Source: Candidatus Hydrogenedentota bacterium (GTDB taxonomy: Bacteria; Hydrogenedentota; Hydrogenedentia; Hydrogenedentales; SLHB01). Taken from it: 64,000 nt of DNA. A program made the position numbers and the translations under genes. Position 1 is the first letter of the stretch. Every line of letters starts with the position of its first letter. The notes under the pieces are model-generated. The model ran no database searches. It had not been told where the DNA came from and saw only the letters and a list, made by a program, of their open reading frames with translations. Below are positions 1 to 64,000 of this stretch, in pieces. Location of the stretch: contig BTVY01000006.1 in NCBI GenBank assembly GCA_045863335.1, positions 64,001 to 128,000 on the forward strand, given 5' to 3'.

Positions 1-698
1 TCGAGCAACGTATCGCGGAAGCCGCGCAGGTGGAACCACCCGCCGGCATGAGCAATGAAGTAGCCGTGGAACTGGACATGCTGCGCGAAGACCTGGCCGC
101 GCTCCGGGCGGAACTCGCGGAGGTACGCGTCTCGCCGGCCTCCGCCGCTCCTGCCGAGGCCTATAGCGCGCCGCCGCCTGCGCCGGCGCCACCGCCACCC
201 CGGCCGGACATGCACCGCGCAACGATCATGAACCTGGAACTGTCCGGCTTCGACAGCGACGGACGGCGCCGCCGCATGGGCGATATCCTCGTGGATGCAG
301 GCGTGTTGACGCAGGAGCAATTGGAGCACGCGCTACAGGAACAACAGGAACATCCGCAACGTAGGCTGGGCGCGATCCTCGTCGATCTAGGACATACGGA
401 AAGCGAGGTGGTCGCGCAGGTTCTCGCGTGTCAGTTGAAGCTTCCGTTTATCCATCTCGAAAGCGACGTGCCGGAAGAATCCGCCGTCCGCCTGGTCAAC
501 GGACGCCTGTGCCGTCATCACCACTGTATCCCGGTGCGGATCGAGGATGAAACGGTGATCCTCGCCATGTCGAATCCATTGGATTTGATCGCCATCGAAG
601 ATATCGAACTCGCCACCAGCCGTCGCGTCGACCCGGTCGTCGCCGCGGAACCCGATATCGCCAAGGCCATCGACTGGTTCTACGGCAGCGAAGGGTGA
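1..698 (+). CDS. 5'-truncated protein ending in an MshEN (c-di-GMP-binding) / T2SSE_N domain, with no ATPase domain
   Basis: Frame is open from the window edge. Tandem motifs RMGDILVDAGVLTQEQLEHALQEQ and RLGAILVDLG, then the GspE/PilB N-domain signature LAMSNPLDLIAIEDIE, then stop. Confidence 0.85.
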   Translation, partial: EQRIAEAAQVEPPAGMSNEVAVELDMLREDLAALRAELAEVRVSPASAAPAEAYSAPPPAPAPPPPRPDMHRATIMNLELSGFDSDGRRRRMGDILVDAGVLTQEQLEHALQEQQEHPQRRLGAILVDLGHTESEVVAQVLACQLKLPFIHLESDVPEESAVRLVNGRLCRHHHCIPVRIEDETVILAMSNPLDLIAIEDIELATSRRVDPVVAAEPDIAKAIDWFYGSEG

Positions 699-741
699 GC
701 GGGGCCCGCCGAGTATGATCGCATCACCTCTACAACTCCCC

Positions 742-795
742 AAATCGGTATCGAAATCGCTATCGGGATCGGTATCGATGTCTGAATCGAAATCG
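742..795. repeat. Intergenic hexamer tandem array (NNATCG) x9
   Basis: aaatcg gtatcg aaatcg ctatcg ggatcg gtatcg atgtct gaatcg aaatcg. Confidence 0.8.
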
Positions 796-923
796 ACAAG
801 GGATAGACAAGACAATCTGGATTCCAATCGCCCGAGCCAGTTTTTAGTAGTTCATGAGCAAGCCAACCGGTTCAGTGAAAGAACCGATCTTGAAGTTCGC
901 CAAAACCTGGGAGTATTTCTATC

Positions 924-1859
924 GTGAATCGCAGACAATTTCTTCAGTCCGGCGCCGCCGGAATCGCTGCCCTGGGTACGAGTGCCGCCGTCGCCGCGCC
1001 CGCCCCATCCCCGTTGTACCAGGATGGGCTAAGCCCCTGGCCCTTCGTGCTGAACGCCAGCACCATCCGCCCCACGCCGCTGGTCGACAAGATCCGCGTC
1101 GCCCACGAAACCGGATGGGACGGCATCGAGTTGTGGGTCCGCGAACTGGAAGAGTACGAACAGGCGGGTGGCAACCTGAAGGAACTCGGCCAGGACATCA
1201 CCGAACGGGGCATGTACGTGCCGAACGTCATCGGGTTGTGGGACTCCATCCCGGCCACGCAGGAAGAGTTTGACGCCATGCTGCCCACGTCGCGGGAACG
1301 CATGCGCATGTGCGCCGACGTGGGGTCGAAGCATGTCGCAGTGCTGCCGTTCCCGGACCGGGAAGATTACGATCACTATTGGGGCGCGGCCCGTTATGCG
1401 GACCTCCTCAAGATCAGCCGCGACGAGTATGGCGTCATCGGCGCCCTCGAATTCGTCGGATTCACGAAAGGGGTTAATCGGCTCGGCTTCGCCTCCGGCA
1501 TGGCCATCGACGCTAACGACAAGGATGCCTGCATCATCGCGGACACGTTCCACCTGTGGCGCGGCGGTTCCGGGTTCAACGGCATCCGCCACCTCAACGG
1601 GAAGTTCATCGCCGACTTCCATTGGAACGACGTCGGCCCCGAAGCCGATCCGAACACGGGCGGTGACGCCGACCGCATCTACCCCGGCGACGGTATCCTC
1701 CCGCTGGACGACGCGCTCCAACAACTCGCCGAGATCGGCTACACAGGACCGCTCTCCCTCGAACTGTTCAACCGCGCCCACTGGGAATCCGATCCCGTCG
1801 AAGTCGCCGCCAACGGCCTCGAAAAAATGCGCGCCAACGTCCGCTCCGCTATGGGCTAA
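924..1859 (+). CDS. Tat-exported sugar phosphate isomerase/epimerase family (xylose isomerase-like TIM barrel) protein
   Basis: GTG start with GGAG upstream. Signal MNRRQFL; motifs GWDGIELW, ALEF, DTFH, HWND, PGDG, SLELF. Confidence 0.9.
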   Translation: MNRRQFLQSGAAGIAALGTSAAVAAPAPSPLYQDGLSPWPFVLNASTIRPTPLVDKIRVAHETGWDGIELWVRELEEYEQAGGNLKELGQDITERGMYVPNVIGLWDSIPATQEEFDAMLPTSRERMRMCADVGSKHVAVLPFPDREDYDHYWGAARYADLLKISRDEYGVIGALEFVGFTKGVNRLGFASGMAIDANDKDACIIADTFHLWRGGSGFNGIRHLNGKFIADFHWNDVGPEADPNTGGDADRIYPGDGILPLDDALQQLAEIGYTGPLSLELFNRAHWESDPVEVAANGLEKMRANVRSAMG

Positions 1860-1881
1860 TCTAATCGAAAAGTATGAAAAG

Positions 1882-1917
1882 CCGGGGGAACCTTTTCTGA
1901 AGAAAAGGTTCCCCCGG
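1882..1917. repeat. Perfect palindrome (REP-like or terminator hairpin)
   Basis: ccgggggaaccttttct-ga-agaaaaggttcccccgg, 22 bp after the stop codon. Confidence 0.75.
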
Positions 1918-2006
1918 ACCCCCTCCAAAAGACTTTGATTTTGCTTCGCAATGCAAGTGGAGCACCAGCTCCGTGCCTTACTTCTCACTGCGAAGTTGGA
2001 TACTCA

Positions 2007-2394
2007 CCCCGGACGGGGCGGAAGACTGTAGCTCATCGCAGCATAGGCGCAGTCCAGTCCGAACGACTAATAAGATTTAACTCGGCTCAGGGCTATAACC
2101 CGTCACTTGAGCGCAGATGTCCAAGGCAGCCCCGGACGGGGCGACCCGATTGTAGCCCAGCGCAGCAAAGCCGCAATCAAATCCGAAATCCGAAGCACGA
2201 GATCCTAAACAAATTCCAATGCTCGAAATCCGAAAAACCAAAACTAAGGGAATGAGTTCGTGCGACTTCGCTGGACGTCTCTGGCGCAGCCCCGGACGGG
2301 GCGGAGGGCTGTAGCCCAGGGTGGAGCGAGGCACGAGCGGAACCCTGGGATCACGAACCCCACTACCATCGAGCCCCCGAATGGGGGCGACAGA
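2007..2394 (+). repeat. Cluster of REP/BIME-like units
   Basis: Three copies of ccccggacggggcg (2007, 2130, 2290), each followed by tgtagc(t/c)ca. The third continues into a cccaggg...ccctggg stem and gcccccgaatgggggc. Same family as 45005-45110. Confidence 0.8.
2179..2244 (+). repeat. Solo heptamer array (AAATCCG-type, with AAAC hinge)
   Basis: aaatccg aaatccg aagcacg agatcct aaac aaattcc aatgctc...; same layout as the arms at 38772-38946. Confidence 0.75.
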
Positions 2395-2454
2395 AACTAC
2401 ATCAATCCGTCATCGTCGACGCGCATTGCTACGCCGACTGAAAGCGCGCGCATT

Positions 2455-3237
2455 TCAGAGTTTTGCGGTCGCCGTCGTGCTTCCAGCGACCCGGCGCGCG
2501 GCCACCAGATAACCGATACAAAACAACGCCAACCCGATCGCTGCCAGGACATGCGGCATCCGCCAGTCAAAAAGCGGTGGAATCATCAAGGTGAACAGGA
2601 GCGGCTTCAGGAGTTCCCAAGCAATAGCGAGAACGACGATAGACGCTCCGATGACTTGAAGCCGAATCGACCAATGGCGGTCACTTCGATACCGCGTGAT
2701 GGCGCCAATTAGGGCGAACCCGCACGAGAACGCGGCGATTAAATAAATCACAATGTAGATTGCCATGGGGTTACCGCCGGTTTTCGGGTAGCGGTATGCG
2801 GGATCGTTTAGCTCCAACAAAGATCGCGGCTCATCGAGCCTCGCCCGATCCACTTTGCCGGACGTATCGAATTCGACAAAGATGGTCCTGTCATGCTCCT
2901 CGTCTACAAGTTCAGCGTCATGGCGGTGGAGGTAAAAGCCCCAGGAGGAGCCCAGAAATGCGTCCTCGTCTTTGCCGGCATATTCCTGGAATTCCGCGTC
3001 AGGATCGCCCAGGAGTTCTCTGACGCGTTCCTTATCCATTCCGATCTCAAGCTTTGGAAATGCTTCGACAATCCGCTCTTGCCTTGAAGCAGGTGCGTCA
3101 TACGGAAAACTCGGGATGCTGTCGATGAAGGACCCGAAACCGAACTCGGGACCGGTGACACTGACGGAGCCGCCCGAGTAACAACCCAGGGCAAGCGCGA
3201 TCAGAGTGATGGACCAGAATTGGGCCGTCACCTTCAT
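2455..3237 (-). CDS. Hypothetical lipoprotein: BamE/SmpA-like segment plus C-terminal transmembrane helices
   Basis: GGAGG before the ATG at 3237; lipobox-like LALGC; LEIGMDKERVRELLGDPD; three hydrophobic C-terminal segments. Confidence 0.6.
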   Translation of the reverse strand: MKVTAQFWSITLIALALGCYSGGSVSVTGPEFGFGSFIDSIPSFPYDAPASRQERIVEAFPKLEIGMDKERVRELLGDPDAEFQEYAGKDEDAFLGSSWGFYLHRHDAELVDEEHDRTIFVEFDTSGKVDRARLDEPRSLLELNDPAYRYPKTGGNPMAIYIVIYLIAAFSCGFALIGAITRYRSDRHWSIRLQVIGASIVVLAIAWELLKPLLFTLMIPPLFDWRMPHVLAAIGLALFCIGYLVAARRVAGSTTATAKL

Positions 3238-3362
3238 GCTCTCATCCTCCAAGTAGCATTCCGAGCCTTTCGTGCCAACGCCACGACCTGTCGGCGTGGC
3301 TGGTGCCGTATCGCAAGGGTATCACGGAGCAGTAAATCCAGCAATGGCCCAGCAATGTCTCT

Positions 3363-3386
3363 GTAGGCCCGGATTCCACACCGGGC
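3363..3386 (+). repeat. GTAG-family REP
   Basis: GTAG followed by GCCCGG-attccaca-CCGGGC. Confidence 0.6.
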
Positions 3387-3394
3387 GAATGGCA

Positions 3395-6133
3395 CTACTC
3401 GGACTTACCCAATCTCGCGTACACCTCCGGTTCCATCGCCTGGAACAGGGTCCATACGCAGGAGTTGGAGTAGTAGTTGATCCCCCACTTGATGGCGCCG
3501 GTGTCGCGGTCGAGGCTCCAGGGGATGTTCCAGGGCGTCTTGTGGTTCAGCGCAACGTTGGCGTAGCTGCGGTCGAAGAGATCCATGGCGTCTTCGGCGC
3601 GGCCGGCGAAGGCGGCCATGGCGCAGAAGTTCCAGACTTCGCCGATGGTGATGACGGCGGAGTGATCGTGGAAGGACGTGTCGACGCTGCCGTCGGGCTT
3701 GACGCCGTTGACCGCGCCGTAGGGTGTCGCTTGCGCGTTGAGCCGCAACACGGAATCGATGACGGAATCGATCCGTTCGTGCGGCACCAACTCGCCCAGG
3801 CCGCTCGCATAAGCGAACCATTGTCCGCAGAGCGCGTTGGTCAACGAGGTGTCGCTGGCGGGGCGGTCACCGGTGCCGCTGTAGAGTCGGTAGTACTCGC
3901 CGGTCCACAGCTTGTCGTTGTACGCCGCCACGCCGCGGTCAAACCAATCCTGCAACTCCGCCGTGAAGGCCGCATCGTCCTGCCGCTCGGCCATCGCGAT
4001 CCCCGCTTTCAACGCGCCGAGCCAAATGCTCGCGGTGTACGCGCTGGTGCCCCACCAGGGCCAGATGTCGTAGTACTGGTTCGCGGGGAAGCCCGTTTCG
4101 CTCCCGGGGGCTTCGTTGATGAGCCCGTCGCCGTCCGTGTCGAGGGTCATGCAGAAGCGCAGCGCGTCCTTCACCGACGAGTACGCATTATCGAGGTACG
4201 CTTCGTTCTGCCATAACTGGTAATTGCGCCACGCGAGCAACACGTACTCCGACGATACGATGGGGATCTGCAGGTGCATCATGGGCGTCTGCGTGCCGGC
4301 GGGCGTGCCGAAGCCGAAAGCGATCTGCCCGTTCTCACCCTGCCACTTTGCGAACTCGCGCATGGTCGCCTTCTCGCATTCCGGGAAGAGCAGCGCCAGC
4401 GGAAAGGACCCGTTGAAACGGCAGACCAGCGTCTCCGTGATGGGACATCCTGTAAACGATTCGCTCTGGAAAAACCGGCCATCGTCCAGCCACCACGAGT
4501 TGCGCGGCAGGATGTAGAGACTGTTGATGACGGCATCGTTGAGCGCTGGCGACGCATCGCTCGCGTAGACTTGGGACTGCCACTGGACAACGTGATGGTC
4601 GACCATCGCATGCTGCGGCAACGCATACTCCAGCACCTCGTACGCGCTATCAAAACGCTTCGCATACCGGTGACGCAACGCTTCGCCGTCGCTCGATTCC
4701 CAGGTGGGGAAATACCACGCCAGCGCGAAGGTGACTTCCGCGATCTCGCCGGGTTGCAGCGTGCGTGCGGCGGTCGCGCGCAAGACCTCGCCGAACTTGT
4801 TTTCGAATTGCCAACCGTTACCTGACGCGCCGAGCGCGTAACTCCCGCCGCGGACGGTGAAGACGTCGGCACCGTAGCGGACAATTTCTGGCGGCGCGCC
4901 CGATCCATCGACCGCGACCAGTTGCCGCCGGTCCATGGCGATATGCGCGTTGGGCCAGGTGCTCACGATGTACTCGTCCGGTTCCCCCATCAGCGCGACC
5001 GCGACACTCGCACCAGCGGATTCGACGACCACGCGCTTGCCGTTCGCGACCCACGCTGCGCGATCGTCTCCTTCCTTGCCGGGACCGCCGATGTCGACGT
5101 TGGCTGCAAATGCGAACCGCAGATCCGGAATGGCTTCGTCAGTGCGATTCGTGATCGCGTAGTCCAACGCAATCGTGTTGTGACCCGCCCGCCGCACGGT
5201 CACCGTTACCGCGATCCGATCGTCGGCGGTGATCAGCACTCCATCGCGCGGCGCAATCGAGAACGGCACATTAGGACCGCGCCCGGCCTTCTGTTCGTCG
5301 TACTCGATCTGCCAGAGCAGTTGGCCGATGGTTGGCGCTCCCGCAAATACCGCGGACTCCTCTTTGTGCGCGTCCCAGACGAATCCGCCGTACGGATCCA
5401 GATAGAAACTCGTCACGTCATCGAAAGCGAACGCCAGACCCTGCGGCACCGATTCGCCTTCGAGCGATTGTGGTTCTCCGGAGACGCTATCGGGCAGATC
5501 ATTTGCTTCCGTCGCGAACGCGAGCACCGGCGTCACGTGCCAGGTCTCGCCGGGAGCCAGCGATTCGCGCCGCCAAGCAAGGGCGGCCTCCACGTTGCCT
5601 TCGGCCTTGTTCGCCCGCGGGGGATTGAGGTCCCATTGCAGGCCAAGCTCGACCGGGATCGGCTCGCTGCCCGTGTTGTTTACGCGGTACCGGAAGAAGG
5701 CGACAGGTAACTCAGACAAACTGTAATCATGCGGAACGAGCGGCGCGTAGGCCCGAAGCGAGACTTCGACCGGGTCGAGCACATCTTCCAGCGTCACATC
5801 CGCCGCGGGTACGTGCCCCCAGAATCGTACTCCGTCGATTGGCGCGGACTCCGCCAGGAACTCGGCGCGCTTCTCGCCGGCCTGGACATACCATCCGCTC
5901 TGCGATCCCACCGGGGCGGGCCGCAGGTAGTTGTTTTCCACGGTGGACTCGCCGAAGCGTCCATCCGAACGAAGGTCGATATACCCCGTGCCCAGCGCCC
6001 CCAGGGGCAGCGCGCTCTGCGCTTCGCCGTTCTCAAACCAGACCCCGCTGACCGGCACGTCGTAGCCGGGCGCGTCGAAGGTCTGAAATTCGGCGGCCGC
6101 GCAAACGATGGACGCAATAAGAAGGTGCAACAT
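3395..6133 (-). CDS. Secreted GH116-like glycoside hydrolase
   Basis: Signal peptide; N-domain LPLGALGTGYIDL; catalytic-domain motifs DTDGDGLI, NQYYDIWPWWGTSAY, LWTGEYY, LCGQWFA. Confidence 0.85.
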   Translation of the reverse strand: MLHLLIASIVCAAAEFQTFDAPGYDVPVSGVWFENGEAQSALPLGALGTGYIDLRSDGRFGESTVENNYLRPAPVGSQSGWYVQAGEKRAEFLAESAPIDGVRFWGHVPAADVTLEDVLDPVEVSLRAYAPLVPHDYSLSELPVAFFRYRVNNTGSEPIPVELGLQWDLNPPRANKAEGNVEAALAWRRESLAPGETWHVTPVLAFATEANDLPDSVSGEPQSLEGESVPQGLAFAFDDVTSFYLDPYGGFVWDAHKEESAVFAGAPTIGQLLWQIEYDEQKAGRGPNVPFSIAPRDGVLITADDRIAVTVTVRRAGHNTIALDYAITNRTDEAIPDLRFAFAANVDIGGPGKEGDDRAAWVANGKRVVVESAGASVAVALMGEPDEYIVSTWPNAHIAMDRRQLVAVDGSGAPPEIVRYGADVFTVRGGSYALGASGNGWQFENKFGEVLRATAARTLQPGEIAEVTFALAWYFPTWESSDGEALRHRYAKRFDSAYEVLEYALPQHAMVDHHVVQWQSQVYASDASPALNDAVINSLYILPRNSWWLDDGRFFQSESFTGCPITETLVCRFNGSFPLALLFPECEKATMREFAKWQGENGQIAFGFGTPAGTQTPMMHLQIPIVSSEYVLLAWRNYQLWQNEAYLDNAYSSVKDALRFCMTLDTDGDGLINEAPGSETGFPANQYYDIWPWWGTSAYTASIWLGALKAGIAMAERQDDAAFTAELQDWFDRGVAAYNDKLWTGEYYRLYSGTGDRPASDTSLTNALCGQWFAYASGLGELVPHERIDSVIDSVLRLNAQATPYGAVNGVKPDGSVDTSFHDHSAVITIGEVWNFCAMAAFAGRAEDAMDLFDRSYANVALNHKTPWNIPWSLDRDTGAIKWGINYYSNSCVWTLFQAMEPEVYARLGKSE

Positions 6134-6204
6134 GGCGAGGACTCCCCCAATGATTCCATAGCCCGTTTACGACCATAGCACAAATGAATGTAGCTGCGGT
6201 CCCG

Positions 6205-6645
6205 CTAAAGCTGCGTTCCGTCTCGTTCGCCTTGTGAACCTGGTCCCTTTTGGTGCTGCACGTTACGCCGCATCATCCCTGTCGACGGTCGCATGCCCAG
6301 TCGCGTGTAGAAGGGTTGCATGTTCGGATGACACACGAAATCGACCATATACAGATCGCCAATCTCGTCAAGAATCCGCCGCACCAACTCTTCCCCCACA
6401 CCGTGCCCGCGGTATTCGGGCAACACTTCCAGAAAGGGAATCGATGCGCTCAGCACGTGATCGCACATGGCGGTGACAAACCCGGCTACGCGGTCTTTCT
6501 CGTCATCAATGGCGAGAACGACGTGGCTACTGTTTTCCAGCAGTTTCATATGGGTCTCGGGCCAGGGCGGATTCTGCCACCCTACGAAAAACCCTTTCAG
6601 CTTGTCCGGCGAAATCCCTTCCAGGGATGTTGTGTATGTGATCAT
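6205..6645 (-). CDS. GNAT family N-acetyltransferase
   Basis: LEVLPEYRGHGVG acetyl-CoA motif; FYTRLG; AGGAG RBS. Confidence 0.9.
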   Translation of the reverse strand: MITYTTSLEGISPDKLKGFFVGWQNPPWPETHMKLLENSSHVVLAIDDEKDRVAGFVTAMCDHVLSASIPFLEVLPEYRGHGVGEELVRRILDEIGDLYMVDFVCHPNMQPFYTRLGMRPSTGMMRRNVQHQKGPGSQGERDGTQL

Positions 6646-6733
6646 GCAAACTACTCCTCAAGGGGGATTTTGGCTTTTGGGATGAACGAACAGTATGGCA
6701 AAAACGGGGCTCTTATGGCCAATCGAGTTCGAC

Positions 6734-8440
6734 TCAATGCGACGGAAGAAGTTCCCGCGCGCGGTCCAGAGCGAGATCGATATTCCCTAACACGTTGCCT
6801 GCCAACGTGTCACCGAACAGACCGCTCCGCTCCAGGGCCTCCCGAACATGGGGGTTCACGCCCGACAACAGCAGTACCGTTCCCTGCCGGGCGCATTTGT
6901 CGTGAAACTCATCCAGGGCGTGCATTCCCGTGGCATCGATGGCGGGCACTTTCCGCATGCGCAAGATGAAGATCCGCGGCGGCGGTTCGACTTGACGCAA
7001 CACGTCTTTCAATCGATCCGCCACGCCGAAGAAGAAGGGCCCCGTGATTTCGTAGACCTCCACCCCGTGCGGCACCACCTTCTTGGCCACGGCATCGGGA
7101 TCATCCGGTTCATCCCAGCCGCCATTCCCATCTTCGAGTTCCCGCGCGATGTCGACGATATTCGACACCTCCGTCATACGTTTCATGAAAAGGATGGACG
7201 CCAATACGACGCCGACGCCAACCGCCACGGTGAGGTCCATAAACACCGTGAGCCCGAAGGTCGTCAACAAAACCGCAATGTCGCTCCCCGGAGCGCGCAG
7301 AATGGACCGGAAATGATCGATCTCGCTCATGTTCCACGCGACCATCATCAATACCGCGGCGAGCGTAGCCAATGGGATCGTGGAAGCGAGGGGTGCGAGC
7401 GCGGCCATGATGACAAGCAGGATTGCCGCGTGAACGATGCCGGCCAGGGGTGTGCGCCCCCCGGTCTTGATGTTGGCGACAGTGCGGGCGATCGCGCCCG
7501 TGGCTGGAATCCCTCCAAAGACCACGGATGCCAGGTTCGCCGAGCCTTGGGCGACGAGTTCGCAGTCCGCCTTGTGGCGGCCGCCGATCATGCCGTCCGC
7601 CACCACTGCAGAAAGGAGCGATTCAATGGCCGCGAGCAGCGCGATGGTGGTCGCTTCCGGTACGAGTTCACGCACGAGTTCAAAGCTGAACGCAGGTAGA
7701 TGGGGCGCCGGCAAAGTCCGCGGAATTTCCCCGAACCGGGATCCGATGGTGTCTACCGGGAGTCCCAGAAACCACACGAGAACCGAAGCGAGGACGACCG
7801 CGACGATTGCTCCGGGTATGCGTGGCGCAAACCGGCGCAGCACGATCATGATAGCCAAGGAACCTGCGCCGACCACGAGCGGCGCCGCCTGCCAGGTGGC
7901 GGCATGCTCGGCATAGACTCGCCATTTCTCGACAAACTCCGCGGGAACGGGCCCCATGGCAAGACCGAAGAAATCCTTGATCTGCGAGGAGAAGATGATC
8001 ACCGCGATTCCCGACGTGAATCCCGTCGTTACCGGGTACGGAATGAACTTGATCATGGCGCCGAATCGCGCCAAGCCCATGATGATCATGATGACCCCGG
8101 CCATCATGGTGGCCGTCGCCAGTCCGGCAAACCCGTGTCGCGCAGCGATGTCGTAAACGATGACGATAAAGGCCCCCGTCGGCCCGGCGATCTGGACCCG
8201 GCTTCCGCCGAACACCGAAACCAGAAACCCGGCTACAACGGCGGTGTACAGGCCTACCGCCGGCGGCGAGACCCCGTCAGCAGCCGCGACCGATTCCGGA
8301 ATGGATGCGATTCCAAACGCCATGGCCAGGGGGAGCGCGATTATCCCCACCGTCAGCCCGGCAAGGAGATCGGATACCAGACGTCCGCGGTTGTACCCCT
8401 CGCGGACGCACACAACAGATTTCGGCAGGAAACGGGGCAT
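6734..8440 (-). CDS. sulP: SulP-family anion transporter with STAS domain
   Basis: DLLAGLTVGIIALPLAMAF, QIAGPTGAF, PATGAIART; STAS motifs GPFFFG and IDATG. Confidence 0.95.
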   Translation of the reverse strand: MPRFLPKSVVCVREGYNRGRLVSDLLAGLTVGIIALPLAMAFGIASIPESVAAADGVSPPAVGLYTAVVAGFLVSVFGGSRVQIAGPTGAFIVIVYDIAARHGFAGLATATMMAGVIMIIMGLARFGAMIKFIPYPVTTGFTSGIAVIIFSSQIKDFFGLAMGPVPAEFVEKWRVYAEHAATWQAAPLVVGAGSLAIMIVLRRFAPRIPGAIVAVVLASVLVWFLGLPVDTIGSRFGEIPRTLPAPHLPAFSFELVRELVPEATTIALLAAIESLLSAVVADGMIGGRHKADCELVAQGSANLASVVFGGIPATGAIARTVANIKTGGRTPLAGIVHAAILLVIMAALAPLASTIPLATLAAVLMMVAWNMSEIDHFRSILRAPGSDIAVLLTTFGLTVFMDLTVAVGVGVVLASILFMKRMTEVSNIVDIARELEDGNGGWDEPDDPDAVAKKVVPHGVEVYEITGPFFFGVADRLKDVLRQVEPPPRIFILRMRKVPAIDATGMHALDEFHDKCARQGTVLLLSGVNPHVREALERSGLFGDTLAGNVLGNIDLALDRARELLPSH

Positions 8441-8595
8441 CTTCGTTCAATCGCTCCCCAATCACTGCAACTCGGTAAATGCAGTGATCTTGTGTATTGT
8501 TATTGGATTTCTACGTGACAAAGGAAAAAGGGGGCGCAGTGTAGATCGGCCTCGGTACCCGTTTCAAAAATGCGATCTGAGTTCGCTAGCGAACC

Positions 8596-8748
8596 GGAGG
8601 GCGGGTCTTCCAACCCGCCCAGCCGAGGGATTTTTAACTTGGTCCACCAATGCGCTCATCTCTCTGTGCCCAGGATAGCCTTCCCCAATCGCCGGCCCCC
8701 GGGTCGACCTGAAGGCCCGGGCGGAGCGGGTTGGAAAACCCGCTCTCC
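8596..8748. repeat. Inverted pair of GGAG-type REPs (REPIN-like)
   Basis: ggagggcgggtcttccaacccgccc (8596-8620) and its reverse-complement copy at 8723-8748; a third copy lies at 46329-46351. Confidence 0.75.
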
Positions 8749-8878
8749 GTTGGCAAAGCGCCCATCCCGTGTTAGAATGAATACGACGGAGTTGGTCAGG
8801 AACGATGCGCCATGTAGTTCCAACGGCCCGACGCGGTTCGGCCGGGCACTCGCATTCCGAGAGTACGGGAGACTGTTG

Positions 8879-9073
8879 ATGCCTACCTTCGAGTACCACG
8901 CCATTCGGGCCGAAGGCGACGAAGAGAAGTCATTTGTGGGGGGAGTCGTCGTTGCGAAGTCGCGCCACGAAGCCAAGGAGAAGCTCCGTGAATTGGGCTT
9001 GAAGGCGACCATGTTAAAAAAGGCCCGGGGGGTCATGGCCCTCCTGAAGTGGCTGGACGCCGACATCCGTTAA
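8879..9073 (+). CDS. Small protein (64 aa) resembling the N-terminal domain of PilC/GspF
   Basis: GGGAGA RBS; MPTFEYHAIRAEG...GGVVVAKSRHEAKEKLRELGL. Confidence 0.6.
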   Translation: MPTFEYHAIRAEGDEEKSFVGGVVVAKSRHEAKEKLRELGLKATMLKKARGVMALLKWLDADIR

Positions 9074-9106
9074 CCAACGCATGGCTCGCTGGGAAGGACT
9101 AGCTGC

Positions 9107-11773
9107 GTGAGGGGATTCTTGTTTACGGCCGGATATTGTTTGCTCGTCTTTGTTTCGACAGCCGCTGCACAACCGCCCCCCCTTCCCGTAGGCCCCGATG
9201 GCCGGCTCTTCGCGGGTCCGGATGTGGATACATTGCTGGCCCGCCCCTACGTTCAGCACGTTCCCATGACGCCGTCCGGTGCCTGCCTCTGGGCGCAGCA
9301 TCCGGGCGGCTGGGGTTTTCCCGCCGGCTCCATCCACTATTACCTGATTACGAACGATGGCATTGGATTCGACGTCTCCCTTAAAGCAGGCCCCCAACTC
9401 GTCATCCCGGCGGCAGGCGTCAGCTACCCCACCCGCGTCGAGCAGGCCGGCAGCGGCAGAAACGTGTCCGTAACCGGCACGAAATGGATCACCGGCGACG
9501 ACCTCATGGCCTGCCGGCTCCTTATCTCGAACGCGGGCGCCGAACCGGAAGAACTCGCCGTAACCATTTCCATCCCGTCTCCCAACGCGAAGCTCGATGG
9601 CAACCGGATTCAGTGGGTAACGGAAGCCCACGGTCTCGTGATCCATTCTGTGGGACATCTACCCGGCTTCACCGCGGTGCCGGGTCCGGCAGTCGCGAAG
9701 AACGTCCTGTCCCTCGAAGGTGAAGCGCCCGCGCAACAAGTTGGCAGCACCGGCGAGGACCGGAAAGCCGGCGCCAGCGGTGGACGCGTGCTCGGCAGCA
9801 ACTTCGGGGGCAACGCCGGCCACTTCGCGATCTACGGTTTTGATATCGCCGAAGACCTGAAGGACATGAGCCTCACGATTCGCTACGCGCGGGGCAAGCC
9901 CAACATCGCGGACTTCCTGCTCGAACGGCCCGATCAACGGCGTCATCCGCGTTTGGCCCTGCAGCCTACGGGAGGATGGGGGGAGAACCCCTCCGACTTC
10001 GCGTTGACAACGTATCCGCTCGGCGATATCGCGGCGGGACCCTTGCAGGTAAAGCTTCTCGCCATCTCCGCTGGAAGCAACGTGAATATAGACGCCCTCT
10101 ACATTCATCCCCGCGACACGGTGATCGAAGGCGTCCATCGCACGCCCATGCAGTTGGAACGGACGCTTACAGTAGCGGCTGGCGAGGAAACATCCCTTGA
10201 TCTCTTTGTCGCGTCGAGCACCCGTTCGACCAACGCGGAAGCGGCGCTGCAACGCGCGGTCGACGCGCCGGACGCGCTCGCGGCGCACCGGGAACAATAC
10301 GAGTACTGGCTCACGGCAAACGTCCCCGCCTTCACGGGACGGGAAGAGATCCAGAAACAGTACTGGCACCGCGCCACCAGCATCGTCAAGAAAAACCTGT
10401 TCCGTGTGGGCGAAGGCCGGCTCTCGGACTGGGCCATGGCGGAAGGCCGATGGACCTCGACCTGGTTTCCCAACGTGATTTCTTACGGGGCGGGACATCA
10501 GGTCCGGGAGTTGCGCTGGCTCCGCGATCCACAGTACGTGCGCGGCTTCATCAATACATGGTGCAACAACCTCAAGCCCGACGGCATTTTCCCCAACTAC
10601 ATCCGGCCCACGGAAATCGGTACGGGCCAGTACACGGACTGGATCGCATCCACCGTGTGGGACGCCCATTGCGTACAGCCCGACACGGACGCGCTGACCC
10701 GCTGGGCGGACGCCTTGAAGCAGAATGTCGATGGCTGGCTTGCCGTTTACGACGCGGACAACGACGGCCTGCTCACCGTCGACAGCCACTGGTGGACCGG
10801 CATGGAGTGGCAGCCTTCCTTTTTCTATTTCAAAGGATTCGACGCGGAAAAGCAGGACCAGCATCTCGAACGCGTCGATCTCACGGCGTACGTCTACGGC
10901 AATGCCCGCAACCTCGCGCACGCGCTCGCTGCGCTGGGAGATGAGGCTGGGGCAGCGCATTACCACAGCATCGCCGATACCATCCGGGACGCGACCGCAT
11001 CGGTGCTGTGGGACTCGGCAAACCAGTTCTTCTATTCCGTCGAACCCAACACACACGAGAAAGCCATGGTCAAAGAAGTGATCGGCGTGTATCCCTTCTA
11101 CTTCTCCATGTTCGACGGCGCAGACGCCGCACCGTATCTCAGCGCCTGGCGATCCATCCTCGATCCCGAACAATTCTGGACGCCTTGGCCGGTTGCGTCT
11201 GCCTCAAAGCAATGCCCTGCCTATTCGCAGGACGAAATATTCTACGGACGGCGCATCGGCGGTTGCATGTGGAATGGCCCGACTTGGCCCCACGCCAACA
11301 GCATTGTCCTTTCCGCCATGGCTGCCACGTTGCGCGAGCACCCCAAAAGCCCGTTGCGTACCGCGGACCTGTTCGGCCTGTTTCGTTCGTACACCGAGGC
11401 CCAATATTACAAGCAAGACCAGCAGTTCCCCTGGACCGGCGAATACTACAATGGGCTCAACGCCGAGTGGCGCACGGAGCAACGCGACTACAATCACTCC
11501 ACTTACATCGATCTGCTGATCGCGGACATTGCCGGACTCCGTCCACGCACGGACAACATCCTCGAACTCCACCCCCTCATCAACCCGTCCATGGGACCGT
11601 TCATCATCGACGGTATCCGCTACCACGATCGCGACATCACCATCGCCTGGGCGCCTGTCACCAGCACGGAGCAAACGCCCGACGGCCTCAAAGGCTTCCG
11701 CGTGTACGTGAACGGCGCCCTCGTCCACCATGATCCTCTTTGCGCCTTCCGGGTAGAAGTTCCCCTGCTGTAG
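9107..11773 (+). CDS. Secreted (alpha/alpha)6-barrel glycoside hydrolase (GH63/MGH1-like) with an inserted CBM35/CBM6-like module
   Basis: Signal peptide; CBM-like LTIRYA...PTGGW...VNIDAL; DADNDGLL, WTGMEWQP, WNGPTWP, GEYYN, DYNHSTY. Confidence 0.75.
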   Translation: MRGFLFTAGYCLLVFVSTAAAQPPPLPVGPDGRLFAGPDVDTLLARPYVQHVPMTPSGACLWAQHPGGWGFPAGSIHYYLITNDGIGFDVSLKAGPQLVIPAAGVSYPTRVEQAGSGRNVSVTGTKWITGDDLMACRLLISNAGAEPEELAVTISIPSPNAKLDGNRIQWVTEAHGLVIHSVGHLPGFTAVPGPAVAKNVLSLEGEAPAQQVGSTGEDRKAGASGGRVLGSNFGGNAGHFAIYGFDIAEDLKDMSLTIRYARGKPNIADFLLERPDQRRHPRLALQPTGGWGENPSDFALTTYPLGDIAAGPLQVKLLAISAGSNVNIDALYIHPRDTVIEGVHRTPMQLERTLTVAAGEETSLDLFVASSTRSTNAEAALQRAVDAPDALAAHREQYEYWLTANVPAFTGREEIQKQYWHRATSIVKKNLFRVGEGRLSDWAMAEGRWTSTWFPNVISYGAGHQVRELRWLRDPQYVRGFINTWCNNLKPDGIFPNYIRPTEIGTGQYTDWIASTVWDAHCVQPDTDALTRWADALKQNVDGWLAVYDADNDGLLTVDSHWWTGMEWQPSFFYFKGFDAEKQDQHLERVDLTAYVYGNARNLAHALAALGDEAGAAHYHSIADTIRDATASVLWDSANQFFYSVEPNTHEKAMVKEVIGVYPFYFSMFDGADAAPYLSAWRSILDPEQFWTPWPVASASKQCPAYSQDEIFYGRRIGGCMWNGPTWPHANSIVLSAMAATLREHPKSPLRTADLFGLFRSYTEAQYYKQDQQFPWTGEYYNGLNAEWRTEQRDYNHSTYIDLLIADIAGLRPRTDNILELHPLINPSMGPFIIDGIRYHDRDITIAWAPVTSTEQTPDGLKGFRVYVNGALVHHDPLCAFRVEVPLL

Positions 11774-11853
11774 AGGCGTTCCATCTACGCACTTTTACTC
11801 TCAACTCTTTTCCGGTAGGGTGGAGGAGGCAATCACGACTGCAAGGAGACGAC

Positions 11854-12639
11854 ATGATTCGATCTCACATTGGGCGATTGGGAATCTGCATTGCCGCTCT
11901 TGCAATCAGCGTCGCACACGCGCAGGAGCGCACCATCAACCTCGACCCGCCGGGCGAGTTTGACTTCATCCTCGATCGGGCTGGACTCATCTCCGAACAG
12001 GACAAGGAAACGGTCCGGAATACTTGCGCCACCTTGCTCCAGGAACAGGCCATCCCCATCGTCGTGGTCACGATCGAGTCCATGGCCCAGTACGGACCGC
12101 CCGGCATTCGCATCGAAACCTTCGCCACCCTGCTCTTCGATCAGTGGGGCATCGGTTACAAGGAAGTCGGAGGCCAGTCGTGGAACCGCGGCATTCTACT
12201 GCTCGTGTCCGCGCAGGACCGCAAAGCGCGCATCGAACTCGGCGCGGACTGGGGCCGCGAGTTCGACCCGGTCTGCCAGAAAATCATGGATGAACAGATC
12301 ATCTTCCATTTCAAGCAGGGGAACTACTCACAGGGCATCGTTGCGGGCGTGGAAAGTCTCGACCACATGGCCCGGGGCATCGCCCTGCCGACGCGTCCGC
12401 GCCCCTGGTGGCATTACGCCGTGGTCGCGGGCGCCATCGGGCTCGCCATCTTTACCGTCGTCTCCTTGATCCGGCGTGGCGCGAGCGGCTGGGCGTGGAT
12501 CTTCTGGGGCGCGGTCTTCGCGCTGTTGGGATTCATCCTTTACCAGGCCCTCGCCGGTAGCCGGAGTTCGGGCGGTTTCTCCGGTGGTTCCTTTGGAGGA
12601 GGATTCTCGGGTGGCGGCGGCGCCACCGGATCGTGGTAG
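11854..12639 (+). CDS. TPM domain-containing membrane protein (YgcG-like)
   Basis: AGGAG RBS; ILDRAGLIS, LFDQWGIG, RGILLLVS, RIELG; Gly-rich tail ending GGGGATGSW. Confidence 0.9.
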   Translation: MIRSHIGRLGICIAALAISVAHAQERTINLDPPGEFDFILDRAGLISEQDKETVRNTCATLLQEQAIPIVVVTIESMAQYGPPGIRIETFATLLFDQWGIGYKEVGGQSWNRGILLLVSAQDRKARIELGADWGREFDPVCQKIMDEQIIFHFKQGNYSQGIVAGVESLDHMARGIALPTRPRPWWHYAVVAGAIGLAIFTVVSLIRRGASGWAWIFWGAVFALLGFILYQALAGSRSSGGFSGGSFGGGFSGGGGATGSW

Positions 12640-12664
12640 CAAACTGAACGGGGAGCAACGGCCC

Positions 12665-13345
12665 ATGCCGAACGCGACAACGTACTTTACGGATGAACAA
12701 CGAAAGGCCGTCGAAAAAGCAGTAGCCGCAGCGGAATCCAAAACCTCCGCCGAAATCGTCCCCGTCGTGGCGGCCGCGTCGGGCCGCTACGACCGCCCCG
12801 AAGACATCGTGGGACTGTTTCTGGGAATCGTGCTCATGGCGATGGCGTGGGCCGTACTACCGGGTTACGCTCCCGACCGCACAGGCTCTTGGGAAGGATT
12901 CGCGTTACCCTTTCATCTCCCGGCCCTAATCTTCGCGATGATCTTGGGTTTTGTGCTCGGCTCATTCGCCGCGTCCCGCGTCGAATGGTTGCGTATGCTT
13001 TTCACGCCGGCCGCCCAAATGCGTGACGAAGTCAACGCCCGTGCGCGCCAGGTCTTCTTCGACGATCGCGTGCATCACACGGCCGGGGCAACGGGGCTGC
13101 TCTTCTTCGTCTCTCTCTACGAACGCACCGCCGTCATTCTCGCGGACGCGGCCGTTACGGAGAAACTGGGGCAGCACGCCGTTGACGCGTTGTGCCGCGA
13201 ATTGGTGGAGGACATCAAGAAAGTCGACGTCGCATCGGCCCTCGCCCGCAGTATTGAGAAAGCCGGTGAACAGCTCGAACTTGTCCTTCCCAGGGAAACG
13301 GGCGACGTGAACGAACTCGCCGATACCCTCGTGCTGCTGGACTGA
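12665..13345 (+). CDS. TPM domain-containing membrane protein (partner of the upstream gene)
   Basis: AAAESKTSAEIVPVV, TGLLFFVSLYER, DVNELAD. Confidence 0.85.
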   Translation: MPNATTYFTDEQRKAVEKAVAAAESKTSAEIVPVVAAASGRYDRPEDIVGLFLGIVLMAMAWAVLPGYAPDRTGSWEGFALPFHLPALIFAMILGFVLGSFAASRVEWLRMLFTPAAQMRDEVNARARQVFFDDRVHHTAGATGLLFFVSLYERTAVILADAAVTEKLGQHAVDALCRELVEDIKKVDVASALARSIEKAGEQLELVLPRETGDVNELADTLVLLD

Positions 13346-13399
13346 TATCCCGGATCGGGCCCGACGCCTTCGTAGTCTCCGATTGCGCATCTCCTCAGT

Positions 13400-16300
13400 C
13401 TACTCGATAGACAGCCACTGCACGGCGTCGCCCACGACGTATCCGTCCGTATCGTTCACGCCGACTTCGACCACGCCATCTCCGGAACCGCTGAACGCGA
13501 AAACGCCAAGGGATATAAACGGCGACAGGTCACCCTGGTTCTTGCGTTCATTGACGGCTATTGTCACCGGCCCATCCGCCGTGTATATGGTAACCGGCAC
13601 GTTGGTCGCCCGGTTGGGATTCGGCGAGTAAGAGAACCGCACTTCGTACTTCCCCGGCTTCGGCAGCTTCGGTACATAGCGCAACTTCGCATCCGGCTGA
13701 TCGACCTCGACCACCTCGTGGATGTAGTCGTACCCGACATAGGGACCCGCCGACGTGCTCCGCCGCCACTGCCCAATGATTTCGACATCGGGATTGTCGA
13801 TCACAATGCCATCCAATTCTGAGACCTTTACGTACGGCGCTTCGACATCCTCGGGGCCCAGGATCTGCTCTTGCTCCATCAGTTTGGCCTGCAACTCGTC
13901 GATAGGCACATCCTGCACGGGCACGCCGTCGCGAATCGCCAACGCCGCCGCCACGCCGCTGGCATGGCCCATGATCATGTACTGCGGCTCCATGCGGATC
14001 GACGAGTACGCCACGTGCGAGGCGGAGCAGCACACCGGCACGAGCAGGTTCGTCGCCTGGTCGCGCTTGGGCACGAGCGCGCGATACGAGATCTCGTAGG
14101 GTTGCACGGGCACCTGCATGTCGCCTTCGTTGATGGCCGAAGGTTCGTCGCCGTCAAAATCGCCCGGCCCGGCAACGATGCGTTGCACGTGATGCGAGTC
14201 GGAGTTGTAAGACCCCATGCCGATGGAGTCGCCCTTCTCCCGGTCGGTCTGAAGATCGTTCTGGTGCATCACGTATTCGCCCACCATACGCCGCGCTTCG
14301 CGGATGTACATCTGGTGCGGCCAGTGATCCGTATCCTGGAACTCGTCCGCGGAGGGACCCCACTGATTCACTTCCTGTTGCAGCGCCTCGGGCACGCTGG
14401 GATCGTTTGCGAGGAAGTACAGGAACCCCTGGATGTAGCGGAGCGTCTCGTCCCAGATCTCCGCCCGCCGCTCGTAGGTCCCTTCCGGATAGTCCCAACT
14501 CCCGCCGATGTAATCCGTGGAGAATGCGCCGTTATTGTTCACATCCGTCTTGGCTTCCGGCATCGGACTCGGATTCATCACTTTCCCCATGGGCAGTTCC
14601 GGGTTTGCCGCGAGGTACCGCTTCAGCAATTCGTACTTGGCCGGGTCGTACCCCTCCGGTTTCGGATAGGGCAATCGATTGCTTTCGCGATCCGTCAGAC
14701 ACAACCGGAAGTTGTAAGCCTGGACTTTGCGGTCGCCCTGACCTGGCGCGCCCGCCGGACCGCGATAGATGTACGGCAGCAAGTCGCCGTTCTCGTCGTA
14801 CGGATTGACCGGCCCCGGGAACTGGTGCTTCGGACTCCGCTCGATGCGGCCCGCGAGGGATTCGCCGTACACCTCCTGACTCTCGCGGCCCCAGGTGAAC
14901 AACACGCCCGCGCGATGCATCAGGTCGCCTTCGTAGGAACAGTCGGCAAACACTTTGGCCCGGTACACGGTACCGTCGTTCATCACCATGGCGCTTACGT
15001 CGGTGCCGCGCTTGTCCACGGAATCGATGCGCTTCCCGAACACGACCTCAACGCCTGCCTCTCCGAGCCACTCCCGGAACTCGGCCTCGGCAATGTGCGG
15101 TTCGAAGAACCAGGAGATGTCTTCGCCATAGTGCTCGCCGAGCCGTTCAAAGAAGTGCCGTGACATGCCGCCGATGACGGCTTGATTACCAAAGTCCGTC
15201 CGGCCCAGTCCTCCGGACACCATCCCCCCGATATGTGTGCCGGGCTCAACGAGCATAACACTCAAGCCTTCGTTCGCGGCGGCAATAGCCGTGATGGCGC
15301 CGCCCGCGGTGCCGCCGTATACGACCACGTCGTAGGCCTCACCCTCCGGCTCCGAACCGCTCACGCCTGCGCGCCAATTGCCGACGGCTTCCGATGTCCG
15401 CAGGTAGCGGTCGTAGATGCGCAAGGATTCGATTGCCACACCCGAGAGTTCGCCGAACCGAATCGACGTCGAGCCGTTGCAGTCCACCAACGCGGGATCG
15501 ACGCGATACCAGCCCTGCGGCTTCGCCTCGCCGCCATCGCACAACGTGCCATCCACCACAAAAGTTACGATGCGCGGACCCCCGTCGGCGGTGATTGCGA
15601 CATGATGCAAGCCGGAATCACTCAATACGCCGGGATCGCTCGTGTAGGTTTGGGTCGTCGTGCCATCCGATGCCGTGAACTGAACGCTACCGTCCGCCGC
15701 GAGTGCGACGGCAATACCCGCACCCGTGTCATTCGTCGTGGAGAAAAGCGTCTGATCTGTGGGTGCATTTTCGACATTCAACCAAAGCCCAACCGTGAAT
15801 CCTCCGCCCGGTTCCAGTTTCGGCAACTGAGCCATGGCAATCTCGCTGCCTGGTTTCGCATCCTCCCCCGTGGCGTGCAACACAAGACCGTCTTCCGCAA
15901 TCGTCTTGTTGCGGTGCTGGTTCCACATGCCTTCGAGCAGAGCCCGATCAAGCTTGTGCACGCGCGCCACGCTTTTCTGCGTCTCCGTCGCAAAGAACTC
16001 GCCGTCCAGTTCGATGAAGTCCGGGTAGCTCATCCGCACCGAGGGCGTGTCGTCGTACAACACGATCTCCGGTTGGGACCAGTGGATGTACCCGTCCTTC
16101 TCCACCCCGCCGCACATCCACACCGGATTCCGCCCTTCATAGGATTGCCCGCCGTGGTTGTGGAACCAGTAAAGGTACTTGCCGTTGCTGAACCGCCGCA
16201 CAAAATTCGCGGCCCGCGGATGTTTCATTTGCCTGCCGCCCGGCGTGTAGGTCATGTACTCCGGCCCGGTCCACGTCCACCCGCCGTCCCGGCTGTAGGC

Positions 16301-17113
16301 ATGGCACGGGTGTCCGTCGATGGTGCGGTACGTGCAATAGAGCGAGCCATCGCTCAAGGGTGTGAGGTTGTGCTCCTCCGCAATGGGCCCCTGCGGCGCG
16401 CGCAGCCCCACATCGCCTTCCGGCAGCGTTTCCCACCGGATCCTCTCGGGGTCCCATTCCGTGAGGATGTTGTCGCTCCGCAGGAAGATCCCTTCGGATC
16501 GTTCGATAAACCCCTCACCGAAGTTCCCCACCTTGGACACGCCGATGTACGCAGCGCCGTCGTGAATGATGGGTTTGCCCACGCCCCAGAAGAACTGTAC
16601 GTCGCCGCCATACACGTTCTCGCGATCGATATCGAAAGTGCGGATCGGAATGCGGTAGCGTTGCTCCGACCAGGAGTACCCGCCGTCATCGGAATATTTG
16701 AAGACATAGTGGCCCAGGGTATCGACGCGTTTTCTCTTGCTCCCATCGGACAGTATTACTTCGCGCTGGTTCTCCGCGTTGTAATCGTAAAACGCATAAA
16801 TCCGCCCGCCCACCTTCAACGGCATCACCCACGACGCCTCTGGCGGCCCCTCCGGCTCGATGTCGATTAGCGGTCCCCAGGTCTTGCCCTTGTCCGCGCT
16901 GATCGTCGCAACGACATGTTGCTTCTCGTTGCCTTCCTCCCCCGGCCCGGTCGTCAACGTGCAAACCCATTCGCCGAGATCGTTCATCACGGTATAGGGC
17001 TGGTCGCAGTAACCCTGACTGGGGATTTCGTTTCCGTGAATGATATTGCGTGCGTCCATCGCCGCACCGTTCGCGGCCAACAGAATCGCAATGAGAAAGG
17101 CTGAAGACGTCAT
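13400..17113 (-). CDS. Secreted multidomain protein: BNR/sialidase-like propeller + LamG + FAD-dependent oxidoreductase + C-terminal beta-sandwich (xanthan lyase/golvesin-like)
   Basis: GAGGAG RBS before the ATG at 17113. Asp-boxes SADKGKTW, SDDGGYSW, SRDGGWTW; LamG-like FTVGLW...HHVAIT...LRIYDRYL; FAD motifs YDVVVYGGTAGG, DCSYEGDL, YIREARRM, SIRMEP. Confidence 0.85.
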   Translation of the reverse strand: MTSSAFLIAILLAANGAAMDARNIIHGNEIPSQGYCDQPYTVMNDLGEWVCTLTTGPGEEGNEKQHVVATISADKGKTWGPLIDIEPEGPPEASWVMPLKVGGRIYAFYDYNAENQREVILSDGSKRKRVDTLGHYVFKYSDDGGYSWSEQRYRIPIRTFDIDRENVYGGDVQFFWGVGKPIIHDGAAYIGVSKVGNFGEGFIERSEGIFLRSDNILTEWDPERIRWETLPEGDVGLRAPQGPIAEEHNLTPLSDGSLYCTYRTIDGHPCHAYSRDGGWTWTGPEYMTYTPGGRQMKHPRAANFVRRFSNGKYLYWFHNHGGQSYEGRNPVWMCGGVEKDGYIHWSQPEIVLYDDTPSVRMSYPDFIELDGEFFATETQKSVARVHKLDRALLEGMWNQHRNKTIAEDGLVLHATGEDAKPGSEIAMAQLPKLEPGGGFTVGLWLNVENAPTDQTLFSTTNDTGAGIAVALAADGSVQFTASDGTTTQTYTSDPGVLSDSGLHHVAITADGGPRIVTFVVDGTLCDGGEAKPQGWYRVDPALVDCNGSTSIRFGELSGVAIESLRIYDRYLRTSEAVGNWRAGVSGSEPEGEAYDVVVYGGTAGGAITAIAAANEGLSVMLVEPGTHIGGMVSGGLGRTDFGNQAVIGGMSRHFFERLGEHYGEDISWFFEPHIAEAEFREWLGEAGVEVVFGKRIDSVDKRGTDVSAMVMNDGTVYRAKVFADCSYEGDLMHRAGVLFTWGRESQEVYGESLAGRIERSPKHQFPGPVNPYDENGDLLPYIYRGPAGAPGQGDRKVQAYNFRLCLTDRESNRLPYPKPEGYDPAKYELLKRYLAANPELPMGKVMNPSPMPEAKTDVNNNGAFSTDYIGGSWDYPEGTYERRAEIWDETLRYIQGFLYFLANDPSVPEALQQEVNQWGPSADEFQDTDHWPHQMYIREARRMVGEYVMHQNDLQTDREKGDSIGMGSYNSDSHHVQRIVAGPGDFDGDEPSAINEGDMQVPVQPYEISYRALVPKRDQATNLLVPVCCSASHVAYSSIRMEPQYMIMGHASGVAAALAIRDGVPVQDVPIDELQAKLMEQEQILGPEDVEAPYVKVSELDGIVIDNPDVEIIGQWRRSTSAGPYVGYDYIHEVVEVDQPDAKLRYVPKLPKPGKYEVRFSYSPNPNRATNVPVTIYTADGPVTIAVNERKNQGDLSPFISLGVFAFSGSGDGVVEVGVNDTDGYVVGDAVQWLSIE

Positions 17114-17289
17114 GATGCCGTTGCTCCTCAATTTTTTCATGCCCGTATCTGAAGGATACCAATCCCACACCCGAGCGCGCGACCTCTGTAGAAATGCATG
17201 GCGTCGGAGGAATCAGTAGTCTGCGCGGTGACAGGGGAAGCGGGACTTCGAAACCCGTGCTATGATGAGCGGCAACTGGAGGACGACCC

Positions 17290-18660
17290 ATGCGCACGAT
17301 GAACCGGAGGTCCTTTCTTCAAATGGCCACCAGCAGCGCAGCGTTGGCCGCGGCGGGTTGCTTTGGTGGGTCGACCCCTGCACCGCGCGCTGCGAAACGG
17401 CCCAACATCATTCTTGCCATGACGGACGATCAGGGTTGGGGCGACACCGGCTACAACGGCCATCCCGTGGTCGAGACGCCGGCGCTGGACGCCATGGCGG
17501 AAACGGGCCTGCGCTTCGAGCGCTTCTACAGCGGCGCGCCGGTATGTTCTCCCACGCGGGGAAGCTGTCTTACCGGACGGCATCCCTACCGCTACGGCAT
17601 CTTCGGGGCGAACAGCGGCGACGGCGAAGACCCATCGCGCTATCCCTTGCCGCCGCAGGAAATCACGCTCGCGGAGATTCTCGCCGCGGAAGGATACGCC
17701 ACGGGTCATTTCGGGAAATGGCATCTCGGCGATTTCAGCGGTCCCATGCGGTCGTCGCCCGCAGACAACGGATTCCAGGAGTCCTTCTCGACCGTGCGCA
17801 AAGTCGCAACGCTTGATCCCGCGGGCTATTTCCTCAACGGCGAACCCTATACGGACCCGCTGGAAGGCGACGACTCCGCCATCATCATGGATCGCGCGCT
17901 TCCCTTCATTCGCAACGCCGCTGCGAATGACCAGCCGTTCTTCACGGTCATCTGGTTTCATTCGCCCCACAATCCCGTCATCGCCGCGCCGGAATACCGT
18001 TCACGTTATGCGGCCCACCCGGAAGCGCAACAGCATTTCTGGGGCACCATCACCGCTGCGGATGCGCAACTCGGGCGTTTGCGGGACGCGTTACGATCCC
18101 TCAACGTCGAGAATGACACCATGCTCTGGTTTTGCAGCGACAACGGGCCCGCCGCGAATGCCCCCTTCGCCGCCGGCACGACCAAGGGCCTGCGCGGCCA
18201 CAAGGGCAATCTCTACGAAGGCGGTGTGCGCGTTCCGGGACTGCTTGAATGGCCGTCGCGCGTGGCGCAACCGCGCACGATCGGAATGCCCTGCTCGACG
18301 TCGGATTACCTTCCGACAATACTCGACGCGCTGAATATCGCGCATCCCAACGCGCGTCCGCTGGACGGCGTCAGTCTGCTCGACACGATTGATGGCGCGA
18401 ATCGCGATCGCGCTCATCCCATCGGCTTTGAGCATGGCGACACCGCGACCTGGGTCGACGATCGCTACAAACTCGTCGCGCGGATTGAGACCGACCAGCC
18501 GTCGTCGCTGGAGCTGTACGATCTCTTAATCGACCCGAACGAAACGGCGAATCTCGCAACGTCGGAAGCGGGACTGGTCGCCGGCAACCTCGAACAGCTA
18601 CAGGCGTGGCGGGCCTCTTGCGCGCGCAGCCGATCCGGCAGCGATTACCCGGTAACATAG
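17290..18660 (+). CDS. Tat-exported sulfatase
   Basis: MNRRSFLQ; RPNII..MTDDQG; CSPTR formylglycine motif; GKWHLG; YEGGVRVP. Confidence 0.95.
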   Translation: MRTMNRRSFLQMATSSAALAAAGCFGGSTPAPRAAKRPNIILAMTDDQGWGDTGYNGHPVVETPALDAMAETGLRFERFYSGAPVCSPTRGSCLTGRHPYRYGIFGANSGDGEDPSRYPLPPQEITLAEILAAEGYATGHFGKWHLGDFSGPMRSSPADNGFQESFSTVRKVATLDPAGYFLNGEPYTDPLEGDDSAIIMDRALPFIRNAAANDQPFFTVIWFHSPHNPVIAAPEYRSRYAAHPEAQQHFWGTITAADAQLGRLRDALRSLNVENDTMLWFCSDNGPAANAPFAAGTTKGLRGHKGNLYEGGVRVPGLLEWPSRVAQPRTIGMPCSTSDYLPTILDALNIAHPNARPLDGVSLLDTIDGANRDRAHPIGFEHGDTATWVDDRYKLVARIETDQPSSLELYDLLIDPNETANLATSEAGLVAGNLEQLQAWRASCARSRSGSDYPVT

Positions 18661-18994
18661 GCCCGGATCGGGCGGAATATTGCAAGATCGTGGCGTTGTT
18701 GCCCTTGTGGAGTCGCCCGAATTAGAGTTTTTCGAGTTTTGTTTGTGGACGCGCAACACGGAAAAGGAGTACAATTAAAAAGAGCGTGCGCGTTGACGCG
18801 TGTGTCGCATATTGCATCAAGCCGGGCGCTTGGTGCCTAGTTTTTGATTCGACAGCGATTTCTGGACGATGATTGCGACCGTGCGGCGGCATGCCCCGCC
18901 GGTCCGAGCGCGTGTGATCTGCCAATTTGATGACGAGGAGTACCCGCGCGTCGCGTCCAGGCGATGTAACTGCGGCAACGGAAAGGAACCAGGA

Positions 18995-20470
18995 ATGGAC
19001 AAGGATCTTTCGCGGCGGAATTTCATGAAAGCAACGGGCGCTACGGCGGGCATTGCCATCGCGGCGGGATGGTCCCCTCTTTCCTACGCGCAGAATGAAC
19101 GCGTACGGGTCGCCATGATCGGCACCGGAAGCCAGAACTGCATTCATCTCGAAGACGGCCTGGCGGGCGCGCAGGAGATCGACGTGGTCGCCATCGCCGA
19201 CTGCCTGAAGCCGAACCTCGCCAAGGGGTGGCACACGGCCGGCGGCAGCGAGGAGTTGAAGAAACACCTCTACCTCGACTACCGCGAGATGCTGGACAAG
19301 GAAAAGGACAACATCGACGCGGTCATCATCGCCACGCCGTTCAAGACCCACTACCCCATCGTTATGGACTGTCTCGACGCAGGCAAGTATGTTTTCTGCG
19401 AAAAGACCATGGCCCACACGTATGAGTTCGCGCGCAACATCGTGCAGAAGTGCCACGAGACCGGCCTCTTCGTCCAAAACGGCCACCAGCGCCGTTACAA
19501 CCTCGAGTACAACCACGCCGCCACCGACATGATCGAGAACGGCCGTCTGGGCCGCGTGGGCTTCATCGAAGCCCAGTGGCATCGAAACGGCGACTGGCGC
19601 CGTCCCCTGCCGCGTCTCAAGAACGGAGACGTTTATCAGCTCAGCGACGCCGAAAAGCAGTTCATCCAGGATTACGAGAAGCACGTCAATTGGCGGATCT
19701 ACGAAGAGTTTTCCGCGGGCCTCATGAGCGAGCTGGCCACGCATCACATGGAAGTCACGAACTTCCTGCTGGGCACGATGCCAAAGCGCGTCTGGGGCAC
19801 CGGCGGCATCGATTACTGGCGCGACGGCCGAACGACCTTCGACAATCTCGCCGTCACGTATGAATACGAAATGCGGCAGTCCACCTGCCATGGGTTCGGC
19901 CAGATCGACGCCCGCAACGATGAGCAGCGCGAGCGCATGCGCGAACAGAATCGTCCTTACACCTGCCGCGTCACGTGGTCGGGGTCGCTGCAGAGCGCCC
20001 ACAAGGGCGGCAGCATGCTGGTCATGGGGCACAAAGGGGCGTTCAAACTGCGCGAACGTTCCTCGGCGGATCAGGAAGGCTGCGTTTTCTATGGCGAGCC
20101 GCAACTCATCTGGCTGGATCCCGCGACGGGGCAACCGACCGAGGACAAGACCATCATCGAGGGCATCCGCGCCCGCGGCGAATCGCAGAAGTACACGCAG
20201 ATCGTCGACCAGGAGCCCATTCCGTTCGAGAACGAACTGGATGGCAGCATCTTCGACAAGACGCCGGACGTACGCCAGTTCGAGGCCTTCGCCAAACACA
20301 TCAAGGAAGGCGGCAAGCCGCGCACGAATGAGATGGTCGGTCTCATGGCCTCCATCTGCGACATCGCCGGACACGAAGCGGTCGCGACGGGCGAAGTCGT
20401 CGAGATAGACCCAGCCTTGTACGCCTTCGACTTCGAGACCCCGAACCCCTTCGAGTACGAGCAGGTATAA
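18995..20470 (+). CDS. Tat-exported Gfo/Idh/MocA family oxidoreductase
   Basis: SRRNFMK; VAMIGTG; DAVIIATP; VFCEK; GHQRRY; NWRIY; GLMSELATH. Confidence 0.9.
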   Translation: MDKDLSRRNFMKATGATAGIAIAAGWSPLSYAQNERVRVAMIGTGSQNCIHLEDGLAGAQEIDVVAIADCLKPNLAKGWHTAGGSEELKKHLYLDYREMLDKEKDNIDAVIIATPFKTHYPIVMDCLDAGKYVFCEKTMAHTYEFARNIVQKCHETGLFVQNGHQRRYNLEYNHAATDMIENGRLGRVGFIEAQWHRNGDWRRPLPRLKNGDVYQLSDAEKQFIQDYEKHVNWRIYEEFSAGLMSELATHHMEVTNFLLGTMPKRVWGTGGIDYWRDGRTTFDNLAVTYEYEMRQSTCHGFGQIDARNDEQRERMREQNRPYTCRVTWSGSLQSAHKGGSMLVMGHKGAFKLRERSSADQEGCVFYGEPQLIWLDPATGQPTEDKTIIEGIRARGESQKYTQIVDQEPIPFENELDGSIFDKTPDVRQFEAFAKHIKEGGKPRTNEMVGLMASICDIAGHEAVATGEVVEIDPALYAFDFETPNPFEYEQV

Positions 20471-20482
20471 GCAACATAACCG

Positions 20483-20523
20483 AGAAGCCCCGGCGCGGCA
20501 TGAACTGCGCCGGGGCTTCTTTT
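20483..20523 (+). terminator. Rho-independent terminator
   Basis: agaagccccggcgcg / tgcgccggggcttct stem followed by a T-run, just after the stop codon. Confidence 0.85.
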
Positions 20524-20580
20524 CCTTGTGCCGGCCCGTTCGGTGGATCGGCGTTTACAGTAATGGCGAATCACACCTTG

Positions 20581-20695
20581 GAGGTGCCACGAACTTCCCA
20601 CTCGTGATTCGAGGTGCCTCGGGCTTCCAGCCCGAGACTTGAGGTGTCATGGGCTTCCAGCCCATGACCCACACGGGCGGCACGCCCGTGGACTC
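20581..20695. repeat. Tandem array of REP-like hairpins with a 30-bp period, plus one inverted unit
   Basis: gaggtg at 20581, 20611 and 20641, each followed by a hairpin with a cttcc loop; inverted unit at about 20671-20695. Confidence 0.8.
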
Positions 20696-20771
20696 TTGAT
20701 CGCATTCAGCCTCGCGACGCGCTTTAACCGAAAAGCTCGGTCCAGCCTCATCCCGCACCGTTCCTGTCCCG

Positions 20772-21527
20772 TCATTCCGAAAACGGCGCTTGCCGGATTA
20801 GCCTCCCGAATCCCAGACGCCGGTGCAGGTAACAGATCCTCCCTCCGGGCCGTTCCTCCATCTCCGCACGCAGGCGTTCGCCAAAAGCCTTCTTGAAATC
20901 TTCCCGCGGGTATTGCTGCACGACCGCCCCGCGCGTCGCTTCGCCAATCGTCTCCGCATCCATCCCCACCACGTCCATCGCCGCGCCGGCGTGCAGCAGG
21001 TGCGCTTCCGCGCCGCACCGAAGAGGTACGACGATGTTCAGGTGCATCACGATGGCTTCGGCCAACGTATCCTGACGTTCCCGCGACCATGCCACCTGCC
21101 GCGCGAGCGCCCCGGCGCCCTGCACGCTGTCCAGGGAGAAACACTCCGCGTGCTCGGCACACCCCGCGTACGCCTTCGTCAAACCGAGGTCGTGCAACAA
21201 TGCGGCCACAAATAGGAGTTCGTTGTCGAACGATATGGACCGTACCTTCGCAAAAACATGTCCCCAGAGATACGTTCGATAACAGTGATTCAGCAAATAC
21301 GGCGGCGAGACTTCCTGGCACAGCAGTGCAGCTTGCCTCGCGGCCTGCGTATCGGGCGCCGTCACCGCTTCGAGATCGATGTCGATAGGAATGTCTGCCG
21401 CTCGAAAACGCCGCAACAAACGACGCGCCTGCACGCGCAATCCTTGGCCCATCAACGCGAACCGATCGGCGGCTGTTAACCGGCCCATCGTGCGCAAGGC
21501 CCATACTTGTGATCCCACACCCTTCAC
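20772..21527 (-). CDS. HD domain protein (cyanamide hydratase-like family)
   Basis: GTG start with GGGAGA RBS; LLNHCYRTY, AALLHDLG, AIVMH. Confidence 0.8.
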   Translation of the reverse strand: MKGVGSQVWALRTMGRLTAADRFALMGQGLRVQARRLLRRFRAADIPIDIDLEAVTAPDTQAARQAALLCQEVSPPYLLNHCYRTYLWGHVFAKVRSISFDNELLFVAALLHDLGLTKAYAGCAEHAECFSLDSVQGAGALARQVAWSRERQDTLAEAIVMHLNIVVPLRCGAEAHLLHAGAAMDVVGMDAETIGEATRGAVVQQYPREDFKKAFGERLRAEMEERPGGRICYLHRRLGFGRLIRQAPFSE

Positions 21528-21556
21528 GAAACGATCTCCCACGACCCGGCCAATCG

Positions 21557-22786
21557 CTAACCGGCCTTCGCACCGTGTGCGTTCCGCAGTGACCGCGCGG
21601 AAACGCCGAGCACCACCATCCCCGCGATGCCCGCGATTGTGCACGATCCCATGAACAGCCGTAGTCGCTCCGGATCCGCCTCCGCCGCGCCCCCGGTGCC
21701 CACCGACATTACAAGCAGTACTGCCGCGAAGGAAAGCCGCCCCGCCAGGCTTTGCATGGACAAGTAAGTCGCCCGCTGCGCCTGCGGCACGCGGGGCGCA
21801 ATCGCGGCATTGAGAGGGGCGGTCATCAATGCGCGCGGACAGCTCCGCAAGAGAATGAGCAGCACGATGGCTGGATGGATCACGAGCGCCATCGCCGCCA
21901 TGATGACCAGTTGCAGCGCAGTACTCGATAACAATGCAGCCGCGAGACCCCACCGGTCCCGGAGTTTCACGCTGCCTGACGCCGCCCATGAGGCGGCCAT
22001 CATCGATAGGGCCGTGACGACTCCGGAAACGAGGGGTGTACTCGAAATCGTGACTTCCCACTTGCGCAGCAGGAGATCAAGATAGGGCTGGTAGAAGATG
22101 TACGGCATGTGGTTCAGCACGGTCATGAGAACGTAAAAAGCGAATAGCCACAGCAGCGCCGGTTCACGCAGATACGACGCGCAGGCGCGCAATTGCCGCG
22201 TAATGCCTTCGCCCAGCGAAGCCCGCTTCTCCAGCACGGTCGGCTCCACGAAGCTCAGCACGATGCCGATACCTGTCAACGCAGCGAGAAAGGCGAGTGC
22301 ATAGGCATACCGGAGTTCGACCATCGCAATCGCGCCACCACACACCGCCGCGAACGCGCCGCCCAGGAAGGCCCGGTTCACGGCGCGTGCTTCCCAGTCC
22401 GCAAATTCCTCCTCGCAATCGAGTCCGACCAGCGTGTCGTACAGGAAGGAGGTATCCGTTCCGGAATTGAAAGCCAGTCCTATCGCGAGACAGACTTGGG
22501 CGAGCGCAAAGACGATGAATTGATCCCCGAAAAAGAACAACCCGTGCGCGGCCGCAATGGCGATGGTCGCGATGAGCAAGGTGGGACGTCGCCCCATGCT
22601 GTCTGATACGTAGCCAGACGGCACTTCGAGTATAACGACGGCGATGTAGTATATAGCCTCCAGCCGCAACACGTCCGCCAGCGAAAACCGCGAGGAAAAG
22701 TAGAGAAAAAACACCGGCAACCAGAAGTGTGCGCTGAACACCGCCCGAAACCAGGGGTACATGCGCGCATTGCGTTCCAGTGACAT
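21557..22786 (-). CDS. MFS transporter
   Basis: LEVPSGYVSDSMGRR motif A, FNSGTD, about 12 hydrophobic segments. Confidence 0.9.
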   Translation of the reverse strand: MSLERNARMYPWFRAVFSAHFWLPVFFLYFSSRFSLADVLRLEAIYYIAVVILEVPSGYVSDSMGRRPTLLIATIAIAAAHGLFFFGDQFIVFALAQVCLAIGLAFNSGTDTSFLYDTLVGLDCEEEFADWEARAVNRAFLGGAFAAVCGGAIAMVELRYAYALAFLAALTGIGIVLSFVEPTVLEKRASLGEGITRQLRACASYLREPALLWLFAFYVLMTVLNHMPYIFYQPYLDLLLRKWEVTISSTPLVSGVVTALSMMAASWAASGSVKLRDRWGLAAALLSSTALQLVIMAAMALVIHPAIVLLILLRSCPRALMTAPLNAAIAPRVPQAQRATYLSMQSLAGRLSFAAVLLVMSVGTGGAAEADPERLRLFMGSCTIAGIAGMVVLGVSARSLRNAHGAKAG

Positions 22787-22874
22787 GCATCTCCTTCCCG
22801 TGACTCGATCCGCCGCCGCATGATAGCATGGGTGTTTCGGTAAGGTCTTGGTGTCCTGAGGAGGGATTTTTCAA

Positions 22875-24029
22875 ATGCGCGAAGCCTATATCGTCGAAGC
22901 CGTTCGCACCCCCGTCGGCCGTGGCCGGGAAGACGGCGCGCTCCATGGTGTCCATCCCGTCGATCTGCTGGCCACGACGCTCAGCGAGTGTGTGAAGCGC
23001 GCTGGCATTGAGAAACGTGATGTGGAAGACATCATTGCGGGCTGCGTCTCGCCCATGGACAAACAGGGGGCCAACATCCCGCGGCTGGCCTTGCTCAAGG
23101 CGGGCTTTCCAGTGGAAGTACCGGGCGTGCAGATCAACCGCATGTGTGGTTCGAGCCAACAGGCCGTTCATTTCGCAAGCCAGGCCGTCGCGGCCGGCGA
23201 CATGGATCTCGTCATCGGTGCCGGCATTGAGATGATGGGCGTCGTGCCCATGGGCAGCGATTGGGGCGTGTTGGAAAAGGAGTTTTTGTCGAGCTTTCCC
23301 TATCCGCTCGAATCGATGGGCATCTGCGCGGAGAAGATCGCGGCGAAATGGAATCTCTCCCGGCGCGAACTCGACGAGTTCTCGGCGGAAAGCCACAACC
23401 GCGCCGCGAACGCGATTGAGAAAGGCTACTTCAAATCGCAGATCGTGCCCATCGAAGTGCGCACGAACGGCACGACACGCGTGGTCGATACGGACGAGGG
23501 GGTGCGTCCCAACCCGAGTATCGAGAAGATGATGTCGTTGAAAACGGTGTTCAAAGAAGACGGCGTCATCACCGCGGCGAACGCAAGCCAAATCTCCGAC
23601 GGCTCGGGCGCGATCCTGATCGCGTCGGGCGAAAAGGCGGACGCCATGGGCTTGAAGAAGCGTGCGCGGGTGGTGGCTCGGGTTGTCGTTGGCAGCGATC
23701 CCGAACTGACGTTGACGGGTCCGATTCCCGCGACGCAAAAGGTTCTCGCACGGGCCGGACTCACCATCGGCGACATGGATGCGATTGAGATCAACGAGGC
23801 CTTTGCGAGCGTCGTGCTCGCGTGGGCGCGCGAGTTGAAGCCGGACATGGCCAAGGTAAACCCCAATGGCGGCGCCATCGCGCTCGGACATCCCCTCGGC
23901 GCGACCGGGTCCATCCTCATGACCAAGCTGCTCCACGAACTCGAGCGTACCGGCGGCCGCTACGGATTGCAGACCATGTGCATCGGCCACGGCATGGCGA
24001 CCGCGACGATCATCGAACGGGCTGGGTAA
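22875..24029 (+). CDS. Thiolase (acetyl-CoA C-acyltransferase)
   Basis: RTPVG, INRMCGS, INEAFA, GGAIALGHPLGATG, MCIGHG. Confidence 0.95.
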   Translation: MREAYIVEAVRTPVGRGREDGALHGVHPVDLLATTLSECVKRAGIEKRDVEDIIAGCVSPMDKQGANIPRLALLKAGFPVEVPGVQINRMCGSSQQAVHFASQAVAAGDMDLVIGAGIEMMGVVPMGSDWGVLEKEFLSSFPYPLESMGICAEKIAAKWNLSRRELDEFSAESHNRAANAIEKGYFKSQIVPIEVRTNGTTRVVDTDEGVRPNPSIEKMMSLKTVFKEDGVITAANASQISDGSGAILIASGEKADAMGLKKRARVVARVVVGSDPELTLTGPIPATQKVLARAGLTIGDMDAIEINEAFASVVLAWARELKPDMAKVNPNGGAIALGHPLGATGSILMTKLLHELERTGGRYGLQTMCIGHGMATATIIERAG

Positions 24030-24047
24030 TGTATATGCTCACCCGCA

Positions 24048-24093
24048 GATGGGACACATCGGACAGATCGGACGGATCAGTCCGATCCGTCCG
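24048..24093. repeat. Nonamer array (GATCGGACN), self-complementary
   Basis: gatgggaca catcggaca gatcggacg gatcagtcc gatccgtcc. Confidence 0.75.
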
Positions 24094-24127
24094 GTTAACG
24101 CGAAACTACAGTGGGAACTGAACCACG

Positions 24128-25018
24128 ATGTACATCTCCATACGCGACGATATGCTGGTCCAGGCCGGCTTCACTAATGTGGCCGAAGGCGCGAAACGGA
24201 TAGGCGTCAATGCCATCGAAGTCGAGCTGGATCAGGACTTCATGGTTTACTGTTTGGATTCGACGGATTCGACACTACGCGCGGACCTGGAGACCGACGA
24301 AGGCGTCGCGTTGTACAAGAAGCATCTCGAAGCCCTCGGTGTTACGGCCTGCGCATTCCTTACTGCGCGCGATTTCAGCATGGGCGACCTGGAGTCCAAC
24401 ACGCGCTGGGTTGCGCGCGCCTTGGAGATCGCGGAGCAAATGGGCATGGCGTCCATCCGCATCGATTCCGCCATGAAGCGCGAGCGCGAACTCGATTTCA
24501 CCACGCGCGTCGATCTCTTTGCCAAAGGTCTCGGCGGCGCACTGGAGCGCACCGCCGGCATGAAGGTCGCCATGGGCATCGAGAACCACGGCTTCCAGGG
24601 AAACAACCTCGCCTTTCTCTTGAACGTGTTTCGGATCGTAGGCTCGGACCGTCTCGGCTCCACGATGGACACCGGCAACTTTTACTGGCGCGGGTACCCC
24701 CTTTCGGAAGTCTACGGCATTCTCCAACTCCTGGCGCCGTACACCAAGCACACTCATCTCAAGAACATTCGCTACCCCAAGGACAAGCGGGAGACCATCC
24801 GCGAAGCGGGCTGGGAGTATGGCGCTTACGTCTGCCCCCTCTACGACGGTGACATCGACCACGGACGCGTGTTGCAGATTCTGGCCGACGCTGGCTATTC
24901 CGGAAACATCTGCATCGAGAACGAATCGCTCGGCAAATGCGCCAACGACGAAGAGCGGCAGTCGGTGCTCAAACGCGAGGTGGAACACCTCCGGGAAAAG
25001 TTGGCGACCCTTGGCTGA
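24128..25018 (+). CDS. Sugar phosphate isomerase/epimerase family TIM-barrel protein
   Basis: GIENHG, DTGNF, HTHLKN, GDIDH, ICIENE. Confidence 0.9.
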   Translation: MYISIRDDMLVQAGFTNVAEGAKRIGVNAIEVELDQDFMVYCLDSTDSTLRADLETDEGVALYKKHLEALGVTACAFLTARDFSMGDLESNTRWVARALEIAEQMGMASIRIDSAMKRERELDFTTRVDLFAKGLGGALERTAGMKVAMGIENHGFQGNNLAFLLNVFRIVGSDRLGSTMDTGNFYWRGYPLSEVYGILQLLAPYTKHTHLKNIRYPKDKRETIREAGWEYGAYVCPLYDGDIDHGRVLQILADAGYSGNICIENESLGKCANDEERQSVLKREVEHLREKLATLG

Positions 25019-25028
25019 TCCAAACCCC

Positions 25029-25475
25029 ATGCAAGCGTTCCCGCAATGGAAACTTCTCGGGCTCATGCTCGCGGGTATCGCGCTGGTAGGATGCTCCGTC
25101 TACTTCGCACAGCGGTGGAACGTGATCCAGCGGCTCTCGCTCGATTTCCGCGGCGAACGCGCGGAGGGATCGGCCGAGCGCGTTGACGAGACTTCCTACC
25201 GGCTGCGCCTCGACATGGGGGACCGCATCCTAAGCCGGACCTACGACGGCGGCTTCGGCGTTCAACCCACCGGAGATCGCGTCTTTGACGTCACCATGGC
25301 CTACGACCCCGCCGATCCCACCGACTTCCAGCCCGCGACAATTTCGTACCTCCCGGGAATCGTTGTCGGCCTGCTGTTCGCCTTCGGCATGAGTTCCATC
25401 CTGTACGCGCGCCGCATCGTACAGCGGGTACGCCGGGCGCAGAATTCTTCCTTAAGATCAGGAAAGAACACGTGA
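25029..25475 (+). CDS. Hypothetical membrane protein (DUF3592-like layout)
   Basis: TM helix, RGERAEG, YDPADP, second TM helix. Confidence 0.6.
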   Translation: MQAFPQWKLLGLMLAGIALVGCSVYFAQRWNVIQRLSLDFRGERAEGSAERVDETSYRLRLDMGDRILSRTYDGGFGVQPTGDRVFDVTMAYDPADPTDFQPATISYLPGIVVGLLFAFGMSSILYARRIVQRVRRAQNSSLRSGKNT

Positions 25476-25658
25476 TAGCCATGTCTTGCGCATAACTCGT
25501 TTGGCTTATCAAGCGAAACCAAAAACTGGTTTCTGAGTCCGCCGCCAAGGGTCAAATGGACAGCACGGACCCGTTTTCACTATACTCTCACCTATTTGGC
25601 GCATACGACTAACTTCGCAGACGTCGCCATTCACCCACGCGGGAAAGGTTTTCGTTTC

Positions 25659-28196
25659 ATGGCTAAGAAACTCATGGTGGTCCCGGCGGAAGTACGGAAG
25701 AGTTCCGTGCTGGAACTGGGGTCCATTCCGGTAAATGTCTACAACAAGTCGCTCGCGGAGGAACTGGAAGGCAATCCCGACGTGACGCCCGCGCGCTGCA
25801 TGCGCGCCTACCGCGACATGGCACTCATCCGCGAGTTCGAGACCATGCTTGACGAAATCAAAAAGCTGGGCTCCTATCAGGGACTCGAGTACAAGCACGC
25901 TGGTCCGGCTCATCTCTCTATCGGTCAGGAAGCCTCGGCGGTGGGCGAGTGCTATCACCTTTCCATCGATGACCATATTTTCGGTAGCCACCGGAGTCAC
26001 GGCGAGATCATCGCCAAAGGGCTCGCCGCGGTACACGAGGCCAAAGGCGCCAGCCTCGAAAAGATCATGCGCGAGTACTTTGACGGCGTCATCCTCGGCA
26101 TCGTCGAAGGCGACGGCGAGAAACCGGCGGCGCTGAACGTGCCCAGCGGCAATGGGAAGACCCTGCTCAAAGGCGACGACGAAGAAGAGCTCGGCATCGA
26201 CTTTTTGCTGTACGGCCTCCTCGCCGAGATCTTCGGACGTGAGACGGGCTTTAACAAGGGCATGGGTGGTTCCATGCATGCCTTCTTCATCCCCTTCGGC
26301 GTGTACCCCAACAACGCCATCGTGGGCGGCAGCGCGGACATCGCCACCGGCTCGGCCCTCTACAAAAAAATCATGCGCAAGCCCGGCATTACGGTCGCCA
26401 ACATTGGCGACGCCTCCATCGGCTGCGGCCCAGTTTGGGAAGCCATGGGCTTCGCCGCCATGGGCCAGTACACAAACCTCTGGGAACCGGAATTCAAAGG
26501 CGGCCTTCCCATCATCTTCAACTTCATGAATAACTTCTACGGCATGGGCGGCCAGCCCATCGGCGAGACCATGGGCTTTGAACGCCTCGCGCGCGCGGGC
26601 GCGGCCATCAACCGCGAGAACATGCTGGCCGAGTGCGTGGACGGCAACAACCCGCTCAGCCTGGCGGATGCGTACAAGCGCAAGATTGCCGCCATCCGCG
26701 AGGGACGCGGGCCCGCGCTGCTGGAAGTCGTGTGTTACCGCCAGTCAGGGCACTCGCCAAGTGACCAGTCCTCGTACCGCGAGCGCGAAGAGATCGAAAT
26801 GTGGCGTCAGGTAGATCCGCTTCTGGAGTTTGGCCAGAAGCTCATCGATGCGGGCGTCGCTTCGGAAGACGATCTCAAAGCCGTAGGCGAGTACGCTACG
26901 CGAAAGGTTGTCAAAGCGCTACGCCTCGCCGCCGATATCAAAACCTCGCCGCGCATGACCCTCGGACCCGGCATCGGCCTCGATGTGTTGACGTTCTCCA
27001 ATGAAATGATGGAAACCCTTCCCGGTCTGGACCGGAAGGACGACGTATCCATGCCGCTCGAAGAGAATCCCCGGGTCCAGCAGATTGCGAAGAAATCCCG
27101 CAGCGGCATCGGTCCCAAAGGCGAGATTCTCAAGGAAGGCAAGGCGGTCAGCTTCCGCGACGGATTGTTCGAAGCGATCGCGCACCACTTCTACAACGAT
27201 TCGCGCGTCGTGGCCTACGGCGAAGAAAACCGCGATTGGGGTGGCGCCTTCGCCGTGTACCGCGGCCTCACGGAAGCATTGCCCTATCATCGTCTTTTCA
27301 ATTCTCCCATCTCGGAAGGCGCCATCATCGGCACCGCCGTCGGCTACGCCCTCGAAGGCGGCCGGCCCCTCGTGGAACTCATGTACTGCGACTTCATGGG
27401 CCGCAGCGGCGACGAGATCTTTAACCAGCTTCCCAAATGGCAGGCTATGTCCGGCGGGTTCTGCAAGATGCCCGTCGTGGTGCGCGTCTCCGTGGGCAGC
27501 AAGTATGGCGCACAACACTCGCAGGACTGGACCGCCCTCTGCGCCCACGTGCCGGGATTGAAAGTCGTTTTCCCGGCGACGCCATACAGCGCAAAGGGCC
27601 TCATGGCGTCCGCCTTGAGCGGCAGCGATCCCGTCGTCTTCTTCGAGAGCCAGCGTATCTACGACATCACGGAACAGTTCCATCCGCAAGGCGTGCCCTC
27701 CGAATACTATCGTGTGCCGATCGGAGTGCCCGAAGTGCTCAAGGAAGGCAACGACCTGACCATTCTGACCTTCGGCGCGACGTTGTACCGGGCAGCCGAA
27801 GCCGCCAAGCGGTTTGAAGAGGAGTTCGGCATCTCCGTCGAACTCATCGACGGCCAGACTCTCGTCCCCTTCGATTACGAGGTTCTAGTCAATTCTGTGA
27901 AGAAGACCGGCAAACTCATCCTGGGAAGCGACGCGTGCGAACGCGGCAGCTACCTCCACACGATTGCGGGCGAGATCACGCAGATGGCATTCGATCACCT
28001 CGACGCGCCCGTGTGCGTCGTCGGCGCGGAGAATTGGATCGTACCGCCAGCCGAATTGGAGGAAGCCTACTACCCGCAGGCGTCCTGGTTCCTGGACGCG
28101 TATCACGCCCAGATCAAGCCGCTGGCGGGGTATGCACCCACGTCTGAACGCGGCGGTAACGCGAAATTGCGCCGGTCTACGTATGGAGTAGTTTAG
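25659..28196 (+). CDS. Fused 2-oxoacid dehydrogenase E1 alpha/beta (TPP-dependent)
   Basis: HLSIGQE, SHRSHG, KGMGGSMH, GDA...NN, YRQSGHS; beta part NSPISE, GAQHSQ, PVVFFE. Confidence 0.9.
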   Translation: MAKKLMVVPAEVRKSSVLELGSIPVNVYNKSLAEELEGNPDVTPARCMRAYRDMALIREFETMLDEIKKLGSYQGLEYKHAGPAHLSIGQEASAVGECYHLSIDDHIFGSHRSHGEIIAKGLAAVHEAKGASLEKIMREYFDGVILGIVEGDGEKPAALNVPSGNGKTLLKGDDEEELGIDFLLYGLLAEIFGRETGFNKGMGGSMHAFFIPFGVYPNNAIVGGSADIATGSALYKKIMRKPGITVANIGDASIGCGPVWEAMGFAAMGQYTNLWEPEFKGGLPIIFNFMNNFYGMGGQPIGETMGFERLARAGAAINRENMLAECVDGNNPLSLADAYKRKIAAIREGRGPALLEVVCYRQSGHSPSDQSSYREREEIEMWRQVDPLLEFGQKLIDAGVASEDDLKAVGEYATRKVVKALRLAADIKTSPRMTLGPGIGLDVLTFSNEMMETLPGLDRKDDVSMPLEENPRVQQIAKKSRSGIGPKGEILKEGKAVSFRDGLFEAIAHHFYNDSRVVAYGEENRDWGGAFAVYRGLTEALPYHRLFNSPISEGAIIGTAVGYALEGGRPLVELMYCDFMGRSGDEIFNQLPKWQAMSGGFCKMPVVVRVSVGSKYGAQHSQDWTALCAHVPGLKVVFPATPYSAKGLMASALSGSDPVVFFESQRIYDITEQFHPQGVPSEYYRVPIGVPEVLKEGNDLTILTFGATLYRAAEAAKRFEEEFGISVELIDGQTLVPFDYEVLVNSVKKTGKLILGSDACERGSYLHTIAGEITQMAFDHLDAPVCVVGAENWIVPPAELEEAYYPQASWFLDAYHAQIKPLAGYAPTSERGGNAKLRRSTYGVV

Positions 28197-28214
28197 AGGG
28201 AGAAGTTGCCCCGA

Positions 28215-30197
28215 TTACTCAGCATGGAATGGTAGTGATGGGGCCTCGAGTTCGACCTCGATTTCTTCGTCCCCTTCGACAAGGACTTCGACGAGGGATA
28301 TCCCATCGTCCGTCGTTGCACCGTCGGGAAGATTTCGTTCGCGCATCCCGGTGAATTGGTTTGACCGTATCCGGTTACGTCGTCGGTCCACAATTCGCGA
28401 CTGACGTTGATCCGTGCCATGCGGGTCCAGCACGGCTTCCACTTGATACGTTCCCGGCGTAAGCCCGCTCACGACAAACGTCCCGTCGTCCGCCACGTCA
28501 ATCCGGTCGGGACGATGAACTGGATCTGCCGCGGGATCGGGCCACTGGAAATGGATCCACACATCCATGTCGTGTTCAAGTGCTTCGATCCCCTTCACGG
28601 TACCGCGGATCGTACCGCCCCGAGCTAAATCGAAGTCCTGCTGCAAGTACTCGTCTTCCGGCACCGTTACGGAGAAATAGCGTCGCACCGAATCGTAGCG
28701 CACCGAGAGATTCCCGTCGGAATCGCGAAACTCCCGAATCGTTTCAGGTACTGCCGCCTCCACGCTGACAAGGTATCGTCCCGCCGGCATTCCGTTTAGT
28801 TGATACCAGCCACCATCGTCGGTTTCCGTCCGAAGCACATACTGGTCGCCATCCACGTACGCCATCGCGACAATCGCCATTGCTGCAACATCCCCGAAGC
28901 GTACGAACCCCTCAATGAGGGCCGGCGTGAGCGTGAACCGGAAATCCTCGGTGGCTTCATCAGCCTCCCTCGAGGCAATCCGCTCCCGGATTGCGGTGCG
29001 CTGTGGCGCGTCATGGGGAATCGCCTGGACCTCGCCAGGGCGAAGTTGTGCCGTCAGTTGATAGGGCCCAAACGGAACGTGCGCAATGCGAAACGACCCG
29101 TCTAGATCCGTATCCATAGACACGTTAAACTCGTACAGATCGTTCGACAAGGCGACGTGGGCTCCGGCGATTGCTTCCCCATCCAATGTGACAGTCCCAG
29201 TTACCTCTACCCCGCGTTCCATGACCGCGCTGACAGGCACTTCCTCACCGGCATTGCCTTCCGGCACGGCGATTCGAACCGGCGCATAGTCCGAATGGTA
29301 AGCGAGCACGGAACCCGGCGGTCCGGCCAAATCATCGATACGGAAACTCCCGTCCCCGTCCGTTTCCACGGGGAGCGCATCAACCCGGACATTTCGATCC
29401 TCGGGGACGATTTGTACCCCCCCAATCGGCGCGCCTCCCGCATCCGTAATCCGGCCGGCAACGATGTACGCGCGTTGAAGCGCACACTCCAGAAATGCGT
29501 TGTTCGCCCGCAGTCCATTCTGAAATACCAATTTCTGCGAGGCAAACCCCTCCGCTTGAACGATCACCCCCCAGGCATCGCGAATACCTTCGACTTCGAA
29601 GGTCCCATCTTCGCTTTCCAGTTCCACAAACGAGCCACGCCACTTGGAAGCAAACCAGGAGGAATCCCCCAGGAAGCGCAGCTCGAATTTGGAAATCGGC
29701 GAACCAGTCTCTGCGGCGATAACCCTTCCACCCACTTGGCTCTGCCCGTCCAGCAGCACAACGATAGACTGCCCCCTCCCGGCCAGCGGCACCACGCCCC
29801 GGTTCGGCGGATACCGTTCGTGATTCACAGAAATCGCCACGTCACCGGATAGGGATGCGTCAAACTGAGAAATACCATCCTCATTCGTGGTGGATTCTTC
29901 ATTTCGACGGTTGCCGATTAACTCGACCCGCGCCCCCGCAATGGGTTTGCGGCCTGCGGACGACTCCTGCACCACCACAACCAGTCCACTCTCGGGTGTT
30001 TGGGGCAACGCTTCGGCTTCCTGCGGCGCCAGCATCCGGACCTCGCCGTCCAGATCGATAGCCAAAGGTTCGTTGGTCGCCATGCCTTGGCCGCAGCCCG
30101 CCAGCATCACGATCAACGTGAAAAGCAACCCACACGTCAGACTTGGCTTGAAATCGTTCATGCCGTTACGGCTATCGTGTTGACTCATCCCCGGCAT
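28215..30197 (-). CDS. Carboxypeptidase-regulatory-like repeat lipoprotein
   Basis: LAGC lipobox; repeated motifs such as GRITDAGGAPIGGV and TDGDGSFRI. The start could be at 30161. Confidence 0.75.
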   Translation of the reverse strand: MPGMSQHDSRNGMNDFKPSLTCGLLFTLIVMLAGCGQGMATNEPLAIDLDGEVRMLAPQEAEALPQTPESGLVVVVQESSAGRKPIAGARVELIGNRRNEESTTNEDGISQFDASLSGDVAISVNHERYPPNRGVVPLAGRGQSIVVLLDGQSQVGGRVIAAETGSPISKFELRFLGDSSWFASKWRGSFVELESEDGTFEVEGIRDAWGVIVQAEGFASQKLVFQNGLRANNAFLECALQRAYIVAGRITDAGGAPIGGVQIVPEDRNVRVDALPVETDGDGSFRIDDLAGPPGSVLAYHSDYAPVRIAVPEGNAGEEVPVSAVMERGVEVTGTVTLDGEAIAGAHVALSNDLYEFNVSMDTDLDGSFRIAHVPFGPYQLTAQLRPGEVQAIPHDAPQRTAIRERIASREADEATEDFRFTLTPALIEGFVRFGDVAAMAIVAMAYVDGDQYVLRTETDDGGWYQLNGMPAGRYLVSVEAAVPETIREFRDSDGNLSVRYDSVRRYFSVTVPEDEYLQQDFDLARGGTIRGTVKGIEALEHDMDVWIHFQWPDPAADPVHRPDRIDVADDGTFVVSGLTPGTYQVEAVLDPHGTDQRQSRIVDRRRNRIRSNQFTGMRERNLPDGATTDDGISLVEVLVEGDEEIEVELEAPSLPFHAE

Positions 30198-30241
30198 CCT
30201 CAGCCATTACCTCTCATCCGATGTGCGACGGACGCCCCTCC

Positions 30242-31132
30242 CTACAATCGCTCGTCAAACCAATCTGCCATGACGGCGACTTCTTCGTGAATCGTCGGCC
30301 ACGGATGCGCCCCGTCCGGTTTGACAATCAATTCCGCATCTCCCCCCTGCGCCTTCACGGCTTCCACGAAAACCTCGGACTGTTGCAAGGGCACCATCGG
30401 ATCGGCATCCCCGTGGATTAATAAGTAAGGAGGCAGTTCGCCCTCTCCGATACGGTGCAAGGGCGAGAGAGCCCGCGCCTGCCCTTCGATTTCCTCGTCG
30501 CTCCGGCCTTCGACACCGCCGGCGAATAGGAGTTGCCCGATGGCCCCCTCGAAGTTCGGTTTAGCGCCTCCCCAGTCCAGAAAATCCGTGGGCGGAAAAA
30601 ACACCGCAATCGCTTTGACCCGTGTGTCGTGCCTCTTCAATGAATCTTTCGCCTCGGTGTCCCCATCCTCAGCAGTCACCGAAGCCAGTAACGTCAAATG
30701 CCCGCCCGCAGACGCACCCATCATGCCAAGCCGCTCAGGGTCGACATTGTAGTCGTTCGATACCGACTTTACGTAGCGTATCGCGGTCTTGACATTCTCC
30801 AGCAATTCGTCGCCGGCATACTTCGAAACTGAACCGGGCCGCATGGCGAACACCGTGTAGCCTCGGCTGCAGAATGTCGTGTACACCTGGGCCAGCATGT
30901 GGTCGTGGAGCTTTCCTCGATCGGAATGCCACGCGCCGCTGACCAAGTCGATGAGTCCCAAGCCATTGGGCGAATCCTTAGGAACAAAAATGTCGCAAAT
31001 GAGACCGGTTCCGTGAATCTCCGAATAAACGATACTCTCTTGGTGCGTGTACGGCAGCGAGTCTTCCTGAGCGCGGACACCTTGCGCCACGAATCCCAGA
31101 AGAATGGCCAATGAAGCAATGGAACGAATCAT
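30242..31132 (-). CDS. Secreted alpha/beta hydrolase (esterase/lipase)
   Basis: GASAGG nucleophile motif, LIHGDAD, GAHPW. Confidence 0.9.
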   Translation of the reverse strand: MIRSIASLAILLGFVAQGVRAQEDSLPYTHQESIVYSEIHGTGLICDIFVPKDSPNGLGLIDLVSGAWHSDRGKLHDHMLAQVYTTFCSRGYTVFAMRPGSVSKYAGDELLENVKTAIRYVKSVSNDYNVDPERLGMMGASAGGHLTLLASVTAEDGDTEAKDSLKRHDTRVKAIAVFFPPTDFLDWGGAKPNFEGAIGQLLFAGGVEGRSDEEIEGQARALSPLHRIGEGELPPYLLIHGDADPMVPLQQSEVFVEAVKAQGGDAELIVKPDGAHPWPTIHEEVAVMADWFDERL

Positions 31133-31250
31133 GAAACCCCTCCGCCTAAAGGTGTAACGGATGCAAACGCAGCAGTTTACAGAACGTTATTCAGCAATCT
31201 GAACCGATATCGAGTCTCGGCCGTATTCTTTCATACCCCTAATTGATCCG

Positions 31251-32555
31251 TCAACGCGCCGTTTCCAAGTCAGCGGGAAACCGGTCGCCGTAGCGTAGCG
31301 GCTCGCCCTCGGCCCAAGGCCGATATTCGTTGCAGAACGCCACGCGATCAGCAATCGGCGGGTGGCTGGCTCGCAGGACCGTCATCAGCCACCCCGGATC
31401 AGGATAGCCAAGATTCTCCGTGCTGAGCTTCACAAAGGCTTCGGCCGCCGCCTGGTTGTCCCGCGTGAGTTCGAGTGCAAACCGATCAGATTCCCGTTCG
31501 ATGTGACGGGAGTAGGCCAGCCCCACGGGTTCCAATACCAGCATGGCCACGTTGAGCGCGATCAACATCAATGGTACCGAGGCAACATCGGAGATTTGGT
31601 CAAACCCAAACCGGGCCGAGAAGCGCCGGAGGAGGCTCCACGCGATCCGGTGGGCAAAGTAAAGACCCACGAGTATCAACGCCGAGAAGAAGAAAATCCC
31701 TTGCACCACGTGTCCCAGGACGTAATGCCCCATCTCGTGTGCCATAACAAACAGCAACTCGTCGGTGGCGAGCTTAGCAATGATCGTGTCCCACAGCACA
31801 ATACGCTTCGTATCGTGGAAACCGGTCACGTATGCGTTGATGGCTTTCGTATCGACGCTCTTTTCCACCTCGTACACGCGGCTGCCCTCGATCCCGGCCG
31901 ACTCTGCCAGCGCGAGAATCCGTCGCTCAAGAGCCTTGTCTTTCATGGGCCCGAAATCGTTGTACAAGGGATCGATCCAGACCGGCATGACAAACATCAT
32001 CAGCGTAAGGAACGGAACCATCAAAAGCCCGGTGTACAACCACCACCGGCGCGGCGATTTTGACAGCAGCAGGTAAGGAATCCAGAGAAAGAGAAACCCG
32101 AAGGCGGCAAGAACGCCCCGGCTAATCAGGGAATCCAGGAGCCATTTCTGGAAGGTTTGGTTCGACATTCCGTAGGCGTGCTGCCGCACATAGCCCAGGT
32201 AGAACGAAAGCGGCCAGTTCACTACATACAACACCACGATGAAGAACACCCAATATAGCCCGATCGTGAAAAACCACTTCCGGCCGAGTCGTTGCGCCCG
32301 GGCGCGAATCACCGCGGATAGGCCTGTAAACAGAATGATTGCGGGCAACACAAGTTCCCAAACTTTGTTGAACCCCCACCACGCAACTCCGGTTCGGTAG
32401 TATCGAACGGCCTCCTCTGTGGGCGGGGGCACGGCGACCGGCCCCTCCGCGACGGTCCCGCTGTTCTGGATGCCGTCTTCTTCCAAGGGCGATTCTGCGG
32501 ACAGTGCACTGCCGAATGTGACAATAACGAGCAGGATCGCAAACATTGTTCGCAT
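31251..32555 (-). CDS. M48 family (Ste24/HtpX-like) metalloprotease
   Basis: NAYVTG, HEMGH, ERESDRFA, SHPP. Confidence 0.92.
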   Translation of the reverse strand: MRTMFAILLVIVTFGSALSAESPLEEDGIQNSGTVAEGPVAVPPPTEEAVRYYRTGVAWWGFNKVWELVLPAIILFTGLSAVIRARAQRLGRKWFFTIGLYWVFFIVVLYVVNWPLSFYLGYVRQHAYGMSNQTFQKWLLDSLISRGVLAAFGFLFLWIPYLLLSKSPRRWWLYTGLLMVPFLTLMMFVMPVWIDPLYNDFGPMKDKALERRILALAESAGIEGSRVYEVEKSVDTKAINAYVTGFHDTKRIVLWDTIIAKLATDELLFVMAHEMGHYVLGHVVQGIFFFSALILVGLYFAHRIAWSLLRRFSARFGFDQISDVASVPLMLIALNVAMLVLEPVGLAYSRHIERESDRFALELTRDNQAAAEAFVKLSTENLGYPDPGWLMTVLRASHPPIADRVAFCNEYRPWAEGEPLRYGDRFPADLETAR

Positions 32556-32714
32556 GGGAATACGACCTTTCCGCAGAAAGCTCCAGAATATCCGGGGTTC
32601 CTCCCGTGGCGACGCTACCTTACCGGATTGCCACCCATCGGTAAAGCACTCGTGGGTGCGGTCACGCCTCGGATATGCGATAATAGCACCGAAGGAGGCG
32701 TACCGAGACCGTTC

Positions 32715-33548
32715 ATGGCACAGCGCGAAGAAATACCCCATCTCATCCAGTTGCTGGACGACGATTCGGAGGTCGTGCGCGAGCAAGTATTGCGCGAGTT
32801 GCTCGCGTTCGGCCCGGATTTGGACGCAGTGCTGCGGGAACTTGACGACCAGCTCACGCCCGCGCAACGCCATCTGATCACCCGCCTCGTATCCGGACAA
32901 TTGGTGGAAAGGTCCCGCCGGGACGCCTGGCGCGTCTGGCCGTCGCTACCCACACGACGCGAACAATTGGAACGAGCCTTCGATCTGCTCGCGCAATTTC
33001 AATTCGGCTGGTCGCCGCCAGTGCATGTTACGGAGTTGCTCGACAATCTGGCCAAGGAATTCAAGGCCAGCGGGCGCACGCGCGACGCCATTTCGCTGAA
33101 CCGGTTTCTCTTCACTTCCAAGCGGCTCCGCGGCGCCACTGACGACTACTACGACCCGCGAAACAGCAATATGGTGTACGTGCTTCAGGAAGGAAAGGGG
33201 CTGCCCATCAGCCTCGTGTGCGCCTTCATGCTGGTGGGCGATCGCGTGGGGCTTCGCATCGAAGGCTGCGCCGTGCCCGGACACTACCTCGCCCGCGCGA
33301 CCGTAGCCGGAAATGATACCTACTTCGACTGCTACAGCGACGGCCGCATCTTGACCGATCGTGAGGTGGACAAGGTCCGGCGTCGACTGGCGCCCAATCT
33401 CACCCATCTGCTTACTGAAATCCCCACGGCGCAGGATATCATCCGCCGCGTGCTCCGAAACCTGATCAATGCCTACGAGATCGAGGACGAACACGACAAA
33501 AGCGCCGTCATGGCGGAACTCCTCGACGAAGTCCGCCCGCGGGATTAG
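32715..33548 (+). CDS. SirB1/transglutaminase-like family protein
   Basis: AAGGAGG RBS; DYYDPRNS, GLPISL, PGHYL, RRVLRNL. Confidence 0.85.
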   Translation: MAQREEIPHLIQLLDDDSEVVREQVLRELLAFGPDLDAVLRELDDQLTPAQRHLITRLVSGQLVERSRRDAWRVWPSLPTRREQLERAFDLLAQFQFGWSPPVHVTELLDNLAKEFKASGRTRDAISLNRFLFTSKRLRGATDDYYDPRNSNMVYVLQEGKGLPISLVCAFMLVGDRVGLRIEGCAVPGHYLARATVAGNDTYFDCYSDGRILTDREVDKVRRRLAPNLTHLLTEIPTAQDIIRRVLRNLINAYEIEDEHDKSAVMAELLDEVRPRD

Positions 33549-33555
33549 GCAGACG

Positions 33556-34809
33556 CTACACGAGACGGTGCAACACTGCACCCGATGGCAACTTGGGGAA
33601 GAAATAGGTCGCCTTCTGCGGCATCGATTCGCGGGCGTCGGCGCATGCGCACACCTGGCTCGGGTGCATGTTCCGCAAGATAAACGCCATGCCTTTCTTT
33701 CCATTCAGCACCGCGCTCACCGCCGCGTTCACGTCCTTTTCGTAGACGAATTCCGAATCGGTGTGCAGGTCCAGCACCCGTTCTAAAATGCCTCCGTGCA
33801 ACACCGCCACATCCAAGTCGCGCCAGGCGGAGCCGTGCGCGTCGCCCAACAAATCCACCCGGTCAATGTCGCGTAGTCGCAGCAGATACTGGGAACCGCT
33901 CCGCAACACAACACCAATGGCGCAATCCGGCTCGGTCTGGACTTGGCGTGGAAGATGGTCGCTCACCTTCTCGACAGCGAACCAGGGCTCCAGCCCTTTC
34001 AGAAAAGCGGCCTCGTCAAACCCTTCAGGCTCATCCAAAACCCGGTGCGCGGGATAGACAAAAAGCCCGGGGTCGTCGAGTGACACAAAGCCCATAAGCA
34101 CATAGTCGTAGGGACGCAGGCCCTCCGGTTTCTCCTGCAGCCGCATCTGGTCTCGATACGTGTGGGCGGTGCGATACCGGTGATGGCCGTCCGCGATGTA
34201 GAGCTTCTTGTCCGTGAAAAACGCCGTAACGGCCGGGTCGGCGGGAACACGCCACACGCGCTGTTGGACGCCGTCAATCGTCTGCGCAGCCAAATCCTCG
34301 GGCCGCGAGTCTATCTGCGCCAGGAACTGACCTAACGCGTGCTGAGGATCGTCGTACAAGACGAATACGGCGCCCAGATTGGCCTTCGTCGCGCCCGTCA
34401 GGGCCAACCGATCCGTCACCTTCCACTCAAAAGTCCGCTCGTGGCCGAGCACGGTCTCGTCGCCTGGCTCGGGGATCTTCGTGACCGCAAAGAACCCGCG
34501 CCGTACGCATTCCGTCCCATCGAGGCTCGTGAAGCGCTGCTCGAGGAGGTAGAAGGAGTCCTCCTCGTCCTGCTGCATTACGCCCGCGGCGATCCAGGTT
34601 TCCAGGTCGGACGCCGACGCCTCGTATTTAGACATGCCCTCCCGCTCGTCGGGCAGGATCAGACGCGCGTAGTTATGCGGACTGCGCCCGTAAAGCTCCG
34701 TCCGCTCCTCCGGCGTGATGACGTCGAAAGGCGGTGTTACGACGTTCGAGTAGTCGCCCACCTGGTCTCTGTTGTATCGAAAACCGCGGAATCCGCGTAC
34801 ATCTGCCAT
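33556..34809 (-). CDS. DUF1015 family protein
   Basis: TPPFDVI, HERT, LYIADGHHRY, MPQKATYFFPKL. Confidence 0.92.
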   Translation of the reverse strand: MADVRGFRGFRYNRDQVGDYSNVVTPPFDVITPEERTELYGRSPHNYARLILPDEREGMSKYEASASDLETWIAAGVMQQDEEDSFYLLEQRFTSLDGTECVRRGFFAVTKIPEPGDETVLGHERTFEWKVTDRLALTGATKANLGAVFVLYDDPQHALGQFLAQIDSRPEDLAAQTIDGVQQRVWRVPADPAVTAFFTDKKLYIADGHHRYRTAHTYRDQMRLQEKPEGLRPYDYVLMGFVSLDDPGLFVYPAHRVLDEPEGFDEAAFLKGLEPWFAVEKVSDHLPRQVQTEPDCAIGVVLRSGSQYLLRLRDIDRVDLLGDAHGSAWRDLDVAVLHGGILERVLDLHTDSEFVYEKDVNAAVSAVLNGKKGMAFILRNMHPSQVCACADARESMPQKATYFFPKLPSGAVLHRLV

Positions 34810-35096
34810 GCGTATCAAATGTCTCCGTAGGTTGGATTTCGAGAGAAACGAGTAGGAAGACCGCATTGTAAGTGGCGAGTCCAAATGATTCAAGGTTTGA
34901 CAACAAAATCCGTGCTCAAATCCGCGAAGATCTGTTTCCTTCCATGAGATTCGTGACTTTCCGCGTACTCATATTGCCGTCCCAAGTGCATCTTTTTGGA
35001 TACTTTAGGGCATTTACCCAGTGGGCCTCGCATTTGTGCAGCGCCCAGAGACGCCCGGTTTGTGAAGTGGTTATCAGGTTGCATACAATTCGGCAT

Positions 35097-37406
35097 ATGA
35101 CGGTTTTCAAGGCTTGGGCATCGTGGGCGCTCGGGATCTGTGTCGCCCTCGCGTGGGGGGTAAGCATCGCCCATGCACAAACTTATCCACCGCTGACGGT
35201 CGAGATCGGTCCCTACCATCCCCTGTTTCTTTTCCAGGCGCCGGATAGCGCCTCTGGCGACACGGAGGCCTATGCCCAGCAGATCGCAAGCGCGTGGGCC
35301 ACGTTGCCCAATGACCTGCGGCCGTATTCGGTTATGGCAGTGAACGTTTCCGGTCCGGATGCGGAAACCCGCCACCTTCGGTACACGAATCTCCTCAAGT
35401 CCCTTCAATCCTCCGAGATACCGGTCGCGATCCAGGTCGCCGATGAAAATCCTCGCAATATCTACCCCCTGGCGCAGGCCGAAGAATTGATTGCCCAGTT
35501 TACTGCGATCAAAGGAATTCAGGTTTCCAATCTCGCCTTTGACGATTACTCCACATTCGGCGGCGGTGACGACGTCGGTCTGCCCGCCAATGTCCGCTGG
35601 CTCAGCAGTGCGACCGATCTCGCCGCGCGCTACGGCCGCTTTATCGCCATCCGGCTGGACGGCACCGGCTGGCTGCACGTGTTGGCGAACGCGCAGTGCC
35701 GCCCCCTGCTGAACACCTTCCGCAATTGCAGCGCCTATGTCGTGCCGCTCGCCGGGCACGGCGCGGGCGCGACTATCGCGCAGCAAGGCGCGCTCATGGG
35801 ACTGTGGCTGGAAGGCGCGGTGGCGCAGTGGGGCGTTGCCCCGGACTCGGCTTGGTATGCGAATGCCGGATTGCTTGAGCCGGGCGTTTTCGGCGCCGCC
35901 TCGGACGGTCAGGGGATGCCTCCCTTATTGTATCGGGCCATGGTGCTGAACGGCACGATGGGCGGCGCCTGCGTGTACGCATTTCCCGAGGCCCGCGATC
36001 TTTGGGCCGGCGAACGCGTTCGGTATTGGGCCGAAGCCATCAAACCGATCCTATCACAGGTCATCCAGGGCGGCCTCATCGCCGACAAAGAATTCGTCGC
36101 GAAAAAAGCACGGGTCGCATACCAGATGGGCGTGTCGCGCACCCCTCAAGAATTCCAGCTCAACCTGCGCGACCTGGATGGCGTTCGCGACGAAGGCTTG
36201 ATGATCAAAGGCGCCTACGGCATGGAACGGCCGGGACAAATCGAGGAGCTGATCCCAAACTCGGGCCGCCACTACTGGGTGCCGATTATGTCGCCCTACG
36301 CGCCGCCCGAAGTGATGGGCGCCTTGGACCGCGTCGTCAAACCGGCCAGCATGCCTTCCGCGCAGAGTTGGACGGAACTGCTGGATCAGCATCTCGGCCC
36401 GGATGGTTCAGGTTCCGCCTTCATCGTGCGTGTGGGCCGGGGCGTCTTCGTCATGCATACGCGTGAAAGCCGCTACGAGGAACAGACGTTTCTTATCCCA
36501 TCGTTGCCCGCGCCCGTACGCGGTGTTCTCGCAAAGCGTAATGAATCGACCGTCACGCTCGAATGGCCTTTTCGCGAAGGCGACGTGTCCTACACGGTTT
36601 TCAAACGCATGTATCCGACGGGAGAGTTTGCTGAGGTCGCGAAAAACATCGACGAACGAAGCTGGACCGATCCCATCGCTGACCCCGCGCAGTCCGTTGC
36701 CTATGCGGTAACGGCGTTGACCAATGAGAAAGAGCCCTACGAAGGTACGGTCAACTTCGGCGACTACCTCGCGTTCAGCTTCGTCGAAAGCCGTATCGAC
36801 GAGGAAATTGTGCTGACCGACCTCGTCGCCCAGTCGCAGAGCCGCCCCCTGGAAGGCCCCCTCGAAATTCTGCCCAAGACGCAGGACTGGTGGCCCTCCT
36901 ACGATGGCGTGCCCGACGAACAGCGCGCCACCGCCGAGGCCATCGTGGCCCGCATCGAGCAATGGAACGAGGCCTTCGCGGCGGAAAACCTGGACGGCGT
37001 GATGGACCTCTACGGCACCGAATACCGCGATCCCCAATGGTGGCAGTTCCAATACGTCAAACGGGCTTACCAATGGTTCTTCGAACGTTACGGCGCCTGC
37101 AAAATGACCCGGCAACTTCGCCAATGGGATTTCACTGAGTTCGAGGCTAAAGGCGAGGTGCGCGCGCTCCTCTACTGCCGCTTCTCCGGATCCGCCATCA
37201 GCGATCCCACCGGCCGCTTCGCCGGCCAGACCGCCTGGTTCCCCCGAACCGAAACCGGGGAAATCTGGCTCACCTTCGCCAATCGCGAAGGCGAATGGCG
37301 CATCGAACGCAGCGATCCTGCCCTCCCCAACTTCGCCGACATCCTCAGCTTCTCCGCCGGCCCCTACGACTCGTTCCCCCCCGGCCCCGATATCTTCGGC
37401 CGGTAA
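35097..37406 (+). CDS. Secreted GH98-like module + FN3-like + C-terminal SnoaL/NTF2-like domain
   Basis: Signal peptide; WATLPNDLRPY, LAARYGRFI, GLWLEG..QWGVAPD.AWY, GGACVYAF resemble GH98 (from memory); FN3-like VTLEW...YAVTA; NTF2-like WNEAFAAENLDGVMDLY...WRI. Confidence 0.6.
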   Translation: MTVFKAWASWALGICVALAWGVSIAHAQTYPPLTVEIGPYHPLFLFQAPDSASGDTEAYAQQIASAWATLPNDLRPYSVMAVNVSGPDAETRHLRYTNLLKSLQSSEIPVAIQVADENPRNIYPLAQAEELIAQFTAIKGIQVSNLAFDDYSTFGGGDDVGLPANVRWLSSATDLAARYGRFIAIRLDGTGWLHVLANAQCRPLLNTFRNCSAYVVPLAGHGAGATIAQQGALMGLWLEGAVAQWGVAPDSAWYANAGLLEPGVFGAASDGQGMPPLLYRAMVLNGTMGGACVYAFPEARDLWAGERVRYWAEAIKPILSQVIQGGLIADKEFVAKKARVAYQMGVSRTPQEFQLNLRDLDGVRDEGLMIKGAYGMERPGQIEELIPNSGRHYWVPIMSPYAPPEVMGALDRVVKPASMPSAQSWTELLDQHLGPDGSGSAFIVRVGRGVFVMHTRESRYEEQTFLIPSLPAPVRGVLAKRNESTVTLEWPFREGDVSYTVFKRMYPTGEFAEVAKNIDERSWTDPIADPAQSVAYAVTALTNEKEPYEGTVNFGDYLAFSFVESRIDEEIVLTDLVAQSQSRPLEGPLEILPKTQDWWPSYDGVPDEQRATAEAIVARIEQWNEAFAAENLDGVMDLYGTEYRDPQWWQFQYVKRAYQWFFERYGACKMTRQLRQWDFTEFEAKGEVRALLYCRFSGSAISDPTGRFAGQTAWFPRTETGEIWLTFANREGEWRIERSDPALPNFADILSFSAGPYDSFPPGPDIFGR

Positions 37407-37410
37407 GAGT

Positions 37411-37433
37411 TGCAGGCTGGAAGCCTGCACCAC
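37411..37433 (-). repeat. GTGG-type REP
   Basis: Minus strand reads GTGG followed by TGCAGGC-ttcca-GCCTGCA. Confidence 0.7.
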
Positions 37434-37499
37434 AATGCTTCGCCTGTCCAGATTTTGAGGTAGGCGCGCGGCTCTTGAGCGGATCGGCTCTATACCGCC

Positions 37500-37539
37500 G
37501 GAAATGGAGGGAGCGGCGGGCCTTGGGAACCCGCCGCTC
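37500..37539 (-). terminator. Probable terminator hairpin of the ncRNA
   Basis: 10-bp GC stem gagcggcggg / cccgccgctc (37511-37539); only a weak U-tract follows. Confidence 0.55.
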
Positions 37540-37548
37540 AGTGCGGGG

Positions 37549-37743
37549 AGTGCCTGAAACCGTGTTCCGTGTATCTTGGCGCAAGAGGGTCACGGTCTTG
37601 AGCTACTACTCTGAAACCATTGGGCTGCGGTCGTTGGCCTCAGTCCGCTCAGTACGTCGTGTGGACCCTATATGGTCTGGGCTGCGGAATGACTTCACGG
37701 TGCGATGAAGTCTGACCGGATCCACACATTAGTTCCAGACACT
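37549..37743 (-). ncRNA. Candidate novel structured ncRNA (four-way junction, duplicated CCGCAGCCCA loops)
   Basis: Own promoter; the predicted +1 coincides with the first base of a 13-bp stem pairing the 5' and 3' ends; three internal arms; multiple G-U pairs that work only on the minus strand; downstream hairpin; no credible CDS. Confidence 0.75.
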
Positions 37744-37749
37744 GAGGCG

Positions 37750-37778
37750 AGTTTACCACAACATATAGGGGCTGTCAA
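37750..37778 (-). promoter_or_regulatory. sigma70-type promoter of the ncRNA
   Basis: TTGACA (37778-37773), 17-bp spacer, TAAACT (37755-37750). Confidence 0.85.
37756..37771. promoter_or_regulatory. NrdR-box-like operator 1 (fills the promoter spacer)
   Basis: ccaCaAcATaTaGggg versus consensus acaCwAtATaTwGtgt; all core positions match. Confidence 0.7.
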
Positions 37779-37851
37779 TACCCCTCGTCGGTTTTCTCAA
37801 AGAATTTTTCTCGCGAGAATGAGCCGTAAAATGTGCTCCGAAGCGCTATTG

Positions 37852-37867
37852 ACACTACAAGTTGGAT
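37852..37867. promoter_or_regulatory. NrdR-box-like operator 2
   Basis: acaCtAcAagTtGgat; one core mismatch. Confidence 0.5.
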
Positions 37868-37918
37868 ATTTTGACTGACGCTTCGCCCTTGTAGGTCATT
37901 ACCCCGGATTCGCCACCC

Positions 37919-37934
37919 AGCCTATATATAGTGG
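37919..37934. promoter_or_regulatory. NrdR-box-like operator 3
   Basis: agcCtAtATaTaGtgg; perfect core match. Confidence 0.7.
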
Positions 37935-38115
37935 TCTGTAGTGCGCTGAACTGGGAGCTTCGTTCCTCGTTGTACGCCCGTTTATCTGCGGAATGCTTAC
38001 CTTTCGGCGATTTTACGGGCAGTGGAAGTTTGGCACGCCACAACCTGTTACCTCTACGGCGCGTGATATTCTGGATTCAATGGAACGCAGGGAAAATTGT
38101 AACGGGAGGTGAGTT

Positions 38116-38445
38116 ATGGCATTGCACCACGCTGCGGAGGGTGAGGTTGTGGACCTCGCCACGTGGGATGAGGATACGGCCTCTGGAGGCACGAAGGCCA
38201 TTGTGAAAACGGACAATCTGGAACTGATTCGATTGACGCTGTCGCCGCAACGGGAAATGGACACCCACCAAGTCGCGGGGCCTTCCGTCATCCATTGCCT
38301 GGATGGCCGCATCGTGGTGGACGCCATGGGCAAATCCGAGGAACTGGGGCCGGGCCAACTCATGCATCTGGCGCCGAACGAGCCACACGCCGTCCGCGCC
38401 CGGGAGGAGTCCCACGCGCTGCTGACGGTAATGTTCATCCGGTAG
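38116..38445 (+). CDS. Cupin domain protein
   Basis: GGAGGT RBS; HQVAGP...HCLDG...PNEPHAV. Confidence 0.85.
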   Translation: MALHHAAEGEVVDLATWDEDTASGGTKAIVKTDNLELIRLTLSPQREMDTHQVAGPSVIHCLDGRIVVDAMGKSEELGPGQLMHLAPNEPHAVRAREESHALLTVMFIR

Positions 38446-38452
38446 CCGCGCC

Positions 38453-38481
38453 TTGCCCGCCAAGCCGATCTCTGGTACCAT
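38453..38481 (+). promoter_or_regulatory. Putative sigma70 promoter
   Basis: TTGCCC, 17 bp, TG-g-TACCAT. Confidence 0.5.
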
Positions 38482-38533
38482 TTGGCAGGACGTTAGATTT
38501 GCCGCAAGATACTGCGGTTTGGAGTGTTGCAGA

Positions 38534-38755
38534 ATGCCTCTCTTTGTATTTGCGTGTCAGGAATGCCACGCCGAAAACGAAATCCTGGTCCGGGGTGAGA
38601 CCGCCCCGGAATGCCCGTCCTGCGGGTCCAGAAAACTGACGAAACAAGCCAGCGCCTTCGCAGCGTTATCCGGGGGCGCTCGCCAGGCCGAGATGCCCGC
38701 AAGCTGCGGAGCAGGAAACTGCTGCCGCATGCCGGGCGGCTGCGGACTGAATTAG
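38534..38755 (+). CDS. FmdB-family zinc-ribbon protein
   Basis: MPLFVFACQEC...CPSCGS...SAF, Cys-rich tail; GGAG RBS. Confidence 0.85.
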   Translation: MPLFVFACQECHAENEILVRGETAPECPSCGSRKLTKQASAFAALSGGARQAEMPASCGAGNCCRMPGGCGLN

Positions 38756-38771
38756 GCCCCTTGATACAAGC

Positions 38772-38946
38772 AAGCACGAAATTCGAATCTCGAAATCCGA
38801 AACAAATCCAGAATTCGAACGTTCTAAAAAACAATCGAAGTGGATTTGACCCATCCCATTCGACGAGATTCGAGTCGGGCCATTCTGAGTTTTGAATTTT
38901 GGTCCTTAGAATTTGTTTCGAATTTCGAGATTCGAATTTCGGATTC
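38772..38946. repeat. Inverted pair of heptamer arrays with a short non-coding spacer
   Basis: Left arm: aagcacg aaattcg aatctcg aaatccg aaac aaatcca gaattcg. Right arm (reverse complement): gaatccg aaattcg aatctcg aaattcg aaac aaattct... Confidence 0.85.
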
Positions 38947-38964
38947 TGTTAACGAGGAGTTTCC

Positions 38965-39324
38965 ATGCCCGACCACCACGACATAAAGGGCGTCAAGACC
39001 CTGGGCATGCATGTCCGCAAAGCCTGGAAGGACGCGAACCGTTCGCGGCCCTTCAGCTTCTATTTGCTGATCGCGATCATCGTCGTGCTCCTGCTCGGGC
39101 TTCAGATTGTCCACGTGAAAGAGAACCCGCGCCAGTTTGCATTCCTCCTGTCGCTCCTCTTCATCTTCTTCTTTGCCGTCATGGTGCGGGCCATTGTCGA
39201 CTTCGGCGATATCACCCGCCGCCACATGGCCGAACGGGAGCAGGTGTTCCGATCAACCCTCGGCGACGACGAATTCGTGTCGGAACTGGGCCGGCGCATC
39301 GCCGAGAACCGCGAAAAACTGTAG
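38965..39324 (+). CDS. Hypothetical two-TM membrane protein
   Basis: GAGGAG RBS; two hydrophobic helices. Confidence 0.7.
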   Translation: MPDHHDIKGVKTLGMHVRKAWKDANRSRPFSFYLLIAIIVVLLLGLQIVHVKENPRQFAFLLSLLFIFFFAVMVRAIVDFGDITRRHMAEREQVFRSTLGDDEFVSELGRRIAENREKL

Positions 39325-39371
39325 ACCGTCGTTCCGGCGCTCGTATCTTCCGGGTAGAAAACGCTATTGAC

Positions 39372-40388
39372 GTGAAGACCATCCTCGCACTCGTACCCAA
39401 CTGGATTGGCGACGTGGCCATGTGCACGCCGGCACTGCGCGCGCTGCATAAACGGCATCCGGACGCGTCGTTGATCGTCGCGGGACGCCCGGCAGCCTGC
39501 GCGTTGCTCGATGGCATCCCCTGGATTGCCGATACGGTTTCCATCGGCGGACGGGACGGTCTCTTCGGATTGTTCCAGGCCGGTTCGCTCGTTCGCCGTC
39601 GTCGTCCCGATATCGCCATCGCCTTTCCGCACTCGTTCCGTTCGGCCGCGACGGCGTGGCTGTCCGGCGCGAAGACGCGCATCGGCTACGCGCGAGGCGG
39701 ACGCTCCGCCTTCCTCACCGAACGCGTGCCGCCTCATCAAGAGAACGGAAAGATTGCACCGGTTTACATGGCGACGGAGTATCTGGACCTGGTGCTTCCC
39801 CTGGGATGCGAGGACGACGGTACAGGATTGGAGTTGGCGGCGGACCCGCTGTTGGTGGAAACCTTTAAAGATCATCTTGCCGGCGAGGGTCCGCTCGTGG
39901 GATTCGCGCCGGGCGCCGCCTTCGGTCCAAGCAAGCTTTGGCCGGCCGAACGCTACGCCGCCGTGGCCGACGCGCTTCACGAACGTTGCGGCGCGCGTTG
40001 CCTGCTGCTCACCGGCCCCGGCGAGGAAACGACACGCGACGCCGTCCTCGCCCACGCGAGGTACCCGCTGCTCCGTCCTCCGCAACCGCCCACCATCCCG
40101 GCGCTCAAAGCCGCCGTCTCGCTGCTGGACCTCCTGATTGGCAACGACTCCGGCTCGCGCCACGTGGCCGTTGCGTTCAAGGTCCCTACGATCTGCATCA
40201 TGGGCCCGACCGCGCCCGTATACAGCGAAGGCCCCTACGAACGCGGCGAAGTCCTCCGGGTCGACGTCGACTGCGGCCCCTGCCAGAAGCCCGTCTGCAC
40301 CACCGACCACCGCTGCATGACCCGCATCGATGCCGAGCGCGTGACGAATGAGGCGATGGAGTGGCTGGCGAAACAACGCGCCATGTAG
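39372..40388 (+). CDS. waaF: GT9 LPS heptosyltransferase II-like protein
   Basis: PNWIGDVAM, PHSFRSA, PGAAFGPSKLWP, NDSG. Confidence 0.85.
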   Translation: MKTILALVPNWIGDVAMCTPALRALHKRHPDASLIVAGRPAACALLDGIPWIADTVSIGGRDGLFGLFQAGSLVRRRRPDIAIAFPHSFRSAATAWLSGAKTRIGYARGGRSAFLTERVPPHQENGKIAPVYMATEYLDLVLPLGCEDDGTGLELAADPLLVETFKDHLAGEGPLVGFAPGAAFGPSKLWPAERYAAVADALHERCGARCLLLTGPGEETTRDAVLAHARYPLLRPPQPPTIPALKAAVSLLDLLIGNDSGSRHVAVAFKVPTICIMGPTAPVYSEGPYERGEVLRVDVDCGPCQKPVCTTDHRCMTRIDAERVTNEAMEWLAKQRAM

Positions 40389-40399
40389 CGCAGGCCTCC

Positions 40400-41188
40400 T
40401 CAAACGAATGATGGACCGAATGACTCCACGAGCGCGTCCAGGAAAACCTGGTCTAACGCGCGGGTATCGCGAGATCTGGCGCGGTCGGGTTTGGACGCGG
40501 ATAGCCGCTCAATTTCGGTTTGCAGAAAATCGGAAATGACGTCAATGCGAGGGCCGCGATCCAGCTCGTTTCCCAATCGCTTTCGTTTCAGGAGATCGTC
40601 AATTGCGGTGCGGACGGAAGAGTTGTCGACAACCCGATCGACAAGCGCCGCGAACTCCATCGGCACGACGCCGTAGCCGCGTTCGATCCAGGTGCACGCA
40701 AGTACCGGGCGCAGCACGTAGAAGTATTTTTTGACCCAGACTTCCTCGCCCTGCAGGTGCTCGCGAAGATTCCCGCGGGCCATGTGGAGATAATGGTGCA
40801 TGCACGATATTGGGGAGTAGTAATCGTCCAAGAGCTGCCGAATTCGCGAGATCGTCTTTCCGTTCTCGCAGTAGACAATGGGCGACTGGATCCATTCCAG
40901 CAAAGGGGGATTCGATTTCCGGAAAAGCTGCAAGGCCTTGGGTAGATCCCATCCGGATACATCCAGCCCTTCATTAATAGGCCTTTCGATTACGTCTCGT
41001 CCGCGTTGAATCGACAGGTACCACTGCGGTGGACGGACATAGAGGAACCGAACGTCGTAATCACTATCCGCCGACGCGAATCCCCAGGCGCGGCTCCCTG
41101 ACTCGCACGCGTAAATGACACGAACATTCTCGTCGCGTTCGATTTGCTCGAGGGTCAGTTGTATCTGTTCTGCAACGCCGTCCTGCAT
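40400..41188 (-). CDS. Pol-beta superfamily nucleotidyltransferase (YcgL/RlaP-like)
   Basis: ESGSRAWGFASADSDYDVRF, WDLPKAL, SNPPLLEW, KKYFYVLRP. Confidence 0.9.
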   Translation of the reverse strand: MQDGVAEQIQLTLEQIERDENVRVIYACESGSRAWGFASADSDYDVRFLYVRPPQWYLSIQRGRDVIERPINEGLDVSGWDLPKALQLFRKSNPPLLEWIQSPIVYCENGKTISRIRQLLDDYYSPISCMHHYLHMARGNLREHLQGEEVWVKKYFYVLRPVLACTWIERGYGVVPMEFAALVDRVVDNSSVRTAIDDLLKRKRLGNELDRGPRIDVISDFLQTEIERLSASKPDRARSRDTRALDQVFLDALVESFGPSFV

Positions 41189-41272
41189 GTCTATATACTG
41201 CCTGCACTTGGGCACCGAATTCATGTGCAGGTCTTTTAAAGCTTCCGTTACGCCCAGAGAATCGAAAGTTCT

Positions 41273-41301
41273 TTGACCACCGCGCGTCCCGGTGCTAGGC
41301 T
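41273..41301 (+). promoter_or_regulatory. Putative sigma70 promoter of pabB
   Basis: TTGACC, 17 bp, TG-c-TAGGCT. Confidence 0.55.
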
Positions 41302-41346
41302 TTGGGCTGGTCTGCGTTGTTGTGCCAACACGGAATTCTTCTTCCC

Positions 41347-43092
41347 ATGACTGCCTTTGGCGATATCCATTTTGTATCCCGCTCCGGCTCGCGGTGGTTT
41401 CGCGATCCGGTCGCGGTGTGTGCCGCGGAACGGCTCGAGGAGGTCGCGCCGTGTCTGGAGGCGGTGGCGGAACACGTGGCGAACGGACGCTACGCCGCGG
41501 GCTTTCTTGCGTATGAGGCCGCGCCGGCCTTTGACAAGGCCCTGCGTTGTCACGCAGCTTCGGCGTTACCGTTAGCCTGGTTTGCTATTTACAGCGAACC
41601 GGTGGATGCCCCTGCCTGCGACGAAGATTCATTCGCAGTCGGTTCGTGGGAGGCATCGTTATCACGGGACGCCTACGTGGAACGCGTGCAGCGCTTGCGC
41701 GCATTGATCGCGGCGGGCGACACGTATCAGGTGAACTTCACATTCCCCCTGCGCGCGACGTTTCAGGGGTCCGCCCATGCCTGGTTTCGCGCGTTGTGCA
41801 ATGCTCAGCCGACCCAACATGCGGCGTTCCTCGATCTCGGGCGCCATCAGATCGTATCGGTATCGCCGGAACTCTTTTTCGAGCGCGAAGGGAATACCCT
41901 GCGCGTGCGGCCCATGAAAGGCACGGCATCGCGCGGGCGGTTTCCGGAAGAAGACGAGGTCCACGCGCGCGCTCTTGCCGCGTCTGACAAAAACCGCTCG
42001 GAGAACGTCATGATCGTCGATCTCTTGCGCAACGATCTTGGTCGCATCAGCGAAACCGGTTCCGTACGCGTGGAGCGGCTTTTCGACGTGGAGCGATATC
42101 CGACCCTCTGGCAGATGACGTCCACCATCGCATGCGAATCACGGGCGTCCGTGCCGGAGATCTTCGCCGCGCTATTTCCCTCAGGTTCCGTGACCGGCGC
42201 GCCTAAAGTTCGCACTATGGAGATCATCCGCGAATTCGAGGACGGTCCCCGCGGCGTGTATTGTGGCGCCATCGGGTACTGGGAGCCGTCGGGCCGCGCT
42301 GCGTTCAACGTGGCCATTCGCACCGCAACGGTGGACACCGAAACCGGCGCGGTGGAGTATCCCGTCGGCAGCGGTATCACATGGGATTCCGCGCCGGACG
42401 GCGAGTACGAGGAGTGCCTCGCGAAAGCGGCCGTGTTGACCGCGAATCGGCCGGAGTTTTCCTTGCTGGAATCCATCCGCTACGAGGGCGGGTATTTTCT
42501 TCTGGATCGGCACCTCGACCGCCTCGCGGCCAGCGCCCGGTATTTTGGTTTTGCCTGCGACATCGCCGCGCTGCGTGCGGCACTGGATGTAGCGGCGCGC
42601 GATTTCATCGATGTGCCGCTCAAGGTCCGTCTGCTCGTCGACCGCGACGGATGTTATCGCATCGAGTCCGCCCCGGCCCCGGTCGCCGAATCCATCCGCG
42701 TCGGTCTCGCGCGAACGCCGGTGAATTCGAACGACATCTTCCTCTTCCACAAGACCACTCATCGCACGACCTACGAAACGGCCCGCGCGTCGCGGCCGGA
42801 TTGCGATGAGGTACTGCTCTGGAACGAACACGGCGAGATCACGGAGAGCACGACGGCAAACGTCGTCGTCGAACTGGACGGGCGCATGATAACGCCGCCG
42901 GTCTCCTGTGGTCTTCTCGCGGGGACTTTCCGCGCGGAGTTGTTGGCCCGCGGCGAGATTGCGGAAGGTGTCATTACAGTCGATGACCTCGCGCGATGTA
43001 GCGCCATTCATCTCGTCAACTCCGTGCGCCGCTGGATTCCGGTCGGCTTCATCGCGCACACTGAGTCCGAAACCGAAACGGTCGCCGGCTAG
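41347..43092 (+). CDS. pabB: Aminodeoxychorismate synthase component I fused to a class IV aminotransferase-like (PabC-like) domain
   Basis: GDTYQVN, SPELF, PMKGT, ENVMIVDLLRND, FPSGSVTGAPK; C-terminal HKTTHR, ITES, GLLAGTFR. Confidence 0.92.
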   Translation: MTAFGDIHFVSRSGSRWFRDPVAVCAAERLEEVAPCLEAVAEHVANGRYAAGFLAYEAAPAFDKALRCHAASALPLAWFAIYSEPVDAPACDEDSFAVGSWEASLSRDAYVERVQRLRALIAAGDTYQVNFTFPLRATFQGSAHAWFRALCNAQPTQHAAFLDLGRHQIVSVSPELFFEREGNTLRVRPMKGTASRGRFPEEDEVHARALAASDKNRSENVMIVDLLRNDLGRISETGSVRVERLFDVERYPTLWQMTSTIACESRASVPEIFAALFPSGSVTGAPKVRTMEIIREFEDGPRGVYCGAIGYWEPSGRAAFNVAIRTATVDTETGAVEYPVGSGITWDSAPDGEYEECLAKAAVLTANRPEFSLLESIRYEGGYFLLDRHLDRLAASARYFGFACDIAALRAALDVAARDFIDVPLKVRLLVDRDGCYRIESAPAPVAESIRVGLARTPVNSNDIFLFHKTTHRTTYETARASRPDCDEVLLWNEHGEITESTTANVVVELDGRMITPPVSCGLLAGTFRAELLARGEIAEGVITVDDLARCSAIHLVNSVRRWIPVGFIAHTESETETVAG

Positions 43093-43120
43093 AGCGCCCA
43101 AATCCGGAAAGGGGATCGCC

Positions 43121-44494
43121 ATGACGTCGTCCGACGAACGAAACTCGCATACGATAACCCGCGGCGAATTCCTGCAGACCAGCGCCGCCGCGGTTGCACT
43201 GAGCGGGGGTTGCGCCGCCCTGCCGCGCACACCCGCCCCGCGTCCGAACTTCGTCATCTTCATCGCCGACGACCACGACCTGTTCTACAACGGCTGTTAC
43301 GGCAACGAAACCATCCGCACGCCCAACATTGATCGCATCGCCCGAGAAGGCCTCCGCTTCGACAGCATGTACACCGCCACGGCCATGTGCGCCCCCAGCC
43401 GCTCCATGCTGTACACGGGACTCTTCCCCCATCGCAACGGCGCGCACCAGAATCACAGCAGCATCCGCGACGGCATCGACACCTTACCGGTCTATCTCGG
43501 CGCCTTGGGGTATCGCGTCGCCCTCGCCGGAAAACGCCACATCAAACCCGAGACCGCGTTCCCCTTCGAGTACATCGAGCAGGATGCCGTCGGCGCGTTT
43601 CTTGACGACGTCGGCGATACGCCGTTCTGTCTCATCATCGCGTCCAAGCAGCCACACACACCCCACGAAACCGGCGGGTACAGTCCCGAGGAAGTCCTAC
43701 TGCACCCCGCGCTGCTCGACACCCCGGCGACGCGGCAGCGCGTCGCGGACTATTGCACGGATATCGATCTCCTCGATGCGGAAGTCGGCGTTGCGCTGGA
43801 TGCGCTCGAATCACGGGGTCGACTCGACACGTCGCTCTTCATCTACACCAGCGATCACGGCGCGCCCTTGCCCTTTGGGAAATGGACCTGTTACGAGTCG
43901 GGCTTGCGCGTGCCCTTCGCGATCCGCTGGCCAGGGCACGTCCCCGCGGGCACGACGACAGACGCCATGATCGAATTTGTCGACGTGCTGCCCACCTTCA
44001 TCGATCTCGCAGGCGGCACCCCGCCGGGCGACCTCGACGGAATGAGTTTCGCCAAGCTTCTGCAAGGCAAGGTCACCGAGCATCGCGATACCATCTACGG
44101 GACGCACACGACGGACGGCATCAACAACGGCGGCTTCTATCCGATTCGTTCGGTGCGCGTGGGGAATCTGAAATACATCCTCAACCTGAACCCGGACGGC
44201 ATCTTCACGAACAATATCACCGAAGGCGGGGAACGCTTCGGCGAATTATGGGACTCGTGGAAAGCCCTCGCAACGACCAACGGCTGGGCCGAAGATCGCT
44301 TCACGCTCTATCAGCACCGCCCCTTGCAGGAACTCTACGACCTTGCGGTCGACCCCCACGAACTCCACAACCTCGCGGAGGACGAAGAATACGCGCCGCA
44401 GATGGTCCCCCTGCGCCGCCGTCTCTTGTCCTGGATGCGCGACCAAGACGACCCGCACTACGCGCGCGCGGAAGCGTACTTCGCGCAACGCTGA
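43121..44494 (+). CDS. Sulfatase (probable lipoprotein)
   Basis: RPNFVIFIADD, CAPSR, SDHG, YESGLRVP; signal TRGEFL...LSGGC. Confidence 0.93.
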   Translation: MTSSDERNSHTITRGEFLQTSAAAVALSGGCAALPRTPAPRPNFVIFIADDHDLFYNGCYGNETIRTPNIDRIAREGLRFDSMYTATAMCAPSRSMLYTGLFPHRNGAHQNHSSIRDGIDTLPVYLGALGYRVALAGKRHIKPETAFPFEYIEQDAVGAFLDDVGDTPFCLIIASKQPHTPHETGGYSPEEVLLHPALLDTPATRQRVADYCTDIDLLDAEVGVALDALESRGRLDTSLFIYTSDHGAPLPFGKWTCYESGLRVPFAIRWPGHVPAGTTTDAMIEFVDVLPTFIDLAGGTPPGDLDGMSFAKLLQGKVTEHRDTIYGTHTTDGINNGGFYPIRSVRVGNLKYILNLNPDGIFTNNITEGGERFGELWDSWKALATTNGWAEDRFTLYQHRPLQELYDLAVDPHELHNLAEDEEYAPQMVPLRRRLLSWMRDQDDPHYARAEAYFAQR

Positions 44495-44559
44495 AGCAGA
44501 ACGTTCGCCTTGTATTCACCGGGATACTAAGAATGTGGCGCAATTGTTAGCCGCGCGCC

Positions 44560-44970
44560 TTATGTGCGCTCCGATTCCTGACGGAAATGCCCTCGACCCC
44601 GGTCACGGTAGCAATAGAACGCGAAGAACGCTGCCCAGACGACGGTCAAGACAATATGCGATGCGGAGATTTCACTAATCGTTCTGTGAGTATCAACGTA
44701 AAAAACTGTGTACTGAAAAACCGGAAGTATGATGAGCACAAAACGCGCCCAGCGCTTTCGGGAGAAAATGCCCCAGGTAAGCAGAAGAAGCCCCAGACCC
44801 ATCACCAACTGCGAGAGCGGATGGGTCAGTCGCTCTCCATCGATGGTTGGTGAGATACGAGGAAATCCAATCGCGACGAGTTGCAGCAGACCAACGATGC
44901 ATGCTGCAACTCAACCGGCTATCAGCAAGCCCGGCATCGACTTTTCATTTACAGGGACTGAATCAGCCAT
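44560..44970 (-). pseudogene. Membrane protein ORF interrupted by one in-frame TGA (pseudogene or recoded)
   Basis: MADSVPVNEKSMPGLLIAG*VAACIVGLLQ... continues in frame into the listed 82-aa ORF; TGA at 44913-44911. Confidence 0.55.
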
Positions 44971-45004
44971 GTTTTGCACCTACAAACCCAAAATCGCGGG
45001 TAGA

Positions 45005-45110
45005 CATTCTGCCGCCCCCGTTCGGGGGCTATGAAAAAGGGGTGACCGTCTTTACCCAGGATTTCGCTTCGCTACATCCTGGGCTACAATCTGTCGCCCC
45101 TTACGGGGCT
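45005..45110 (-). repeat. REP/BIME-like unit, same family as 2288-2394
   Basis: Reverse complement: agccccgtaaggggcgacagattgtagcccaggatgtagcgaagcgaaatcctggg...agcccccgaacgggggcggcaga. Confidence 0.8.
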
Positions 45111-45196
45111 ATTGTAACACTGGCATGCATTCCGTAGACGTAGCCATTGAGTTCGTCGGTCGTCGCACTTCAGACGCCGTTTTGCCCAATCGTCCT

Positions 45197-46273
45197 TTAA
45201 TCCGGTGTGCCGAGAAACCCGTCGCTCCAGAAGACGGGTTCGTAGCCCCGCTCGTGGACCCATTGAACCGCCGTGCGGACCTTGTCCATCACCGTGGGTT
45301 GGTAGTAGGAAAGCTCCTTCCGGAAGTACTGCTCGTGGATCAGCAGCTCGACCATCTCCGAGGTGTGCGGCGTGCTGGTGCGCGCGTTCAGGAAGGGTAC
45401 GACATCTTCGACCTCCAGCAGATTGACGACCGACGTGCAGCGAATGAAGAATAGCCCCGTGTCGCGGTCGTACCAGGCTCCGCGGCTGTCGCAGTAGGCG
45501 CACTGGGCGAGGTCGTGGTAGTACCCCGTTGTGCACTCGTTGTTCACGATTTCGAACAGCCCCACCAATTGCTCGATGCCCCGGTCGCGCACCGCAACGA
45601 TCGCGTCCGCGGGACATTCCGCCCAGTGCGTGGTGGTCGTTGTGCTCAACACTTCGTTGCCCGCGAAGCGCCGGATATGTCCGCACACGAGATCGTAATC
45701 ATGAGCGATCTGCGCGTACTTCGCATGGCGGTACGGCCGGTCCGGCTTGTCTTGCAACGCATGAAAACTCAGGTGGAGCCAATCCGCGCTGGCCTGCCAC
45801 TCGGCCTTCCAAATCGCGGGCATCTGCGTGAGATCGAACCCGTCCGTCTGGTAGTAGATGTTGAGGTGCGTCTTCGTGCCGTAGGTTTCGTGCAGTTCCC
45901 GCCAAAAGGCAAGATACCAGTGATCGAACAAGGACGGATACTTGCCCGGCTCCGTTCCAAGATCCTTGAGAAACTCGATGTTGTCATCCACCGAGAAGCG
46001 GTAGCGCGGACGGCTCCCGCGGTTCCACCACACGTCGATCGCGCATGTCGCATCTCCGGATTGCGCAACAATCGTGTTGCGCCGCTCCGTCAATTCGATC
46101 GCGCACGTGAATGTCCCGCCCGACACGCGCGCGGGAATCCCGTTCACGGTTACGGACCCTGCGTCGCATACGCCCTGCACCTGAATGGCGAGCGTCGCTC
46201 CTGATTCCGTCCCATCGTTCCGGTTCAACACATCCCCGTCTCGCGGCGAAGTGATTCTGATAGCGGTATCCAC
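45197..46273 (-). CDS. Hypothetical protein: Ig-like N-domain + deacetylase-like barrel
   Basis: GTG start; ITSPRDG...VTVNG; FSVDDN, LSFHA, LLIHEQY. Confidence 0.65.
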   Translation of the reverse strand: MDTAIRITSPRDGDVLNRNDGTESGATLAIQVQGVCDAGSVTVNGIPARVSGGTFTCAIELTERRNTIVAQSGDATCAIDVWWNRGSRPRYRFSVDDNIEFLKDLGTEPGKYPSLFDHWYLAFWRELHETYGTKTHLNIYYQTDGFDLTQMPAIWKAEWQASADWLHLSFHALQDKPDRPYRHAKYAQIAHDYDLVCGHIRRFAGNEVLSTTTTTHWAECPADAIVAVRDRGIEQLVGLFEIVNNECTTGYYHDLAQCAYCDSRGAWYDRDTGLFFIRCTSVVNLLEVEDVVPFLNARTSTPHTSEMVELLIHEQYFRKELSYYQPTVMDKVRTAVQWVHERGYEPVFWSDGFLGTPD

Positions 46274-46328
46274 GTTCGTTTTTCCCCCTGAAATTCCTAC
46301 TCTGCAAACCCGCACGTATTATAAACAA

Positions 46329-46351
46329 GGAGGGCGGGTTTTCTAACCCGC
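46329..46351 (+). repeat. GGAG-type REP
   Basis: ggagggcgggttttctaacccgc; matches 8596-8620. Confidence 0.65.
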
Positions 46352-46444
46352 GATATTCACTTCGTTGTGAGCGTCCCAGTGCATTCTGCAAGCTCGAGGA
46401 CTTCGCCGGAAGGAGAGTTGGTAGAGAACGGAACAGGTCGGGAA

Positions 46445-47548
46445 TCATTCCCGACCTACGGGGGCGCAATCCACGAGGGCCAGGCCGATCTCGTTGTTGA
46501 GCTCGAAGCCGCGTTCGGTAGGTTGCAATACCGACCCGGTATCTTTGACGAGTTCGCGTGCGGCAAGTTGGGCCAAGGCTGCGCCAAAATCGTCGTAGAC
46601 GTCTCGGCCGAAGCGTTCCGTGTACGCCTGTTTTGGCAAGCCTTCGGCAAGCCGGAGGTACTGAATGACGGTCTCCAAACGGATTTCGCGGGCGCTGAGT
46701 TCCAGCGCTTCGCACTTGCTGCCGGGGTCGGCGAGGTAGGCCTCCAGCTTCACGTGATTGCGCGCGCGGACGCCGTTCAGGAACGAGTACGCGCCGGGAC
46801 CGAATCCGGCATAGGTCTCGTTGTGCCAATAGCGCAGGTTGTGCCGGCACTCGAACCCGGGCCGCGCGAAGTTGGACACCTCGTACCGCGCGAGGGGTTT
46901 TAGTCCTTCCACCGTCTGCGTGTAGAGGTCGAGGTAGGTGTCGTCGTCGATGGCCTCGTCGGCGCGTTTGCCGAAAGGCGTGCCCGCCTCGTAGGTGAGG
47001 CCGTAGGACGACACGTGGGGCGGCGCGATGGCACGGCATTCTGCGAGGGTTGCAGGGTACGCGCTGACTGGGTGAGCGCCGAACATGAGGTCCAGGTTCC
47101 ACGATTCAAAGTGGTCCGCGACCAGCGCACACGCGCGGCGCGCGCCGTCCGCGTCGTGGCGGCGTCCGAGGTAGCGCAGGGCTTCCTCGTCAAAACTCTG
47201 CACGCCCATGCTGATGCGGTTCACGCCCAGATCACGCCACGCGACGATGAGGTCCTGCGTCACATCATCGGGATTGGCTTCGAGCGTAATCTCCGCTTCG
47301 CCGGTGAGGGAGAACTTCCGGCGCATCGTATCGAAGATGCGCTCCAACGACGCAGGCGCTACGAGCGACGGCGTACCGCCGCCAAAGAATACGCTCTCCA
47401 CATCGGTGTCGCCTTCGTAGCGCGCCATCTCGTCGCACAGGGCATTGATAAACGACTCCGGCACATTGCCCTTCGTCGGCCGCTTCACGAAGTCGCAATA
47501 CGGACAAATGGTCCGGCAGTAGGGGATGTGTATGTAGAGTCCGGTCAT
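46445..47548 (-). CDS. hemW: Radical SAM heme chaperone HemW
   Basis: LYIHIPYCRTICPYCDF, FGGGTPS, EANP, YEVSNFA, HNLRYW. Confidence 0.93.
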   Translation of the reverse strand: MTGLYIHIPYCRTICPYCDFVKRPTKGNVPESFINALCDEMARYEGDTDVESVFFGGGTPSLVAPASLERIFDTMRRKFSLTGEAEITLEANPDDVTQDLIVAWRDLGVNRISMGVQSFDEEALRYLGRRHDADGARRACALVADHFESWNLDLMFGAHPVSAYPATLAECRAIAPPHVSSYGLTYEAGTPFGKRADEAIDDDTYLDLYTQTVEGLKPLARYEVSNFARPGFECRHNLRYWHNETYAGFGPGAYSFLNGVRARNHVKLEAYLADPGSKCEALELSAREIRLETVIQYLRLAEGLPKQAYTERFGRDVYDDFGAALAQLAARELVKDTGSVLQPTERGFELNNEIGLALVDCAPVGRE

Positions 47549-47563
47549 GGATATCGCGGTTTC

Positions 47564-47599
47564 TATGGACGATATGGATACTATGGACCATATGGACGA
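47564..47599. repeat. Nonamer tandem array (TATGGACNN) x4
   Basis: tatggacga tatggatac tatggacca tatggacga. Confidence 0.8.
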
Positions 47600-47712
47600 C
47601 GCTCACGCATAGTCCGATCTCGATCGGAGGGCAAGTTTTCTTACCCGCCAAGCCAAGCACTGCGAAAACTCGAACGACGCCTTACCGGGAGTTGACCCCG
47701 TCATCAGTAGTC

Positions 47713-49122
47713 TCAACCTTGCGCTTCGCCTTTTGCGACGGATCGAATTCGATGGGGCGGCCACCATACGGCCGAAACGACGCCCACGAGGGAATCCTTC
47801 GGAACAAAGCCGACGATTCGGCTGTCGGGACCGGTCGAACCATCTTCCGCGAGAACGAGGAATTGGTCTTCGGGCACAGTGGATTTCCTCTTGCCGAGCC
47901 ACTTGGCGCGTTCCTTGGAATCGGAATCCTCTGGCGCGCCCTCGCGCTGCGCCGAGCGGCCGGTGGACGTGCCGTTTACATAAACCACGCCGTCTTCGAC
48001 GGCGATCGTGTCGCCAGGGGAACCGGCAACCACACCAAACGCAAGGTCCGTGGCGGAGGCGCCGCCGGGCGCGTGAACGGAAACAGTGAACGCAACACTT
48101 TCGCCAGGCTCAGGCGCGCGCCCCGGGTACACCGGGATGCCGAGAAGCGGAAGCCGCACACCGAAGGCGGCGCGATTGATGAGCACGCGTTCTCCTTTGG
48201 CCGCGCGTTTGCCCAGCGCACCGCCCCGCAGCCGCCAGGGCAGGAAGAAAAAGGCGCGGCACACTTCATACCCAATGAGTAGGCCGGGAATGCCGAACAG
48301 CAGGGCGAGGCCCGTTGCGGTGTCCGTAAATCCGCTGAGGTCCTTTCGATGGCCGATGGGCCACCACACGCAGAACGCCCGGCCCAGCAAATGGTCGTGC
48401 GGCACCCAGCCGAAATACCGGCCATCCTGGCTGTTCGCGCTGTTGTCGCCCATCATGAGGTAGTGGTCTTCCGGCACGACCGCATACTGATCTTCTTCGC
48501 GAACGCCGTAATTCAGCAGGCCCGCACGTTCCATCTGGGCGAGCTTGCTGTAGTAGGCGCGCGCCATCTGCAGGGCTTCGCCGGGATTCTGCGGGTTCTC
48601 CGCGATGATAGCTCGTTGCACGTCTTCGAAAGGCGGCTCTTCGCCCACGTAATGCACGTCCGGCATGTCCTCCGGAAGTTCGAGGGGTTCGCCATCGGCG
48701 TAGATCTTGCCGTTGAAGATGTGAATGCGCTCGCCCGGCAGACCGACCACGCGTTTGATCAGGATCTTGCGCGGTTCCTCGGGCTCGACCGAACGGAACA
48801 CGACGATGTCCCAACGCTTCGGTTCGTCCAGGCGGAAGATGCGTGTATTCGTAAAGGGGATGCGCGGACCGTAGATCCATTTGTTCACGAACACGCGGTC
48901 CCCGATAAAGAACCCGGGATCGCCATGCAAGGTCGGCTCCATGGATCCACTGGGAATCCGGAACGGCTGAATGCCGATCCACCATACCGTCAGCACGATG
49001 GCGATCAGCTTGACCCAACTGACCAGATTCTCCCAGGTCCAGGGCCCGGTGATGGATTGAATGGATTGGGCTACGACTTGCCAGATGCCGCTTTCAGCGG
49101 GTGCTACTCGAGGTTTCTTCAT
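47713..49122 (-). CDS. lepB: Signal peptidase I with a second, degenerate S26 domain
   Basis: IPSGSMEPTL, LIKRVVGLPG, MGDN...SQDGR; directly downstream of lepA. Confidence 0.92.
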   Translation of the reverse strand: MKKPRVAPAESGIWQVVAQSIQSITGPWTWENLVSWVKLIAIVLTVWWIGIQPFRIPSGSMEPTLHGDPGFFIGDRVFVNKWIYGPRIPFTNTRIFRLDEPKRWDIVVFRSVEPEEPRKILIKRVVGLPGERIHIFNGKIYADGEPLELPEDMPDVHYVGEEPPFEDVQRAIIAENPQNPGEALQMARAYYSKLAQMERAGLLNYGVREEDQYAVVPEDHYLMMGDNSANSQDGRYFGWVPHDHLLGRAFCVWWPIGHRKDLSGFTDTATGLALLFGIPGLLIGYEVCRAFFFLPWRLRGGALGKRAAKGERVLINRAAFGVRLPLLGIPVYPGRAPEPGESVAFTVSVHAPGGASATDLAFGVVAGSPGDTIAVEDGVVYVNGTSTGRSAQREGAPEDSDSKERAKWLGKRKSTVPEDQFLVLAEDGSTGPDSRIVGFVPKDSLVGVVSAVWWPPHRIRSVAKGEAQG

Positions 49123-49123
49123 C

Positions 49124-50941
<1,818 letters not shown>

Positions 50942-50974
50942 ATCAGGTTCGATGCTCAATCCTGCACGTTGCGT

Positions 50975-51727
50975 TTAGGGAAACAACTGCGCGATGACGC
51001 GCAAGCTGCGAAATTCACTCTCCACCTGTCGGGCCGCGTACCGGCTGATTATGTCGAAAACCTCGGGCGAATCGTCGACCTCGGGACACCGGTCGCGCGC
51101 CGCCGCCAATCGCTTTAGGCGCTCCAAGTTGTCCATGCGAAGCGATCGATCGGCACGCTCGCCGGGCGACACGATTCCCGCATCGTACGAGAATCCGGCA
51201 CTGCGTTTGCCTTCAATGTCGCCGTTCAGTTCAGGTTCAAACCCGGCCACGCGCAGCAACTGCAATATCTGCCACGCCGCATGCACGCGAACCGGACCGG
51301 TCCAAGCGCACATGCCGTCGAGGCCCCGAAGTAGCGTGTCGTACAACGCCCGGGACGGCTCGTTCTCCTGTGCTGTCTTGTACGCGAACTCCAGCGGAAA
51401 CGCCGCGTACGCGCCCTTGGCCAAGTCCGCCTTCAGCGCACTGAACCCATCCAGCAGCGATGCTTCGCCGAGCTTCTGGACGCTGCGGCCGTCTTTCCAG
51501 TAGTAGACAATCTCGAGCCGGTTGAACGTATCCAGCAGGCCCGCCAATTGGCTCTTCGGCCGCCGTACGCCTGCTGCCATGCACGCCAATTTGCCCCGCT
51601 CGGGACTCAGAAAGGTCACGATCCGGCTCGTTTCGCTGAAATCCACGGCCCGAATCACCACGACTTCCGATCGCTCTTGCGACACTGGCGGCTCCCGCGC
51701 GACGGTTTCCGGCCCCGAGGCCGGCAT
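50975..51727 (-). CDS. recO: DNA repair protein RecO
   Basis: VIRAVDFSETSRIVTFLS...GK...AGVRRPKS; operon context. Confidence 0.88.
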   Translation of the reverse strand: MPASGPETVAREPPVSQERSEVVVIRAVDFSETSRIVTFLSPERGKLACMAAGVRRPKSQLAGLLDTFNRLEIVYYWKDGRSVQKLGEASLLDGFSALKADLAKGAYAAFPLEFAYKTAQENEPSRALYDTLLRGLDGMCAWTGPVRVHAAWQILQLLRVAGFEPELNGDIEGKRSAGFSYDAGIVSPGERADRSLRMDNLERLKRLAAARDRCPEVDDSPEVFDIISRYAARQVESEFRSLRVIAQLFP

Positions 51728-51840
51728 CGGTTCAATCGTACAAACCGCCCAACGTCAGTGCTTGCACGGGGAAGCAGACTGGAACCAGGCGGGCAAACGC
51801 TCCTAAAGGATACCATTCCGGCGAATGGGACGCAAAAGAC

Positions 51841-51990
51841 AGGTGCGAGGCTGGAGACTGGAGGCTGGAGGTACGAGCTGCCGCCAGCACCGGTTGGGCC
51901 CAATCCGCCCGATCAGTCGGATCGGTCGGATGGGGCTGGTGCGTTTGCCACCGCTGGCATCCGTGTCGGTCTGTGTTGGTCGCTGTCTTG
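51841..51990. repeat. Stack of different periodic arrays in one intergenic gap
   Basis: Heptamers aggtgcg aggctgg agactgg aggctgg aggtacg (51841-51875); nonamers of the gatcggtcg type (51892-51936); weaker tccgtgtc-type units near 51960-51990. Confidence 0.7.
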
Positions 51991-51993
51991 GTC

Positions 51994-52812
51994 CTACCCG
52001 CCCATGGCCTCCATGAGCATGTGTGTGAAGATCCCGGAGCCGGGCAGGTTCTGTCCACCGTCGGAGACAATCAGAGCGCCGGTGATATAGCTCGCCAACG
52101 GCGACGCCAGAAACACGGCCAATTGGCCGATGTCGTCCACGGTGCCGAACCGCTTCAGGGGCACCACTTCCCGAAACTTCTCGCGCATCCCGTCCGGCAG
52201 AAGCCGCTGGAATCCTTCCGTGCCTTCGATGGGTCCGGGCGCGATGCTGTTGCAGCGGATCCCGTAGGGGCCCCATTCCAGGGCAAGGTTCTGCATGAAA
52301 TTGTCGATACCTGCCTTGGCGGCGCCCACGTGACACTGGGCGAAATAGGGCAAGAACGCTTGACCCGCCGAGATGAAGATCACGCTGCCTTTCGTCTTCT
52401 TGAGCTGGTCGACGGCAAACCGGCAGGAATTGAACGTCCCCAGCAGATCGATGTCGATGACGGCCTTGAAGCCGTTCGGGCTCATGGCCTCGACGGGACA
52501 CGGAAAATTCCCCGCCGCGCCGCAGATGAGCACGTCCATGGGGCCAAGTTCTTCTTCGGAGCGCTGGTAGGCGGCCTGAAGCGCGTCCGCATTCCGCACG
52601 TCCGCCGCAACGGCACAGACCGTCGCGCCCAGCGCACGCAGTTCTTCCGCCGCGCCATCGAGCCGTTCCTGAGTGCGGCCGCAGATGCCGAGGTTCGCGC
52701 CGAGGGCGGCGAAATTCTTCCCGATGCCAAGATTAATGCCGCTGCCGCCGCCCGTGATGAAGACAGTCTTGCCCTTGAACAAGTCCTTCGCGAACACGCT
52801 GGAAATCTGCAT
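51994..52812 (-). CDS. SDR family oxidoreductase (2,4-dienoyl-CoA reductase-like)
   Basis: ITGGGSGI, AAGNF, AAKAG, LALEWG, IAPGPI. Confidence 0.92.
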   Translation of the reverse strand: MQISSVFAKDLFKGKTVFITGGGSGINLGIGKNFAALGANLGICGRTQERLDGAAEELRALGATVCAVAADVRNADALQAAYQRSEEELGPMDVLICGAAGNFPCPVEAMSPNGFKAVIDIDLLGTFNSCRFAVDQLKKTKGSVIFISAGQAFLPYFAQCHVGAAKAGIDNFMQNLALEWGPYGIRCNSIAPGPIEGTEGFQRLLPDGMREKFREVVPLKRFGTVDDIGQLAVFLASPLASYITGALIVSDGGQNLPGSGIFTHMLMEAMGG

Positions 52813-53076
52813 AATACCTCCGCACGACCGTTGTGCTTTGCCTGACCGGGTTGGAAGTCCACAGCATGCCCTGCGGACCCCCTGATTTCAAACAACCCGC
52901 GAGGGTTTGAATCGAATTCCAGTCAGGGGCACTTCGCAGGCCGGAAGCATGCACCACAATTCTGGACACCACAATCTCGCAAGTTGCCTGACCATCCGCC
53001 GTGCCGTAGAATCATTGCGGGGGAAATCTTTCAACACACAAGACCCGCGATGGTCTTGACTACAGGAGTGCATGCC

Positions 53077-53493
53077 ATGACGCTATCGCGCAGAACCTTT
53101 GTTTCGACCCTTCTCTGTTCCGGCGCCGGTGTGGTCTACGCCGCCGAAAAAGGGAGTAGCGGAAACGCCGGGAGCGATTCCAATCCCGTCTTCGTCGTCG
53201 CGGAGATCGAAGTCAAGCCGGGCAAACGGGACGAGTTCATCGCCATCTTCAAGAAAAACGTGCCCAACGTCCTCGCCGAAGACGGCTGCATCTTCTACGA
53301 GCCCGTCATCGACACGGTGACGGATCTGGCTGCGCAAGCCCCGCGCCGCGACAATGTCATGACGGTGATGGAGAAATGGGCCAGCCTCGACGCGTTGCGC
53401 GCGCATCTCCAAGCACCGCACATGAAGACCTACGGCGAAGCGGTGAAGGATCTGGTCGCAGGGGTGACGATTCGGGTGATGGAAGCCGCGTAG
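53077..53493 (+). CDS. ABM/quinol monooxygenase family protein with a Tat-like signal
   Basis: AGGAG RBS; SRRTFV; EDGCIFY, EKWASLDALRAHLQAPHM. Confidence 0.88.
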   Translation: MTLSRRTFVSTLLCSGAGVVYAAEKGSSGNAGSDSNPVFVVAEIEVKPGKRDEFIAIFKKNVPNVLAEDGCIFYEPVIDTVTDLAAQAPRRDNVMTVMEKWASLDALRAHLQAPHMKTYGEAVKDLVAGVTIRVMEAA

Positions 53494-53528
53494 GAATTAA
53501 GATTTACGAATTATGAATTAAGAATTGG
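53494..53528. repeat. Heptamer array (GAATTAN) x5, left flank of the four-helix-bundle gene
   Basis: gaattaa gatttac gaattat gaattaa gaattgg. Confidence 0.9.
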
Positions 53529-53608
53529 GACGCCAAAGCAAAGATACGCGGGATAACGTGAGGCACTCGACACAAAACCACATCCTCGCGTTCTGTGCAT
53601 GAGTGTCA

Positions 53609-53971
53609 TTAACCGTCATGCTTGGGCTTGGTGTTTTTTCTTATGGTTCCGATGAGTCGACATAGTTCTTCAGCTTCCGAGTGGATCGACTCAAATTCGG
53701 TTTCGGATAGATAGTCGGTATCCTTCAAGAGCCGGAGCCAGTATGAGGTTTCTCTTGCCTCCCTGTAGGCGATTCCCATCTTCGCTCGAAAATCGGCGCG
53801 AGACTGTGCGCCGACGGCCTCCTCGACATTGGCGCCAATACTCGTACCGCTCCGCAAGACCTGCTTTGACAATACGTGCTCTTTCTTTGTGTCACGCAGG
53901 AACTGGCACATCCGCACGATCCGCACAGCGAATGCGTAGCTCTTGTGCTGGACCATGTTGTCCGTCTTCAT
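53609..53971 (-). CDS. Four helix bundle protein (23S rRNA IVP/Avd-like family)
   Basis: KSYAFAVRIV, LSKQVLRSGTSIGANVEEA, SRADF, EARETSYWLRLL. Confidence 0.95.
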   Translation of the reverse strand: MKTDNMVQHKSYAFAVRIVRMCQFLRDTKKEHVLSKQVLRSGTSIGANVEEAVGAQSRADFRAKMGIAYREARETSYWLRLLKDTDYLSETEFESIHSEAEELCRLIGTIRKNTKPKHDG

Positions 53972-53992
53972 ACGCGGCCGATCCCATAAGTT

Positions 53993-54027
53993 GCGAATCT
54001 TAATTCATAATTCCTAATTCGTAATTC
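53993..54027. repeat. Heptamer array, inverted, right flank of the four-helix-bundle gene
   Basis: Reverse complement: gaattac gaattag gaattat gaattaa gattcgc. Confidence 0.9.
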
Positions 54028-55033
54028 AAAGTTCCCCATTGCCTCCGGCAGCGAAGACGATTACATCGCCGGACTTCAGCTTGGGGAAGTTGGTGCAATC
54101 GAAACGCTCTTTACCGCGGTAGACGCGGAGGACGGAGATGCCCGGCAGATCATGGGGGTGTTTGCCGACGTCGTCCGGCCGGACGCTGCGTTCGTCCATG
54201 CGGAGAGCGCCGCCGACGGAGAGCAGGTCTTTCATGACTTCGGCGAGATGGGGGCGGCGGGTGGCGGCGGCCATCAAGTTACCGCCCGCGGTGGCGGAGG
54301 ACACGATGGTGCGCGCGCCGCTGCGTTGAAGGAGTTTGACGTTTTCCGCTTCGTGGCACATGGCGATGATGTGGCAGTCGGGATTGAGATCCTGCGCGGT
54401 CAAGGCAATAAGCACCGAGGTGTCGTCGCGGCCCGCGCTGATGATGACATGCGCGGCGCGCTCGATGGCCACGGTCTTCAGAACCCCTTCCTTCGTGGCA
54501 TCGCCCCGTATGGCCGCGATGCCCATGGCTGTTGCGGCTTGCAGCGCGGTCTCGCGCGTTTCGATCACGATGATGTGATCCTTGGGCGTACCCTGCAGCA
54601 GCAGTTCGGCGGCCACGGCGGAGTTGGTGCCCCCGAACCCGCAGAGGATCGTATGGCGGTCAAGTTTGTCCACGATCTGTTTCAATCGAAATTCCTCCTG
54701 GAATCGCCGGAACACGAACTGGTAGGCGGTCCCGAACAAGGTAAAGATGACAATTAATCGAACGGGCGTCAGCAGCAGGGCATCGGTCACGCGGGTTGCC
54801 GTTTTCACGGGAGTAATGTCGCCATAGCCGACGGTCGTAATTGAAACGATGATGAAATAGAGGGTATCGAAGAAGCCGGGGGGCTTGTTGGTCCGATGAT
54901 CGAGTAGGCCGCCTTCCGCCCACATCGCGGTCGTGGCAATCAACAGCAGCGCGATGATGAACGCGGCCCGCCACGCAACATTGTGCCACGTCGGAAACGA
55001 GGGCGGATTGTATAGCGTTCCTTCTTTTGGCAT
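54026..55033 (-). CDS. Potassium channel (two TM helices + pore, TrkA-N/RCK)
   Basis: TTVGYGD selectivity filter; HTILCGFG; GDAT. Confidence 0.93.
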   Translation of the reverse strand: MPKEGTLYNPPSFPTWHNVAWRAAFIIALLLIATTAMWAEGGLLDHRTNKPPGFFDTLYFIIVSITTVGYGDITPVKTATRVTDALLLTPVRLIVIFTLFGTAYQFVFRRFQEEFRLKQIVDKLDRHTILCGFGGTNSAVAAELLLQGTPKDHIIVIETRETALQAATAMGIAAIRGDATKEGVLKTVAIERAAHVIISAGRDDTSVLIALTAQDLNPDCHIIAMCHEAENVKLLQRSGARTIVSSATAGGNLMAAATRRPHLAEVMKDLLSVGGALRMDERSVRPDDVGKHPHDLPGISVLRVYRGKERFDCTNFPKLKSGDVIVFAAGGNGEL

Positions 55034-55036
55034 GAT

Positions 55037-57295
55037 CTATTCAGCAGTCGGCTCGGGCGTACCGAGCGCAAGCATGTTGGCGAACAACCGCAGCGCGCCG
55101 GGATGCAGTTCGCGAATCTGACGGTACAATCCCAACGCGCAGTACAGATAGTCGCCTTCCCCCACCGGTGCATACAGCAAACTGCCCGGCGGAATGTCTT
55201 CGCCGGGGTCAACGCACGCGACAAGCGGCGTGTAGGTTTCGGCCCACTGGTCTGGAAAGTACAAGCCGCGTTCCTGAATCCAGCCGCTCCAATCCGCTTC
55301 CACGATCGTATTGGGTGTCGTGAACAATGGATGCTCGGGCGCAAGCAGCGTGACCGGCGCGTCTTCCACAGTGACGCGATTGCGCGACACCTGGATGGGA
55401 TATGGCGCGTATTCCGGTTTCCACTCCTGCGTCTTCTGGTACATGACCAACAGGCTGCCGCCCCGATTCGCATAGTCAAGCAACGCCTGATTGTTCGCGA
55501 CGAGGTCGGGCCGCACGAGGTAGGCCCGGATGTCGACGATGATCGAGGTGAACGCGTCCAGGCGATTCGGCGAAAAATCTTCGATTGAAAGGGCCTTATG
55601 TGGGATGCCCAACCGTTCGAGCGTATTCATGAAAGTGACGTCGTAACTTTGAACCACGCCCACGTTGAGCCCGTCGGGAATCTGAACGTCCACGATCCGC
55701 GCAACGCCAAAATGGGGTTCACGCTCGCCTTCCACCATCACGTTGAGAATGTAGTCCCGCGGTTCGAGATTCTCGCCAACTACTGCGTTCAGAGGAATGA
55801 TCTTCTGATCCCCCTCCGCGGCAAAGGAAAACTCGGCCCGTTGTCGATCGACGATGAACCCCGGCGACATGGAGAACACGACCGATCCCGAATGCGGACC
55901 GGGCGTGTTGTTGGTGAGGAGCACGTTAAAGGTGCATTCCTTGTCCACGCCGCGGCGCACGAGGTAGGGCCCGCCGGCGAAAGCGATATCGACAGGTCGC
56001 GCAACTTCCAGCGCGACGGGAACGCGCAGTTCGAGGACATCGGTCCCCGCCGTTGCTTCGGCAATAACATCGAATTGGGGCTCCATGAAGTGGGGGTCGA
56101 ACAGGTGATCGGCCAACGGGACGTTGACGGTCGTGTCTTCAGGCATTGGCACCGTGAGCGTAGTACTCACCGTCTTCTGTCCGTCCATGCGCATCACCGA
56201 TTCGTTGGGCGCCGCACCGTCGAACCCGGGCCTCGGTTCGATGCGAAACCGCACACTTTGCGCTTCGGGCGTGCCAAAGTCGGTGAAACTGACCGCGATT
56301 GAAACCTTCTGTCCCGGAACCGCGCGCGTATCCGCGGGATGTGCTTCCAGTTGAAGCTCATCCTGAAGCACCGATACGCGGTTCCGCCGCTCCCGCTGGC
56401 TGTCCAGGGCATTGCGTTCGGCGAGCCCGGCGAAGAGGACACCGCGCGACACGTCCAACGCTTCGCCCCCAACGCCGGCATGGAGGTTCTCCTTTGTCAG
56501 AACATAATGCGCCTGGACCGTGCCGCTGAGATAACGGTCGATAAAGAACTGCATGCCTTGCGAGTCGTGCTCGTCCAGCGCGGCCGCGGCAATCTCCGCG
56601 TAGGTCTTGCCCCGCGCCGAGTCGAGTTCGTTGAAATCGATGGTCACGGAATCCGGCGTCGGTTCCCAGGAACGCAGATACAGACGCTGCGATTGCCAGG
56701 GCGCGAGACCTTCCTCCGCCAGTTCCGCGAACTGCGCCGGATCGGCGGCGGCATCAAAAGCCTCCTGCAGCGCGATGCCGATGGCTTGATGATGACCGTG
56801 ATCCTTGTTCCGGCCATGGTTCGAAATGATGACGTCGGGACGGGTTTCGCGAATGACCCGCACCAGTCTTCGCACCGTCTCGTCGTGTCCCCAGACGGCG
56901 AAGGTCTCCTCCGGGGACTTGGAAAATCCAAACTCCGGCAGGTTGAGGAAATGGAGTTCGGCGCCGGTGATCGCCGCGGCGCGCATCATCTCGCGCGTGC
57001 GAATGACCCCCAATTCGTTGTACAGTTCAGGTCCGATTTCATTCTGGCCGCCTTCGCCCCGTGTTGCGATGACCGCGACGGTATGATACCCATATTTCTT
57101 CCGGTACATGGCCAACGTGGCGCCGTCTTCATCATCGGGATGAGCGGCGACACACATGAGGCGAAGGTCGGTGCTGAGATCGAGCACGGCCTGGCGCAAA
57201 GGAATCTCGCCCAGTTCGGTTTGCTCGGCGCGCGCAGGACAAACCAAGGCGAACAGCAGAAACAATACGCAAGTGGAAAGGATGTAGTTTTTCAT
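55037..57295 (-). CDS. Secreted PIG-L family deacetylase with beta-sandwich and glutamine-amidotransferase-like C-terminal domains
   Basis: AHPDDE, TRGEGGQN, FGFSK, HGHH; WIQERGLYF. Confidence 0.9.
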   Translation of the reverse strand: MKNYILSTCVLFLLFALVCPARAEQTELGEIPLRQAVLDLSTDLRLMCVAAHPDDEDGATLAMYRKKYGYHTVAVIATRGEGGQNEIGPELYNELGVIRTREMMRAAAITGAELHFLNLPEFGFSKSPEETFAVWGHDETVRRLVRVIRETRPDVIISNHGRNKDHGHHQAIGIALQEAFDAAADPAQFAELAEEGLAPWQSQRLYLRSWEPTPDSVTIDFNELDSARGKTYAEIAAAALDEHDSQGMQFFIDRYLSGTVQAHYVLTKENLHAGVGGEALDVSRGVLFAGLAERNALDSQRERRNRVSVLQDELQLEAHPADTRAVPGQKVSIAVSFTDFGTPEAQSVRFRIEPRPGFDGAAPNESVMRMDGQKTVSTTLTVPMPEDTTVNVPLADHLFDPHFMEPQFDVIAEATAGTDVLELRVPVALEVARPVDIAFAGGPYLVRRGVDKECTFNVLLTNNTPGPHSGSVVFSMSPGFIVDRQRAEFSFAAEGDQKIIPLNAVVGENLEPRDYILNVMVEGEREPHFGVARIVDVQIPDGLNVGVVQSYDVTFMNTLERLGIPHKALSIEDFSPNRLDAFTSIIVDIRAYLVRPDLVANNQALLDYANRGGSLLVMYQKTQEWKPEYAPYPIQVSRNRVTVEDAPVTLLAPEHPLFTTPNTIVEADWSGWIQERGLYFPDQWAETYTPLVACVDPGEDIPPGSLLYAPVGEGDYLYCALGLYRQIRELHPGALRLFANMLALGTPEPTAE

Positions 57296-57329
57296 GGCGC
57301 ACAGTATAGCACGCAAGACAGCTAACGCC

Positions 57330-57935
57330 ATGTCGCGCAACAGGTACGGCGCACTCGCGCTGCTGATGTTGATGATATCCGGCTGCGCGCTCTTCAACGA
57401 CAACCTGCGCGTCGTTGAACGCGGCGAGTTGTGGCGGTCCGCGCAGATGTCTCCCGAAAGGCTCGCCAATACCATCCAAAAACACGATATCAAAACGGTA
57501 ATCAGTCTGCGCGGCGTCAATGAAAGCGAATCGTGGTATCGCGACGAAGTGACTATCTGCGAGGAACTGGGTGTAACGCGCTACGATTTGCCCTGGACCA
57601 TGCGCCGCATTCCGGAACCACAGTCGCTGCAACAACTGATCACATGGTTCGAGACTGCCGAGAAGCCCATCCTCGTGCACTGCCAGGCGGGTATCCATCG
57701 TGCCGGCGTGGCCTCGGCTTCGTACAAACTGTATAAAGGCGCGGATGTCGAGACCGCGCGCGATCAGTTTGGACTCTATTTCGGCGACGCGCCCATCGGC
57801 AACGTGCTGGACTTGTACGAGGGCAGCGAGATACCCTTCGCCGCATGGGTGCGCACGGATTATCCCATTGTTTATGCAACCAGGATAGCGGAGACGGAGA
57901 TGAAATCCGGGGCCGGGGAGGACGCGTCGCCATGA
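57330..57935 (+). CDS. Tyrosine/dual-specificity phosphatase family lipoprotein
   Basis: ISGC lipobox; LWRSAQ; HCQAGIHRAG (CX5R). Confidence 0.88.
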   Translation: MSRNRYGALALLMLMISGCALFNDNLRVVERGELWRSAQMSPERLANTIQKHDIKTVISLRGVNESESWYRDEVTICEELGVTRYDLPWTMRRIPEPQSLQQLITWFETAEKPILVHCQAGIHRAGVASASYKLYKGADVETARDQFGLYFGDAPIGNVLDLYEGSEIPFAAWVRTDYPIVYATRIAETEMKSGAGEDASP

Positions 57936-58645
57936 GATTTGGTGCGATTGATGCCGTGCTCTTCGACATGGATGAAACGCTCATTTATCACACGCGTTCC
58001 TTCAAGGATATTGCGCGCGAATCGTACGAACGGTATGCGGCCGAGTTGAAGCCCGTGACGTTCGACGAGTATTGGACGACGCTCTGGGACAAGGCGACGG
58101 ACATGTGGTTCATGATGATCGATGGCGTTCTGGAGGGCGAAGACGCGCGCCGGTACACATTCATCAATACACTGCGCGCGCTCGACGCCGACCCCGAACT
58201 CGGCCCGCGCCTGATCGAACGCGCGGACACGTGCATGCTCGAGTCGACACATGTAATGGACGACGCCATTGCGGTCATGAGCCGGATGCGGGAGGCCGGA
58301 TTGCGCCTCGGTATTGTGACGAACGGGTACAGTTGCATTCAGCGGATGAAGATCGATCATCACAAGCTGCACAGTCATGTGGATTTTGCAATCGTTTCCG
58401 AAGAAGTAGGCGCGCACAAACCAGAACCGGCGATTTTCGACGCAGCCATCGCGCAGGCCGCTTGCAGCCCCGAGCGAATTCTGTTCGTTGGCGATACGCT
58501 GGAAAACGATTTCATCGGCGCTCGAAACGCCGGGCTCGAAGCCGTACTTATCGACCACGACGCCACCCGCGCGGACAGTCCCATTGAAGAAGAGCGGTAC
58601 ATCCGGAAGTTAACCGAACTGCTGCCCATGCTGGGGCTGGCTTAA
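57932..58645 (+). CDS. HAD family hydrolase
   Basis: FDMDETL, IVTNG, KPEP, VGDTLEND; ATGA overlap with the upstream gene. Confidence 0.92.
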   Translation: MRFGAIDAVLFDMDETLIYHTRSFKDIARESYERYAAELKPVTFDEYWTTLWDKATDMWFMMIDGVLEGEDARRYTFINTLRALDADPELGPRLIERADTCMLESTHVMDDAIAVMSRMREAGLRLGIVTNGYSCIQRMKIDHHKLHSHVDFAIVSEEVGAHKPEPAIFDAAIAQAACSPERILFVGDTLENDFIGARNAGLEAVLIDHDATRADSPIEEERYIRKLTELLPMLGLA

Positions 58646-60255
58646 TCCCTTTTCTTCGTTCCCGCAAGCGCAGCCGCGTTTCGCACAAGGTTGACGAATT
58701 CCGCCCGATAGCCGTATTCATCGACCCCGCGGCTGGCATTGGCCAACGCGATGACGTCATCGTACTTCACGTCGTTGATGAACTCCGATTCGCGTAACAA
58801 CATTCCGAATTCCGCAACGGACGCCGCAAACTGGAAGTCAGTCGTCATGCCCTCCAGCGTGTCCATCGAATCCCGAACGGGAAAGGACAGCAGCGTGCTT
58901 TCCTCAGACTTGGGCGCTTTGTAACGCACCTTCACGAGAAACAACTCGCCTTCAAATGCCGCTTCCGTGGGTGTCGTCGTCTGATATCGCAAGTCGTCCA
59001 CATTGGCGCCGGGCACCTCCTGCCCCGCAGGCACCAACTCATACAACGCCGTGACCGTGTGGCCTGCGCCAATTTCGCCGGCGTCCTTGGTATCGTCGTT
59101 GAACTCCTCATCGGCGAGCAGCCGGTTCTCGTATCCGATGAGACGATATCCCGCCACCCGCGCGGGATTGAATTCGACCTGGATTTTCACGTCCTTCGCG
59201 ATCGTGACCAGCGTGCCGGTCATCTGTTCAAGCAGGGCCTTACGCGCTTCGGTGAGCGAGTCGATATAGCCGTAGTTACCGTCGCCTTCGTCCGCAAGCT
59301 GTTCGAGCCGGTCGTCTTTCAGATTGCCCATGCCGAAACCAAGCACCGTAAGGAACACGTCCTTCTTCGCCTGTTCGCGAATGATGCGGACCAGTTCGTC
59401 CGAATCCGTGACGCCGACATTGAAGTCTCCGTCAGTACAGAGAATTACTCGATTGATGGCATTCTTTCGGTATTCATCGCTCACCATGCGGTAGGCCGTC
59501 ACCAGCCCTTCGCTGCCATGCGTCGATCCGCCCGCACCGAGGTTTTCGATCACCTGCAACGCCTTGGCTTTGTTGCCTTCCGTGCAACGAATGGAATCGA
59601 GTGCCACGCCTGCGCTGCCGGCGTAGGTCACGATGCCCAGCCGGTCCTCAGCCTGCAACTGGGGTACGAGCAACCGCAGCCCGCGCTTGACCAACGGCAG
59701 CTTGTTCTCCGGCTGCATCGATCCCGACACGTCGATGAGAAAGACGAGGTTTGCCGCGGGACGTTCGGCGGCCGCGATCTCCTCGCCTTTGATGCCGATG
59801 CGCGCGAGCCGGTGGTTCGCCTCCCACGGACAGGGTCCGACTTCGTTCGTCACGCTAAACGGCGCATCGCCTTCGGGCTGCGGGTAGTCGTAGGGGAAGT
59901 AGTTGATTAACTCCTCTACGCGTACCGCGTCCGCCGGAGGCAGCGTCCCGTCGTTCAGGAAGCGGCGCACATTGGCGTACGAGGCCGTGTCCACGTCGAT
60001 GGAAAAGGTGGACAAGGGCGTGTGCTGGGCCGTCTTGAAGGTATTCTCCTCAATTTCCTTGTACGCCTCCGTGTTGGGCTCCGGCGTGGCGTAAAGGGGC
60101 ATTCCCGCTACGGCGGGGGGTGCCATCGGCGGGGGCGGCGGCGGCGCATTGGGAGGGGCGTTTTCCGCACTGAGGTAGGACGCGCTCTTCGAGGCGCACC
60201 CGCCAAGACCTGCGAGAAGTATCAACATCGTTACGGTGAGACAAAGCGGTTTCAT
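58642..60255 (-). CDS. VWA domain lipoprotein (YfbK-like)
   Basis: STFSIDVDTASY, VRVEELINYF, DVSGSM, TDGDFN, IAKDVKIQVEFNP, DAGEIG. Confidence 0.93.
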   Translation of the reverse strand: MKPLCLTVTMLILLAGLGGCASKSASYLSAENAPPNAPPPPPPMAPPAVAGMPLYATPEPNTEAYKEIEENTFKTAQHTPLSTFSIDVDTASYANVRRFLNDGTLPPADAVRVEELINYFPYDYPQPEGDAPFSVTNEVGPCPWEANHRLARIGIKGEEIAAAERPAANLVFLIDVSGSMQPENKLPLVKRGLRLLVPQLQAEDRLGIVTYAGSAGVALDSIRCTEGNKAKALQVIENLGAGGSTHGSEGLVTAYRMVSDEYRKNAINRVILCTDGDFNVGVTDSDELVRIIREQAKKDVFLTVLGFGMGNLKDDRLEQLADEGDGNYGYIDSLTEARKALLEQMTGTLVTIAKDVKIQVEFNPARVAGYRLIGYENRLLADEEFNDDTKDAGEIGAGHTVTALYELVPAGQEVPGANVDDLRYQTTTPTEAAFEGELFLVKVRYKAPKSEESTLLSFPVRDSMDTLEGMTTDFQFAASVAEFGMLLRESEFINDVKYDDVIALANASRGVDEYGYRAEFVNLVRNAAALAGTKKRD

Positions 60256-60406
60256 GACACAACCCCTTGCGTTAAACTGCGCTCACTTCATCGGATGCTA
60301 TCAGTAATCCTATCAGATGGCTGAAAGGTTCCAGCCACTCCCGTTTGATTGAGCGCCCGTTCATGGACCATGCTGTGCGACGCAGAGAGGAGAAACCCGG
60401 ATTCGG

Positions 60407-61186
60407 ATGAGTGCGTTGACCGTTTTAATATTGATCCCGAATGCAGGAGACCGGCTGGAACGCTGCCTGAAGAGCGTCCAGTGGGCGGATGACGTCTTCT
60501 GCGTGGTCGACCCGAACACGTGCGACGGTTCGGATGATGTCGCGCGCAAATATACGGCCCACGTGGTGACGCACGAATACGTGAACAAAGCGGATCAATG
60601 CAACTGGGCCATTCCGCAGATCGAGACCGAGTGGACCCTCGTCCTCGATGCCGACGAGTGGCTATCTCCGGAATTGACGGATCGCATCAAAGGCGTTATC
60701 GCCGACACTTCAAGTGCTGACGGCTATCGCATCAAGCGCATGTCGTATTTCTTCGGCAAATTGATCCGGCATTGCGGCTGGGATCGCGATTACAACGTGC
60801 GCCTGTTCCGCACGAAGAAAGGCCGGTACCGCGTGCAGCGCGTTCATGCCACCATCGATATTGACGGATCGATGGGCCAGATTGACGAGGTCATGTACCA
60901 CGACGACAAGCGCGACTTCGAGGAGTATTTCCGCACCTTCCAGCGTTTCACCACGTGGTCGGCCCAGGACCTCTATGACAAGGGCAAACGCGCGGGCCTG
61001 ATAGACCTGACGCTCCGGCCGGTAAGCCGATTTATCAAAATGTTTATCCTGCGCCGGGGCTTCCGGGACGGGTATCACGGCGCCGTTCTCTGCGGGTTGG
61101 CGGCCTTTTCCGTGTTCACCAAGTACGCCAAGCTGTGGAACATCGCGCGGCTCGCGGATGGCGGCAGCGAAAGGCCGCCCGAGTAA
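60407..61186 (+). CDS. GT2 glycosyltransferase (WaaE/KdtX-like)
   Basis: CLKSVQWAD, LDADEW, RLFR, GFRDG. Confidence 0.9.
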   Translation: MSALTVLILIPNAGDRLERCLKSVQWADDVFCVVDPNTCDGSDDVARKYTAHVVTHEYVNKADQCNWAIPQIETEWTLVLDADEWLSPELTDRIKGVIADTSSADGYRIKRMSYFFGKLIRHCGWDRDYNVRLFRTKKGRYRVQRVHATIDIDGSMGQIDEVMYHDDKRDFEEYFRTFQRFTTWSAQDLYDKGKRAGLIDLTLRPVSRFIKMFILRRGFRDGYHGAVLCGLAAFSVFTKYAKLWNIARLADGGSERPPE

Positions 61187-61265
61187 GTTCCGCGCAGCTC
61201 CGAAGTCTGCTATTCTACGCCGAGACCCCGGTTCGGGGTTCGGCGCTTCCACGAAAGGACCATCG

Positions 61266-62456
61266 ATGAAGACCTTGTATTTCGACTGTTTCAGCGGCGC
61301 GGCGGGCGACATGATCGTCGGCGCGCTGCTTGATCTCGGTGTGGATTTCGACAAGCTGAAATCGGCGCTCGATTCGCTCGAAGTCTCCGGGTATTCCATC
61401 CGGGCCGAGAAGGTGAAGAAGAAGGGCGTCATGGCGACGCAGTTCATCGTGGAGCTGGATCCCAGTGAGAAGCAGCCCCACCGCCACCTTCGCCACGTGC
61501 TGGAGATCATCGACAAGGGCAACCTGCCCGACCAGGTCAAGCAGGCCAGTGCGGAAACGTTCCACCGCATCGCCGAAGCCGAAGCGTCCGTGCACGGGAC
61601 CACCATCGAAAAGGTCCATTTCCACGAGGTCGGCGCGATCGATTCGATTGTGGACGTGGTGGGCGCGCACTTCTGCCTGCACGAACTCGGCTACACTCAC
61701 ATCGCCGCGTCGCCGCTCCATGTCGGCGCCGGTACGGTTAAATGCGCCCATGGAATCATGCCCGTCCCCGCGCCCGCTACGGCACTGCTGTTGAAGGCCA
61801 TCCCCTCGTACGGCGGCGAAGTTCAGTACGAGCTGGTAACCCCAACGGGCGCCGCGTTGCTTGGTCAGATTGCGGCGTCCTTTGGCGCCATGCCGGTCAT
61901 GCGCGTGGAGAAGTTGGGATACGGCAGCGGTACCCGCGATCTCGAAGATCGAGCCAACGTACTGCGCGTCGTCATGGGCGAACGCATTGCGGAGCGATCC
62001 GGAACGGAATCCATCACGGTGCTGGAAACGAACATCGACGACATGAATCCAGAGTTGCTCCCGGAACTGGTTCATGACTTGCTCGACGCCGGGGCGCGCG
62101 ACGCTTTCCTTACGCCGGTGCTCGCAAAAAAGGGGCGGCCGGCGCATGTGGTCACCGTTCTCTGCGACGACGCGCAGGTGCAAGCTATGACGGCTATCCT
62201 GTTTCGCAGTTCAACGACCCTCGGCGTGCGCATGCGCCGTGAAGAGCGCATTACGCTGAGCCGCGAATGGAAACGCGCGTCCACCGAGTGGGGAGACGTG
62301 CGCGTGAAGATCGGCCATTTCCAGGGACAGCGTACGGTCGCTGCACCCGAGTTCGAGGACTGCCGCACCGTTGCGCGGGAAAAGGGCGTGGCCCCGGCCC
62401 AGGTATATCAGGCGGCATTGGCGAAAGCTTTGGTGGGCGATTTGTCGGATTTGTAA
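61266..62456 (+). CDS. larC: Nickel pincer cofactor biosynthesis protein LarC
   Basis: YFDCFSGAAGDM, HFHEVGAIDSIVD, PVPAPAT, TPTGAA, ETNIDD, PEFED. Confidence 0.95.
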   Translation: MKTLYFDCFSGAAGDMIVGALLDLGVDFDKLKSALDSLEVSGYSIRAEKVKKKGVMATQFIVELDPSEKQPHRHLRHVLEIIDKGNLPDQVKQASAETFHRIAEAEASVHGTTIEKVHFHEVGAIDSIVDVVGAHFCLHELGYTHIAASPLHVGAGTVKCAHGIMPVPAPATALLLKAIPSYGGEVQYELVTPTGAALLGQIAASFGAMPVMRVEKLGYGSGTRDLEDRANVLRVVMGERIAERSGTESITVLETNIDDMNPELLPELVHDLLDAGARDAFLTPVLAKKGRPAHVVTVLCDDAQVQAMTAILFRSSTTLGVRMRREERITLSREWKRASTEWGDVRVKIGHFQGQRTVAAPEFEDCRTVAREKGVAPAQVYQAALAKALVGDLSDL

Positions 62457-62458
62457 AA

Positions 62459-62498
62459 GACCGGACCGATCGGACCGATCGGTCGGATCGGTCCAATC
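62459..62498. repeat. Nonamer array (GATCGGACC-type), near-palindromic
   Basis: gaccggacc gatcggacc gatcggtcg gatcggtcc, 2 bp after the larC stop codon. Confidence 0.8.
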
Positions 62499-62611
62499 AC
62501 TGGGCGGTCACCTTTGCGTACGCCGTGCGATTGGGAGTAGGCTACGCCAACGGGTGTCAATCCAATCAGCTTTCCGCGAAGCAACTTGCGGTAGAGGGAG
62601 TCTCGTTCATC

Positions 62612-63118
62612 ATGGCCGACCGTATTGCCGTATACCCCGGCAGTTTCGATCCCCCCACTTTCGGACACATCGATCTCATTCAACGCGCCGCAAAAATATT
62701 CGATACGCTCATCGTGGCGGTCGCGCGCAATTCGGAGAAAGCGGGGCTCTTCACGGTCGAAGAACGCATCGAGATGTTGACTGATATCGTGAAGACATAC
62801 TGCAACGTCGAGGTCACCTCGTTCCGGGGCCTGACCGCCGAGTTTGCGCGTCAGCGCAACGCCATCGCGTTGGTGCGGGGGCTTCGCGTCGTCTCGGATT
62901 TCGAATACGAAATTACCATGGCCATCGCCAACCAGAAATTGAATCCCACCATCGACACCGTCTGCCTCATGCCCAGCGAAAGTTACCTCCTCCTCAGTTC
63001 CCGCATCGTCCGGGAGATCGCCCTGTTCGGGGGCAGCCTGAAAGACTTTGTACCGAAGGACGTCGAAGAGCGGCTGCTGAAAAAGCTCAAGCACAAGCCG
63101 GACTCCAGCTCTTCGTGA
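62612..63118 (+). CDS. coaD: Phosphopantetheine adenylyltransferase
   Basis: YPGSFDPPTFGH, RGLR..SDFEYE. Confidence 0.97.
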   Translation: MADRIAVYPGSFDPPTFGHIDLIQRAAKIFDTLIVAVARNSEKAGLFTVEERIEMLTDIVKTYCNVEVTSFRGLTAEFARQRNAIALVRGLRVVSDFEYEITMAIANQKLNPTIDTVCLMPSESYLLLSSRIVREIALFGGSLKDFVPKDVEERLLKKLKHKPDSSSS

Positions 63119-63218
63119 CGACCTCAACACCTTTCCAATTTAAACCCATATAGCCAAATACGTTACGCAACATGACTCCCAACCCGGCCCCGGATTTCCC
63201 ATTAGCTCAAGTAAATAC

Positions 63219-63247
63219 TTGACAAAATTAGCATTTATTGCTAAATT
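63219..63247 (+). promoter_or_regulatory. sigma70 promoter of the kinase gene
   Basis: TTGACA, 17 bp, TG-c-TAAATT. Confidence 0.65.
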
Positions 63248-63289
63248 GCCCATGATGCCGAAAAAACACAACATCATGCGGATCAAGCC

Positions 63290-64000
63290 ATGGCGAATGC
63301 ACCACATCTGGTAGGCAGCGGCCACGCTTCGCTGCTTGGCACCGCTCTTGGCGGGTACCAGGTCCAGGCCCTCATTGGCCGCGGCGCCATGGGAACCGTC
63401 TACCTCGCCAAGGACACCGCCCTTAACCGTCCCGTCGCCTTGAAGGTTCTATTGGGTAGTCTTGCCCGCAACCCGGCCATGGTCCGGAGCTTCTACCGCG
63501 AAGCCCAGGCCGCCGCGCCCCTGCGCCACCCGGGAATCGTACGGATCTATTCCGCAGGCGTCGAATCCGGAACGCCGTATATCGCCATGGAGTACGTGGC
63601 GGGCGAATCGCTCGACCGGTTTCTCCGCCGCAAGGGCACGGTCTCCTGGCAGGCGGCGCTCCATGTCGGCGCACAGCTAGCCCAAGCTTTGGACTGTGCG
63701 CACGCGGCGGGCGTCATTCACCGCGACGTCAAGCCGGCAAATATCCTGTTAGACCGCCAGGGCCGGGTTCGTCTTGCGGACTTCGGCATCGCCCGCGTGG
63801 CGACCTTGGAGACGCAGGGCGGTCCCGCGAACGGCATTAACGGCATTATCGGTACGCCCGCGTATATGTCGCCAGAGCAGTGCGAAGGCGCCGGCGTAAG
63901 CTCTGCAACGGACTTGTATTCTCTAGGCGTAGTGCTGTTTCAGCTTATGGCGGGGCATGCGCCCTTCCGCGGGGAAACGGCGCAGGCGCTGGTGAAGCAA
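63290..64000 (+). CDS. Hanks-type Ser/Thr protein kinase (3'-truncated; absent from the ORF track)
   Basis: Manual translation: IGRGAMGTVY, VALK, HRDVKPANILL, DFGIA, GTPAYMSPEQ. Confidence 0.95.
   Translation, partial: MANAPHLVGSGHASLLGTALGGYQVQALIGRGAMGTVYLAKDTALNRPVALKVLLGSLARNPAMVRSFYREAQAAAPLRHPGIVRIYSAGVESGTPYIAMEYVAGESLDRFLRRKGTVSWQAALHVGAQLAQALDCAHAAGVIHRDVKPANILLDRQGRVRLADFGIARVATLETQGGPANGINGIIGTPAYMSPEQCEGAGVSSATDLYSLGVVLFQLMAGHAPFRGETAQALVKQ

What the first reader, a model, noticed from the sequence alone, without database searches (positions are those of the whole stretch)
37500..37778. Unannotated structured ncRNA with its own promoter and two identical single-stranded loop motifs
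Seen in sequence (minus strand): TTGACA-17-TAAACT places +1 at about 37743, the first base of a 13-bp stem joining the two ends (AGUGUCUGGAACU / GGUUUCAGGCACU, 37743-37731 with 37561-37549). It encloses three arms: P2 GUGUGGAUCC/GGGUCCACAC with an inner GACUUCA/UGAAGUC hairpin; P3 UGAGC/GCUCA plus CUGAGGCCA/UGGUUUCAG; P4 CCGUG/CACGG plus UCUUG/CAAGA. At least six pairs are G-U, which would be A-C mismatches on the other strand, so the structure appears selected at the RNA level on the strand the promoter predicts. The 10-mer CCGCAGCCCA occurs twice (37687-37678 and 37630-37621), unpaired both times. A GC hairpin follows. I do not recognise it as RNase P, tmRNA, SRP or a riboswitch. Inference: a trans-acting RNA of about 195-245 nt presenting a bivalent site, either a protein sponge/scaffold or an sRNA with a duplicated seed.
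Basis: partly seen in the sequence, partly recalled or inferred. Interest (0 to 1): 0.88.

Follow-up and report, generated by a model that had tools for sequence, protein, structure and literature searches.

The report
Conserved small RNA behind NrdR-like box
This is a real, uncatalogued structured small RNA gene of about 240 nt, kept as a single copy in most genomes of one order of the uncultured phylum Hydrogenedentota, and its promoter holds the same operator-like palindrome found in front of DNA-precursor and cell-division genes, so it probably ties DNA-building-block supply to control of other genes.

Summary
A covariance model finds it, nearly always once, in 115 of 135 genomes of the phylum, all in one order. 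On 53 distinct homologues, 49 of 70 pairs show compensatory changes. P1, P2, P3 and the 3' hairpin are supported. The outer stem of P4 never varies and its inner stem is not supported. There is no Rfam 15 match, and the genome's 6S, SRP, tmRNA and RNase P genes lie elsewhere. No downstream gene is conserved, so this is a stand-alone gene. New here: the promoter spacer (37771-37756) is a 16-bp palindrome that matches all six conserved positions of the NrdR box. It sits at this place in 71 of 73 loci. A matrix built from these boxes finds the same motif upstream of nrdR (21 of 30 loci), thyX (26 of 28), mraZ (24 of 29) and the genome's own ribonucleotide reductase. Best reading: a trans-acting regulatory RNA of a dNTP and cell-division regulon that acts through conserved unpaired C-rich motifs. 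Its targets, its partner and NrdR binding are untested. The canonical two-box spacing is missing at the promoter.

The parts
37773..37778 (-). -35 hexamer TTGACA
   Evidence: Promoter scan. Sequence conservation among homologues begins at this hexamer.
37756..37771 (-). 16-bp palindromic box CCCCTATATGTTGTGG in the promoter spacer, NrdR-box-like
   Evidence: Matches 6 of 6 conserved NrdR-box positions, C4 A6 A8 T9 T11 G13 (positions from passages of PMC13584703). It scores 25.7 bits under a matrix built from other genomes' copies, the second-best site in the whole genome. A box with at least 5 of 6 matches lies at this offset in 71 of 73 loci.
37750..37755 (-). -10 hexamer TAAACT, preceded by TG (extended -10)
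37852..37867 (-). Distal box-like site, 5 of 6 core positions, 96 bp upstream of the promoter box
   Evidence: A box at -121..-125 is present in 31 of 73 loci, against 1-7 loci in the other 5-nt bins.
37919..37934 (.). Further box-like site, 13.8 bits
   Evidence: Genome-wide matrix scan. Not checked in relatives.
37500..37744 (-). The RNA gene: predicted +1 at about 37743, 3' end in the U-run at about 37503-37500
   Evidence: Covariance model match at G000:C6:101502-101744, 235.9 bits. Homologue conservation ends after CCTCCATTT. Contigs from RNA libraries cover the body.
37731..37743 (-). P1, 5' strand (AGUGUCUGGAACU)
   Evidence: MFE. Helix 1: 13 pairs, 9 with changes on both sides, 98.0% paired.
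37549..37561 (-). P1, 3' strand (GGUUUCAGGCACU)
   Evidence: As above.
37659..37727 (-). P2 arm: 10-bp stem, 4-bp stem, 8-bp inner hairpin. Absent from the short (about 180 nt) form of the family.
   Evidence: Helices 2-4 have 10, 2 and 7 pairs with changes on both sides. Short forms are seen.
37678..37687 (-). Loop motif copy 1, CCGCAGCCCA, unpaired
   Evidence: Conservation.
37599..37651 (-). P3 arm: 5-bp plus 9-bp stems with a 15-nt loop
   Evidence: Helices 5 and 6: 4 of 4 and 9 of 9 pairs with changes on both sides.
37621..37630 (-). Loop motif copy 2, CCGCAGCCCA, unpaired
   Evidence: Invariant or nearly so in the 39 long-form sequences.
37567..37595 (-). P4 block CCGUGACCCUCUUGCGCCAAGAUACACGG. 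This is the most sequence-conserved stretch, but its pairing is unproven.
   Evidence: Invariant columns. The outer stem never varies and the inner stem is unsupported. The block is replaced in some divergent families.
37540..37548 (-). Unpaired linker CCCCGCACU
   Evidence: Unpaired in the MFE. CCCGCA is present in 64 of 74 aligned rows.
37511..37539 (-). 3' GC-rich hairpin with a CCCAA loop
   Evidence: Helix 11: 7 of 12 pairs with changes on both sides.
37500..37510 (-). Tail CCUCCAUUUCC (pyrimidine-rich, then a U-run)
   Evidence: CCTCC lies in the last 16 nt of 43 of 74 rows. The terminator scan did not call it.

Best explanation
Shown: a stand-alone gene on the minus strand (about 37743 to 37500) encodes a structured RNA of about 240 nt. 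The RNA is a four-way junction (P1 closing P2, P3 and P4), followed by a single-stranded linker, a GC-rich 3' hairpin and a pyrimidine/U tail. It is a single-copy gene found in most genomes of one order of Candidatus Hydrogenedentota and belongs to no Rfam 15 family.

Shown: its sigma-70-type promoter has a 16-bp palindrome exactly filling the spacer. The same motif lies upstream of nrdR, thyX, mraZ and the genome's ribonucleotide reductase gene.

Inferred: the palindrome is the operator of NrdR, the dATP/ATP-sensing repressor. On that reading the RNA is made when NrdR leaves the DNA, that is, when dNTP supply is low or demand is high.

Inferred: the RNA then acts in trans as the post-transcriptional arm of this DNA-precursor and cell-division regulon. 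It would act through its conserved unpaired C-rich elements: two or three hairpin loops with (C)AGCCC(A), the CCCCGCA linker and the CCUCC tail. The most likely mode is pairing with G-rich or Shine-Dalgarno-like stretches of mRNAs without Hfq. Binding a protein that reads the loop motif is the alternative.
For: The gene and its structure:
- MFE z is -4.72 on the minus strand and -0.98 on the plus strand.
- On 53 distinct homologues, 93.9% of cells pair and 49 of 70 pairs have changes on both sides. 0 of 500 shuffles reach this, and slid controls give 36-45%.

Distribution:
- 30 of 41 relatives match by DNA search.
- 115 of 135 genomes of the phylum match the model: 76 of 86 high-quality genomes, all hits in one order, nearly always one copy.
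- There is one copy in the window's own genome.

Not a known RNA:
- 0 Rfam matches in the window, and only chance-level matches at relaxed thresholds in the window and in 14 diverse homologues.
- 6S, SRP, tmRNA and RNase P lie on other contigs.

Stand-alone:
- No conserved same-strand downstream ORF.
- The convergent 844-aa ORF is the real gene, judged by codon-position GC.

Operator:
- 50 of 53 loci match 6 of 6 NrdR core positions at -27. With 20 divergent loci added, 71 of 73 match at least 5 of 6. The core positions come from PMC13584703 passages.
- In the own genome the matrix gives 15 places at 19 bits or more, against 3.3 strand-sites expected.
- These include tandem boxes 31 bp apart before the reductase gene and a box inside the nrdR promoter.
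- Across the order, sites of 12 bits or more lie upstream of nrdR in 21 of 30 loci (control 1 of 30), of mraZ in 24 of 29 (control 0 of 29) and of thyX in 26 of 28 (control 0 of 28).
- nrdR is present in 60 of 61 genomes searched.
- The contigs carrying 6S, SRP, tmRNA and RNase P have no top-scoring box near those genes (one search list, set against the places).

Motifs:
- AGCCC occurs at least twice in 59 of 73 homologues (0.45 expected). 96 of 145 copies are unpaired, 73 of them in hairpin loops, in each RNA's own fold.

Weak support for expression:
- Contigs from four RNA libraries hold the RNA body: X17 has a 228-nt contig at 37544-37769 with word depth 60.2, X19 covers 37546-37719, X16 covers 37529-37795 and X2 covers 37500-37785.
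- Contigs cannot show strand or ends.
Against: - No target emerged. Duplex energies of four conserved segments against 8015 putative translation-start windows are no better than shuffled segments.
- Co-regulated genes rank 246th or lower.
- Complements of the loop motif occur at chance frequency in the genome.
- No Hfq was found in a genome that is 99.4% complete.
- The promoter box has no partner at the canonical 31-32 bp distance on either side. Partners lie only at about -123, -92 or -81, and only in part of the loci.
- Passages of PMC12051234 state that the NrdRs studied need two boxes and do not bind a single one.
- The own genome's nrdD has no site of 11 bits or more within the region scanned.
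- RNA-library contigs run 26 to 52 nt upstream of the predicted +1. Either the start is not settled or DNA or read-through is present.
- The 3' hairpin is followed by CCUCC before the U-run and was not called a terminator.
- All homologue alignments used for pair counts were fitted to the model's structure.
Confidence: 0.5

Rival explanations
1. The RNA is a protein-binding RNA, a sponge or scaffold. Its two or three hairpin loops displaying CAGCCC(A)/CCCAA titrate or assemble an RNA-binding protein, as CsrB or 6S do for their partners.
For: - The motif is repeated, sits in hairpin loops and is the feature kept across the whole order even where the stems differ.
- No pairing target was found.
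- No Hfq was found.
- The RNA is near-universal and single-copy, like a housekeeping partner RNA.
Against: - No candidate protein is known, and no conserved neighbouring protein gene exists. The upstream neighbours differ between clades: GT9/cupin in one, alanine dehydrogenase/PNT in the other.
- Two or three sites is few for a sponge.
- The loops carry no GGA, so the CsrA found in the genome is not the obvious partner.
Confidence: 0.25
2. The palindrome is the site of a regulator other than NrdR, which happens to share the NrdR-box core. The RNA then belongs to a cell-cycle or envelope regulon not governed by dATP/ATP.
For: - The regulon is far wider than classical NrdR regulons. It includes mraZ, ftsK, a murC-like gene, an amidase, hflX and flagellar genes.
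- The promoter box is solitary at canonical spacing, and the NrdRs studied need two boxes.
- nrdD lacks a site.
Against: - All six conserved NrdR-box positions are met.
- The motif lies before nrdR itself in 21 of 30 loci, before thyX in 26 of 28, and as a canonical 31-bp tandem before the reductase gene.
- Tandem offsets of 31-32 and 41-42 bp, the two spacings reported for NrdR, are the enriched short offsets.
- nrdR is present in 60 of 61 genomes.
Confidence: 0.3
3. The RNA is a cis-acting leader: a riboswitch-like or attenuator element whose 3' hairpin controls read-through into a downstream gene.
For: - There is a promoter, then a structured domain, then a hairpin with a U-run.
- In one clade a permease gene follows on the same strand 59-427 nt downstream.
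Against: - No downstream gene is conserved across the 53 loci.
- In the window the next gene is convergent.
- Conservation stops at the U-run.
Confidence: 0.03
4. The RNA is the RNA subunit of an unknown housekeeping ribonucleoprotein or a catalytic RNA, rather than a regulator.
For: - It is a near-universal single-copy gene with a strong promoter and a complex four-way junction.
- P4, the linker and the loops are extremely conserved in sequence.
Against: - P2 is dispensable (short forms) and P4 is replaced in some families, which is unusual for a catalytic core.
- Its regulation by a repressor-type operator argues for conditional expression.
Confidence: 0.12

Closest known systems
6C sRNA of Actinobacteria (Rfam 6C; PMC6486639, title and start of abstract seen in the listing)
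   Same: It is a lineage-wide conserved sRNA in GC-rich bacteria. It presents C-rich hairpin loops and, by that paper's title, binds several mRNAs through those loops without an RNA chaperone. That matches the layout here and the absence of Hfq. A link of 6C to replication and division is my recollection, not a tool result.
   Different: - No Rfam match to 6C or any other family.
- This RNA is two to three times longer and is a four-way junction.
- Its loop motif is CAGCCC(A), not a run of C.
- It is found in a different phylum.
- Pairing has not been shown here.
Regulon-embedded sRNAs made under a repressor, such as RyhB under Fur (recalled textbook case)
   Same: An operator of a metabolite-sensing repressor overlaps the sRNA promoter. 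The sRNA is therefore made when the repressor leaves, and it extends the regulon after transcription.
   Different: The regulator would be NrdR. My two literature searches listed no sRNA under NrdR control. Targets are unknown, and no Hfq was found.
NrdR operators of nrd promoters (PMC13584703, PMC12051234; passages read)
   Same: It is a 16-bp partial palindrome with C4, A6, A8, T9, T11 and G13. It overlaps the promoter. Tandem offsets of 31-32 or 41-42 bp are seen at the reductase gene, thyX, mraZ and the distal sites of this locus.
   Different: The box in the RNA promoter has no partner at those distances. The gene controlled is a non-coding RNA, and the motif also fronts division and flagellar genes.
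Protein-titrating RNAs (CsrB/RsmZ, 6S)
   Same: Repeated loop motifs on a stable scaffold, and wide conservation.
   Different: - There are no GGA loops.
- The fold is not the 6S rod with a central bubble.
- The genome's 6S is elsewhere.
- There are only two or three sites.

Membership tests
Any Rfam 15 family (4227 models) | Covariance-model score at or above the family's gathering score | tested here: not met
   0 matches in the 64-kb window. In E-value mode on 37200-38000 the best hits are 21 bits or less, against cut-offs of 44-93, and fall on the 3' hairpin. 14 diverse homologues give one chance-level hit.
6S RNA (RF00013) | Match to the model, and a rod-like fold with a central bubble | tested here: not met
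   The genome's 6S is at C46:60020-60205, 57 bits. The fold here is a four-way junction.
SRP RNA, tmRNA, RNase P RNA | Match to the family model, and being the only copy in the genome | tested here: not met
   All three are found on other contigs above their cut-offs. ARAGORN finds nothing in the window.
Bacterial Y RNA (YrlA type) with Ro/Rsr | A Ro (TROVE) protein encoded in the genome, usually nearby | tested here: not met
   No TROVE match in the own genome, which is 99.4% complete. No Rfam match. An RlaP gene 2.7 kb away is not a conserved neighbour in the +/-3 kb compared.
CsrB/RsmZ-type CsrA sponge | Many GGA motifs in hairpin loops | tested here: not met
   The conserved loops read CCGCAGCCCA. 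CsrA is present in the genome, but the loops lack GGA.
NrdR regulon member | A 16-bp box with conserved C4, A6, A8, T9, T11, G13 in the promoter region | tested here: met
   6 of 6 positions in the window and in 50 of 53 loci. Positions come from PMC13584703 passages.
NrdR regulon member | Two boxes separated by 15-16 bp (or 25-26 bp) | tested here: not met
   No partner at +/-31-32 bp from the promoter box: mean core match is 2.0 against a background of 1.53 +/- 0.49. Distal boxes lie at -121..-125 in 31 of 73 loci and at -90..-97 or -80..-83 in 13 and 10 loci. Together these form 31-32 or 41-42 bp pairs upstream of the promoter. In the window itself the distal box matches only 5 of 6. The spacing rule is from PMC12051234 passages.
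NrdR regulon member | NrdR encoded in the genome, and the same motif before nrd genes | tested here: met
   nrdR at C10:131938-132378, 200.9 bits, and in 60 of 61 genomes of the order. Boxes lie before the reductase gene and nrdR and before nrdR in 21 of 30 loci.
NrdR regulon member | dATP/ATP-dependent binding of NrdR to the site | not testable with these tools
   Needs purified protein and DNA.
Intrinsic (Rho-independent) terminator | A GC-rich hairpin directly followed by a U-run | tested here: inconclusive
   A 12-bp covarying hairpin is present, but CCUCC separates it from the U-run, and the consensus scan did not list it. Homologue conservation ends at the U-run.
Base-pairing trans-acting sRNA | Conserved single-stranded seed with complementary, conserved mRNA sites | tested here: inconclusive
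   Conserved unpaired segments exist. Single-genome target scans give nothing above shuffled controls. A multi-genome target comparison was not possible with the genomes on hand.

The most novel reading that the evidence does not exclude
This is the first riboregulator under NrdR control. In this uncultured lineage the dATP/ATP sensor NrdR governs a widened regulon (thyX, ribonucleotide reductase, nrdR, the mraZ-led division cluster, ftsK, flagellar genes). Its most conserved and best-matching target is not a protein gene but this RNA, which would couple dNTP supply to division or motility after transcription, using a repeated CAGCCC loop motif of a kind not described before.
Probability: 0.35. 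Interest if true: 0.8.

Novelty: new member of a known kind. Interest (0 to 1): 0.62.

Why it matters
Hydrogenedentota have no cultured model, and the searches made here turned up no described regulatory RNA for them. This gene gives the order a fifth near-universal structured RNA beside 6S, SRP, tmRNA and RNase P.

It has solid comparative support and a ready covariance model, so it can be annotated at once in sludge, wastewater and groundwater metagenomes.

The promoter palindrome gives a testable handle on function. If NrdR binds it, NrdR would be shown to control a non-coding RNA, and division genes as well. That would widen the role of a repressor so far treated as specific to ribonucleotide reductases. 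It would also raise the question of how a solitary box at a promoter is read.

Tried and rejected
Ruled out:
- Known housekeeping RNAs.
- A Y RNA with Ro: no TROVE protein.
- A CsrA sponge: no GGA loops.
- A cis leader: no conserved downstream gene. The 341-aa minus-strand ORF just downstream is the shadow of the convergent 844-aa gene, whose codon-position GC is 0.63/0.47/0.73.
- A small ORF inside the RNA: the only ATG-led frame lies in P2, which the short forms lack.
- The box as a generic promoter feature: most other top sites are not flanked by -35 and -10 hexamers, and none lies near the housekeeping RNA genes.

Target searches that led nowhere:
- Duplex folding of four conserved segments against 8015 crude start-site windows.
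- Ranks of the regulon genes in that list.
- Genome-wide counts of loop complements: 9- to 12-mers occur at chance level.
- The gene starts were my own crude calls (an SD-like motif plus an ORF of 100 aa or more), so a true target could be missed.

Intramolecular pairing of the P4 loop with the loop motifs: only 4 bp are possible and there is no covariation. Dropped by inspection.

Read laying:
- In X17 and X19 the flanks of the RNA have no contig, but absence of cover is not evidence.
- X17 and X19, from two studies, both stop at 37544/37546 without loose ends. No DNA run was laid beside them, so this is at most a hint.
- The runs I did not lay say nothing about habitat.

RNAalifold on the plain MAFFT alignment recovered only P1, the inner P2 hairpin and the 3' hairpin. 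The arms needed the structure-aware alignment.

Tools and papers:
- Supplementary files of papers were not consulted.
- Papers: for PMC13584703, PMC12051234 and PMC3848588 I read only the passages returned by find. For PMC6486639 and PMC4898720 I saw only the listing, that is the title and start of the abstract.
- The statement that no sRNA under NrdR is in print rests only.
- The statement that no Hydrogenedentota RNA motif is in print rests only.
Full report
WHAT IS THERE

The minus strand of 37778-37500 reads as follows: TTGACA, a 17-nt spacer, TAAACT, then an RNA whose first 13 nt pair with 37561-37549. The promoter scan finds this as the only sigma-70-like site in 37000-38600. It matches 10 of 12 positions with a TG before the -10, where 0.6 sites are expected.

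The energy is -94.7 kcal/mol and z is -4.72, with 0 of 200 shuffles as stable. The opposite strand gives z -0.98. Nine of the 71 pairs are G-U, seven of them in the core. CCGCAGCCCA occurs twice in the whole window, both times unpaired.

No tRNA or tmRNA is called in the window. No Rfam 15 family matches at gathering score. At relaxed thresholds only weak hits on the terminal hairpin appear.

IS IT REAL

A DNA search finds one copy in the own genome and matches in 30 of 41 relatives. An 18-base pattern from P4 hits 59 public contigs. Those that also match a profile of the RNA are nearly all titled Candidatus Hydrogenedentota or Hydrogenedentales. Hits in Devosia, Streptomyces and others do not match the profile and are chance.

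After removing duplicates there are 54 distinct sequences, one of them cut by a contig end. They fall into a long form of about 240 nt and a short form of about 180 nt that lacks P2.

I aligned 39 long forms, gave the alignment the MFE structure and built a covariance model. Realigning 53 sequences and counting pairs gives:
- 93.9% of cells paired, against 83.0% for shuffles and 36-45% for slid partners.
- 49 of 70 pairs with changes on both sides, reached by 0 of 500 shuffles.
- By helix: P1 has 9 of 13 pairs with double changes, the three P2 helices 10, 2 and 7, the two P3 helices 4 and 9, and the 3' hairpin 7 of 12.
- The outer P4 stem never varies. The inner P4 pairs show no compensation and are broken in 9 to 11 sequences.

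The alignment is fitted to the model, which favours the structure. The plain MAFFT and RNAalifold run still recovered P1, the inner P2 hairpin and the 3' hairpin with compensatory changes.

DISTRIBUTION

The model finds the RNA in 115 of 135 genomes of the phylum, and in 76 of 86 that are at least 90% complete and at most 5% contaminated. All hits lie in the window's order. The two genomes from other orders have none. Nearly every genome has one full-length match.

The own genome has 6S, SRP RNA, tmRNA and RNase P RNA elsewhere. This is therefore an additional near-universal RNA of the order.

Divergent families keep the following:
- the promoter;
- P1 (YGGUGUUUGRRAC);
- two hairpins whose loops carry CAGCCC(A/U);
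- a linker ACAC-N-CCCCGCA;
- the hairpin GGGCGGYGGG...CCCAAG...CCCRCCGCCC;
- a CCUCC-U tail.

P2 is absent from them and P4 is replaced in some.

AGCCC occurs at least twice in 59 of 73 homologues, where 0.45 is expected. In independent folds of each RNA, 96 of 145 copies are unpaired, 73 of them in hairpin loops. Fourteen diverse homologues again give no Rfam match.

CONTEXT

Comparing ORFs within 3 kb of the RNA in 53 loci shows no conserved same-strand downstream gene. The upstream, divergent neighbour is a cupin and a family-9 glycosyltransferase in the long-form clade, and an alanine dehydrogenase/PNT gene in the short-form clade.

In the window the next gene downstream is convergent: the 844-aa ORF ending at 37406. 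Its codon-position GC marks it as real, and the overlapping minus-strand ORF is its shadow. The RNA is therefore a stand-alone gene and not a leader.

Contigs from four RNA libraries hold the RNA body, among them a 228-nt contig at word depth 60 in a metatranscriptome. Contigs show neither strand nor ends. Three of them run 26 to 52 nt upstream of the predicted +1, which I cannot explain with these data.

THE PROMOTER PALINDROME

Homology between distant loci begins exactly at the -35 hexamer, and the spacer itself is conserved. It is a 16-bp partial palindrome: CCCCTATATGTTGTGG here, and CCACAATATATTGTGG in a relative.

Passages of PMC13584703 give the conserved positions of the NrdR box as C4, A6, A8, T9, T11 and G13. 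The spacer matches all six in 50 of 53 loci. With 20 divergent loci added, 71 of 73 have at least 5 of 6 at the same offset.

The own genome encodes NrdR, a ribonucleotide reductase with an ATP cone and NrdD. Two boxes 31 bp apart lie before the reductase gene, and a box lies between a TTGACA and the start of nrdR.

A matrix built only from the RNA-promoter boxes of other genomes finds 15 places of at least 19 bits in the own genome, against 3.3 strand-sites expected. It finds 5 places of at least 23 bits, against 0.24 expected. The RNA promoter is second-best.

The other places lie before these genes:
- thyX;
- mraZ;
- ftsK (four boxes);
- a murC-like ligase gene;
- an amidase gene;
- hflX;
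- a flagellar rod gene and the fliR region;
- two sugar-modifying enzyme genes.

Across the order, sites of at least 12 bits lie as follows:
- upstream of nrdR in 21 of 30 loci, control regions 1 of 30;
- upstream of mraZ in 24 of 29 loci, control 0 of 29;
- upstream of thyX in 26 of 28 loci, control 0 of 28.

The short offsets between neighbouring boxes cluster at 31-32 and 41-42 bp. These are the two spacings reported for NrdR sites (passages of PMC12051234). Only 6 of 41 genomes hold a class I/II reductase, while nrdR is present in 60 of 61.

WHAT SPEAKS AGAINST A SIMPLE NrdR READING

The box in the RNA promoter has no partner 31-32 bp to either side. Further boxes lie at -121..-125 in 31 of 73 loci, and at -90..-97 or -80..-83 in 13 and 10 loci. 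They are about nine helical turns from the promoter box. In the window that distal site matches only 5 of 6.

The same paper states that the NrdRs studied need two boxes. The regulon is also much wider than usual, and nrdD has no site. I therefore give NrdR about 0.7 as the factor, and keep another regulator as a rival.

MECHANISM

Shown: a regulated, stand-alone, structured RNA with conserved unpaired C-rich elements.

Inferred: it is made when the repressor leaves the operator, and it acts in trans.

I could not find targets:
- Duplex scans against 8015 crude start windows are no better than shuffled seeds.
- Regulon genes do not rank high.
- Loop complements occur at chance level.

No Hfq and no Ro protein were found. 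CsrA is present, but the loops lack its GGA motif. Pairing through C-rich loops without a chaperone, as the title of PMC6486639 states for the 6C sRNA, is the closest working model. A loop-reading protein partner is the main rival.

NOVELTY

The RNA is not in Rfam 15. Two searches on NrdR (passages of PMC3848588 concern nrd operons only) and two on Hydrogenedentota RNAs listed nothing like it.

It is a new family of a known kind, a regulon-embedded bacterial small RNA. The bolder reading is that it is the first RNA arm of the NrdR regulon.

Noticed in passing
Own genome: C33:25892-26021, C33:35401-35457, C26:57396, C3:54399-54487, C10:91579, C53:27756, C24:84132, C9:56233: The same 16-bp palindrome lies upstream of ftsK (four boxes), mraZ (two boxes, 41 bp apart), thyX, a murC-like gene, an amidase_3 gene, hflX, a flagellar rod gene (the genome's top-scoring site) and the fliR region. 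The last has the same TTGACA-box-TAnnnT layout as the RNA promoter. This suggests a widened NrdR-type regulon covering DNA precursors, division and motility.
   Followed up: partly
Own genome, C23:92868-92883 (locus L096): A 24.7-bit box sits in a promoter-like context (TTGCTC-box-TACATT). No Pfam-matching ORF starts within 600 nt and there is no Rfam match. This may be a second box-controlled transcript.
   Followed up: no
window 40400-41224 (-): An RlaP gene (RNA repair pathway, DNA polymerase beta family; E 4e-96) lies 2.7 kb upstream of the RNA. The genome has no Ro/TROVE gene. In the +/-3 kb compared across loci it is not a conserved neighbour of the RNA.
   Followed up: partly
Genomes of the order: Only 6 of 41 genomes searched hold a class I/II ribonucleotide reductase domain (PF02867), while nrdR is in 60 of 61. 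The own genome's nrdD (C6:151486-152958) has no box of 11 bits or more upstream.
   Followed up: no
Loci L054, L063, L068, L086-L088, L047, L034-L035: Several public MAG titles (Nitrospiraceae, FCB group) carry RNA loci identical to those of genomes placed in the window's own genus or order, so those organism labels look unreliable. The Burkholderiales, Devosia and Streptomyces hits are chance matches of the 18-mer.
   Followed up: partly
window 37744-37795: Contigs from RNA libraries extend 26 to 52 nt upstream of the predicted transcription start, into the promoter. One of them (X16) then diverges into unrelated sequence, which points to a strain with a different upstream region.
   Followed up: no
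window 38116-38445 (+): A small cupin-domain gene lies between the RNA and the glycosyltransferase-9 gene. A homologous ORF is the immediate divergent neighbour of the RNA in 10 loci, so the distal boxes may serve it as well.
   Followed up: no

Follow-up and report, generated by a model that had tools for sequence, protein, structure and literature searches.

NrdR occurs in most bacteria and is under study as a target for antibacterials, the premise being that ribonucleotide reductases are all it controls; other direct targets are disputed, as single predicted boxes elsewhere look like noise. Here, we ask whether a set of NrdR-type boxes located far from any reductase gene could be such a target and, if so, what the boxes control. 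If it were, this dNTP-sensing repressor would control more than ribonucleotide reductase. We examined a 64,000-nucleotide stretch of DNA from a Candidatus Hydrogenedentota bacterium (hereafter, the window; G000:C6:64001-128000), in which an initial annotation had proposed three NrdR-box-like operators, one of them filling the promoter spacer of a non-coding RNA that would be derepressed when dNTP pools fall.

Layout of the boxes, the promoter and the RNA

The three proposed boxes were found in place, with start-to-start spacings of 96 and 67 bp as previously noted, within a 709-bp intergenic gap that is flanked by a convergent 844-aa gene ending at 37406 and by a cupin gene. The local GC content is 0.47-0.49, versus 0.60 for the genome. 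In window coordinates, the features of the locus are:

37500..37743, minus strand: predicted structured non-coding RNA of ~240 nt, its 5' end inferred from the promoter and its 3' end from the hairpin and T-run
37512..37538, minus strand: probable terminator, a GC-rich hairpin of 9 bp, then CCCTCC and a T-run (37500-37511)
37755-37750, minus strand: -10 hexamer TAAACT, preceded by a TG (extended -10) from the outer bases of box 1
37756-37771: box 1, CCACAACATATAGGGG, NrdR-type palindrome in the promoter spacer, centred at about -20 from the inferred start
37778-37773, minus strand: -35 hexamer TTGACA, invariant in 22 aligned sequences
37852-37867: box 2, ACACTACAAGTTGGAT, degenerate NrdR-type box, 96 bp from box 1, centred at about -116
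37919-37934: box 3, AGCCTATATATAGTGG, NrdR-type box, 163 bp from box 1, centred at about -183
38116..38445, plus strand: cupin gene (PF07883, 32.7 bits)
38534..38755, plus strand: gene for a small Zn-ribbon protein of the FmdB type (PF09723, 38.8 bits)

No reductase gene lies in the window, in agreement with the initial annotation. Those of the same genome are located as follows, the nearest to box 1 being of the NrdD type:

C6:151468-153846: NrdD-type reductase gene, outside the window, 49.7 kb from box 1
C32:38369-38980: R2-like reductase gene
C39:62345-66376: nrdA and nrdB

A promoter scan of positions 37200-38300 yielded only one sigma-70-like site, on the minus strand, with 10 of 12 matches, where shuffled sequences averaged 0.6 sites. 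Box 1 occupies 16 of the 17 bases of its spacer, as had been claimed, and the same exact placement in the promoter spacer was observed in all 39 examined loci that carry box 1.

Published NrdR boxes share the positions C4, A6, A8, T9, T11 and G13, with at least 63% A/T between C4 and G13 (available text of PMC13584703 and PMC12051234). Boxes 1 and 3 have all six of these bases and box 2 has five; its deviation, an A at T9, is described as a tolerated change in the available text of PMC13584703. Between C4 and G13, A or T takes up 7/8, 6/8 and 8/8 positions in boxes 1, 2 and 3, respectively, all above the published 63%. The spacing is a different matter. According to the available text of the same two sources (PMC13584703 and PMC12051234), published NrdRs need two boxes with linkers of 15-16 bp (or 24-27 bp), a box on its own is not bound by E. 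coli NrdR, and NrdR prefers an integer number of helical turns between box centres, namely three, or four at lower affinity. In the window, the linkers measure 80 and 51 bp, which bears out an earlier caveat about long spacing, and no close partner at 31-43 bp from box 1 or box 3 was found in the motif profile upstream or by eye on the transcribed side. At 10.5 bp per turn, the distances of 96, 67 and 163 bp correspond to ~9.1, ~6.4 and ~15.5 turns, the latter two being out of helical phase. Since a close pair and a reductase target were both looked for and neither was found, we file the sites, by their sequence, as NrdR-type boxes and not as canonical NrdR operators.

Judged by its sequence, the unit downstream of the promoter is a free-standing structured non-coding RNA, with a promoter and a terminator of its own, compensatory changes and variable neighbours. 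It folds with a minimum free energy of -98.2 kcal/mol (z = -3.7), which none of 200 shuffled sequences equalled. RNAalifold, applied to 25 sequences, returned a consensus of 40 pairs, and compensatory changes occur in 19; the consensus includes a closing helix that joins the 5' end of the RNA to the region just before the GC-rich terminal hairpin. The pairs of the terminator stem (columns 249-279) are kept in 25/25 sequences, with compensatory changes in L023 and L031, and T-runs follow the terminator hairpin in relatives as well. Several single-stranded segments are invariant, i.e., two CCGCAGCCC loops (also given as CCGCAGCCCA), a loop CCGUGACCCUCUUGCGCC, and ACACUCCCCGCA; these suggest protein binding or base-pairing by the RNA. 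Rfam gave no match at gathering score in the window (the best sub-threshold hit, with an E-value of 0.35, fell on unrelated DNA) and no match to the RNA in the loci of 11 relatives, so that the RNA would represent an undescribed class.

BLAST located the RNA, as a single copy, in 71 of the 135 genomes of the phylum, with a marked dependence on family: 45/53 in f1, 12/15 in f5, 6/14 in f3, 3/4 in f8 and 3/6 in f10, as opposed to 0/23 in f11 and 0/10 in f13. Among the matches listed, the named public records that hold the RNA and the boxes are labelled Candidatus Hydrogenedentota or Hydrogenedentales. A scan with a 16-base pattern was loose, its at least 120 matches being mostly due to chance, and a second motif of the RNA was present in 7/80 of these loci (L110-L189). 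Two other identities for the RNA were considered and rejected: 6S RNA, which is encoded at C46:60020-60205, and an origin from the nrdA leader, as alignment with the 340-nt nrdA 5' UTR scored 16 versus a shuffle mean of 17.6. In one locus of family f8, a tRNA gene (L233:1031-1103) follows on the same strand, ~60 nt after the 3' end of the RNA.

In three metatranscriptome runs from two studies, we observed short contigs that were confined to the RNA stretch, spanning 37543-37725 (depth 629), 37544-37769 (depth 60) and 37529-37795 (depth 6). The one neighbouring contig of the first run had a depth of 5 and was only about 92% identical. Given that contigs carry no strand, ends or level, and that a conserved RNA pools reads from several strains, these contigs provide a weak hint of an abundant, discrete RNA. 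As two contigs from RNA runs overshoot the inferred start by 26 and 52 nt on the upstream side, the start site is provisional. Run X3 covered the whole stretch evenly, an outcome that RNA and DNA would give alike, and the uncovered parts of the stretch in X16-X18 carry no meaning, as these are contigs.

Conservation of the boxes in relatives

A DNA search with positions 37400-38120 gave a match in 46 of 61 genomes and revealed a conserved block, 37502-37778, that ends exactly at the -35 hexamer. We aligned the window with 21 further loci, leaving out eight that had partial matches only. In this alignment, the -35, the entire spacer palindrome and the TA...T pattern of the -10 directly after the box are conserved (the latter also in other families), and the DNA beyond the -35 is unalignable between genera. 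In 26 of 27 loci (the window plus 26), box 1 is intact at every one of the six critical bases, the exception being L018 with five, and it is often a better palindrome in relatives than in the window, reaching up to 25 bits. Promoter spacers normally drift; that both half-sites are kept nevertheless speaks for the NrdR operator reading.

The upstream boxes were examined with a motif-score profile anchored on box 1, which displayed peaks at about +66, +96 and +162. A box with six of six critical bases occurs at +150 to +171 in 22/27 loci, 19 of which have it at +160 to +166. For a permutation control, we retained one locus per genus, i.e., 20 rows, dropping L007-L011, L015 and the short L035. 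None of 300 column-permuted palindromic motifs reached the height of the +162 peak anywhere in the 30-380 range, and the +66 and +96 peaks were reached by 3/300 and 12/300, respectively; relatedness of the loci inflates this positional test, while the intervening DNA is without alignable similarity. The site at +66 scores -0.2 bits in the window and is not counted as a box there.

Such boxes also occur in other families. In 12 loci from f2, f3, f5, f8, f9 and f10, box 1 scored 13.2-25.5 bits in 12/12 and was flanked directly, in each, by the TA of the -10 on one side and TGTCAA on the other. The position of box 2 (+94 to +97) held a box of 12.8-22.8 bits in 9/12 of these loci (f3, f5, f8 and f10), and further boxes occurred at +129 to +162. 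Because strong boxes stand at the same distance in other families, box 2 of the window is, on sequence comparison, best described as a decayed copy of an ancestral site, with its distance to box 1 the best-kept feature of the array. The earlier designation of box 2 as an operator thus holds for its position, but its own sequence is at background. The joint conservation of boxes and RNA, which had been put forward as a check, was observed across the order, with an intact box 1 in 26/27 loci and box 3 at +160 to +166 in 19/27. Overall, operator sequence and spacing have been kept across seven families, with the surrounding DNA completely diverged.

NrdR and its motif in the lineage

The presence of nrdR in the genome, likewise proposed as a check, was confirmed by a single gene:

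C10:131932-132378: nrdR, 149 aa, with a zinc ribbon and an ATP-cone

Its product scores 201.7 bits with TIGR00244 (cut-off 124.65) and 84.5 bits with PF03477, and the sequence contains the CxxC pairs, Asp15 and Arg17. The latter two residues contact C4 and G13 of the box, as described in the available text of a 2026 mutational study (PMC13584703). Across the genomes searched, nrdR was found in 59/61. No second NrdR-like gene was seen in G000, where the ATP-cone occurs only in nrdR and two reductases.

We derived the motif of the lineage from 73 upstream regions of relatives (30 of nrdR, 13 of nrdA-type and 30 of NrdD-type genes), with the RNA locus excluded. In a palindromic expectation-maximisation search, all five best seeds led to CCACAATATATTGTGG (16 bits). 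Its matches are placed as would be expected of NrdR boxes. The nrdR promoters have one box in the -35/-10 spacer and another just past the -10, with a partner site of at least 5 bits at 30-33 bp in 19/30 loci, and nrdA-type promoters carry a box of at least 17 bits over the -10 in 10/13 loci. For NrdD-type genes, a site of at least 9 bits within 400 nt upstream was found in only 2/30 loci (L080-L109), and none in G000. As the NrdD-type reductase is thus mostly without a box, the regulon of this lineage would be unusual, which weakens the assignment of the boxes to NrdR.

Some side observations concern these promoter regions. The widespread NrdD-type gene immediately follows nrdR in several relatives, where its control may come from the nrdR promoter. 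The nrdA-type upstream regions of L067-L076 contain a long conserved 5' UTR, with the -10 box 290-384 nt before the start of the ATP-cone coding sequence. The nrdR 5' regions (L036-L065) have, in many relatives, a conserved CTTGTGG that resembles a right half-box, ~30 bp past the second box; a similar TTGTAG or TTGTGG is present at the RNA locus ~28 bp before box 3.

Scored with the motif from nrd promoters, box 1 ranks 17th in 6.75 Mb with 17.0 bits and box 3 ranks 34th with 15.3 bits, but box 2, at 7.45 bits, is at the background of this genome, where about 1400 such sites are expected. The proposed scoring check therefore came out in favour of boxes 1 and 3 only. Under a zero-order 60%-GC model, 17 sites of at least 17.0 bits were observed versus 6.1 expected, and 34 of at least 15.3 bits versus 20.4 expected; 895 sites reach at least 8 bits, to be set beside the ~1400 expected at the score of box 2. 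The motif score alone leaves a substantial false-positive rate and is not decisive. When the 709-bp region was dinucleotide-shuffled 5000 times, 9 shuffles reached 17.0 bits and none contained two sites of at least 15.3 bits. Only the RNA locus and the region upstream of mraZ have, in this genome, two sites of at least 15 bits within 200 bp. We also counted mismatches to the consensus used in the initial annotation, from which boxes 1, 2 and 3 differ at 4, 5 and 3 positions. The genome holds 88 sites with 4 mismatches (78 expected) and 668 with 5 (715 expected), and only the class with at most 3 is enriched (18 sites versus 5.6 expected). Mismatch counting, which places boxes 1 and 2 in unenriched classes, was dropped as too crude, and the learned motif was used instead.

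Elsewhere in G000, box pairs were observed before thyX (C26:57365 and 57396, 31 bp apart, 13.6 and 19.6 bits), mraZ (C33:35401 and 35442, 41 bp apart, 15.4 and 19.9 bits) and murC (C3:54399 and 54472, 73 bp apart, 14.9 and 18.2 bits), the genes being assigned by NCBIfam. This suggests a regulon that may reach thymidylate synthesis and perhaps cell division, and such boxes would be in keeping with a link between precursor supply and cell division. The best NrdR-type box of the genome (C10:91579, 23.7 bits) lies over a -10-like hexamer, and the gene downstream of it is a 589-aa ORF with weak similarity to amidases.

Proposed control of the RNA and its alternatives

We consider it rather probable that NrdR binds at this locus and represses the RNA, through an atypical, long-range operator layout. 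Positions 37750-37934 would then form the multi-operator control region of the RNA gene, which runs from 37743 to ~37500 on the minus strand. NrdR carrying ATP plus dATP would occupy box 1 and, with the spacer and the extended -10 overlapped, block RNA polymerase; when dATP is low relative to ATP, the RNA would be made, together with nrdR, nrdA and thyX. NrdR is described as a DNA-binding tetramer with ATP plus dATP and as non-binding oligomers with ATP alone (available text of PMC13584703 and PMC12051234). Because boxes 2 and 3 lie far upstream without a close partner, and because the distance of 94-98 bp is conserved, they would most likely help NrdR to stay on box 1 through looping or cooperation over a long range, the site at +163 doing so in this family. 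The distance from box 1 to box 2, about nine helical turns, is three times the usual 32 bp, and action of NrdR over such a length would be a geometry outside current structural models. We infer each of these elements, i.e., NrdR as the binder, the repression, the looping and the action of the RNA, from sequence comparison. The reading is weakened by the broken pair rule, by the background score of box 2 and by the fact that non-reductase boxes elsewhere have been judged false: those of E. coli and P. aeruginosa are mostly regarded as false positives in the available text of a 2025 preprint (10.1101/2025.03.28.645925). The original interpretation was thus supported in part: the presence of nrdR, the scores of boxes 1 and 3 and the conservation speak for it, but the score of box 2 and the cupin gene as a partner do not.

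Other explanations of the same data carry less weight. The operators could be real but belong to a different dimeric regulator with NrdR-like specificity, in which case the RNA would not be tied to dNTP status. No nrd promoter of the lineage has the layout of 0, +96 and +163, the pairs there being spaced by 30-33 bp, and high-scoring boxes before mraZ, murC, flgC and the amidase-like gene form a set wider than expected for NrdR. We still consider this unlikely, as the RNA boxes agree, at all six published critical positions, with a motif trained on nrdR and nrdA promoters alone, nrdR is the one gene of its kind seen in G000, and the tandem boxes at thyX fit a dNTP regulon. It appears improbable that the sites, with NrdR bound, serve chiefly to buffer free NrdR, as a reservoir or architectural cluster, and hardly affect the RNA: several boxes do cluster here without canonical pairing, and L237 and L241 each have three boxes of more than 20 bits in a stretch of about 150 bp, but a box 1 that is always found in the promoter spacer (39 loci) occupies a repressor position and not a random one. 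Chance similarity of AT-rich, promoter-like sequence to the motif, or a small protein gene or 5' leader in place of the RNA, is highly improbable. The TATAT cores do resemble -10 elements, and many motif matches genome-wide overlap -10-like hexamers, yet the position of box 3 across 20 genera was matched by none of the 300 permuted motifs. A small protein gene was rejected because no ORF is conserved in frame, the sole recurrent one being open in 13/25 sequences, across segments with indels of 1-2 nt. A leader of the downstream gene was rejected because the downstream genes differ in family and orientation; those with Pfam hits are 8 convergent and 5 in the same direction, from unrelated families.

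The genes on the far side of the boxes offer a further alternative, in which box 1 controls the RNA and boxes 2 and 3 serve the promoter of a divergent operon (cupin, Zn-ribbon and membrane protein). The Zn-ribbon gene is the commonest right-hand neighbour (14/26 relatives' loci), it starts about 300-430 bp from box 1 in other genera, and in the nine relatives outside the genus of the window that have both this gene and a box at the box 3 position, its start lies 131-198 bp past that box. However, box 3 (at least 8 bits) is as frequent without this neighbour (8/12 loci) as with it (11/14), and it is present in L031, where the upstream NUDIX gene has the same direction as the RNA and no gene is hence divergent. 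Moreover, neither by eye nor by promoter scan did box 2 or box 3 yield a conserved -35/-10 pair, and the f8 and f10 loci have no recognisable gene within about 700 bp. We regard a divergent control region as quite unlikely. Of the two flanking units named in the initial annotation, the RNA is a member of the conserved module, but the cupin gene is not, with a homologue only in L007-L009, the genus of the window. Given that box 3 is as frequent without the Zn-ribbon gene and that the cupin gene is confined to one genus, the boxes are best assigned to the RNA: by sequence comparison, the unit that stays together is the RNA, its promoter and the upstream boxes. The cupin gene itself looks like a genus-specific insertion between the box array and the Zn-ribbon gene.

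The proposed repression of the RNA by NrdR has partial counterparts in known systems. Fur, with RyhB and PrrF, is a metabolite-sensing repressor that controls regulatory RNA. As in that case, the operator of a small-molecule-sensing repressor would here lie over the promoter of a free-standing RNA, which would be a candidate for a post-transcriptional extension of the regulon; unlike RyhB and PrrF, the RNA is ~240 nt long and highly structured, and it has no known targets or chaperone. Looping repressors bind operators at comparable distances, with lac O1-O3 at 92 bp and gal OE-OI at 113 bp. The locus resembles these in having a main operator at the promoter and auxiliary ones that keep conserved distances of about 90-180 bp from it, but looping is only inferred here, and we know of no description of looping by NrdR. 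With the nrdHIEF, nrdDG and nrdAB operators of E. coli and the nrdRJ and nrdAB operators of S. coelicolor, the boxes share a 16-bp partial palindrome, the six critical bases, an AT-rich core and the overlap with core promoter elements; they differ in their RNA-gene target, in the lack of a close partner and in the distances of 96 and 67 bp, which are themselves conserved.

More than two boxes across 100 bp or more of control region are also found at L. monocytogenes nrdAB, where 113 bp separate two box pairs, and at T. maritima nrdJ, with three boxes (available text of PMC13584703); unlike the present locus, these retain canonical close pairs and stand at reductase genes. Boxes away from reductase genes and without a canonical close pair were predicted earlier for Shewanella dnaA and Pseudomonas topA (available text of 10.1101/2025.03.28.645925). 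Each of these is a lone box at a protein gene, and in what that text covers they meet with wide doubt, whereas here three to five boxes hold their position across seven families of the order, with a non-coding RNA as the target. The locus is hence a non-reductase candidate with much stronger comparative support than single predicted boxes elsewhere. In the texts covered, full-text literature searches brought up no small or non-coding RNA under the control of NrdR, and supplements might list such predictions.

A broader reading, which we offer tentatively and hold to be rather doubtful, is that NrdR, commonly regarded as specific to reductases, has an ancient non-reductase target in Hydrogenedentota, a free-standing structured RNA held by a new geometry and relaying dNTP status. 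This geometry would combine a spacer-filling operator with auxiliary operators ~96 and 140-165 bp upstream, acting through looping or a higher-order NrdR assembly, and the RNA would be an output arm of dNTP status, e.g., by sequestering a protein or by pairing with mRNAs. Since heterologous NrdRs bind foreign boxes, the locus is open to a cheap in vitro test.

At the other end of the intergenic gap, just past the stop of the 844-aa gene, we observed a 25-nt, hairpin-forming repeat of REP-type appearance, GCAGGCTGGAAGCCTGCACCACAAT (37412-37436). A second copy lies in the window at 52936, and the genome contains 42 copies with at most 2 mismatches, with many more in relatives.
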